From: a virus
Taxonomy: Duplodnaviria; Heunggongvirae; Uroviricota; Caudoviricetes
Strand: one strand, 5' to 3'
IMG/VR virus record: IMGVR_UViG_2802429244_000009
Length of the DNA: 13,264 bases
Shown here: piece after piece, positions 1-13,264 of the stretch
Numbering within the stretch: position 1 is the stretch's first letter
How the letters are laid out: every line of letters begins with the position of its first letter
Position numbers and translations under genes: made by a program
Notes under the pieces: generated by a model
The model's database searches: none
Told to the model about the DNA's origin: nothing
The model's input: the letters and a program-made list of their open reading frames with translations, nothing else

Positions 1-170
1 TTATAAGCGCAGTCCTGAGCAGCCGGATATTGCTCCAGGAATTGCCAGGTAAATTTGGCACGGGCGCGGCGTTCGTCACCGGCTTCAATGGCAGTGGCTA
101 CAGCAACTGCACCTTCTTCCTTTATTGCCTGTTCGTCCGGAATGGCGGCGCAAATAAAGACTTTACTCAT
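1..170 (-). CDS. Hypothetical protein, partial (runs off the window edge); visible N-terminus MSKVFICAAIPDEQAIKEEGAVAVATAIEAGDERRARAKFTWQFLEQYPAAQDCAY; occupies the position downstream of ydfD in the leftward operon
   Basis: ATG at 170-168 (minus) with GAGG about 9 nt upstream. The frame stays open for 56 codons to position 1 with no stop, which is why it is absent from the ORF track. Product not recognised. Confidence 0.4.
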   Translation of the reverse strand, partial: MSKVFICAAIPDEQAIKEEGAVAVATAIEAGDERRARAKFTWQFLEQYPAAQDCAY

Positions 171-250
171 TTTGTTTTAACCTCATTACAGATTTAAGGG
201 TGAACAAATCCCTGCCATTGCTGGCATCTAAAAATGAAACCGGATATTAA

Positions 251-454
251 TTACGGTGCTGCTTTAAGTCCTGCCGGGATTTCGTTATTGTCCATGCGAA
301 TAACTTTATCAACCGGATAACAGTTGCCGGGAATTTTCTGTTCCGCTGCGGCAGCCATGCATTCTTTCATTGAGTCATGTATACCAATAACAAGATCGAC
401 TGGTTCGCCTGTATTAAGAAAAACTGTCAGAACGAGTGCAAATGCTGTATTCAT
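251..454 (-). CDS. ydfD: YdfD-like small protein (67 aa) with hydrophobic N-terminus, immediately downstream of dicB
   Basis: Internal start MNTAFALVLTVFLNTGEPVD... within track ORF 251..508; start lies 2 nt after the dicB stop. Position and size match ydfD of the Qin dicB operon; the sequence match is from memory only. Confidence 0.55.
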   Translation of the reverse strand: MNTAFALVLTVFLNTGEPVDLVIGIHDSMKECMAAAAEQKIPGNCYPVDKVIRMDNNEIPAGLKAAP

Positions 455-456
455 TG

Positions 457-639
457 TCAGCGTCCTTTTTGCATCAGGCGTAAACGGGCCAGCATTGAAA
501 CAATGCATATTTGATTTAATAGCTCCCGTTCGTGTTTTCTCTTATTAATGGCATCTTCAGTAAATACAGGGTTACTGATTCTGACACCAATTTCAAAACA
601 ACCTTCAGACGTATTGACGTTTGGTAATAACGTTTCCAT
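457..639 (-). CDS. dicB: Cell division inhibitor DicB (60 aa)
   Basis: METLLPNVNTSEGCFEIGVRISNPVFTEDAINKRKHERELLNQICIVSMLARLRLMQKGR is near-identical to recalled E. coli K-12 DicB. True start is the internal ATG at 639 of track ORF 457..735, with GAGG upstream. Confidence 0.85.
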   Translation of the reverse strand: METLLPNVNTSEGCFEIGVRISNPVFTEDAINKRKHERELLNQICIVSMLARLRLMQKGR

Positions 640-820
640 TATCGCGTCCTCAACAATGAATTTTGTGATGCGGTGCCTGGTGCCTCCAGGTGACGTTAAC
701 CAGTTAATAATTAACGCCGGATACAGAGAACCCACCCATAAGAACCAATACGGAAGTCAACTGGCCTTTTTAACTGTTCCGCGTGCGCTGAGCCGCATTC
801 ACCGCATCACAAAATTCACT

Positions 821-865
821 TTAAAAAGGGCGGGTATCACGGGGAAAACAAAACGGATACCCGCC
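821..865 (-). terminator. Rho-independent terminator (3' hairpin of the DicF-like RNA)
   Basis: Perfect 10-bp stem GGCGGGTATC (829-838) / GATACCCGCC (856-865) with a 17-nt loop, followed on the minus strand by CTTTTT. Confidence 0.6.
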
Positions 866-882
866 AAAAGGTAATCAACATG
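822..882 (-). ncRNA. dicF: DicF-like small RNA, divergent variant, ending in an intrinsic terminator
   Basis: Minus-strand sequence ...TTTTGGCGGGTATCCGTTTTGTTTTCCCCGTGATACCCGCCCTTTTT parallels recalled K-12 DicF (TTTGGCGGTATC...CCGTGA...CCGCCC plus U-run). Sits upstream of dicB as in Qin. The 5' end is not determinable from sequence. Confidence 0.5.
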
Positions 883-1206
883 GGGTGTTGTGGCGGGGTT
901 GTCACTCAGGCGTATGGTCAACCTGACAACCCGGTGCCACTAATGGGGTAAGGATAACCCCGCCATACTTACCGCCGCGCCATTTCGCGGATTGCCACAA
1001 CCGGAAGCGCACGGTCGAATTAAATTTAACGACACCGTACAGACAGAAGAACTTCGCCGTGCGCTTTCGCGTTATGCCCTGACTTTTCAGGGATATATCC
1101 TTTCAGTAAACTGTCAGTGCCGGATTCTTATCCGTGTCCGGCGCACGACTACACGTGGCAGCGTGTTGGTCTCCATTTTTAACCCAGAACCTCAATGGAG
1201 GATAAA

Positions 1207-1416
1207 ATGCCAAACAGACCAATACATCCGCTTATTGAAAAACAGATTGAATGTCTGGTTAATCAACTCAGGCAATCAGGGTTATTAAAAAACCATTCAG
1301 AGTTAAGGCTCACGAAATCAGCATTTGACGATAAATTAAACAATGTGCTTTATAATGGCATCATTGATTACAATCGTGGTGTTGGTCGTCGTGGCCCTGC
1401 TGGCACCGCCCTGTAA
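1207..1416 (+). CDS. Hypothetical 69-aa protein (MPNRPIHPLIEKQIECLVNQLRQSGLL...), convergent with the 212-aa gene
   Basis: ATG at 1207 preceded by GGAGGA (1196-1201) at good spacing; uninterrupted frame in AT-rich DNA. Stop TAA (1414-1416) directly abuts the stop of the minus-strand gene at 1417-1419. No recognised homolog. Confidence 0.35.
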   Translation: MPNRPIHPLIEKQIECLVNQLRQSGLLKNHSELRLTKSAFDDKLNNVLYNGIIDYNRGVGRRGPAGTAL

Positions 1417-2055
1417 TTACCAGTCAATCCAGAGCGGATAGTGTTCAGCGTAAATATAGCTGTATACATCAAGGTTGTATTTGTGGTCTGCTTTTAACAG
1501 GTCACAAATACATGTTGCTGCTTCCAGGGCTGAAGCTCTGTTACTGAACATCCACGTCGCAACATTCCAGCTATTCTCTGTATCCCATTCTTTCGCAAGA
1601 GTTGACACTCTGAAGGATCCGTTGGCGTTGCCATCAAATACTTCTGTTTCCAGGTTCTTAAGCAATGCCTGATGAACTTTTGTCAGGTATTCAGCCGGAA
1701 TCTTGCCACGGATTCTGATGAGATTGTCATAAACAAACATATTTCCCGCGTATGGCGATTTTTCTTTCTTGTTTTTTAAACCAGCATCATGAGCAAACTG
1801 ATCAATTTCTTCTTTCATTGGTTTCGTATTGATGTTTTGCGCTGTCGTTTCTGCAATTTTCTTTGCCACACTCTCTGAGTCGTGTTTATTTACAGACGAA
1901 CAGAAATACAATCCGGTAAACGCATCGCGCACATTACGAGCCATATTATCAATGTCTTTCTTCGTTGCAGATTCTAATTCAACTTCGGACAGACGTTGAC
2001 AAAGTGCATGCGCTGCAATCACCTTGATTTCTTTTGGTAACTCTTTAAATTCCAT
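1417..2055 (-). CDS. Hypothetical 212-aa protein, AT-rich insert in the early-left operon at the position where K-12 Qin has ydfC
   Basis: Long ORF from the track, co-oriented with ydfA/ydfB/dicB and starting 11 nt after the ydfB-like stop. Composition is visibly AT-richer than flanking phage genes. No motif recognised. Confidence 0.6.
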   Translation of the reverse strand: MEFKELPKEIKVIAAHALCQRLSEVELESATKKDIDNMARNVRDAFTGLYFCSSVNKHDSESVAKKIAETTAQNINTKPMKEEIDQFAHDAGLKNKKEKSPYAGNMFVYDNLIRIRGKIPAEYLTKVHQALLKNLETEVFDGNANGSFRVSTLAKEWDTENSWNVATWMFSNRASALEAATCICDLLKADHKYNLDVYSYIYAEHYPLWIDW

Positions 2056-2066
2056 CTATAACCCCG

Positions 2067-2195
2067 TTAGTCGATAGATTTTGCCGAACTGGAAAGCGCC
2101 TGTTTAAACTCACTGAAGCTGAGAGCTTCTTCGCCTTCGGCAAGGCCTTCGAAGTATTCTTCGTAAGCCTTTTCCATGATTGTGTCGAAATCCAT
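2067..2195 (-). CDS. ydfB: YdfB-like small protein (42 aa; MDFDTIMEKAYEEYFEGLAEGEEALSFSEFKQALSSSAKSID)
   Basis: Hand-translated minus-strand ORF below the track size cutoff. ATG at 2195 sits 1 nt after the ydfA-like stop (TGA-T-ATG). Length equals K-12 YdfB; the sequence identity is not verified. Confidence 0.45.
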   Translation of the reverse strand: MDFDTIMEKAYEEYFEGLAEGEEALSFSEFKQALSSSAKSID

Positions 2196-2196
2196 A

Positions 2197-2352
2197 TCAC
2201 TCACCTGAGTTTCTTTCCAGCCAGCGACGGGCACCATTTTCGGTTTTAAACATTTTGCTTTTGGTATACGTCATCGCGGTGAACGTGCCGTCCTGGTTGG
2301 GAAACACGCCGTACACCAGAGATTCGTTGTTGCCAAGATCGATAGTATCCAT
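2197..2352 (-). CDS. ydfA: YdfA-like small protein (51 aa; MDTIDLGNNESLVYGVFPNQDGTFTAMTYTKSKMFKTENGARRWLERNSGE)
   Basis: Internal ATG at 2352 of track ORF 2197..2430 with GAGG upstream. First gene of the leftward operon downstream of the repressor gene, as in Qin; length matches K-12 YdfA. Confidence 0.5.
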   Translation of the reverse strand: MDTIDLGNNESLVYGVFPNQDGTFTAMTYTKSKMFKTENGARRWLERNSGE

Positions 2353-2531
2353 GTTGACCTCATTTCCCCTTAACGCCGGGGTAGCGGAACAAAAACCTGC
2401 TGCATAGTTAAAGTTGAACCCTGCCGTCATGTTCTTACGCCTCGGGCTGGCTACTTAACCCCTGACCACTGCTTGGTAACTCGAAGTATTGCCCTGCATT
2501 CTGTGGGGGCGGGATGGGTTGGTATGCAATA

Positions 2532-2560
2532 AATCTAAAAGTATTTAGTTTTATAGTCAA
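2532..2560 (-). promoter_or_regulatory. pL-like early-left promoter with overlapping operator palindrome
   Basis: On the minus strand: -35 TTGACT (rc of 2555-2560), 17-nt spacer, -10 TAGATT (rc of 2532-2537). Operator-like ATCTAA-N6-TTAGTT at 2533-2550 overlaps the -10 and spacer and matches the palindrome in the cI/cro intergenic region. Confidence 0.5.
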
Positions 2561-2579
2561 GAGGGATCTAAATTAATTT

Positions 2580-2604
2580 AAAAAAAAGGTCGGCATAACC
2601 GACC
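2580..2604 (-). terminator. Rho-independent terminator downstream of the repressor gene
   Basis: Stem GGTCGG (2588-2593) / CCGACC (2599-2604) with loop CATAA, followed on the minus strand by eight T (plus A-run 2580-2587). Lies about 25 nt after the repressor stop at 2628. Confidence 0.7.
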
Positions 2605-2627
2605 TTAAGTTCAAGAACATGGCAGGG

Positions 2628-3275
2628 TTATAGGTTGAACTGTACACCTTTTGCTACGGCAACAATTTTACACTCTGGCGTAAGCAAGGATGATTGATAG
2701 CGCGGATTGAGAGGGCTTAAATACACAAGTTTTCCATCAATAACTAATTTTTTTATAGTCATAGACGGTTCATTTGTAAGAGGATCTGGAACTATTACAG
2801 CGACGATACTGCCATTTTTATAACTTTCTCCTGGTCTTAGGATCACAGTGGCACCAACTGGGATACTTGGCGACCCTGAGGGGTTATGCATAGTGTCATC
2901 AGGCATTGAAACGGCAAAATCACCTTCCACTACATCAAAGAATGTGGTGATCCTATCGACATTTCCCATTGTTTTCTCTCCTTCTAAGATTAGGAAAGAA
3001 ATCGCGTCACCCCACGAAAAGTAGGGGATCTTGGTGCCTGGATTGCTCTGCACAAAAGATAGTTCAGGAGACGATACTCCATACAGGAGATAGGACTCAG
3101 TAGTTCCTAATGCTTGGGCTAACTTACTTAGAGCTTTGCTGCCGGGTTCGTTTAGATCTTTCTCCCAGTACCCTATAGTAACCCCAGTCACGCCTGAAAG
3201 CTTACCCAGTTCTACTTGGGTGAGTCCCTTATCTTTTCTGAGTTTCTTAAGCCTGATGCCAAGGCTTTCCATCAT
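2628..3275 (-). CDS. CI-like prophage repressor: N-terminal HTH, C-terminal LexA/S24 autopeptidase domain
   Basis: N-terminus LTQVELGKLSGVTGVTIGYWE is an XRE-type HTH. C-terminus carries the S24 signature (AVSM...DTM serine region, TIKKL lysine, LSPLNPRY) paralleling lambda CI (GNSM, FKKL, LQPLNPQY). GGAG RBS upstream of the start at 3275. Confidence 0.85.
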   Translation of the reverse strand: MMESLGIRLKKLRKDKGLTQVELGKLSGVTGVTIGYWEKDLNEPGSKALSKLAQALGTTESYLLYGVSSPELSFVQSNPGTKIPYFSWGDAISFLILEGEKTMGNVDRITTFFDVVEGDFAVSMPDDTMHNPSGSPSIPVGATVILRPGESYKNGSIVAVIVPDPLTNEPSMTIKKLVIDGKLVYLSPLNPRYQSSLLTPECKIVAVAKGVQFNL

Positions 3276-3371
3276 TTTCTCCCGCGAGTTGAATATAAAT
3301 TATTTTAGATCGCATTGACCTAAAAAAAATTATCCTGTAATCTAAAAATACTTAGATTTTAGGAGGGTGAA
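3276..3371. promoter_or_regulatory. Divergent immunity promoter/operator region (pRM-like and pR-like) with operator palindrome
   Basis: Perfect palindrome ATCTAAAAATACTTAGAT at 3340-3357 plus a TTAGAT half-site at 3305-3310. Candidate rightward promoter: -35 TTGACC (3315-3320), 17-nt spacer, -10 TAATCT (3338-3343), overlapping the palindrome. AGGAGG at 3361-3366 serves the cro-like gene. Confidence 0.55.
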
Positions 3372-3599
3372 ATGCGAGTTGATGAACTTGTTCAGTTTTT
3401 TGGCTCTGTTCAGAGGGTCGCTGATTTTTATGGGATAACCCGCGAAGCTATTTACATGTGGCGTAAGCGCCCCGGTGAAATAGTTCCGAAAGGGAGAGCT
3501 GCGGAAGCTGCTGCATACTCCAAGGGAAAATTATCTTTGAACCCAGAGCTTTACAAAAAGAAGGATACCACTCAGAGCGAAAGGAAGAGTGATTCATGA
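3372..3599 (+). CDS. dicC: Cro-type HTH regulator, DicC-like (75 aa)
   Basis: Divergent from the repressor and preceded by a strong AGGAGG. Pattern FGS...A...GI...A.Y.W....VP.GRA resembles recalled K-12 DicC (76 aa). Confidence 0.6.
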   Translation: MRVDELVQFFGSVQRVADFYGITREAIYMWRKRPGEIVPKGRAAEAAAYSKGKLSLNPELYKKKDTTQSERKSDS

Positions 3600-4021
3600 A
3601 AATCAAGCATGAGCACATCCGCATGGCGATGAATGCCTGGGCGCATCCGGACGGAGAAAAAGTTCCGGCAGCTGAAATAACCCGGGCTTATTTTGAACTG
3701 GGTATGACGTTTCCGGAACTGTACGACGATTCACACCCAGAAGCCCTGGCTCGCAATACTCAGAAGATTTTCCGCTGGGTGGAGAAAGACACCCCTGATG
3801 CGGTTAAAAAAATTCAGGCGTTGTTACCAGCGATCGAAAAAGCAATGCCACCTCTGCTGGTGGCCCGAATGCGCAGCCACAGTTCAGCCTATTTTCGGGA
3901 GCTGGTGGAGACGCGGGAACGACTGGTGAGAGACGCTGATGATTTTGTCGCAGTGGCGATCGCTGGTTTCAATCAGATGAATCGTGGTGGTCCGGCGGGA
4001 AATGCCCTGGTGATGCACTAA
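3596..4021 (+). CDS. YdaT-like regulatory protein at the CII position (141 aa)
   Basis: ATG overlaps the cro-like stop (ATGA at 3596-3599) and has an AAGGAAGAG RBS. N-terminus MKIKHEHI... is reminiscent of YdaT-family proteins that follow cro-like genes in Rac-type prophages (memory-based). Confidence 0.55.
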   Translation: MKIKHEHIRMAMNAWAHPDGEKVPAAEITRAYFELGMTFPELYDDSHPEALARNTQKIFRWVEKDTPDAVKKIQALLPAIEKAMPPLLVARMRSHSSAYFRELVETRERLVRDADDFVAVAIAGFNQMNRGGPAGNALVMH

Positions 4022-4044
4022 AAGCACGGTGTTCGGAGTTTTTT

Positions 4045-4992
4045 ATGAGCAGCAAGCTTCATGGTCTTGTCTGGGAAGGGTGCGCCTTCACCGGCATGAT
4101 CTTATCCAGGGTGGCAGTAATGGCTCGCCTTGCAGATTACAGCAATGACGAAGGTGTGTCATGGCCTGCAGTGGAGACCATTCGTCGTCAGATTGGGGCA
4201 AAGAGTGAATCAACGGTTAAAGCTGCGATAGCGGAACTGGAAAAGAACGGCTGGCTGACGAAGGAGGAACGTAAGGTCGGTGGGCGTAATGTAAGCAATA
4301 TCTACCGTCTTAATGTGGAAAAACTAGAAGCAGCAGCAGCGGCGGCGCGTGAGGCATATAAACCGAAAAGAAAAATTAGCCAGGCAAAAAATGACCCGTC
4401 AAATATTGCCCCCTCAACGGTTGACCCCTCAAATTTTGATGGATCAACCATTGATAAAAAACAGCCGGATAGGGGGGCGATGGTTGGCCCCGATCCGTCA
4501 GTATTAAAACCTGATCCGTCAGATAAAAGATCTTTTCGTCCGGAAGCTTCGCAACCGGACTCGCAGACGGCTGAACAGGATTTTTTAACCCGACACCCTG
4601 ACGCGGTTGTGTTCAGTGCGAAAAAACGCCAGTGGGGTAGCCAGGAAGATTTAGCGTGTGCGCAGTGGATCTGGGGACGAATCGTGAGTCTTTACGAGCA
4701 GGCTGCCAGCGATGATGGCGAAATCATGCGACCGAAAGAACCCAACTGGACTGCATGGGCCAATGATGTGCGCACAATGCGGATGCTGGATGGCAGAACT
4801 CACAGACAAATTTGCGAAATGTTTGGTCGGGTACAGCGGGATCCATTCTGGGTAAAAAACGTCATGAGCCCGTCAAAGCTTCGCGAAAAATGGGATGAGC
4901 TGGTTATTCGTCTGGGGCGTTCGCCTGTACAGCGTTGCGTGAATCACATTTCTGAACCGGATACCGAAATTCCGCCGGGCTTCAGGGGGTAA
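4045..4992 (+). CDS. Replication initiation / replisome-organizer protein (O-like; N-terminal winged-helix region, C-terminal DnaT-like region)
   Basis: 315-aa ORF with GGAG RBS, located where the O gene sits in lambdoid genomes. N-terminal region resembles phage replication-protein wHTH domains; low-complexity acidic/Pro linker; C-terminal W/F-rich region (DPFWVKNVMSPSKLREKWDEL). Assignment is by position and motif, not verified. Confidence 0.6.
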   Translation: MSSKLHGLVWEGCAFTGMILSRVAVMARLADYSNDEGVSWPAVETIRRQIGAKSESTVKAAIAELEKNGWLTKEERKVGGRNVSNIYRLNVEKLEAAAAAAREAYKPKRKISQAKNDPSNIAPSTVDPSNFDGSTIDKKQPDRGAMVGPDPSVLKPDPSDKRSFRPEASQPDSQTAEQDFLTRHPDAVVFSAKKRQWGSQEDLACAQWIWGRIVSLYEQAASDDGEIMRPKEPNWTAWANDVRTMRMLDGRTHRQICEMFGRVQRDPFWVKNVMSPSKLREKWDELVIRLGRSPVQRCVNHISEPDTEIPPGFRG

Positions 4993-5032
4993 ATGTTTAT
5001 TTCAGGTCATGAGGTAATTTTCAGGAGGACTT

Positions 5033-5383
5033 GTGGCAAAAGTATTTACACAAGAAGAGCGGGAAAAAATTAAGGGGCTGGTTGTTGAACTCGTGCGCCA
5101 GAGCGGGCGCGAGACGTTACGACAACTGGAAGCTAAGACAGGTGCGACAAGACATTTAATGAGCGTTCTCGCAAGAGAGCTGGTCGCCAGTAGTGATGTA
5201 TACAACTCTGGCTACGGGTTATTTCCCACTGAACAGACTCATAGGGACTGGCAAAACGCCCGCAAAAAACTATCCAGGGCAAAGGTGAAAAAAACAGCTG
5301 TGGTTGATCTGGACCTTATCTGGTCATTACCAGACGGAGGAATACGCCGCTATGACAGGCGTCAGGACATCATTTGCCGCTAG
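5033..5383 (+). CDS. Hypothetical 116-aa protein following the replication gene
   Basis: GTG start at 5033 preceded by AGGAGG (5023-5028); composition similar to flanking phage genes. No recognised domain. Confidence 0.5.
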   Translation: MAKVFTQEEREKIKGLVVELVRQSGRETLRQLEAKTGATRHLMSVLARELVASSDVYNSGYGLFPTEQTHRDWQNARKKLSRAKVKKTAVVDLDLIWSLPDGGIRRYDRRQDIICR

Positions 5384-5592
5384 TGCCGGCAGAGCAAATT
5401 TATGTAGTGTGTGTTGGCGTTTTATCGGGGAAATTTTCACTAGGTTGTGTGGTGATGAAATTAAAGGGCATTGCTTGGATGTGAATAAACGTTTCCGTGA
5501 CACAGGGGGAGCGCTTGTTTGCCTCTTTGTCTTATGCCAGAAAAGAGTAGTTAAAATATGTATTGAAAAGCGATTTCCTACAGCTATCACCC

Positions 5593-5621
5593 TTGTAAGC
5601 CAGAGTTATACAAAATATTAT
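5593..5621 (+). promoter_or_regulatory. Candidate sigma70 promoter for the KAP NTPase gene
   Basis: -35 TTGTAA (5593-5598), 17-nt spacer, -10 TATTAT (5616-5621), about 85 nt upstream of the GTG at 5707, within an AT-rich intergenic region of roughly 320 bp. Confidence 0.4.
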
Positions 5622-5706
5622 CTCTGCAGAAGTCTTACGTTTTCCGGAGCGTGCATAAAGGGAAACTATTACAAGCCCCGAGCTCACTTAAAGGAGATCG
5701 CTAGTT

Positions 5707-7941
5707 GTGGCCAACCAAACCATAAAACGTTTTGGACTGGAAAATATGATACTCGATAAATCAGTGACGCACCCAGATCAGGATCGATATGGATTTCTTC
5801 ATATTGCTAGACAACTTGCAAGTGCCATTCATGCAATTGGACGAGAAGGTAGAGCTGTCATTGGCATTGAAGGTGCATGGGGCTCAGGAAAAACTAGCCT
5901 ATTGAATTTGCTACGTTCGGAGCTAGAAAAAGAGAAAAATGAACGAACTTATATTCTAAATATTTCCCCTTGGCTTGATGGTGATGGTATCAGCTCTGTG
6001 GAAACTTTGTTGCTACCTGTGGCGAGAGTCATTGCAGATGAGGAAGAAAAGTCATTACCGCCGAGGCAACGCAAGCGCCTCAATAAGAAAAACGAACTAA
6101 CTGAATCGGCGAAATCAATCCTGCGTTACTCACAGGTTACAGCACGGCATTTGGTTCCAATGGCGGAATTTGCTGCTCTTATTCCCGGAGTTCCCAATGC
6201 CGGTAAAGCTCTTAAGTCCTTTTCAGAGCTAAACTTAAAGGAAATCAGGAAGACCACCGCGGAATTACGTACTGAAATAGCAGAGAAGATTGCAGATCTT
6301 GATCTCAGTTTTATAGTGCTACTTGATGATCTGGATCGTCTTGAGCCAGCTCAGGCTGTCGAGATCATTCGACTAGTAAAATCGGTCGCAGATTTTCCTC
6401 GTTTCCGCTATATCTTATGTTATGACAGGGGCGTTCTGGCCCAAGCAATTAAAACCGGATTAGGAGTAGAAGATGGAAATGCTTACCTGCAGAAAATAGT
6501 GCAAATATCGTTCAGCCTTCCTCTTCCGGAATCATTTGATCTACGATTACAGTTTTTTGATGGTGCGGTCGCTCTTTACGAATCTGTTAACGGTTTTTCT
6601 CCTGACGAGGAAATATTGACGGACCTGAATACAATTACAGATACCTTTGGTGTCGCGCTTAAGACCCCACGAGAAGTGCAACTGTCTTTGAATGCCCTTG
6701 CTTTCAGGTATCCAGGCGTGAGAGATTACGTTTATCTGCCAGATCTATGCTTTCTTCAACTTATTCAAGTTACCTGCAGTAGTTTATATGAATGGATAGA
6801 ACAGTACCTGACTGAGTATGCAGTGGTAGCATCAGGCGATGGCACAGTCAGTGAGGCGCAACAACAACAAATTAGGGAGCATTTCGTTACTGCTATTTCA
6901 AAGTTACACCCTTTTTCTGACCTTATGATATACGAACTTAGTAAGATTATACCTGGTATTGAAGGGTATAAAGAAGATACGCTGAAACTTTTTCGTCAGA
7001 GCAGTGAAGAAGAGCAGGTCTTCATGGGGGCACAACGAAGACTTGGTAGTAGTGCCTACTGGCGTTACTACTTTGCATTTTCTGCTCCGCAATATGTTTT
7101 GCCGCCGGAGTTTTTTACCAATCTGTTTAACTTAGCCAGAACATTCGATAAAGAAACTGATCTTGCAATTGAGTTGCTCAGCAGAATCAATAGTAAAGGG
7201 CTTACATCACGAACATGGTATGAACATATCCTTAGTCAACTTAGCTCCCGTATGATCAAAGAACGTCATTTTGATGAATGTGCAGGGTTGTTAAAATTTT
7301 TTTTCAATTACGCTGATGGTGTTTGGGATTTCTACTATGAACGGAACCAGTGGTTCTCTTGGCAAACACTAGGTACGGAAGAGGTTGTAAACAATCTGCT
7401 CCGTCGACTACTGGAGTTGGATAGGCCCAGAGGAATGCGTTTGCTAAAACAACTGTTCACTCAGGGAAGCGCCTGGAACTGGGCTGCCGTATATCTGCGG
7501 GGATTGCTGTTGCAGAATGGTATGGCTGGAAGTCAAGCAGTTGCCATGTATAAGCGGATTTTGAAAAATACTGAGGTGGCCTCACTGTGTAAGCTTATGT
7601 CACGTCGCTTGAGAATGCGGCACATTCAAAATGAAATGTTTCGGTTCAACAATCTTCTACATTATGTTTATGCTTGGCGTGACATAGATTCACCAAAAAT
7701 TGTTTGTCGATGTCTACGGCGAATCTGTAAGGAAGATGATGGTTTTTTGAACCTGCTACTGCGTTTACGGAGAGTGGTATTTAGTAGCCACCGTGGGGCA
7801 TATCGAGAACTACGAATAAATCAAGTTTCATTTCTTATTGGACTCCCAAAAGATACTATTGTCTCGCGGCTGGAAAGCCTTGCTCAACAACGTAACAGAG
7901 ACTGGATGGTCGATGAATTACGGAATTCGTTTGAGCAGTAG
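5707..7941 (+). CDS. KAP-family P-loop NTPase (744 aa), candidate prophage-encoded defence / exclusion protein
   Basis: Walker A GAWGSGKTS near residue 57 and Walker B-like FIVLLDDLDRLEP near residue 200, the G-x-W-G-x-G-K-[ST] and hhhhDDLDR pattern typical of KAP NTPases. AAGGAG RBS before the GTG start. Gene is visibly AT-richer than its neighbours. C-terminal ~500 aa unassigned. Confidence 0.75.
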   Translation: MANQTIKRFGLENMILDKSVTHPDQDRYGFLHIARQLASAIHAIGREGRAVIGIEGAWGSGKTSLLNLLRSELEKEKNERTYILNISPWLDGDGISSVETLLLPVARVIADEEEKSLPPRQRKRLNKKNELTESAKSILRYSQVTARHLVPMAEFAALIPGVPNAGKALKSFSELNLKEIRKTTAELRTEIAEKIADLDLSFIVLLDDLDRLEPAQAVEIIRLVKSVADFPRFRYILCYDRGVLAQAIKTGLGVEDGNAYLQKIVQISFSLPLPESFDLRLQFFDGAVALYESVNGFSPDEEILTDLNTITDTFGVALKTPREVQLSLNALAFRYPGVRDYVYLPDLCFLQLIQVTCSSLYEWIEQYLTEYAVVASGDGTVSEAQQQQIREHFVTAISKLHPFSDLMIYELSKIIPGIEGYKEDTLKLFRQSSEEEQVFMGAQRRLGSSAYWRYYFAFSAPQYVLPPEFFTNLFNLARTFDKETDLAIELLSRINSKGLTSRTWYEHILSQLSSRMIKERHFDECAGLLKFFFNYADGVWDFYYERNQWFSWQTLGTEEVVNNLLRRLLELDRPRGMRLLKQLFTQGSAWNWAAVYLRGLLLQNGMAGSQAVAMYKRILKNTEVASLCKLMSRRLRMRHIQNEMFRFNNLLHYVYAWRDIDSPKIVCRCLRRICKEDDGFLNLLLRLRRVVFSSHRGAYRELRINQVSFLIGLPKDTIVSRLESLAQQRNRDWMVDELRNSFEQ

Positions 7942-8279
7942 TCGAAACATTAAAAATTGGTCATGGGGCTTTAATATTGAAAACGAGGGTGTTTCCGATA
8001 GTTTTTTAGCTACTACGCCGCGTTTGGCAGAGAGGGTTAAATAAGAGAGTTGCCTCCATTGGTTGAACTCACAGCTCAAAGTTGATTGTTAGCTTTGATT
8101 GTGTATTGCCTACACAAGTATTAGCCGGATCTGACTTAGCACATTTAATTAAGTGCTGGTGGTGGTATCTGACCATGTTTCACAGAAAAATCAAATTATA
8201 CCCAGTAGTAATATTGAGACACTGTAGAGACAGCCACATATTGAATCATGCACGTGTACGTCAAATGTGGGAGGTTGTC

Positions 8280-8369
8280 GTGCTGGTTCTCAAATGTGCG
8301 CTGGCTATTGCGGCTGTAATGGCAATTTATTGTCTTGCTATTGTTCTTATGGTTCGCCTTTCTGATTGA
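8280..8369 (+). CDS. Candidate small hydrophobic membrane peptide (29 aa; MLVLKCALAIAAVMAIYCLAIVLMVRLSD)
   Basis: GTG at 8280 preceded by GGGAGG (8269-8274) at 5-nt spacing. Product is a single predicted transmembrane helix with a charged C-terminal tail. It is the C-terminal part of track ORF 8082..8369, whose own start is a weak TTG. Confidence 0.3.
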   Translation: MLVLKCALAIAAVMAIYCLAIVLMVRLSD

Positions 8370-8580
8370 TTTCATATTGGCGAGGTAACGGGAGTTAAGT
8401 AGAATGGCTGCGGGTGCTTGAGGCTATCTGTCTCAGGCATGAACACCAACGGCAGATAGAGAAAAGCCCCAGTTAACATTACGCGTCCTGCAAGACGCTT
8501 AACATTAATCTGAGGCCATATCTATGACTTGCACACGTAGGTTAGCCTCTTACGTGCCGAAAGGCAAGGAGAAGCAGGCT

Positions 8581-8736
8581 ATGAAGCAGCAAAAGGCGAT
8601 GTTAATCGCCCTGATCGTCATCTGTTTAACCGTCATAGTGACGGCACTGGTAACGAGGAAAGACCTCTGCGAGGTACGAATCCGAACCGGCCAGACGGAG
8701 GTCGCTGTCTTCACAGCTTACGAACCTGAGGAGTAA
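8581..8736 (+). CDS. hokD: Hok-family type I toxin, HokD (RelF)-like (51 aa)
   Basis: MKQQKAMLIALIVICLTVIVTALVTRKDLCEVRIRTGQTEVAVFTAYEPEE matches recalled HokD/Gef-family sequences. AGGAGAA RBS upstream; a structured GC-rich 3' region follows the stop. Confidence 0.85.
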   Translation: MKQQKAMLIALIVICLTVIVTALVTRKDLCEVRIRTGQTEVAVFTAYEPEE

Positions 8737-8964
8737 GAGACCCGGCGGGGGAGAAATCCCTCGCCACCCCTGATGTGTCAGGCATCCTCAACGCACCCAC
8801 ACTTAACCTTACTAGCAAGTGGCTTTAATATTATTGTAACATTTTCATGCTCGCATGTGTTTTCTGTTGTTATGAATTAGGTACAGGGTTCTTATGCTTC
8901 TTTATTGCGATGAGCTTGCAACTGATTGTTAGTTGCTATTGGTGGGGGAAGGGATATACTTTAA

Positions 8965-9213
8965 ATGAGCAAAAAAGAGAAGTTGAGGTGGCGTCTGAAT
9001 CAGCTTCCAAAGGATTTTACATGGGATGAACTCGTGACGTTGCTTGGGCATTATGGTTTCGAAATGCTTACCGGTTCAGGCTCAAGAAGGAAGTTTACCA
9101 ATGCTAATGGAAGGCTTGTGGCTTTTCATTGCCCACATCCTGGCAATATTGTTAAAGGATATGTGCTTAAAGAAGTGAAAAATCTTTTGGATGAGATTGA
9201 TAGTTATGAGTAA
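8965..9213 (+). CDS. hicA: HicA-family toxin (82 aa)
   Basis: Motif ...LLGHYGFEMLTGSGSRRKF....GRLVAFHCPHPGNIVKGYVLKEVKNLL fits the HicA (YcfA-like) pattern G.GS..KF...G....HxPHPG. It is immediately upstream of, and overlapping, a HicB-like gene. Confidence 0.7.
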   Translation: MSKKEKLRWRLNQLPKDFTWDELVTLLGHYGFEMLTGSGSRRKFTNANGRLVAFHCPHPGNIVKGYVLKEVKNLLDEIDSYE

Positions 9214-9682
9214 TGTGCTGAGTTATAAAGGTTATTTTGGCAGCATTGAGGTTTCACTTGAAGATAACATACTTCATGGGAAAATTCAGTGCGTAAACGA
9301 TGTTGTAACCTACGAAGCGGAAACACTGGATGGGTTAAGGGCGGCTTTTGAAGAAGCTGTTACAGATTATCTCGACACATGCAAGCAGTTAGGGAAATCT
9401 CCTGATAAACCAATGAGTGGTACTTTTAACATCAGAATTGGTCGCGATCTTCATAAGAAAGCGTTTTTGGCTGCAATGGCGGATAAGACGACGCTTAATG
9501 ATTATGTGCGTAAAGCTATCGAAGAAAAGATTGCTGACAAAAAAGAAGTTCATTCTCATTCGGAAAGCGAAGAAACGACAGATACATTCGTTTGGGAAAA
9601 AGCATTCTCTTTTGGTTATGTCATTTCCCCTTCAGCAAGAACAAAAAAGAAAGAGGCTGGTGAGCGATGGATGCGTCACTGA
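9206..9682 (+). CDS. hicB: HicB-family antitoxin (158 aa) with C-terminal extension
   Basis: YKGYFGSIEVSLEDNILHGKIQ...DVVTYEAETLDGLRAAFEEAVTDYLDTCKQLGKSPDKPMSGTFNIRIGRDLHKKA matches the HicB-like antitoxin pattern (YKGY.GS...DYL..C...G..P.KP.SG.FN.RI...LH.KA). ATG at 9206 overlaps the hicA stop at 9211-9213. Confidence 0.8.
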   Translation: MSNVLSYKGYFGSIEVSLEDNILHGKIQCVNDVVTYEAETLDGLRAAFEEAVTDYLDTCKQLGKSPDKPMSGTFNIRIGRDLHKKAFLAAMADKTTLNDYVRKAIEEKIADKKEVHSHSESEETTDTFVWEKAFSFGYVISPSARTKKKEAGERWMRH

Positions 9683-10095
9683 TGTTACAAAATATTAAGT
9701 ATGCTGGTTTCGATATTGTTTCCAGTAGTTTCAAGGATAACACTAGTGATGATGGAGGGTTTTTTAAGGTCTCGATCGAGGAAGTTAAATTTTCTTCGGG
9801 GCGCGATGATGATGGTACTTGTTGGTTCCGGATTGGATTTTCGCCATCGATAAAAGGGTATCCCGATAGAGATGGTGCCGGGGATGAAGAACCCTCTTTT
9901 GAGCTAAAGATGGAGCTGATTACGGACTTTGATATCATGAATGGAGAGTTGATCGATGAAAAATTCTTTGTGAAAAATTCATGGTATTTTGAGAATTTCA
10001 TGTCGTTGACGTTAAAATTGGCGGTGGACTCTGTTCTTAAGCACACGTCGTTAAGCGATATTTATTTCCCCTGGTATTCGCCGGACTCAGCTTAA
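9682..10095 (+). CDS. Hypothetical acidic 137-aa protein, translationally coupled to hicB (third gene of the operon)
   Basis: ATG at 9682 overlaps the hicB stop (TGATG); an in-frame ATG at 9667 is an alternative start. AT-rich like hicAB, followed by a terminator. Product is Asp/Glu- and aromatic-rich with no recognised domain. Confidence 0.55.
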   Translation: MLQNIKYAGFDIVSSSFKDNTSDDGGFFKVSIEEVKFSSGRDDDGTCWFRIGFSPSIKGYPDRDGAGDEEPSFELKMELITDFDIMNGELIDEKFFVKNSWYFENFMSLTLKLAVDSVLKHTSLSDIYFPWYSPDSA

Positions 10096-10100
10096 TAATC

Positions 10101-10130
10101 AAGCCCGCCGATGTGGGCTTTGTGTTATTC
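10101..10130 (+). terminator. Rho-independent terminator after the hicAB-orf3 operon
   Basis: Stem AAGCCC (10101-10106) / GGGCTT (10115-10120) with an 8-nt loop, followed by the T-rich tract TGTGTTATT. Confidence 0.5.
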
Positions 10131-10200
10131 CTGTGTTCTGGTTTACAATTCACATGCCAGCCTGAACAACTGGCACCTGCTGCGCCAGCAGAGAAAACAG

Positions 10201-10473
10201 ATGGCGCACAAGACCAAATTACACAATTCTGATACCGATCGTGCCAGCAGGCACGATCGGCGTTCTCATGCATTCAAATATGACTGGTACCAGCATGACC
10301 CATGCACTGCAGAACAGGCCGAATGGCTGATTCATAACTACCGCAGACGTGGATACGAGATTAAGAAAGCCCTCAGCCTCGATTATCGTCACTGGATAAT
10401 CTACGTCAGGCTGCCGTACTCCGAACGCCCACCGCGTCCGTCCCGCACATTCCAGCAACGGATCTGGAGGTAA
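10201..10473 (+). CDS. Hypothetical basic 90-aa protein (rem-position nin-region gene)
   Basis: ATG at 10201 inside track ORF 10111..10473; the upstream ATG at 10111 lies in the terminator hairpin. Stop is 1 nt before the ydfU-like start. Weak RBS; assigned by position between hokD and ydfU as in Qin. Confidence 0.4.
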   Translation: MAHKTKLHNSDTDRASRHDRRSHAFKYDWYQHDPCTAEQAEWLIHNYRRRGYEIKKALSLDYRHWIIYVRLPYSERPPRPSRTFQQRIWR

Positions 10474-10474
10474 C

Positions 10475-11524
10475 GTGCGGGTATTACTTCGACCTGTTCT
10501 GGTACCGGAACTCGGGCTGGTGGTCCTTAAGCCAGGTCGTGAATCCATGCAGGTATTTCACAATCCCCGGGTGCTGGTGGAGCCGGAACCAAAAAGCATG
10601 CGCAGTCTGCCGTCCGGAGTCGTTCCTGCCGTTCGCCAGCCGCTGGTGGAAGATAAATCATTACTGCCATTTTTCAGCGATGAGCGGGTGATTCGTGCTG
10701 CTGGCGGCGCTGGTGCGCTGTCTGACTGGCTCCTGCGTCATATTAAATCCTGCCAGTGGCCTCATGGTGACTATCATCACAGCGAAATCGTCATACATCG
10801 TTACGGTACCGGCGCGATGGTGTTGTGCTGGCACTGCGACAACCAGCTGCGTGACCAGACATCCGAATCACTCGGGCAACTTGCTCATCAAAACCTGTCA
10901 GCATGGATGATTGACGTCATACGCCATGCAATGAATGGCACGCAGGAGCGGGAATTATCGCTGGCTGAATTATCCTGGTGGGCGGTCTGCAATCAGGTGG
11001 CGGACGCGCTTCCGGAGGCAGTATTACGTCGTTCTCTGGGGTTGCGTGCGGAAAAAATTCGCTCTGTGTACCGTGAAAGCGACATCATACCGGGAGAACA
11101 GACAGCCACCAGCATACTGAAGCAGCGCACAAAAAATATTGCGTTACCGCCTCACGTCCACCAGCAACAGAACTCACCACAGGAAAAGACGGTGGTCAGC
11201 ATTGCCGTTGATCCGGACTCTCCGGAATCTTTCATGAAGCGGCCTAAACGTCGCCGTTGGGTAAATGAGAAATACACACGCTGGGTAAAGATACAGCCGT
11301 GTGCGTGTTGTGGTAAGCCAGCCGACGATCCCCATCACCTGATTGGTCATGGTCAGGGCGGAATGGGGACAAAAGCCCACGATATTTTTACGCTACCGCT
11401 GTGCCGGGAGCATCACAACGAACTTCATGCTGATCCGCTGGCATTTGAAGAAAAGCATGGTTCCCAGATTGATTTAATTTTTCGTTTTCTTGATCGCGCC
11501 TTTGCAACCGGCGTGCTCGGGTAA
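10475..11524 (+). CDS. ydfU: YdfU-like DUF968 protein with C-terminal HNH-like Cys/His cluster (349 aa)
   Basis: GTG start with GGAGG at 10465-10469. Size and position match ydfU-type nin-region proteins. C-terminus CACCGKPADDPHHLIGHGQGGMGTKAHDIFTLPLCREHHNELH looks like an HNH-type metal-binding motif. Confidence 0.65.
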   Translation: MRVLLRPVLVPELGLVVLKPGRESMQVFHNPRVLVEPEPKSMRSLPSGVVPAVRQPLVEDKSLLPFFSDERVIRAAGGAGALSDWLLRHIKSCQWPHGDYHHSEIVIHRYGTGAMVLCWHCDNQLRDQTSESLGQLAHQNLSAWMIDVIRHAMNGTQERELSLAELSWWAVCNQVADALPEAVLRRSLGLRAEKIRSVYRESDIIPGEQTATSILKQRTKNIALPPHVHQQQNSPQEKTVVSIAVDPDSPESFMKRPKRRRWVNEKYTRWVKIQPCACCGKPADDPHHLIGHGQGGMGTKAHDIFTLPLCREHHNELHADPLAFEEKHGSQIDLIFRFLDRAFATGVLG

Positions 11525-11536
11525 AAGAGGTTACTG

Positions 11537-11911
11537 ATGCGTATAGAGTTTGTTTTGCCTTACCCGCCGACGGTGAACACCTACTGGCGACGTCGTGGCA
11601 GCACATATTTTGTATCAAAAGCCGGTGAGCGTTATCGCCGGGATGTGGCGCTCATTGTTCGCCAGCAGCGACTGAAATTAAACCTGTCCGGAAGGCTGGC
11701 AATAAAAATTATTGCAGAGCCACCGGATAAGTGCCGTCGTGACCTGGACAATATTCTGAAAGCACCACTGGATGCACTGACACATGCGGGGTTGCTTATC
11801 GACGACGAGCAGTTTGATGAAATCAATATTGTGCGCGGACTGCCTGTTTCTGGTGGTCGGTTGGGCGTGAAGATTTACGAAATAATGCATGACGGGCAGG
11901 TCCAAAAATGA
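11537..11911 (+). CDS. rusA: Holliday junction resolvase RusA (124 aa)
   Basis: Pattern PPTVNTYWRRRG....S..G..YR......DKCRRDLDNILKAPLDALTHAGLLIDD matches recalled RusA (catalytic RRDLDN/DD). AAGAGG RBS upstream. Confidence 0.85.
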   Translation: MRIEFVLPYPPTVNTYWRRRGSTYFVSKAGERYRRDVALIVRQQRLKLNLSGRLAIKIIAEPPDKCRRDLDNILKAPLDALTHAGLLIDDEQFDEINIVRGLPVSGGRLGVKIYEIMHDGQVQK

Positions 11912-12729
11912 AACTGGAAGATTTACCGAAATACTATTCCCCAAAATCGCCAGGCCTGACTGATGCATCCGCCTCGACGTCAAAAGATGCGCTGAGCATC
12001 ACTGATGTGATGGCTGCGCAGGGTATGACACAAAACCGGGCTGAGATGGGGTTTTCTGCGTTCCTGGGGAAAATGGGCATTAGTATGAATGACAGGGTGC
12101 GGGCAACAGAATTACTGGCAGATTATGCATTAAGTCAGTGCGATCGCGTGGCGGCGTTAAGAAAGCTTCCGGCAGAAATAAAGCCGGCAGTGATGCGCAT
12201 TATGGCTTCGTACGCTTTTGAGGATTATGCCCGCAGCGCAGCGAGTAAAAAACAGTGCCCTTGTTGCCATGGGGAAAAATTTATTGAAAGCGAAGTTTTT
12301 ACAAACAAGGTTCAGTATCCGGATGGCAAGCCGCCAGTATGGGCAAAGTGCACAAAAGGTGTGTATCCGTCTTACTGGGAAGAATGGAAAAAAGTTAGGG
12401 AGGTGGTGAAAGTTTCCTGTCCTGAATGTAAAGGGAAGGGAGAGATTTCCACTGCCTGTAAAGACTGCCGTGGGCGTGGTGTCGCCATTCATCGTGAAGA
12501 GTCGGAAAAACGGGGTATTCCTGTTATCAGGAACTGCCAGCGTTGTGGCGGTCGTGGTTATGAAAGACTACCATCAACGGAGGCATTTAATGCCATATGT
12601 GAGGTGACAAATCAGATAACACGTGCGTCATGGGAAAAAACTGTTAAGCAATTCTATGACACACTGGTGGTTCGGTTTGACATTGAAGAGGCATGGGCGG
12701 AGCGACAGTTAAAAAAGGTAACCAGATAA
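11908..12729 (+). CDS. Late-gene antiterminator Q, lambda-type with extra Cys-rich insertion (273 aa)
   Basis: N-terminal (YYSPKSP...TDVMAAQGM) and C-terminal (KTVKQFYDTLVV...VTR) regions parallel recalled lambda Q, with additional CxxC pairs in the middle. Start overlaps the rusA stop (ATGA) and a lambda-like pR'/qut follows immediately. Confidence 0.8.
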   Translation: MKLEDLPKYYSPKSPGLTDASASTSKDALSITDVMAAQGMTQNRAEMGFSAFLGKMGISMNDRVRATELLADYALSQCDRVAALRKLPAEIKPAVMRIMASYAFEDYARSAASKKQCPCCHGEKFIESEVFTNKVQYPDGKPPVWAKCTKGVYPSYWEEWKKVREVVKVSCPECKGKGEISTACKDCRGRGVAIHREESEKRGIPVIRNCQRCGGRGYERLPSTEAFNAICEVTNQITRASWEKTVKQFYDTLVVRFDIEEAWAERQLKKVTR

Positions 12730-12734
12730 CAAGG

Positions 12735-12777
12735 TTGATTTTTCCGGAATCTGTGGTAAATTCGCCCTAACGATGGG
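12735..12777 (+). promoter_or_regulatory. Late promoter pR' with qut / sigma-dependent pause element
   Basis: -35 TTGATT (12735-12740), 16-nt spacer, extended -10 TGgTAAATT (12754-12762), then AACGATGGG (12769-12777). This parallels recalled lambda pR' (GGTAAATT...AACGATGGG). Confidence 0.6.
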
Positions 12778-12811
12778 CGTTTTATGCCTGACGTTAGAAG
12801 AATCTTTACAG

Positions 12812-12840
12812 CCCGCCATCGAGCGGGTTTTGTTGTTTTT
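12812..12840 (+). terminator. tR'-like intrinsic terminator downstream of pR'
   Basis: Stem CCCGC (12812-12816) / GCGGG (12823-12827) with loop CATCGA, followed by TTTTGTTGTTTTT. Confidence 0.6.
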
Positions 12841-13077
12841 GATGTGTGATATAAGAAACGACATTTAATAATCGCCTTCAAAATAAATTTGTTTATATAT
12901 TGTCATGTATATTTTAAGTGAAAGTGAATTATTCACATAAAATAAAAACACATAAGTTAATTTACATAACTTGACTCAATGTGTTGTTGCGATTGGAATA
13001 TTAAATCGTATCATCGAAAGCGGTTCTGAGGGGGAACTCTTCTTTGCTCGGTGATATCGCTCCCCTGAAGAACCAAT

Positions 13078-13153
<76 letters not shown>

Positions 13154-13156
13154 TAT

Positions 13157-13231
<75 letters not shown>

Positions 13232-13264
13232 TAGTAGTAAGGCGAGATTGTGTTATGCACTGAC

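Follow-up and report, generated by a model that had tools for sequence, protein, structure and literature searches.

A polymorphic slot in the early-left operon of dicB/kilR-type lambdoid prophages carries convergent gene pairs that may encode matched proteins

The window, by which we mean the whole stretch of 13,264 nucleotides that was analysed, has DUF1391, DicB and DUF1482 from the dicBF (Qin-type) gene set of ydfA, ydfB, DicF sRNA, dicB and ydfD. The gene for a CI-like repressor with HTH and S24 domains (Pfam) lies on the minus strand at 2628–3275, and between it and ydfA there is a PL-type promoter region with a promoter-like minus-strand site at 2560–2532. The early-left operon then runs along the minus strand through ydfA, the DUF1391 gene (2197–2352; Pfam, 4.7e-27), and a ydfB-like gene (2067–2195; PGAP names ydfB at homologous loci) to its third gene, an ORF of 212 aa at 1417–2055 that follows the ydfB-like gene directly, and further downstream reaches dicB (457–639; Pfam DicB, 7.3e-37). 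Converging on the 212-aa gene is a plus-strand ORF of 69 aa at 1207–1416 (type A). The open reading frame list gives this ORF as 73 aa from an ATG at 1195; the ATG at 1207, which has a GGAGGA ribosome-binding site 4 nt to its 5' side (1197–1202), yields 69 aa, and PGAP annotates the same 210-nt small gene as a CDS in other genomes. As the small ORF is flanked by two minus-strand genes, the 212-aa gene and dicB, an opposite-strand gene is nested in the operon, and the PGAP annotation has the same layout. The plus-strand TAA at 1414–1416 touches the TTA at 1417–1419 that is the minus-strand TAA, and because the two stop codons abut the intergenic distance is zero. The 212-aa ORF following the ydfB-like gene, the convergent 69-aa ORF with its ribosome-binding site, and the back-to-back stops (TAATTA, 1414–1419) are all as a preliminary description of this DNA had them.

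The same description held that the pair is AT-richer than its surroundings, which holds moderately, for most of the neighbours but not for all of them. The GC content of the cassette is 0.408 versus 0.458 for the whole window, placing it at the 4.6th percentile among 849-nt windows, and it lies below that of ydfA (0.487), the ydfB-like gene (0.450), the adjoining spacer (0.510) and ydfD (0.441), but not below that of dicB (0.392).

The spacer, of about 330 nt (880–1206), extends from the cassette to the dicF slot, is near-invariant in all of the cassette types described below, and is partly homologous to the spacer between kilS and sieB in Rac. A promoter for the small gene, if there is one, should lie within it. 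No convincing sigma-70 match was seen in the spacer, consensus scans for a small-gene promoter in the window and at the Cox-type loci described below stayed at chance level, and the best candidate found by hand, TTTTCA-17-TAAACT at 1084–1112, agrees with the consensus at 8 of 12 positions. There is neither a terminator nor a gap between the two genes, and any transcripts of them must therefore overlap. At the dicF position there is a minus-strand hairpin with a U-tail (829–865) that differs from DicF, which Rfam did not detect in the window at any E up to 5. We also considered a connection with the svsR sRNA and set it aside, as svsR maps to the 3' end of the cI gene and has no relation to this locus.

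The pair had been placed initially as an insertion in place of ydfC. However, ydfC is not strictly replaced, because in seven loci (L005, L089, L095, L096, L099, L170 and L171) ydfC and a cassette are present together; the slot is a separate, independent one, downstream of ydfC. The 212-aa gene resembles ydfC in belonging to the same operon and in lying between ydfB and the conserved spacer, but not in sequence: BLASTP gave no alignment with YdfC, and tblastn found no YdfC in the window. A closer positional counterpart is found in the Rac prophage of K-12, where sieB fills this slot on the antisense strand; it is convergent with the DUF1391 gene, which it overlaps by 4 nt, and is preceded by the partly homologous spacer and an sRNA gene. 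This comparison shows the cassette slot to be equivalent to the Rac sieB slot.

Judged from allele comparisons, both ORFs are under purifying selection. For the small ORF, pN/pS is 0.14 between the window and EC21Z and 0.24 between the window and O157 (binomial P 3e-5 and 1.5e-4 respectively), and for the large ORF the corresponding values are 0.20 and 0.33 (binomial P 2e-9 and 7e-7). Among 12 alleles of the small ORF, strong constraint is confined to the annotated frame (dN/dS 0.24); the complementary-strand frame with coinciding third codon positions gives 0.39, and the other four frames give approximately 1.0–1.6. On sequence grounds both ORFs are real genes.

Each of the two proteins has a full-length PHROG match, the 212-aa protein to phrog_2151 (1–212 of 212; 1.4e-119) and the 69-aa protein to phrog_4274 (1–69 of 69; 5.9e-43). 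Within these families, both annotated as of unknown function, the window genes are unremarkable; pairing and modular architecture are unrecorded in the two families, and every one of the 142 homologs of the 212-aa protein is annotated as hypothetical. An earlier reading by eye had found no assignable motif in either ORF and the family searches agree, with no match to Pfam, NCBIfam or PADLOC families for either protein and an empty result for both from PADLOC-DB v2 at E up to 1. When 19 related large and small variants were compared with Pfam, NCBIfam and PADLOC, nothing significant was found except for an HTH in the protein P0176 and, at a weak level, a GhoS-like match, both of which are taken up below. 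Sequence profiles made for the N-domain, for the full 212-aa protein and for the 69-aa protein were searched against solved structures, with no match at E below 0.07. The small gene was not found in GTDB species representatives; it is strain-variable and absent from reference genomes.

The main feature of the locus, which the preliminary description missed, is apparent from alignments: the large protein is chimeric, a shared N-domain being joined to an exchangeable C-domain, and every version of the latter has a small partner of its own. The 212-aa protein consists of an N-domain of about 55 aa, a linker, and a C-domain of about 110 aa. The N-domain (residues 1–55; 1891–2055, minus strand) has the pattern MEFK.LP...NVRDAFTGLY and two helices, and is common to proteins with at least 11 unrelated C-termini. 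The linker (residues 56–98; 1762–1890) is probably disordered, AF2 pLDDT being below 50 for residues 49–100, and the right-hand recombination junction seen in alignments falls in or near it. The C-domain (residues 99–212; 1420–1761), the portion found together with the 69-aa protein, is predicted to adopt an alpha/beta ferredoxin-like fold, and its structural neighbours are only generic ferredoxin/ACT-like ones. The 69-aa protein is modelled as two helices followed by a conserved basic tail, RRGPAG..L. The single-chain AF2 models of both proteins are of low confidence (pLDDT about 60 each; 60 for the 69-aa protein). N-domain alleles assort independently of cassette type, and in Stx2a phages an N-domain protein is present without a convergent partner. 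Two resemblances were tried and discarded. The sequence F-x-x-L-P-x-E followed by two helices gave the idea that the N-domain is a ribbon-helix-helix, but hhalign returned a probability of 0.6% against a hand-made reference alignment of that fold; and the tail of the 69-aa protein recalls the C-terminus of a YdaT-like protein (RGGPAGNAL), but as BLAST gave no alignment we treat this as coincidence or as a candidate short motif.

At least 11 cassette types occupy the slot, having the same N-domain, unrelated C-termini and, for each, an unrelated convergent small ORF of its own that in all 11 types abuts or overlaps the 3' end of the large ORF. The small ORF is of 69 aa in the window type, 91 aa in L005/L171, 64 aa in L004, 99 aa in L076, 80 aa in L086, 63 aa in L089, 61 aa in L094, 102 aa in L095, 77 aa in phage Evi (L099), and 72 aa in both L173 and L174, and most of these ORFs have a PHROG family of their own. 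Every one begins with the same ribosome-binding site and ATG in the alignment, the GGAGGA described above being located in the conserved flank that serves all cassette types. The cassette boundaries are sharp and conserved, and the pair is exchangeable, which bears out the earlier suggestion that it is cargo. In types F and I the first part of the C-region is alike and the difference is confined to the part nearest the small gene. The window cassette type is present in roughly 10% of complete E. coli genomes, and many otherwise similar prophages, such as those of S88 and K-12 Qin, have no cassette. From their sequence features the small partners are soluble proteins of 61–102 aa without enzymatic or membrane features, and they look more inhibitor-like than effector-like, unlike SieB. 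The large variants tested range from 88 to 212 aa and lack signal features, and Pfam assigns them no secretion/trafficking or known toxin domain.

The association of the C-domain with the small gene extends beyond this slot. Wherever a relative of the small gene was found among IMG/VR loci (68 of 68), the C-domain gene stands next to it, on the opposite strand and convergent. Two homologs of the C-domain that lack the N-domain, P0176 and P0188, are located after Cox in a different (Cox-type) prophage, unrelated to that of the window, and their loci keep a convergent small ORF whose product is 43–49% identical to the 69-aa protein and retains the RRGPAG..L tail; the C-domain and small protein thus stay adjacent and convergent despite divergence to 39–49% identity. 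In P0176 an XRE-type HTH is situated between the N-terminal part and the C-domain (Pfam 8e-6; PHROG repressor families). These observations uphold the initial view that the two genes form a pair: genomic comparison shows strict co-occurrence of the C-domain with the small ORF, and the two vary together over at least 11 cassette types and two phage lineages, although tight physical linkage alone would yield some of this co-variation. The large gene stays intact at loci where a frameshift or stop codons break the small one. Seven IMG/VR loci, whose near-consecutive taxon IDs probably point to one sequencing project, have the small ORF frameshifted close to its 5' end, where an A7 run reads A6. 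The preliminary description had also raised a toxin/regulator pair, and nothing points to a toxin-antitoxin system of the classical kind: the genes are convergent and not co-directional, no toxin-antitoxin domains were seen with Pfam or NCBIfam, the test of the N-domain for a ribbon-helix-helix fold, made with type II systems in view, was negative, and the large gene outlasts a broken small gene.

Because this slot is where Rac keeps sieB, and because its cassettes are interchangeable, it may harbour a hidden family of matched protein pairs used in phage conflict. That the two proteins form a cognate, reciprocally expressed pair seems to us rather probable from the genomic pattern. They would constitute a two-protein module in a polymorphic plug-in slot within the early-left (PL-type) operon of dicB/kilR-type lambdoid prophages, the conserved flanks giving the operon-strand gene its start and N-domain and the antisense gene its ribosome-binding site and ATG, such that homologous recombination between the flanks would exchange the interior, namely the linker, the C-domain and the body of the small ORF. 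As to what the module does, the best available reading, which draws on position (the Rac sieB slot) and architecture, is a role in exclusion or anti-exclusion.

A fuller model, which we offer tentatively, is that the module is a noncontiguous operon in which the small protein acts in an exclusion-like manner in the lysogen and the C-domain is its early-lytic neutraliser. In a lysogen, where the operon is repressed, the 69-aa protein would be made antisense from the spacer side, and as an exclusion-type factor it would act on related phages entering the cell, making it a positional counterpart of Rac sieB. Upon induction or infection, PL transcription through the 212-aa gene would run head-on into the small gene and lower its expression by polymerase collision and antisense pairing, and the 212-aa protein made from PL would bind the cognate small protein through its C-domain and neutralise it, providing self-immunity as in Esc/SieB or Ati/Tai. 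Diversifying conflict among co-resident lambdoid phages may then maintain many pairs that do not cross-react. Within this model we infer that the small gene is transcribed in lysogens, that the two proteins bind, and which of them is active. Several observations weigh against it: the promoter scans at chance level, the empty results for defence, anti-defence and toxin-antitoxin families, the inhibitor-like look of the soluble small partners, the low confidence of both structural models, the Stx2a phages whose N-domain protein has no convergent partner, and the share of co-variation that linkage alone would give. With comparable caution, the slot could be viewed as a hotspot of matched pairs, with a 55-aa N-terminal adaptor joined to at least 11 C-domains, antisense partners expressed from a shared start in the lysogen, lock-and-key exclusion and self-immunity (or effector and immunity) and a head-on switch at PL, which might amount to a new family of phage–phage conflict systems.

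Three known systems bear on this model. In Tai/Ati of coliphage phi80, an antisense immune gene opposes a lytic-cycle operon that carries the cognate counter-defence gene, as a noncontiguous operon; the antisense gene is taken to be on in the lysogen, its operon partner to be made only in lytic growth and to bind its own version, and the two to be inherited as a unit (PMC11364771). In the window, too, one gene opposes an operon carrying its putative cognate partner, although Tai/Ati lies in a Q-dependent late operon and the window pair in the PL operon, and although Tai targets tail assembly whereas here the antisense protein is just 69 aa long and its operon partner bears an additional shared N-domain. 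The window pair has no similarity to the defence families of PADLOC, Pfam or NCBIfam, of which PADLOC v2.0.0 (2023) predates Tai/Ati. In Tha/Ith of the S. aureus phage 80alpha, a noncontiguous operon gives reciprocal expression by head-on transcription, and Ith, a small protein formerly called 'Xis', inhibits its cognate Tha, with the allelic pairs Tha-1/Ith-1 and Tha-2/Ith-2 (PMC11087260). The noncontiguous architecture, the small protein and the allelic cognate pairs all have counterparts in the model proposed here. However, Tha/Ith belongs to the lysogenic cI operon and its antisense small gene is the inhibitor, a polarity opposite to that of our preferred reading, and Tha is a HEPN RNase whereas the window proteins show no HEPN or other nuclease signature. 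The SieB system of P22 and lambda combines prophage-expressed exclusion with a phage-made escape protein and antisense RNA control (PMC12197685), and occupies the same neighbourhood, in the early-left region with the immunity genes on one side and kil on the other. The likeness of the window pair to SieB/Esc/sas is positional: the window proteins have no SieB similarity (Pfam), the small proteins are soluble and much shorter, and Esc is an in-frame internal product of sieB whereas the partner here is a separate convergent gene.

The polarity seen in Tha/Ith introduces the strongest alternative, in which the same cognate pair works in reverse: the C-domain would be an early host-takeover or killing effector carried on a common N-terminal module, and the small antisense protein, as in Ith, its antidote or immunity factor. 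An antidote made in the lysogen would, on this unlikely account, buffer leaky PL expression or disarm the effector of superinfecting kin. The small partners, which in their shortness and in their predicted helices and partial disorder resemble inhibitors or antitoxins, fit it, as does the GhoS-like match of the 102-aa L095 partner, which is weak and sub-threshold (E 0.015). Polymorphic toxin-immunity loci such as CDI and Rhs have a conserved N-terminus, many C-terminal domains, a co-varying small neighbour, and recombination in the conserved part. The window system shares with them the constant N-terminus, the variable C-terminus and the co-varying small neighbour, but has no secretion or pre-toxin motif or known toxin domain (homology checked by Pfam), its small gene is convergent instead of being downstream on the same strand, and its proteins are small, cytoplasmic and encoded in a phage early operon. 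The survival of the large gene beside a broken small gene, and in Stx phages with no partner at all, would be unexpected for a toxin that needs an antidote; moreover, the C-domain has no toxin or enzyme signature and only generic structural neighbours, and its fusion to an HTH in P0176 is more in keeping with a role in binding or regulation than with that of an effector.

An improbable alternative to a cognate pair of either polarity is that the genes are independent accessory genes (morons) at a shared recombination hotspot, their co-variation being hitch-hiking that follows from a zero or negative intergenic distance. The conserved flanks clearly drive swapping, and the restriction of the difference between types F and I to the C-region nearest the small gene is what hitch-hiking would give. 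Against this, one layout recurs in 11 unrelated cassette types, the co-occurrence is 68/68, and the pair remains adjacent and convergent at 39–49% identity in another phage lineage with different flanks and N-terminal fusions.

A regulatory switch, with the large protein setting transcription or timing of the early operon (dicF/dicB, kil) and the small protein acting as an anti-factor for the lysogeny/lytic threshold, strikes us as more doubtful still. It would account for the XRE-type HTH in the distant homolog P0176, for a predicted ACT/ferredoxin-like fold of the sort typical of regulatory domains, and for a cassette that adjoins the immunity region. The window protein itself, however, has no DNA-binding domain by Pfam or the failed hhalign comparison, 11 unrelated cassette types are hard to square with one core role, and similar prophages such as S88 and K-12 Qin do without the cassette. 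Finally, it is very improbable that the 69-aa ORF is untranslated and that the antisense transcript or the DNA alone matters, as the A6 frameshift of the seven loci from what is probably one sequencing project might suggest, given that purifying selection is concentrated in the annotated frame, that the ribosome-binding site is strong and correctly spaced, that protein homologs of 43–49% identity share conserved motifs, and that the PHROG match is full-length.

DicF, DicB and KilR have made the early operon (dicBF/kilR) of E. coli cryptic prophages a well-studied one, but its variable slot has no described function; literature searches found nothing for WP_000394548, WP_001133037 or Ybl81, the last of which is carried by E. 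coli B strains, and the dicBF papers are silent on the cassette. If the pairs are cognate modules of exclusion and self-immunity, or else of effector and immunity, at least 11 very small and experimentally tractable systems would join the few cases in which one prophage supplies a weapon together with the antidote to it, and the noncontiguous-operon principle would extend to the PL operon of lambdoid phages. A natural plug-in platform for expression is also suggested by the N-domain and translation start that the cassettes have in common. Cognate modules of this kind would help to explain the coexistence or competition of related prophages within one strain; in O157:H7, the early-operon region is present in up to seven copies.

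The window spans the immunity and early region of a Qin/dicB-type lambdoid prophage. The minus strand carries the gene for a CI-like repressor (HTH plus S24; 2628-3275), ydfA/DUF1391 (2197-2352), a ydfB-like gene (2067-2195), the 212-aa ORF (1417-2055), dicB (457-639) and a ydfD/DUF1482 gene (251-454), while Cro, a YdaT/CII-like protein and replication genes are encoded rightward on the plus strand. Given the strands of its neighbours, the 69-aa ORF (1207-1416, plus) is the sole plus-strand gene within the minus-strand operon; a conserved spacer of about 330 nt (880-1206) extends from this convergent cassette to the dicF slot. The coordinates, the GGAGGA ribosome binding site (1197-1202), the ATG at 1207 and the abutting stop codons (1414-1419) agree with the preliminary description.

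Several observations show that both ORFs are real genes. PGAP calls them elsewhere as hypothetical proteins (WP_001133037 and WP_000394548 in O157:H7), and they match phrog_2151 (large ORF, 1.4e-119) and phrog_4274 (small ORF, 5.9e-43) over their full lengths, both annotated in PHROG as of unknown function. Substitutions in both are strongly biased to synonymous sites, with pN/pS in two independent comparisons of 0.14 and 0.24 for the small ORF (P 3e-5 and 1.5e-4) and 0.20 and 0.33 for the large one. Over 12 alleles of the small ORF, constraint is strongest in the annotated frame (dN/dS 0.24) and next strongest in the complementary-strand frame that shares its third codon positions (0.39), the remaining four frames giving about 1.0–1.6. 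The pair had been described as visibly AT-richer than its surroundings, and the difference proves modest, with GC at 0.408 for the cassette and a mean of 0.458 for the window: it holds against ydfA, ydfB, ydfD and the spacer but not against dicB.

Positions 1000-2300 (1.3 kb) are covered to at least 80% in 569 of 5,426 complete E. coli genomes. All homologs belong to Escherichia species or Salmonella, and neither the C-terminal domain of the large protein nor the small gene is present in any deposited phage genome. Synonymous divergence between E. coli cassette alleles is very high (pS 0.26–0.43, window 1207-2055 against the related loci L001 and L002), which indicates old allelic lineages rather than recent spread. 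The O157-type small-ORF allele has an A7 run at codons 4–6, which reads A6 in seven IMG/VR loci (L014, L018, L022, L037, L043, L059 and related), shifting the frame of the 69-aa ORF and leaving the 212-aa ORF unbroken. These seven have near-consecutive taxon IDs and probably stem from one sequencing project; the A6 reading could be a mutation they have in common, an error in sequencing the homopolymer, or phase variation.

An alignment of 29 homologs divides the 212-aa protein into a mosaic N-terminal region (the N-domain, about 55 residues) that exists in at least three alleles, a low-complexity linker and a highly conserved C-terminal part, residues 99–212 (the C-domain). When 1.8 billion representative proteins were searched exhaustively with a profile, 49 matched, and most of these have the N-domain alone in common and continue into unrelated C-termini of about 40–150 residues; two, P0176 and P0188, have the C-domain alone in common. 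N-domain alleles assort independently of cassette type: that of the window, type A, is found with three of them, and these also occur with other types. N-domain proteins are also present in Stx2a-converting and related phages (L097 and L098, phages PA2 and Ss-VASD, and L168), where they are 147 aa long, or 76 aa and equivalent to the N-domain alone, and lie in a different early-left region, after exo, ssb and DUF2303; these genes have no convergent partner ORF.

In dicB/kilR-type loci, every C-terminally extended N-domain protein is matched by a small opposite-strand ORF abutting or overlapping the large ORF at its 3' end, and a different C-terminus comes with a different small ORF. Eleven types were found, with large and small products of 212 and 69 aa in the window, 106 or 88 and 91 aa in L005 and L171, 112 and 64 aa in L004, 129 and 99 aa in L076, 179 and 80 aa in L086, 201 and 63 aa in L089, 133 and 61 aa in L094, 125 and 102 aa in L095, 135 and 77 aa in phage Evi (L099), 150 and 72 aa in L173, and 124 and 72 aa in L174. 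The small partners are soluble proteins with no similarity among types by BLAST, and most have PHROG families of their own, with function not annotated. All of their ORFs have a common start, the conserved CAATGGAGGATAAAATG or its variant TCAGGAGGGTGAAATG, which forms the end of the spacer; the spacer as a whole is almost invariant across types. The exchanged unit thus consists of linker, C-domain and small-ORF body, and each of the two conserved flanks between which it lies provides one translation start.

The type A partners also stay together outside this setting. P0176 (286 aa, with an XRE-type HTH) and P0188 (220 aa) have the C-domain at about 39% identity, lack the N-domain and are encoded directly after Cox in int-C-cox-type prophages. 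Downstream of each gene, and overlapping it, a small convergent ORF encodes a product that is 43–49% identical to the 69-aa protein (E-values 4e-10 and 6e-23) and keeps the QL..SGLLK and RRGPAG..L motifs. As the pair and its convergent layout have survived such divergence and change of context, linkage alone does not easily explain them. When IMG/VR was scanned with a small-protein profile, the C-domain gene was adjacent on the opposite strand in all 68 loci obtained; both genes are intact in 58, the small gene alone is broken in six, the large alone in one and both in two, with one distant pair. The disordered tail GRRGPAG..L (residues 60–69, window 1384-1413) is the small protein's most conserved motif in distant homologs. 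The YdaT/CII-like protein (3596-4021) ends in RGGPAGNALVMH; BLAST gave no alignment between it and the 69-aa protein, and the likeness of the tails may be a shared short motif, for example a degron or binding motif, or coincidence.

The preliminary description had placed the pair in the position of ydfC. The 212-aa protein has no relation to YdfC, which is not present in the window. Several loci hold ydfC followed by a cassette, and because the two co-exist the cassette does not replace ydfC but has a slot of its own downstream of it. The K-12 Rac operon runs racR, ydaG, ydaF (DUF1391), sieB on the opposite strand, the sRNA kilS and kilR, with sieB (plus) converging on ydaF (minus) with a 4-nt overlap (L175, NC_000913.3 1418671-1419311), and the Rac kilS–sieB spacer is partly homologous to that of the window. 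Since order and spacer correspond, the antisense slot of the 69-aa gene is the Rac slot of sieB, a known prophage superinfection-exclusion gene. The spacer, which has a high GC content (0.51) and several hairpins, is almost invariant in all cassette types and in ydfC-only loci, a conservation that is unusually strong for non-coding DNA; it could serve the operon as a processing or antitermination RNA element, contain the antisense gene's promoter, or do both.

The layout of the pair is that of a noncontiguous operon, and we classify it with prophage cognate pairs so arranged. In phi80, transcription of the immune gene tai runs against the late operon that encodes Ati, its cognate inhibitor, so that the lysogen is immune and lytic growth neutralises the immunity (PMC11364771). 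In 80alpha of S. aureus, ith is a small antisense gene that inhibits Tha, which the operon encodes, and because transcription is head-on the two states exclude each other (PMC11087260). For SieB of P22 and lambda, the phage makes its own counter-protein, Esc, and SieB is under the control of an antisense RNA, sas (review PMC12197685). From these analogies and the position of the genes, we propose that the 69-aa protein would be made in the lysogen, and that early PL expression would yield the 212-aa protein, whose C-domain would neutralise it, with PL read-through additionally silencing the small gene. Consensus scans of the window and the Cox-type loci yielded no promoter that could be assigned to the small gene. 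A serious rival reverses the polarity, making the C-domain the effector and the small protein its antidote: the small partners are inhibitor-like in appearance and the architecture resembles that of polymorphic toxins, although the large gene persists without an intact small gene, the C-domain carries no toxin signature and it is joined to an HTH in one homolog.

As ordinary members of existing PHROG families without function, the genes themselves are not new. What appears undescribed before is the modular architecture of N-domain and variable C-domain, the one-to-one pairing with antisense small ORFs across at least 11 cassette types, their shared translation starts and the equivalence of the slot with that of Rac sieB; no mention of the pair was found in the literature under the WP accessions or the Ybl81 name, or in dicBF papers. 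There is a moderate chance that the cassettes constitute a new family of phage-conflict modules.

Where Qin-type prophages encode DicF, the window has a different strong hairpin (829-865, minus, U-tail to about 821; -22.5 kcal/mol, z -5.15), and Rfam finds no DicF in the window even at E up to 5. Related loci have at least four alleles in this sRNA slot: canonical DicF, a Rac kilS-like form, the window type (also in L089 and L095) and a short form in L094. The leader upstream of dicB (662-816, minus) gives a sub-threshold Rfam match to STnc100 (33.5 bits, gathering 47; E 1.9e-5). The same part of the operon has another variable slot, between the repressor and DUF1391 genes, which is occupied in related prophages by toxin-antitoxin modules (L004 3670-4151, L094 1397-2061), either RelE/ParE-family with a small partner or HigB with an HTH partner. 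A terminator-like hairpin with a long T-run (2586-2606, minus) directly follows the repressor gene; in another lambdoid prophage svsR, a defence-related, co293-like sRNA, has been placed at the 3' end of cI (2026; PMC12803456). The window also contains a hok/sok-type locus (8412-8586, plus; Rfam sok, 109.5 bits) and two tRNA genes (13078-13150 and 13157-13228, plus).

Follow-up and report, generated by a model that had tools for sequence, protein, structure and literature searches.

The P-loop NTPases of the KAP group take their name from Kidins220/ARMS and PifA, and PifA of the F plasmid, long known to abort infection by phage T7, is among the oldest known abortive-infection proteins. The host gene fxsA is reported, in work of the Molineux laboratory, to modulate F exclusion. 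Published accounts describe the T7 protein gp1.2 and the capsid protein gp10 as its triggers, and membrane depolarisation with nucleotide leakage as its action (PMC13001434; PMC8594841; PMC11990801). Unlike most KAP NTPases, PifA has no transmembrane helices (PMC13001434). It affects very few phages (2-3 of the BASEL collection), and the authors of that study, who obtained no functional ectopic pifA construct, suggest that defence is perhaps not its primary role (PMC8594841). A further single-gene defence protein, Tmn (Gao et al. 2020), is termed a KAP NTPase by Wu et al. and has been placed in a separate YobI family by one 2026 preprint.

The window analysed here, the whole stretch of 13,264 nucleotides, contains a PifA-like gene within a cassette of its own. 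The features to which we refer are the following:

5546 to 8023, plus strand: mobile pifA-like cassette of about 2.5 kb, comprising a control region, the gene and about 80 bp downstream, as delimited by blastn
5593 to 5621, plus strand: candidate sigma-70-like promoter TTGTAA-17-TATTAT, inside the cassette, with 9 of 12 consensus matches
5692 to 5709, plus strand: AAGGAG ribosome-binding site together with the start codon GTG; Shine-Dalgarno sequence and GTG are identical in all three aligned copies
5707 to 7941, plus strand: pifA-like gene, an intact open reading frame of 744 residues with a GTG start
5800 to 6714, plus strand: KAP P-loop NTPase domain, residues 32-336, holding Walker A and Walker B
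6724 to 7938, plus strand: all-helical, alpha-solenoid-like C-terminal region, residues 340-744

An earlier, sequence-only reading had described a 744-residue frame with a GAWGSGKTS Walker A and a DDLDR Walker B, and this is confirmed at 5707-7941 on the plus strand. The span then given to the feature, 5593-7941, is correct at its end, but 5593 lies in the proposed promoter, in its -35 hexamer, and the frame itself starts at 5707. Walker A occupies residues 56-64 (nt 5872-5898) and Walker B residues 207-211 (nt 6325-6339). Among 120 homologues G56, G59, G61, K62, D207, D208 and R211 are invariant; the invariant columns comprise Walker A and B plus 64 others, and conservation spans the whole length of the protein.

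Assignment to the KAP family is borne out by a profile search, in which Pfam PF07693 matches residues 32-336 (profile positions 3-291 of 293) with an E-value of 4.3e-40 and a score of 138.2 bits, which passes the gathering threshold of 20. Within this family the protein goes with PifA. The PADLOC PifA model PDLC02361 aligns with residues 13-743 (profile positions 4-716 of 720, E 3.6e-281, 933 bits, where F PifA itself scores 963 bits), covers 98% of the protein and lies about 870 bits above the next family; similarity to the KAP-type models QatA and PDC-S20 is weak. BLASTP against the F-type plasmid PifA gives a collinear alignment of 694 residues with 44% identity, 64% similarity and 3 gaps, and plasmid-borne copies carry the annotation ‘phage T7 exclusion protein’. 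Like F PifA (741 residues, 744 here), the window protein has an N-terminal KAP NTPase domain followed by a helical C-terminus and is devoid of transmembrane helices. By sequence comparison the gene is a full-length PifA relative, a fresh member of a known defence family and no new kind of system. The suggestion that it may be an undescribed variant fails because the two traits at issue, absent transmembrane helices and a long helical C-terminus, are features of PifA, and both the end-to-end PADLOC match and the collinear alignment with F PifA speak against it.

The absence of membrane segments was assessed by a simple hydropathy scan (19-residue window, usual cut-off 1.6), which predicts none, the best Kyte-Doolittle mean being 1.26 compared to 1.27 for F PifA. 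This agrees with the early observation that no obvious transmembrane insert lies between Walker A and Walker B; the interval at residues 100-190 is a charged helical insert of low confidence in the structure model. The choice of tmn as comparator was, however, misplaced. Tmn shares with the window protein a P-loop NTPase domain, alpha-helical arms and the make-up of a one-gene defence, but has two transmembrane helices inserted in its P-loop domain, and no Tmn model is among the PADLOC matches to the window protein at E <= 1. That the gene encodes a membrane-embedded KAP defence protein other than PifA, whether tmn-like or of some new type, would accord with its KAP domain and its faint QatA and PDC-S20 similarity, yet it is very improbable given the missing Tmn match, the lack of a transmembrane helix and the lead of the PifA model. 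This alternative is refuted by the profile and alignment results.

Structure comparison places the RADAR ATPase RdrA and STAND/NLR immune NTPases as the nearest folds of the NTPase core. Here RdrA differs in having only 11-15% identity and a TM-score of about 0.3 to the window protein, its matches are insignificant in PADLOC and NCBIfam, and the gene for its partner deaminase RdrB is missing from the locus. Unlike STAND/NLR-like sensors (Avs), for which no PADLOC model matches, the window protein belongs to the KAP clade by Pfam and has no recognisable N-terminal effector domain. Matches to ORC/Cdc6 are confined to the generic NTPase core at 8-14% identity, and a profile search of PDB sequences found no match, nor was there a close fold match. 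No effector domain that would account for the killing step, be it a pore, a nuclease or a transmembrane segment, is visible in the structure model.

The C-terminal alpha-solenoid-like region, which we propose to be a sensor or partner-binding domain, is the fastest-diverging part of the protein, with about 35% identity to the wider family against 63% for the NTPase domain. As its C-terminal third is so weakly conserved relative to other PifA proteins, the trigger specificity of the window protein is probably different from that of F PifA, and with 44% identity to F PifA overall and about 35% in the presumed sensor its trigger need not be T7-like.

Whereas the F copy is carried by an IncF/IncI plasmid, the window copy lies in the ren/nin slot of a lambdoid prophage. 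The slot is a variable one, as the earlier reading had it. O-like and ren-like genes precede the cassette, and hok/sok, hicAB, YdfU, RusA and Q follow it. The prophage also carries a Rac/Qin-like DicB module, typical of cryptic elements. Homology to the backbone of phage vB_EcoS-689R5 breaks off at 5445 and is taken up again at 8392, and this related phage contains only small ORFs in the corresponding slot. Positions 5546-8023 form one blastn alignment of 86.4% identity to a Klebsiella michiganensis chromosomal locus (L003), and 5553-7934 aligns at 82.3% with Citrobacter prophage-end loci (L007 and L008).

The PifA-like NTPases of Klebsiella, Citrobacter, Providencia and Kosakonia (P0002-P0008) are 73-88% identical to the window protein and form one clade of pifC-less single genes with it, but they occupy other insertion sites. 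They are found after lambda-like tail genes at prophage ends, in a CP4-like island that also holds genes for Mrr, TIR and BrxR, and in one case inserted alone in the chromosome. Within the clade only the window copy was found in a ren/nin slot. Of the relatives of 50-54% identity, some are located in islands of P4-like or integrase type and others between O/P and Q in further lambdoid viral contigs, and an SMC-like ATPase is also present among the defence-island neighbours of the PifA family. The description of a stand-alone gene is upheld, and a promoter-like site travels with it.

The place of the gene in the prophage, where a lambda P or DnaC gene might lie, had led to a replication ATPase or helicase loader being named beforehand as one possible refutation of a defence role. 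This candidate is rejected, as Pfam, PHROG and NCBIfam profiles give no DnaC/IstB or lambda P match and the slot is filled by small ORFs in vB_EcoS-689R5. The same cassette is moreover seen downstream of tail genes, within islands and as a solitary chromosomal insertion. In related phages that share the O-like gene the slot is free of a loader, and one viral contig (L018) has a PifA homologue together with a genuine lambda-P gene. Against the argument from position these observations make a loader scarcely credible.

The allele is rare, being found on 2 contigs only. None of 5,426 complete E. coli genomes gave a megablast match to 5400-8100, which places the allele outside the common E. coli pool, and tblastn against 50,697 deposited phage genomes returned two partial matches only (21-22% identity), indicating that PifA-like genes are essentially absent from sequenced phage isolates. 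Seven IMG/VR viral contigs carry PifA-like genes. The scarcity of the allele, the shortness of its contig, a 13-kb fragment, and the DicB module noted above could all be expected of a passenger gene that is decaying and no longer functional within a cryptic prophage. Decay is nevertheless improbable, since the frame is intact from end to end, no family-invariant residue is missing, and start codon, Shine-Dalgarno sequence and promoter-like site are conserved. At 43.0% GC the gene is indeed AT-richer than the flanking replication and nin genes (O-like 51.4%, ren-like 49.6%, YdfU 53.8%, RusA 50.1%), as first described, but it is not singled out by composition alone, because the cI gene (43.4%) and hicAB (40.5%) of the prophage are equally AT-rich.

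Upstream of the gene a gap of 323 bp (41.8% GC) extends from the stop of the ren-like gene (5383) to the GTG. The AAGGAG lies 8 nt upstream of the GTG at 5707, and alignment shows both to be kept in the Klebsiella and Citrobacter copies. The assertion that the gene has its own promoter stands in part. TTGTAA-17-TATTAT is present, travels with the gene and is kept in two other genomic contexts, as TTGTAA/TAATAT in Klebsiella and TTGTTG/TATTAT in Citrobacter, both with 17-nt spacing, but the consensus match is not above chance, with 4 promoter-like sites observed in 5300-8500 and 6.3 expected in shuffles. We treat TTGTAA-17-TATTAT as a putative promoter. Operator-like repeats upstream are limited to short matches at chance level, and downstream no terminator was found by a pattern scan or by folding of 7925-8085, which is no better than that of shuffles (z 0.34).

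In the F operon the gene for a 362-residue regulator, pifC, ends 2 nt before pifA, unlike the window, which is without pifC. An F-type PifC-like regulator was not found by tblastn (E <= 10) in the window or in three related loci (L003, L007 and L010), and tblastx and blastn detected no pifC remnant in the upstream region of the window. This region is the window's own, unrelated to pifC or to the corresponding region of the 54% homologues, upstream of which tblastn does reveal PifC-like fragments. A pifC gene upstream of pifA is taken here as a trait of the F operon and not of the PifA protein family. PifC is also listed in the DefenseFinder definition of ‘Pif’, and this locus might therefore be missed by that tool; in other respects our result matches what standard tools for finding defence systems would give. 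The protein is 100% identical to an NCBI entry from Escherichia sp. 11.1597 annotated NTPase, and there is a lesson for annotation, as a recognisable PifA is masked by the name under which it was deposited, ‘NTPase / KAP family P-loop NTPase fold protein’.

We read the gene as prophage cargo that codes for an abortive-infection protein of the PifA family, with a probability of about 0.7. Family membership, domain architecture, intact catalytic motifs, the lack of transmembrane segments and of pifC, and the mobility of the cassette with promoter and gene are shown by the analysis, and the original proposal of a candidate single-gene anti-phage system is credible for a stand-alone KAP NTPase of the PifA family. 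The most likely function would be abortive infection triggered by a phage protein, and the course given below, like the range of phages targeted, is inferred. Transcription would start from the cassette-borne promoter, allowing the protein to be made in the lysogen while the phage early operons are repressed. The soluble or peripherally membrane-associated protein would then idle in a nucleotide-bound state until a sensitive phage infects. Recognition of one or more phage proteins would most likely fall to the C-terminal alpha-solenoid, the diverged part of the protein. The KAP NTPase domain, with its AAA+/STAND-like fold, may in response change conformation or oligomerise, and the membrane of the infected cell would fail, depolarising and leaking nucleotides, so that infection aborts before progeny are formed.

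A different role for the same protein should be considered. The gene could be a true PifA homologue that acts mainly in the biology of the mobile element, for example in its maintenance or in membrane-associated signalling, and that excludes a few phages only incidentally. F PifA blocks only 2-3 BASEL phages and the authors suggest that it may not have evolved for immunity (PMC8594841), and the window gene is itself set among modules of toxin-antitoxin type, hok/sok and hicAB, which are also tied to element maintenance. However, the family recurs in defence islands, beside Mrr, TIR, BrxR and the SMC-like ATPase, as well as in the cargo slots of P4-like satellites and prophages. Its relatives by fold are NTPases of immunity, and the combination of a diverging solenoid with a conserved NTPase domain fits a sensor engaged in an arms race. 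We therefore regard a primary role in element biology as unlikely, and abortive infection as the better account of the gene.

It is possible, though we put this forward tentatively and at somewhat less than even odds, that the window gene stands for a PifA clade which lacks pifC and is associated with prophages, whose cassette of promoter and gene hops among lambdoid cargo slots (in the ren/nin region and at the tail-distal end), islands and bare chromosome, and whose strongly diverged solenoid senses triggers other than T7 gp1.2 or gp10. The known target range of F PifA is puzzlingly narrow (PMC8594841), and a diverged, self-contained allele with its own promoter and no need of PifC could be a practical handle on PifA. 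Such an allele could help show if trigger specificity resides in the C-terminal solenoid, and by what means a KAP NTPase that is soluble harms the membrane. An autonomous allele might also be expressed from a plasmid, unlike F pifA, and so aid work on structure and killing mechanism. If our wider view is true, PifA proteins would form a modular family of sensors whose phage range is allele-specific and broader than the narrow one of the F allele.

The window carries a single long ORF at 5707-7941 (plus strand), encoding a 744-aa protein with a Walker A motif (GAWGSGKTS, aa 56-64) and a DDLDR sequence (aa 207-211). Its identification as a KAP-family NTPase and single-gene defence candidate, first proposed in a sequence-only reading of this DNA, is borne out by matches to Pfam KAP_NTPase (aa 32-336, E 4.3e-40) and to the PADLOC PifA model PDLC02361, which aligns aa 13-743 with profile positions 4-716 of 720 (E 3.6e-281, 933 bits; next-best PADLOC family, 65 bits). 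F-type plasmid PifA, the family prototype annotated as 'phage T7 exclusion protein', reaches 963 bits with that model, and by this measure the window protein fits the family as well as its prototype does. The two proteins (744 and 741 aa) share 44% identity and 64% similarity across 694 residues, with 3 gaps. The PHROGs match is a family of unknown function, no specific NCBIfam model was found for the window protein, and an identical protein from Escherichia sp. 11.1597 is deposited as 'NTPase'. The PifA family has been known since the 1980s, and the window gene, recognised by current defence-annotation models, belongs to this already known family.

An undescribed variant had been suspected from a C-terminal region that is long and helical and from the lack of a transmembrane insert, but both traits are the PifA family's own signature. 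KAP stands for 'Kidins220/ARMS and PifA', PifA being the described member without transmembrane helices (PMC13001434; PMC12632615), and a hydrophobic stretch of transmembrane level is absent from both the window protein and F PifA. Tmn, the comparator originally chosen, does not fit; PADLOC Tmn models gave no match to the window protein at E <= 1, Tmn has two transmembrane helices within its P-loop domain, and one recent preprint puts it in a separate YobI family (PMC13001434). An AlphaFold model built on a 120-sequence alignment (pLDDT 80, pTM 0.60) has an alpha/beta NTPase core, in which aa 148-179 form a poorly defined insert, and continues as helices to the end. Divergence from the wider family is uneven, with identity at 63% in the NTPase domain and only 35% over residues 501-744.

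The window corresponds to the early part of a lambdoid, Rac/Qin-like prophage, and its genes are ordered as follows.

DicB and DUF1391: first in the window
2628-3275, minus strand: cI-type repressor (HTH and S24 peptidase)
Cro, then a YdaT/CII-like protein: after the cI-type repressor
4045-4992: O-like initiator
5033-5383: DUF977/Ren-like protein
5593-5621: promoter candidate TTGTAA-17-TATTAT, from a pattern scan
5707-7941, plus strand: pifA-like gene, between the DUF977/Ren-like gene and sok/Hok
8412-8736: sok RNA and Hok, a hok/sok-type locus
HicA, HicB, a 142-aa protein, YdfU, RusA, Q and two tRNAs: in this order after Hok

Among sequenced phages vB_EcoS-689R5 matches best; backbone homology to it runs to 5445 and resumes at 8392. 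Its own DNA in that interval encodes some ten small ORFs, Ea22-like or hypothetical, with no helicase loader among them. The pifA-like gene thus occupies a variable cargo position and does not take the place of a replication gene. At 43.0% GC it is, as had been observed, AT-richer than the O-like, ren-like, YdfU and RusA genes (50-54%), but it is not singular, the cI gene and hicAB being equally AT-rich.

A short way downstream of the pifA cassette lies a complete hok/sok locus, comprising sok RNA (Rfam RF01794, 109.5 bits, 8412-8586) and a Hok/Gef domain in a 70-aa ORF (8524-8736), the vB_EcoS-689R5 equivalent of which is annotated 'host killer protein'. Exclusion of T4 has been reported for hok/sok itself, according to a citing paper. 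Overlapping genes for an 82-aa HicA toxin and a 163-aa HicB antitoxin (8965-9682, 40.5% GC) are missing from the closest phage backbone, and pifA, hok/sok and hicAB make up a series of toxin- or defence-type cargo genes lying between the replication genes and YdfU. The 142-aa ORF directly after hicB (9667-10095, 40.8% GC) may be further cargo; it had no Pfam or PADLOC match, and its only match is phrog_19522 (unknown function, E 3e-20). The 368 bp (8024-8391) that separate the pifA cassette from the resumed backbone are absent from both the Klebsiella cassette and the reference phage, and contain a 95-aa TTG ORF (8082-8369) with no family match. In the early-left region, where backbone homology is broken from 1154 to 2069, a 212-aa ORF (1417-2055, minus strand) lies in DNA that finds no alignment in the closest phage; the ORF matches phrog_2151 over its full length (unknown function, E 1e-119) and had no Pfam or PADLOC match. 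tRNA-Thr(TGT) and tRNA-Gly(TCC) (13078-13231) follow Q as in vB_EcoS-689R5, whose additional tRNA-Met is missing or diverged in the window.

Positions 5546-8023 align as one block with a Klebsiella michiganensis chromosome (86.4%), and 5553-7934 with Citrobacter loci (82.3%). The aligned block takes in 161 bp upstream of the GTG, and these alignments indicate that the pifA-like gene travels as a promoter-plus-gene cassette. Its close clade (73-88% protein identity) occupies varied settings. In K. michiganensis the gene stands alone, flanked by GST and epimerase genes; in K. aerogenes it belongs to a CP4-like island that also has Mrr, TIR, BrxR and CbtA/CbeA genes; in Citrobacter, Providencia and one Logan-assembled contig it lies at the tail-distal end of lambdoid prophages; and in Kosakonia it is found near a phage tail-fibre gene, VapBC and T6SS genes. 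Homologues of 50-54% identity lie in integrase/AlpA/primase islands of Salmonella and E. coli and in IMG/VR lambdoid contigs, in L018 on the opposite strand, flanked by lambda-P/O-like genes and RusA/Q, and in L019 and L020 adjoining Rem/YdfU with colicin-pore-domain and GIY-YIG ORFs upstream. These lambdoid placements make PifA-like genes in the O-to-Q interval recurrent, not unique to the window. At L019 (IMGVR_UViG_2724678968_000001, 4646-7436) a 54% homologue is preceded by a GIY-YIG protein and a 440-aa protein with a colicin pore-forming domain (E 6e-52), a notable neighbour since PifA has no known membrane effector; the locus also has a fragment resembling PifC residues 183-321.

The control region of the cassette differs from that of F. 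An AAGGAG precedes the GTG at 5707, and the gap from the preceding stop (5383) to the GTG is 323 bp at 41.8% GC. The ORF, Walker motifs, AT-rich gap and promoter-like sequence noticed at the outset stand with small corrections; position 5593, taken as the start, is not that of the ORF, stop codons intervening in its frame, but belongs to the -35 hexamer of the candidate promoter. Because four promoter-like sites were observed in 3.2 kb where 6.3 are expected, the consensus match alone carries little weight. The main support for the candidate is conservation across aligned copies, which keep both hexamers, the 17-nt spacing, the SD and the GTG in a three-way alignment, only inside an already conserved 160-bp block. 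No terminator was found downstream of the gene. On the F-type plasmid a 362-aa regulator gene, in the position of pifC, ends 2 nt before pifA, but tblastn with a cut-off as loose as E <= 10 found nothing like this regulator in the window or the loci of the close clade. Partial matches to its residues 169-362 occur just upstream of 54% homologues, and the window upstream DNA has no likeness to either region. In the close clade, then, a different and shorter control region has taken the place of the pifC-linked one. In Salmonella islands and a viral contig, PifC-like partial sequences (L015/L016, 5793-6011; L017, 7499-7867; 73-133 aa, 35-56% identity to the F-type regulator) directly precede the 54% homologues, which suggests that pifC has been progressively lost or truncated outside plasmids.

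The window protein is most likely a PifA-type abortive-infection sensor. It would be expressed constitutively in the lysogen from its own candidate promoter, and its solenoid would bind a phage protein; by analogy with F PifA, switching or oligomerisation of the NTPase and a leaky membrane would follow. These last two steps are carried over from published work on F PifA, which describes dependence on gp1.2 and gp10, depolarisation and nucleotide leakage (PMC13001434; PMC8594841; PMC11990801). As the protein has no effector domain, it may depend on a partner in the host or the membrane. Strong divergence of the presumed sensor region leads us to predict a trigger and phage range unlike those of F PifA, whose own range is very narrow and for which some authors doubt that defence is the primary role (PMC12632615; PMC8594841). 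The allele is rare: it was present in 2 contigs of the protein collection, and searches of 5,426 complete E. coli genomes and of deposited phage genomes did not find it. Published surveys describe PifA as mainly plasmid-borne. The gene's points of modest interest are its autonomous, pifC-less cassette, the association of its clade with prophages and the diverged solenoid.

Follow-up and report, generated by a model that had tools for sequence, protein, structure and literature searches.

Does a hokD-type toxin gene found away from relBE still form part of a regulated type I toxin–antitoxin (TA) locus, and what is the small hydrophobic peptide encoded shortly upstream of it? The question was raised by a stretch of viral DNA of 13,264 nucleotides (IMG/VR record IMGVR_UViG_2802429244_000009, Caudoviricetes), hereafter called the window, for which an earlier note had proposed either a hok/sok-type locus that is functional or two small membrane-active peptides in tandem. 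In our analysis, the region very probably consists of two adjacent units in the early-right arm of a lambdoid prophage, i.e., a complete hok/mok/sok locus and a separate gene for a small membrane peptide. All promoters, transcript ends and RNA structures given for the window are predicted ones.

The hok Toxin Gene and the mok Frame

The toxin gene occupies positions 8581–8736 of the plus strand, its ATG lying at 8581 and not at 8582. It encodes a protein of 51 aa (MKQQKAMLIALIVICLTVIVTALVTRKDLCEVRIRTGQTEVAVFTAYEPEE) that is an exact sequence match to HOKD_ECOLI (HokD), and at the DNA level the whole ORF does not differ from K-12 hokD. The assignment to the Hok family made in the earlier note was confirmed by Pfam HOK_GEF (PF01848), which scored 81.6 bits (cut-off 22; E = 2.9e-23) and was covered over profile positions 1–42 of 42. 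The layout of the protein agrees with that of the family, whose members comprise some 50 residues, with a transmembrane helix behind basic residues at the N terminus and a conserved cysteine in the periplasmic C-terminal part; the features read from the sequence are the basic residues K2/K5, a hydrophobic stretch at 6–24 and C30.

The possibility of a mok-like extension of 70 codons was borne out as well. The hok frame is open back to the ATG at 8524, which gives in the ORF list a mok-type reading frame of 70 codons (8524–8736, plus strand) ending at the common stop. PHROG 251 ('MokW-like host killing') matches this frame with an E value of 7.7e-33, and the frame corresponds to, and is collinear with, mokW as annotated in phage 933W.

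Promoter, Leader and 3' End of the hok mRNA

The consensus scan placed the predicted hok/mok promoter at 8377–8405 of the plus strand (−35 TTGGCG, 17-nt spacer, −10 TAGAAT), in a segment that is kept in all relatives. The leader of the hok mRNA (8412–8586, plus strand) contains the 5' tac element, the target of Sok and the region where translation of mok starts. The Rfam model RF01794 ('sok') was matched on the plus strand over positions 1–157 of 157 with 109.5 bits (gathering score 59, E = 1.1e-24). Since the model begins at 8412, 7 nt past the −10, the promoter and the start-site register agree, and transcription of hok would start at approximately 8412.

Structure prediction of the leader and the 3' end, which had been advised as a check, produced the closure typical of such mRNAs: the tac element GGGUGCUUGAGG at the 5' end of the leader (8412–8423, plus strand) pairs with the fold-back inhibition (fbi) element CCUCAACGCACCC (8786–8798, plus strand) in both the MFE and the centroid folds of 8412–8812. 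This fold reached −157.4 kcal/mol with z −7.84, and none of 100 shuffles was as good. The fbi element is conserved in the E. coli, 933W and K-12 copies. No intrinsic terminator was predicted between 8737 and 8965, before hicA, and the hairpin ACCCGCTTCGGCGGGTTTTT, located 3' of fbi in most E. coli hokD loci, is absent from the window; hence, the 3' end of the hok mRNA, and with it the 3' processing, is uncertain.

The Predicted Sok Antisense Unit

The search of the minus strand for a sok-like promoter and terminator, also proposed earlier, had a positive outcome in silico, with a promoter at 8567–8539 and an RNA of about 71 nt with a hairpin. The predicted sok promoter (8539–8567, minus strand) is composed of −35 TTGCCT (8567–8562), a 17-nt spacer and −10 TAACCT (8544–8539), and its sequence is identical to that of 933W/Sp5. 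The −10 hexamer is weak by consensus, and the promoter falls under the threshold of a generic promoter scan. In the hokW–sokW construct termed promoter-less by Takada et al. 2021 (PMC8621323), the mutagenic primer YO-421 replaces GGTTAG, the complement of TAACCT.

The position of the predicted Sok antisense RNA itself (8462–8532, minus strand, about 71 nt) was taken via alignment from the annotated sokW misc_RNA of AF125520. A 5' single-stranded tail complementary to the mok start region would be followed by a long hairpin and a U-rich tail. The fold of 8532–8458 (−29.8 kcal/mol, z −5.36) has 9 unpaired 5' nucleotides, the hairpin and GGGGCUUUUCUCU. As far as can be judged from sequence, the first unit (8377 to about 8810) is thus a complete hok/mok/sok type I TA locus of the hokD/hokW type, and the proposal of a functional hok/sok-type locus holds to the extent that every sequence-defined element is present and intact.

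Comparison with Known hok Loci

The nearest characterised relative is mokW/hokW/sokW of the Stx2 phage 933W/Sakai Sp5 (AF125520), which is of the same locus type and likewise lies in a lambdoid prophage; its DNA identity to the window amounts to 93% over 8392–8813. The leader core, the sok promoter and the Sok hairpin are identical in the two, and both encode a 51-aa Hok and an in-frame 70-codon mok and have no hairpin terminator behind fbi. They differ in the specificity region formed by the Sok 5' tail and the mok start (ccatatctatgacttgc in the window versus ctcaatccatgctgaac in 933W), in the C-terminus of the toxin (FTAYEPEE versus FVDYESEK in HokW) and in the −35 region of hok, which in 933W is of another type. 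Phage 933W has no counterpart of the small peptide gene (of either subfamily described below) 5' of hok, and its downstream neighbours are unlike those of the window. hokW–sokW has been proven by experiment to be a type I TA system, in which mutation of the sokW promoter unmasks toxicity, expression of HokW leads to membrane depolarisation/killing, and the presence of the locus raises the release of phage Sp5 about 2-fold (PMC8621323).

The Hok protein, the ORF DNA, the 3' UTR and fbi of hokD (relF) in the K-12 Qin prophage are the same as in the window, and in both lambdoid prophages the gene occupies the same place with respect to DUF968 (ydfU) and Q. The homology, however, begins only at the hok Shine–Dalgarno (SD) sequence (about 8567). 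The promoter, tac, the leader, the mok start and the sok promoter, all present in the window, have been replaced in K-12 by relBE. The earlier description of Qin hokD as following relBE and lacking a functional sok is confirmed by this comparison, in which its 5' half is missing. The relB-relE-hokD operon arrangement does not apply to the window, where, as the earlier note had stated, no relBE was found; this hok copy is preceded by a small ORF and a PifA-type NTPase gene instead.

The hok/sok (parB) system of R1, the mechanistic paradigm, is plasmid-borne. Its architecture is that of the window: mok overlaps hok, an antisense Sok of about 65–70 nt is directed at the start of mok, the mRNA is closed by 5' tac and 3' fbi, and the leader is described by RF01794 as well. 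For the R1 system, T4 exclusion as well as post-segregational killing have been demonstrated. Its toxin is only distantly similar to that of the window; an identity of 44% between HokW and R1 Hok is reported in PMC8621323. The link of Hok-type loci to phage exclusion, mentioned in the earlier note, has been shown for R1 hok/sok on a high-copy plasmid only, whereas the demonstrated role of hokW–sokW is aiding phage release.

A Probable Separate Gene for a 29-aa Membrane Peptide

The small gene upstream of hok (8280–8369, plus strand) has 29 codons, from GTG 8280 to TGA at 8367–8369, and its product reads as a single-helix membrane peptide of 29 aa, (M)LVLKCALAIAAVMAIYCLAIVLMVRLSD. The stop codon is separated from the hok ATG by 212 nt. 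The ORF, its GTG start and the near-consensus ribosome binding site were all found as described earlier: the SD GGGAGG (8269–8274, plus strand) is located 5 nt ahead of the GTG and reads GGAGG or GGAGA in all relatives, and an alternative in-frame ATG at 8265 lacks an SD. A promoter-like site with 9 of 12 consensus matches was predicted by the consensus scan at 8214–8242 of the plus strand (−35 TTGAGA at 8214–8219, 17-nt spacer, −10 CATATT at 8237–8242). Among 38 unique relatives, the −10 is invariant and the TTGA of the −35 nearly so. The mRNA predicted from these signals (8249–8411) has a 5' UTR of only about 30 nt. With K5 placed before the helix and, in most relatives, an acidic tail D-R-L-S-D after it, the N terminus of the peptide would be cytoplasmic. 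The window copy carries V25 at a position occupied by D, E or N in nearly all relatives.

The earlier note had considered that the peptide might be simply the tail of a longer real gene. The left end of the region it pointed to, TTG 8082, is the start of a mechanical 95-aa ORF whose extension is specific to the window. An in-frame stop is located 5–40 codons 5' of the GTG in 34 of 35 unique relatives, and the longer ORF was rejected. The short ORF, in turn, is intact in all 24 unique nucleotide variants of its family (family A), where the variable sites are distributed 10/8/17 over the three codon positions, with an excess at the third. The pN/pS ratio is 0.37 in the peptide frame and 0.65–0.71 in the other frames. 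The start, the stop and the promoter hexamers are kept across at least five unrelated upstream contexts, among which homology starts at the −35 of the peptide gene. Although the selection signals are moderate, on comparison of the relatives the 29-aa ORF looks like a real, separate gene and not the tail of a longer one. The second unit (8214–8369) is a separate small gene with a predicted sigma-70-type promoter of its own, a strong SD and one transmembrane helix in its product.

The peptide had no matches in Pfam, NCBIfam or PHROG, and literature searches with the peptide strings and with the accession of a relative (WP_001278450.1) retrieved no publications. The main text of a preprint on Ribo-seq of small proteins in CFT073 contains nothing relevant to it.

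Peptide Family A/A' and Its Linkage to hok

Relatives of the peptide were found in Escherichia/Shigella prophages and form two subfamilies, A with 29–30 aa and A' with 34 aa (RefSeq WP_001278450.1, "hypothetical"). A tblastn search with A' against the window detected the 29-aa peptide at E = 1.7e-6; the two are 48% identical over 29 aa, with dN/dS 0.43. When A and A' are aligned in frame, second codon positions are 82% and third positions 54% identical, and one out-of-frame control in this comparison gave a similar pN/pS. The variable sites of A' are distributed 3/2/9 over the codon positions, and the pooled counts of A and A' are 13/10/26 (chi-square p ~0.01).

The A' peptide, known from O157:H7 and other STEC prophages, has the motif YCL..(V/F)LMDRL in common with the window peptide and is encoded directly 5' of hokD, as the family A peptide is in the window. 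Unlike family A, it begins with ATG, has an SD of its own and is longer by five residues (MSDDI) at the N terminus. The A' gene lies closely behind a DUF551 gene (DUF977–DUF551–A'–hokD in O157:H7), no A-type promoter can be aligned upstream of it, and a 22-bp perfect palindrome is located between the A' stop and the hok −35. A' is annotated by PGAP, family A never.

The A segment is present in 1955 of 5426 complete E. coli genomes, i.e., about a third, and the A' segment in 669, a further eighth or so. The hok gene follows at a fixed distance in 89 of 96 A and 92 of 96 A' phage loci, and the normal position of A/A' is immediately 5' of hokD-type loci. The linkage is asymmetric, the peptide gene occurring almost never without hok and hok often without an intact peptide gene: among hok loci with the A-type promoter, 50 of 104 carry a truncated one. 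Given these truncations and the functional hokW–sokW without such an ORF upstream, the peptide is dispensable for the TA function. The association of the two genes could be simple hitch-hiking over 40 nt. A small hydrophobic ORF 5' of hok as a general, convergent pattern was considered and rejected, as only the mutually homologous A and A' are hok-linked; the members of family B (27 aa) are in fact C-terminal transmembrane tails of DUF551 proteins, and hok is missing downstream in 35 of 105 of its loci.

Alternative Explanations

We regard as quite improbable a double TA cassette in which the 29-aa peptide would be a second, independent type I toxin with an RNA antitoxin of its own. The peptide is small and hydrophobic with a single helix, and its gene has a strong SD and adjoins a TA locus, which would suit such a cassette; its size and its helix with a short polar tail resemble those of the Fst/Ldr-type toxins. 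Yet no promoter-like site was detected on the minus strand of 8200–8620 at a relaxed threshold, in a scan that would miss weak promoters, as the sok promoter itself fails it, and no Rfam family was found in 7942–8411 even at E 10. The mRNAs of type I toxins are typically highly structured, whereas the predicted mRNA of the peptide is no more structured than its shuffles (z −0.44); its short 5' UTR and the lack of a match to any Pfam, NCBIfam or PHROG toxin family also speak against a toxin. The exposed strong SD and the reasonable promoter predict steady expression, a poor fit with a lethal product. What stands of the tandem of membrane-active peptides is a conserved, stand-alone peptide gene; nothing suggests that the peptide is a type I toxin, and it is probably not a second antisense-controlled one. 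Three further candidates were rejected. To test the peptide as a truncated Hok paralogue, the A/A' profile was compared by HHalign with a Hok profile that included six classical Hok sequences; the score of 11.2 lies inside the spread of the column-shuffled and reversed controls (mean 9.4, maximum 15.3). For an action of Sok in trans on the peptide mRNA, no similarity of the start regions was seen by eye. As for a degenerate second copy of the hok leader 5' of the peptide gene, RF01794 had no match in 7942–8411 even at E 10.

It is also unlikely that the small ORF is untranslated and that 8214–8369 has been conserved as DNA or RNA, for example for a role in hok regulation, as a read-through 5' extension of the hok mRNA or as a recombination anchor where a cargo hotspot ends. 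The segment is indeed conserved to the same degree as the promoter of hok (pi 0.063 versus 0.066), its junctions with unrelated cargo upstream are concentrated at or within it, and read-through into hok is likely, as no terminator separates the two genes. The out-of-frame control in the A/A' comparison points the same way, as does a fold of 8249–8812 that pairs the mRNA 3' end with the ORF start region instead of tac, but the latter pairing needs 3' bases that are specific to the window and unconserved in E. coli loci. Translation is favoured by the excess of variable third positions in both A and A', and by the SD, start and stop being invariant and the ORF length held in 24 unique variants of A and 13 of A'. 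Moreover, A and A' can be aligned through the ORF only, in frame, with many synonymous differences (Y, C, L, L, R, L) and unrelated UTRs. Least probable in our view is a hok locus that looks intact and is unexpressed or unregulated, an inactive relic like most chromosomal hok copies of K-12. The usual terminator after fbi is missing with hicAB directly downstream, the sok −10 is weak, and inactivation is known for many chromosomal hok loci (reviewed in PMC8309996). Against a relic, none of the elements is missing or disrupted by an IS, a frameshift or a stop, the Hok allele is the commonest one (156 of 283 ORF matches from phage loci), the hokD–hicAB junction is kept at 96–97% identity in several E. 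coli genomes, and the sok promoter region is that of the functional hokW–sokW, which does without a hairpin terminator as well.

Proposed Mechanism and Significance

For the complete hok/mok/sok locus, a course of events may be proposed by analogy with R1 and hokW–sokW. A stable hok mRNA starting at about 8412 would be kept translationally inert by the tac–fbi pairing, and Hok would be translated only if the overlapping mok frame is. Sok, a short and unstable RNA (8532 to 8462), would pair with the mok start region, block it and mark the duplex for RNase III. Once Sok synthesis ends, whether the prophage is induced, transcription is shut off or the element is lost, the 3'-processed hok mRNA would refold and be translated. 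The 51-aa Hok could then insert in the inner membrane and collapse the membrane potential, which might result in cell killing or, as for hokW–sokW, in aid to lysis/phage release.

We would guess that the companion gene specifies a small protein of the inner membrane which, transcribed from a promoter of its own, accompanies the hok module as an optional accessory. It seems rather unlikely that the two peptides form a functional membrane module, in which a constitutive A/A' peptide would interact with Hok and tune its action; such a peptide might buffer leaky Hok in the lysogen or time Hok-assisted lysis, in a manner comparable with antiholin–holin pairs. The asymmetric linkage to hok and a conserved Tyr–Cys motif in the peptide helix would fit this module without demonstrating it.

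The overall interest of the region is modest. The hok/sok unit is textbook and adds little alone, apart from illustrating the complete ancestor of the truncated K-12 hokD. The useful by-product is a conserved gene for a membrane peptide of 29–34 aa immediately 5' of hokD-type loci. If the peptide modulates Hok, it would bear on how the type I toxins of prophages do no harm in lysogens and come into action upon induction; if not, it is still another translated small membrane protein absent from standard annotation.

Prophage Context

The gene order in the window is cI/cro–YdaT–O-like–DUF977–PifA, followed by the two units (peptide A and hok/sok), hicAB and, further on, DUF968–RusA–Q. The gene upstream of the peptide encodes a KAP/PifA-type NTPase of 744 aa. 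The PifA–peptide–hok–hicAB combination was found in no complete E. coli genome or phage contig compared. Flanking direct repeats were considered as insertion scars: only 17- and 19-nt matches, probably due to chance, were present, with no extended similarity. The locus forms the right-hand border of a cargo hotspot of lambdoid prophages, which is occupied by PifA here and by HEPN or restriction-endonuclease genes in relatives.

The Window Carries a Complete hok/mok/sok Locus

The 51-aa hok ORF (8581-8736, + strand, ATG at 8581) and its open, in-frame extension of 70 codons from the ATG at 8524, both read from the sequence in the earlier note, were recovered in the ORF list of 7800-9100. Catalogued E. 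coli HokD (HOKD_ECOLI) has exactly the sequence of the 51-aa protein, and the 70-aa, mok-type frame (+ strand) scored 81.6 bits against Pfam HOK_GEF (cut-off 22) and matched PHROG 251, "MokW-like host killing". The note's background on K-12 hokD was correct: only the stretch from the hok SD (~8567) onward is common to Qin and the window, with a 100% identical ORF, and relBE stands in place of everything 5' of the hok SD. Hence, the window carries the complete form of hokD.

The Rfam scan at the gathering threshold gave a full-length match to RF01794 "sok" at 8412-8586 (109.5 bits, E 1.1e-24) on the + strand, spanning the hok mRNA leader as far as the hok AUG. The promoter scan showed a sigma-70-like hok promoter, TTGGCG-17-TAGAAT (8377-8405, + strand), whose position predicts a transcription start at ~8412, coincident with the first position of the Rfam model (GGGUGCUUGAGG, the 5' tac element). 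In the MFE fold of 8412-8812 (-157.4 kcal/mol, z -7.84), and again in the centroid, 8412-8423 paired with 8786-8798 (CCUCAACGCACCC). The structure prediction proposed in the note thus yielded a 5'-3' closure, which in the modelled fold is the fold-back inhibition (fbi) closure of the R1 paradigm.

According to the alignment, a hairpin terminator (ACCCGCTTCGGCGGGTTTTT) directly follows fbi in most E. coli hokD loci; the homology of the window to these loci stops at ~8808, and no terminator was predicted from hok to hicA at 8965. Functional hokW likewise has no hairpin terminator after fbi, and the same hokD-hicAB junction recurs in several E. coli genomes (96-97% identity), so the missing hairpin was read as uncertainty about the mRNA 3' end and not as decay.

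The record of Stx2 phage 933W (AF125520) contains annotated mokW, hokW, and sokW, and the window aligned to it with 93% identity. Transfer of the sokW annotation placed Sok RNA at 8532 to 8462 on the - strand, downstream of a predicted promoter consisting of TTGCCT (8567-8562), a 17-nt spacer, and TAACCT (8544-8539), in a stretch identical in the window and 933W. In the hokW-sokW construct described as promoter-less by its authors, the mutagenic primer YO-421 alters the complement of TAACCT (PMC8621323). In the 75-nt Sok fold (z -5.36), 9 nt at the 5' end are free, and a long hairpin precedes a U-rich tail. The sok-like promoter and terminator that the note proposed to look for on the minus strand are both predicted.

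HokW stops growth; after mitomycin C treatment sokW is lost and HokW builds up in the inner membrane, which depends on RecA, and deletion of the hokW-sokW locus halves the release of the Sakai prophage Sp5 (Takada et al. 2021, PMC8621323). Toxin and antitoxin activity and the role in phage release have been shown by others on this 93%-identical locus, by analogy with which the hok/sok of the window would be expressed and regulated. All hok/mok/sok elements can be recognized in the window sequence; the locus is of a kind already known, and its sequence nearly so. The main differences from hokW-sokW lie in the Sok 5' tail/mok start region, which is the specificity determinant, in the last Hok residues, and in the hok promoter at its -35 region.

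A Probable Small Gene Precedes hok

The 29-codon ORF of the earlier note (GTG 8280 to TGA 8369, + strand) is present, with its SD GGGAGG (8269-8274, + strand) 5 nt before the GTG; the left border of the note's feature, 8082, marks only the TTG start of a mechanical, 95-aa ORF in that frame. In megablast, E. coli prophages shared the window sequence from ~8130/8173 to 8808, so the ORF travels with hokD. The 168-nt ORF segment was found in 1955 of 5426 complete E. coli genomes, with no RefSeq feature annotated under it (0/40 among the matches listed); some GenBank submitters name variants of this family, designated A, "membrane protein" or "hypothetical protein", e.g., in REL606 and BL21. When one genome per species was scanned for the family A pattern, E. 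albertii, E. ruysiae, and Shigella flexneri were the only species with it, besides three MAG contigs.

The SD, GTG start, and TGA stop of the peptide ORF were conserved in a five-way alignment and in one of 38 sequences for which the neighbouring hok promoter served as anchor, and so was the promoter of the ORF (-10 CATATT invariant, -35 TTGA nearly invariant). Further upstream, at least five unrelated sequence contexts were seen, hence the homology starts at the peptide promoter. The ORF was intact in all 54 phage loci carrying it (24 unique nucleotide versions), variable sites fell 10/8/17 per codon position, and pN/pS was 0.37 in frame vs 0.65-0.71 out of frame; hok-side diversity figures were left unused as unreliable, the indels being unaligned. 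That the peptide is the tail of a longer gene, a possibility raised in the note, was ruled out by a stop in frame 5-40 codons 5' of the GTG in 34 of 35 unique relatives, usually with no start between. By this conservation pattern the small ORF appears to be a gene; we infer expression from a promoter of its own and insertion of the peptide into the inner membrane. Residue 25 of the window peptide is Val (GTT, 8352-8354) and that of other intact A copies seen is Asp, Glu, or Asn (mostly GAT), so the window has lost the usual acidic residue directly after the helix.

A homologous subfamily, A' (MSDDISLAMEGALAVIAVVGVYCLVVFLMDRLGN, 34 aa), matched the window in tblastn with E 1.7e-6 (48% identity over 29 aa). 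The alignment runs in frame, the codons of the conserved Y, C, L, L, R, and L differ synonymously, and identity per codon position is 0.61/0.82/0.54; the dN/dS of 0.43 is weak taken alone, since one out-of-frame control was similar. Within A', variable sites per codon position number 3/2/9. The in-frame ATG 8265 aligns with the A' start, is without an SD, and is missing from most A variants. A' corresponds to RefSeq WP_001278450.1, "hypothetical protein", present in 669/5426 genomes, mostly STEC, and in O157:H7 the order is DUF977 - DUF551 - A' - hokD - x - DUF968. DNA alignment showed A and A' loci to be collinear, with a 34-nt insert in A' loci between the A' stop and the hok -35. Inside the insert lies a perfect 22-bp palindrome, CGATATGGGAATTCCCATATCG (L048:1890-2200 (-) and ~90 other IMG/VR loci; L485:1507-1860), absent from the window. 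With no U-tract next to it on either strand, it does not qualify as a standard terminator and could serve as a protein-binding site or form a hairpin at an RNA 3' end.

The Peptide as a Toxin, a Partner of Hok, or a Passenger

No family match to the peptide was obtained in Pfam, NCBIfam, or PHROGs, and profile comparison with Hok was no better than with shuffled controls, so that a truncated Hok paralogue was rejected. No Rfam family matched the upstream region at E 10, no minus-strand promoter-like site was found for the peptide in a scan that also misses the real sok promoter, and the fold of the peptide mRNA does not stand out from that of shuffled sequences (z -0.44). Taken together, this makes a second toxin under antisense control unlikely.

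IMG/VR scans anchored inside each ORF placed hok at a fixed distance downstream of A in 89/96 loci and of A' in 92/96. Of the 104 loci collected by way of the A-type hok promoter, 50 had the peptide ORF cut off where unrelated DNA joins from upstream, at five or more different points, and hokW-sokW has no family A-type ORF upstream. Hok therefore works without the peptide, and the peptide seldom occurs without hok. The linkage could signify functional dependence, which, if shown, would mean a hok locus equipped with a partner protein; it could equally be hitch-hiking on the 5' side of the hok module, next to a cargo hotspot that holds PifA in the window and, in relatives, genes for HEPN proteins or restriction endonucleases. 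We consider it improbable that the peptide and Hok form a two-peptide membrane module; the peptide appears to be an optional accessory rather than a toxin. No publication with its sequence or accession was found, and the family is uncharacterised and largely unannotated.

The apparent pattern of hydrophobic peptides of many unrelated kinds 5' of hok largely dissolved. The 27-aa family B 'ORF', MTWPEA(L/F)TTVGIAMAVALVVYSICRWG, often 5' of hok (IMG/VR loci L008, L019, L046, and others; L485:807-1391), belongs, by catalogued entries, to DUF551 proteins (121-185 aa) as their transmembrane C-terminal tail; it was in frame with the preceding sequence in two upstream variants translated by hand, and hok is missing downstream in about a third of its loci. 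Genes are usually ordered DUF977 - DUF551 - A/A' - hokD.

In the fold of a hypothetical read-through RNA from the peptide promoter (8249-8812, + strand; z -4.26), the peptide SD/start region pairs with the mRNA 3' end and the tac-fbi closure is absent from the predicted MFE structure; this may be a folding artefact, as the 3' bases involved are specific to the window. The 13-nt TTAAGTGCTGGTG (8149-8161), which lies before the peptide promoter, shows 85% complementarity to CACCCACACTTAA (8794-8806) at the very 3' end of the hok mRNA region, and the upstream motif AAGTGCTGGTGGTG is kept across the E. coli group.

Neighbouring Genes and Repeats

Two short direct repeats surround the peptide-hok module: CATGGGGCTTTAATATT / CAAGTGGCTTTAATATT at 7962-7978 / 8816-8832 and TGATTGTTAGCTTTGATTG / TGATTGTTAGTTGCTATTG at 8083-8101 / 8923-8941. 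Both are spaced by ~840-854 nt, the intervening sequence is not otherwise similar, and they could be recombination scars or chance.

PifA is the T7-exclusion protein of the F plasmid, and a full-length homologue, a KAP-family NTPase of 744 aa (PADLOC PifA, 932.9 bits, E 3.6e-281), lies directly upstream (5707-7941, + strand), carried by a lambdoid prophage as cargo. In megablast, this part of the query had no match in any complete E. coli RefSeq genome. The type II toxin-antitoxin pair hicA (82 aa)/hicB (163 aa) follows at 8965-9682 (+ strand), 229 nt after hok, so that PifA, hok/sok, and hicAB lie together as a compact defence/TA cluster, with the replication genes on one side and DUF968-RusA-Q on the other. 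Across the hok-hicA spacer runs a 60-aa hydrophobic, Cys-rich ORF (MLACVFCCYELGTGFLCFFIAMSLQLIVSCYWW..., 8847-9029, + strand), which overlaps the hicA start in another frame and had no NCBIfam match. Just 3' of the Q antiterminator gene, tRNA-Thr(TGT) and tRNA-Gly(TCC) are encoded at 13078-13231 (+ strand), and the same Thr-Gly pair occurs in E. coli strain 127, further downstream of its hokD.

Follow-up and report, generated by a model that had tools for sequence, protein, structure and literature searches.

Does a hicA–hicB toxin–antitoxin pair that runs directly into a third gene, coding for an acidic protein, form a unit with that gene, and if so of what kind? The locus in question lies in a 13,264-nucleotide stretch of tailed-phage DNA (Caudoviricetes; IMG/VR record IMGVR_UViG_2802429244_000009), the whole of which is called the window here. 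A preliminary description made from the sequence letters had proposed a three-gene operon in which the third protein would be an uncharacterised accessory component of an atypical defence module derived from a toxin–antitoxin pair. The features of the locus are as follows.

8887..10100, plus strand: three-gene mobile cassette (operator/promoter, hicA, hicB and hicC), the unit common to different prophage positions.
8916..8938, no strand: operator palindrome TTGCAACT-N7-AGTTGCTA, conserved 5' of hicA.
8933..8960, plus strand: candidate sigma-70 promoter, TTGCTA-16-TATACT, from a promoter scan, with a geometry kept across loci.
8965..9213, plus strand: hicA toxin gene (82 aa, pI 9.2), assigned from Pfam PF07927 and the RefSeq label of identical copies.
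9206..9541, plus strand: hicB core, an N-terminal HicB domain and a ribbon-helix-helix (RHH) domain (residues 64-111), assigned from Pfam PF05534 and RHH matches in the PDB.
9542..9682, plus strand: HicB C-terminal tail of 46 aa, KEVHSHSESEETTDTFVWEKAFSFGYVISPSARTKKKEAGERWMRH, and the stop codon; a candidate chaperone-addiction (ChAD) element located beyond the RHH domain.
9682..10095, plus strand: hicC, a predicted SecB-fold chaperone (137 aa, pI 4.31), assigned from an AlphaFold2 model, Foldseek and synteny.
10101..10130, plus strand: intrinsic terminator closing the operon, with a stem and a T-rich tail.

The layout given in the preliminary description was borne out in its coordinates, gene overlaps, AT-richness and terminator. 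The reading frames of hicA and hicB share 8 nt (ATGAGTAA), the hicB stop and the hicC start share 1 nt (TGATG at 9680-9684), and the GC content of the cassette is 0.40, compared to 0.458 for the whole window and 0.525 downstream. The terminator, with an 8-bp stem at 10101-10120 (5 GC pairs) followed by the T-rich tail (-12.2 kcal/mol), stands where the backbone without the cassette has its hokD terminator. It is the only one after hicC, and the genes are all co-directional and in the order expected of a toxin–antitoxin–chaperone (TAC) system; the order of toxin, antitoxin and third gene is identical in all related loci. Homologues of HicB begin with MSN, and therefore hicB starts at 9206 and not at the upstream in-frame ATG at 9191, which was ruled out. 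Likewise, of the 46 clusters of HicC homologues almost all start at the Met of TGATG, and ATG 9667 was rejected as the hicC start because homologue N-termini disagree with it. The three genes are real, translationally coupled and belong together.

Profile searches confirmed that the first two genes are HicA and HicB. With Pfam PF07927 (HicA_toxin), HicA scored 39.7 bits (gathering cut-off 27, E 5.4e-10), and identical copies in RefSeq are labelled HicA family toxin. HicB, of 158 aa, scored 63.9 bits (gathering cut-off 21, E 1.3e-17) with PF05534 (HicB) over residues 55-105, and its profile matched the RHH repressors omega, Mnt and CopG of the PDB over residues 64-111. The HicB core is conserved across loci. 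A match of HicB to AbiEii in PADLOC (E 0.0025) was treated as noise.

The inverted repeat 5' of hicA had been taken for a HicB operator. Its arms are complementary at 7 of 8 positions, with a perfect 6-bp core (GCAACT/AGTTGC at 8918-8923/8931-8936), which by itself is not beyond chance and was absent from a repeat search at a minimum length of 7. Comparison across loci told more: the repeat recurs, equally far from hicA, in all related loci, as TGCAACT-N7-AGTTGCA (or TGCAACTA-N5-TAGTTGCA) 5' of the hicA start, with its centre mostly 34-40 nt away, and the loci concerned, from E. coli, Vibrio, Burkholderia phages and metagenomes, have unrelated flanks. Searching IMG/VR for the exact 14-base pattern gave 120 occurrences, 33 of them at a hicA and 33 at a hicB (34 loci in total), and in the census the palindrome was found at most 90 nt upstream of a hicA start in 25 distinct regions. 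Conserved 5' of hicA in E. coli, Vibrio and Burkholderia phages alike, it is therefore a genuine operator, presumed to be the binding site of the HicB RHH domain.

A similar comparison lends weight to the promoter. With 9 of 12 consensus matches, TTGCTA-16-TATACT is at the level of chance for one scan, in which 3 such sites turned up and 3.1 were expected. The right arm of the palindrome contains its -35 element, and 4 nt separate the end of its -10 from the hicA ATG. Of 34 distinct loci, 18 have a -10-like hexamer that follows TTGCNN by 16-18 nt, versus 5 of 126 control windows, and in most of them 1-6 nt separate the end of this hexamer from the start codon. This geometry is compatible with a leaderless or, as had been suggested, a nearly leaderless mRNA.

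What, then, is the product of hicC? Labelled 'hypothetical protein' in RefSeq, it had no match in Pfam, NCBIfam, PADLOC or, using phmmer, the sequences of the PDB, and a 43-sequence HicC profile run against PDB sequences came back empty. The Pfam SecB family (PF02556) was absent at E <= 1 in HicC and in all 43 family members, alignment of HicC with E. coli SecB by hhalign had a probability of 0.2%, and among the known and candidate defence-system models of PADLOC no chaperone model matched HicC and the system was not recognised. Homologues for structure prediction came from an exhaustive HMMER search, a word-index protein search having given only 3-7 relatives, and a first model based on 4 near-identical sequences (pLDDT only 64.7) was replaced by one based on 43 sequences. 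This AlphaFold2 model (pLDDT 91.3, pTM 0.83) has four beta strands followed by helices, with no regular secondary structure past the long helix, from residue 120. On comparing it with the PDB using Foldseek, all 19 matches at E <= 1e-3 were SecB or SecB-TA, the best being M. tuberculosis Rv1957 with its ChAD peptide (5mtw; E 6.6e-5, TM 0.63-0.65 over ~137 columns, 8-10% identity), and the best matches in a viral library were annotated 'Preprotein translocase subunit SecB'. A SecB chaperone fold is hence a high-confidence prediction for HicC, at ~10% identity and a TM of ~0.6, and the protein is not the new type of component that had been supposed. It is not the housekeeping SecB: hicC is a prophage gene right after hicB and not in a yibN-grxC-secB-gpsA context, and its product has no SecB profile match. 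As for the roles that had been suggested for the third protein, that of a sensor is its most likely function, in a defence role, while effector and anti-defence partner found no support.

The antitoxin has a counterpart to such a chaperone in its C-terminal tail. The RHH domain ends near residue 111, and residues 113-158 form the extension earlier put at roughly 50 aa and measured here as 46, with a GRAVY of -1.11 and 6 aromatic residues, F128, W130, F134, F136, Y138 and W155. In known TAC systems the ChAD is intrinsically disordered and its aromatic residues mediate recognition. Across loci the tails seen here are poorly conserved in sequence, with recurring H-x-H and Trp positions. Among the relatives and the 34 IMG/VR hicAB loci, tails of 33-75 aa were seen only alongside a coupled third gene, whose product in the tailed loci of the IMG/VR set has 126-186 aa and is mostly acidic; the tail-less HicBs of that set (L107, L112 and L136) had no coupled third ORF, nor did the two-gene relatives in phage ST79 and a Helicobacter prophage. 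HicB of two-gene relatives ends 3-25 residues past the RHH domain, so that the antitoxin here carries, as in TAC systems, a C-terminal extension absent in two-gene relatives. The tail is accordingly a candidate ChAD element, its co-occurrence with the third gene being as expected for a ChAD, to which HicC would bind. Tail sequence also appears to vary with the third-gene family, with 21 of 102 tail pairs alignable within families versus 7 of 276 between them, a difference confounded by phylogeny, since the HicB cores are themselves 60% identical within families and 45% identical between them.

Altogether, we consider it likely that the locus is a tripartite HicAB-type TAC system, carried by lambdoid prophages as a mobile cargo cassette and directed against phage through titration of HicC. 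Its architecture is that of an established class, on record for HicAB pairs (Bordes 2016, PMC5105189) and for defence loci of lambdoid prophages (Mets 2024, bioRxiv 10.1101/2024.02.24.581848), and not the atypical module first envisaged. By analogy its role is probably antiphage: antiphage TACs are established (Vassallo 2022, PMC9519451; Mets 2024, bioRxiv 10.1101/2024.02.24.581848), and all TAC systems tested in E. coli for phage defence so far do defend (PMC9519451; bioRxiv 10.1101/2024.02.24.581848). Following the TAC paradigm (Bordes 2016, Vassallo 2022, Mets 2024), HicB would bind the palindrome and autoregulate the operon, and its aromatic-rich tail would act as a ChAD that leaves HicB unstable or aggregation-prone unless held by HicC. 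The tail would thus make HicB depend on HicC, and HicA would therefore be neutralised only while free HicC is available. On infection, an abundant phage protein, probably a structural one, would compete for the binding groove of HicC; HicB would be lost and HicA freed, and the infected cell would be arrested and the infection aborted.

A TAC system could instead serve prophage maintenance (addiction) or a stress response, with the chaperone as a regulator of stability and not a phage sensor, which we consider rather unlikely. Addiction is the classical role of toxin–antitoxin modules on mobile elements, and in the window the cassette lies between DUF968 and hok/sok, itself a post-segregational killing module; the original TAC literature treats these systems as stress-responsive, a role first put forward for M. 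tuberculosis HigBA1-SecB-TA (PMC3581621). Against both roles stands the record of defence by every TAC assayed for it in E. coli, and plasmid-style addiction would be of little gain to integrated prophages. Genomic position also argues for defence: the cassette in the window is beside a gene for PifA (PADLOC E 3.6e-281), and in other E. coli prophages (L002) and phages mEp234, HK106 and mEp506 copies of it recur in the rexAB exclusion slot that follows cI.

Could the third gene be independent of HicAB and lie downstream of it by chance, acting in anti-defence or coding for a SecB-like chaperone that serves proteins of the phage itself? Phages do encode stand-alone proteins annotated SecB, and the physical link between HicC and HicB is one that we infer. 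Conservation of the arrangement makes this highly improbable, however. In a gene-neighbourhood check of the kind that had been proposed, hicA-hicB-hicC synteny held in 9 of the 9 neighbourhoods with readable upstream sequence, where HicC identity was 24-42% (where listed) and HicB had 152-188 aa (where the gene was called). HicC homologues, even at 24% identity, always follow hicA-hicB and occur in temperate-phage contexts. The overlap of the hicC start codon with the hicB stop and the restriction of HicB tails to loci with a third gene further argue against independence, as does the movement of the cassette as a unit, the three genes relocating together between the nin region and the rexAB slot. 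A search of species-representative genomes for related loci gave a single locus.

The motif that defines HicA toxins, Gly-(Ser/Gly)-His, provides the catalytic His and is known for those of B. pseudomallei, E. coli and Y. pestis. This canonical catalytic His is absent here: the window HicA reads GSRRKF, and its clade has R, G, K or Y at the position. Arg41, within GSRRKF, is opposite the catalytic His of T. thermophilus HicA (1whz), in an alignment that is weak (E 0.88). The clade might then be catalytically inactive, and the module mainly a transcriptional regulator or toxic by some other mechanism. We hold this to be very unlikely, given the weakness of that alignment and because an H-x-P-H-P motif, invariant throughout the clade, could provide the catalytic His, so that the active site may have been relocated; moreover, three-gene conservation and an addiction tail make little sense without a toxin, and one HicAB-type TAC is toxic in E. 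coli (Mmet-TAC, PMC5105189). RNase activity of this HicA is assumed in the TAC system proposed here, the canonical His being absent in the clade.

There is next to no chance that the 141-aa minus-strand ORF in 9621-10046 is the real gene and the plus-strand third ORF spurious, as the preliminary description had allowed for: it is open in the window but has no Pfam match and is interrupted in L002 and in seven other homologous loci (all those checked), the longest minus-strand open stretch elsewhere being mostly 51-72 aa (103 aa in L004) versus 146 aa in the window, whereas the differences between the window and L002 are distributed 19/8/53 over the plus-frame codon positions of hicC and the plus-strand product has a model with a pLDDT of 91 and homologues in 46 clusters.

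The TAC system proposed here makes three predictions: hicAB should be toxic without hicC, removal of the tail should cure the toxicity, and phage escape mutants should map to the protein that binds HicC. The class of mechanism is not new, and a GenBank record of 2025 already labels the mEp234 homologue of the third gene 'HicC chaperone' (PV340539.1), so that the locus is a useful extension and not a surprise; our literature search found no paper describing HicC, HicABC, or the third gene of mEp234 or of the PV3405xx records. It does expose an annotation gap, with a third gene labelled hypothetical in RefSeq that Pfam, NCBIfam and PADLOC miss, and such TAC systems are therefore invisible to current defence-system finders. 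Fold assignment, co-occurrence of tail and third gene, and the conserved operator offer three handles for finding them. We saw at least 10 third-gene families, none of them in Pfam; for the third gene in Burkholderia phage vB_RY5, the profile match was weak, at a probability of 20%. It is possible, if on balance doubtful, that temperate phages keep a constant HicA-HicB pair and operator and exchange mutually unalignable chaperone/tail pairs, which would make up an unrecognised repertoire of structurally SecB-like sensors of phage proteins that differ in specificity. If the third-gene families are such sensors, this HicAB clade would be well suited to studying how chaperone specificity evolves toward phage proteins.

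Set beside known systems, two-gene HicAB modules such as those of phage ST79 and Helicobacter prophage BK070131.1 share the PF07927 HicA and the PF05534 HicB core with its RHH domain, and the Helicobacter locus also has a near-identical palindrome, but their HicB has 115-129 aa without a long tail and no co-directional third gene follows. The loci of mEp234, HK106 and mEp506 (PV340539.1, PV340542.1, JQ182732, JQ086369) have the same gene family and order (HicB 62% and HicC 32% identical) and share the palindrome, placed 37.5 nt from the start codon; they differ in being another allele, between cI and N, whose 'HicC chaperone' name is a database annotation only. M. tuberculosis HigBA1-Rv1957 (5mtw), the founding TAC, with its ChAD peptide in the SecB groove, provides the best structural match of HicC, but its toxin is of the HigB family, and it is chromosomal and discussed as a stress or persistence module. 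CmdTAC (PD-T4-9) and MqsRAC of E. coli are likewise three-gene TAC defence systems on prophages, with toxins of different kinds (an ADP-ribosyltransferase and MqsR), and in them surplus chaperone abolishes defence, supporting chaperone titration as the trigger (PMC9519451). HigBAC of E. coli NT1F31 is a validated antiphage TAC of a lambdoid prophage, located in the rexAB slot downstream of cI, whose chaperone is a sensor of lambda gpV, a structural protein of the phage (bioRxiv 10.1101/2024.02.24.581848). It resembles hicABC in its SecB-fold chaperone and aromatic-rich ChAD and in sharing its slot with the cassette copies of L002, mEp234, HK106 and mEp506, and differs in being based on HigBA and not HicAB and in having a ChAD of 96 aa with four spaced aromatic motifs, compared to 46 aa; its function has been demonstrated, whereas we infer that of hicABC. 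The HicAB-type TAC that has been validated experimentally is Mmet-TAC of Methylomonas methanica MC09 (HicA Metme_2813, HicB Metme_2812 and SecB-TA; Bordes et al. 2016, PMC5105189), whose chaperone dependence was shown in E. coli (PMC5105189). Its chaperone is described as a SecB homologue by sequence, unlike HicC, which is invisible to sequence searches of Pfam, NCBIfam and the PDB; by description, the two systems are otherwise alike in having a HicAB pair, a C-terminal ChAD on the antitoxin (~42 aa in Mmet-TAC) and a chaperone as the third gene, all in one operon.

Re-reading the sequence bore out the gene layout proposed in the preliminary description, with its coordinates, overlaps, acidic third ORF, AT-richness and terminator:

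8965-9213, + strand: hicA, 82 aa (Pfam HicA_toxin, E 5.4e-10)
9206-9682, + strand: hicB, 158 aa (Pfam HicB PF05534, E 1.3e-17)
9682-10095, + strand: third ORF (hicC), starting at the ATG in TGATG at 9680-9684 (Met at 9682); 137 aa, acidic, pI 4.31
10101-10130, + strand: hairpin terminator downstream of hicC

hicA and hicB share 8 nt, the ATG of the third ORF overlaps the hicB stop in TGATG, and the GC content of the cassette (operator/promoter, hicA, hicB and hicC) is 0.40, below the window's 0.458 and the 0.525 found just downstream. Both Pfam matches exceed the curated cut-offs, and by sequence the toxin and antitoxin are thus assigned to the HicA and HicB families. Upstream in-frame starts were discarded for hicB, whose homologues start at MSN, and for the third protein, nearly all of whose homologues start at the Met of 9682. 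For 9621-10095, a 141-aa minus-strand ORF, raised earlier as possibly the real gene, was also rejected, being interrupted in L002, a diverged E. coli copy in the rexAB slot, and in 7 of 7 other homologous loci examined, eight in all. Between the window and L002, the third gene differs at 19, 8 and 53 plus-frame codon positions 1, 2 and 3, respectively; of the codon changes, 38 are synonymous and 28 non-synonymous. This codon-position pattern and the broken minus-strand ORF show that the plus-strand third gene is real and under purifying selection.

Conservation of the third gene beside hicAB was checked in the neighbourhoods of seven HicC homologues (nine in all counting L144, a locus in an Oceanospirillum MAG), which, where listed, are 24-42% identical to HicC (P0045, 24%; P0037, 27%; P0005, 42%). 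Every neighbourhood with readable upstream sequence has a PF07927 hicA, a PF05534 hicB (152-188 aa where the gene was called) and then hicC directly after, including one locus (L013) in which hicA is present and merely uncalled. Three-gene synteny is thus strict down to 24% HicC identity. The genes are translationally coupled, and the contexts are all temperate-phage, with S24 repressor and Cro, integrases, DUF968/RusA and terminase. The window allele occurs in 13 of 5,426 E. coli complete genomes, with three genes every time. The cassette occupies two prophage positions, the hokD-DUF968 interval, as in the window, and directly after cI (the rexAB slot). Since similarity between these two contexts is limited to window 8887-10102, each context supplying its own terminator, the promoter region and three genes evidently travel as a single unit within temperate phages. 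A cassette-less prophage (L145) joins hokD to the DUF968 region with ~80 nt between, and hence the insertion in the window would span about 8811-10112. The 86 nt just past the cassette (10115-10200) match ~2,200 E. coli genomes at ~90% identity; this is conserved prophage backbone upstream of a small ORF and the DUF968 gene, and helps fix the right-hand boundary. A diverged copy lies between cI and N in phages mEp234, HK106 and mEp506 (HicB 62% and third protein 32% identical). In two GenBank records of 2025 (PV340539.1, PV340542.1) the three genes are annotated as HicA toxin, HicB antitoxin and 'HicC chaperone'; our literature search found no paper describing this labelled homologue.

Neither HicC alone nor a 43-member profile matched Pfam, NCBIfam, PADLOC or PDB sequences. 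Searched exhaustively with HMMER, 1.84 billion cluster representatives yielded 46 homologue clusters at E <= 1e-3, and 43 of these formed the alignment for a confident AlphaFold2 model (pLDDT 91.3, pTM 0.83), in which four long antiparallel strands precede a short helix and then a long one. All 19 Foldseek matches of this model in the PDB at E <= 1e-3 are SecB. The top match (5mtw; E 6.6e-5, TM 0.63-0.65, identity 8-10%) is Rv1957, the SecB-like chaperone of an M. tuberculosis toxin-antitoxin-chaperone (TAC) system, in complex with the chaperone-addiction (ChAD) peptide of antitoxin HigA1; next come SecB of E. coli (1qyn) and H. influenzae (1fx3, 1ozb). In a viral structure library, matches no. 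1 and no. 4 are annotated 'Preprotein translocase subunit SecB'. Like SecB, HicC is small and strongly acidic, and its predicted structure, with matches at about 10% identity, points to a SecB fold.

The C-terminal extension of HicB noted earlier was confirmed. HicB profile matches to the ribbon-helix-helix (RHH) repressors omega, Mnt and CopG cover residues 64-111, so that residues 113-158 are an appendage past the DNA-binding domain. This tail is hydrophilic overall (GRAVY -1.11), yet has six aromatic residues. By contrast, two-gene relatives have neither the long tail nor a third gene in the same direction: HicB is 129 aa in phage ST79 and 115 aa in a Helicobacter prophage, and the third gene is absent too from a Haematospirillum plasmid copy. 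Among IMG/VR hicAB loci with a complete HicB and downstream sequence, a tail of at least 33 aa accompanies a coupled third ORF (126-186 aa, mostly acidic, with a start between -44 and +44 nt relative to the hicB stop), except in L090, where the ORF is uncoupled, basic and of 228 aa. None of the three HicBs that lack a tail is followed by a coupled third ORF. Tails could be aligned in 21 of 102 pairs within a third-gene family versus 7 of 276 between families, a pattern partly confounded by kinship (HicB core identity 60% versus 45%). Of 14 tails linked to the HicC family, 13 have His as their last residue (HicB C-terminus, window 9665-9679), and most start K-E-[VI]-H-x-H-x-E and have a Trp 4-15 residues before the end; those tied to other families end otherwise, for example in LRV[VI]Q. 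These shared features may mark a degron or a site of chaperone recognition. A ChAD is C-terminal, variable in length and sequence, chaperone-specific and recognised via aromatics (PMC5105189; bioRxiv 10.1101/2024.02.24.581848). The co-occurrence of tail and third gene matches the definition of a ChAD in the TAC literature, making the HicB tail a candidate ChAD.

The same HicAB clade and palindrome are followed elsewhere by at least nine other third-gene families, mutually unalignable and unalignable with HicC, none of them in Pfam (IMG/VR loci L027, L028, L050, L054, L060, L063, L066, L067, L080, L083, L104 and L129, and phage vB_RY5, L020 1932-2492). Several of these families have SecB-like C-termini by sequence, with a helix and then a Pro-rich 'P.L.LPP' segment.

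The inverted repeat proposed as operator is weak in the window alone (perfect core of 6 bp, 7/8 overall) and went unreported in a repeat search of the window, but comparative conservation shows that it is real. TGCAACT-N7-AGTTGCA or the extended TGCAACTA-N5-TAGTTGCA precedes the hicA start in related loci of E. coli, Vibrio, a Burkholderia phage and several metagenomes with otherwise unrelated flanks, its centre 34.5-39.5 nt from the start in most loci and 29.5 nt in L017. The exact 14-base pattern occurs at at least 120 IMG/VR loci; of the 120 listed, 33 have hicA and 33 hicB (34 loci altogether), and the palindrome is <= 90 nt upstream of hicA wherever the start was located. We infer that the HicB RHH domain binds it. 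The right arm includes a -35-like TTGCNN, followed after 16-18 nt by a -10-like hexamer in 18 of 34 distinct upstream regions versus 5 of 126 control windows inside the spacer, with the hexamer ending 1-6 nt before the start codon in most of those 18. The 'nearly leaderless' transcript suggested for the window (TTGCTA-16-TATACT, 4 nt before the ATG) is hence supported as conserved promoter geometry. Read-through transcripts would make use of a G-rich Shine-Dalgarno-like stretch at 8944-8954. In L028, L050, L067, L083 and L112 the same palindrome is part of a second architecture, with TATAAT or TAGAAT immediately 5' of the left arm and a GAGGTGG Shine-Dalgarno sequence following; here it is the transcription start, not the -35 hexamer, that the operator overlaps.

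In canonical HicA the catalytic His lies in a Gly-Ser-His motif. In this clade that position is occupied by Arg, Gly, Lys or Tyr (window GSRRK, 9079-9093), and an invariant H-x-P-H-P motif is present instead (window HCPHP, 9127-9141); the active site may have been relocated, or the activity may differ. Because the canonical His is replaced, toxicity of HicA is here an assumption. No close solved relative of this clade's HicA or HicB was found.

Immediately upstream of hicABC is a hok/sok type I toxin-antitoxin module (8412-8736, +; Rfam sok, 109.5 bits; Hok ORF ending at 8736), hicABC being inserted between hokD and the site of the hokD backbone terminator. Further upstream, a 744-aa KAP-family P-loop NTPase (5707-7941, +; Pfam KAP_NTPase E 4e-40) matches PifA, the F-plasmid abortive-infection protein, along the full length (PADLOC E 3.6e-281). 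The lambdoid prophage thus carries PifA, hok/sok and hicABC as a cargo cluster in its early-right region; upstream are genes for a cI-like repressor, Cro, YdaT and replication, and downstream DUF968, RusA and Q, a context consistent with a defence role. Two tRNA genes (13078-13150 and 13157-13228, +) follow the Q antiterminator gene (11908-12729); lambdoid late-promoter regions are a usual site of tRNA cargo.

The TAC class, its HicAB subtype and the prophage defence role of the class are already published, and the 'HicC chaperone' label is already in GenBank. Our analysis adds fold evidence for a chaperone family missed by every sequence library, the rule that tail and third gene co-occur, the conserved operator and promoter geometry, and at least ten mutually unalignable third-gene families on one HicAB clade. 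By analogy with validated TAC systems, HicC would keep the tail-bearing HicB soluble or protected, a protein made in bulk by a superinfecting phage would compete for HicC, and, with HicB lost, HicA would arrest the cell. In Mmet-TAC, control of a HicAB pair requires its SecB-like chaperone (PMC5105189). CmdTAC and MqsRAC protect against T-even phages, and surplus chaperone turns them off (PMC9519451). HigBAC, which occupies the rexAB slot in a lambdoid prophage, has a chaperone that binds the lambda tail protein gpV via the pockets that bind ChAD aromatics (bioRxiv 10.1101/2024.02.24.581848).
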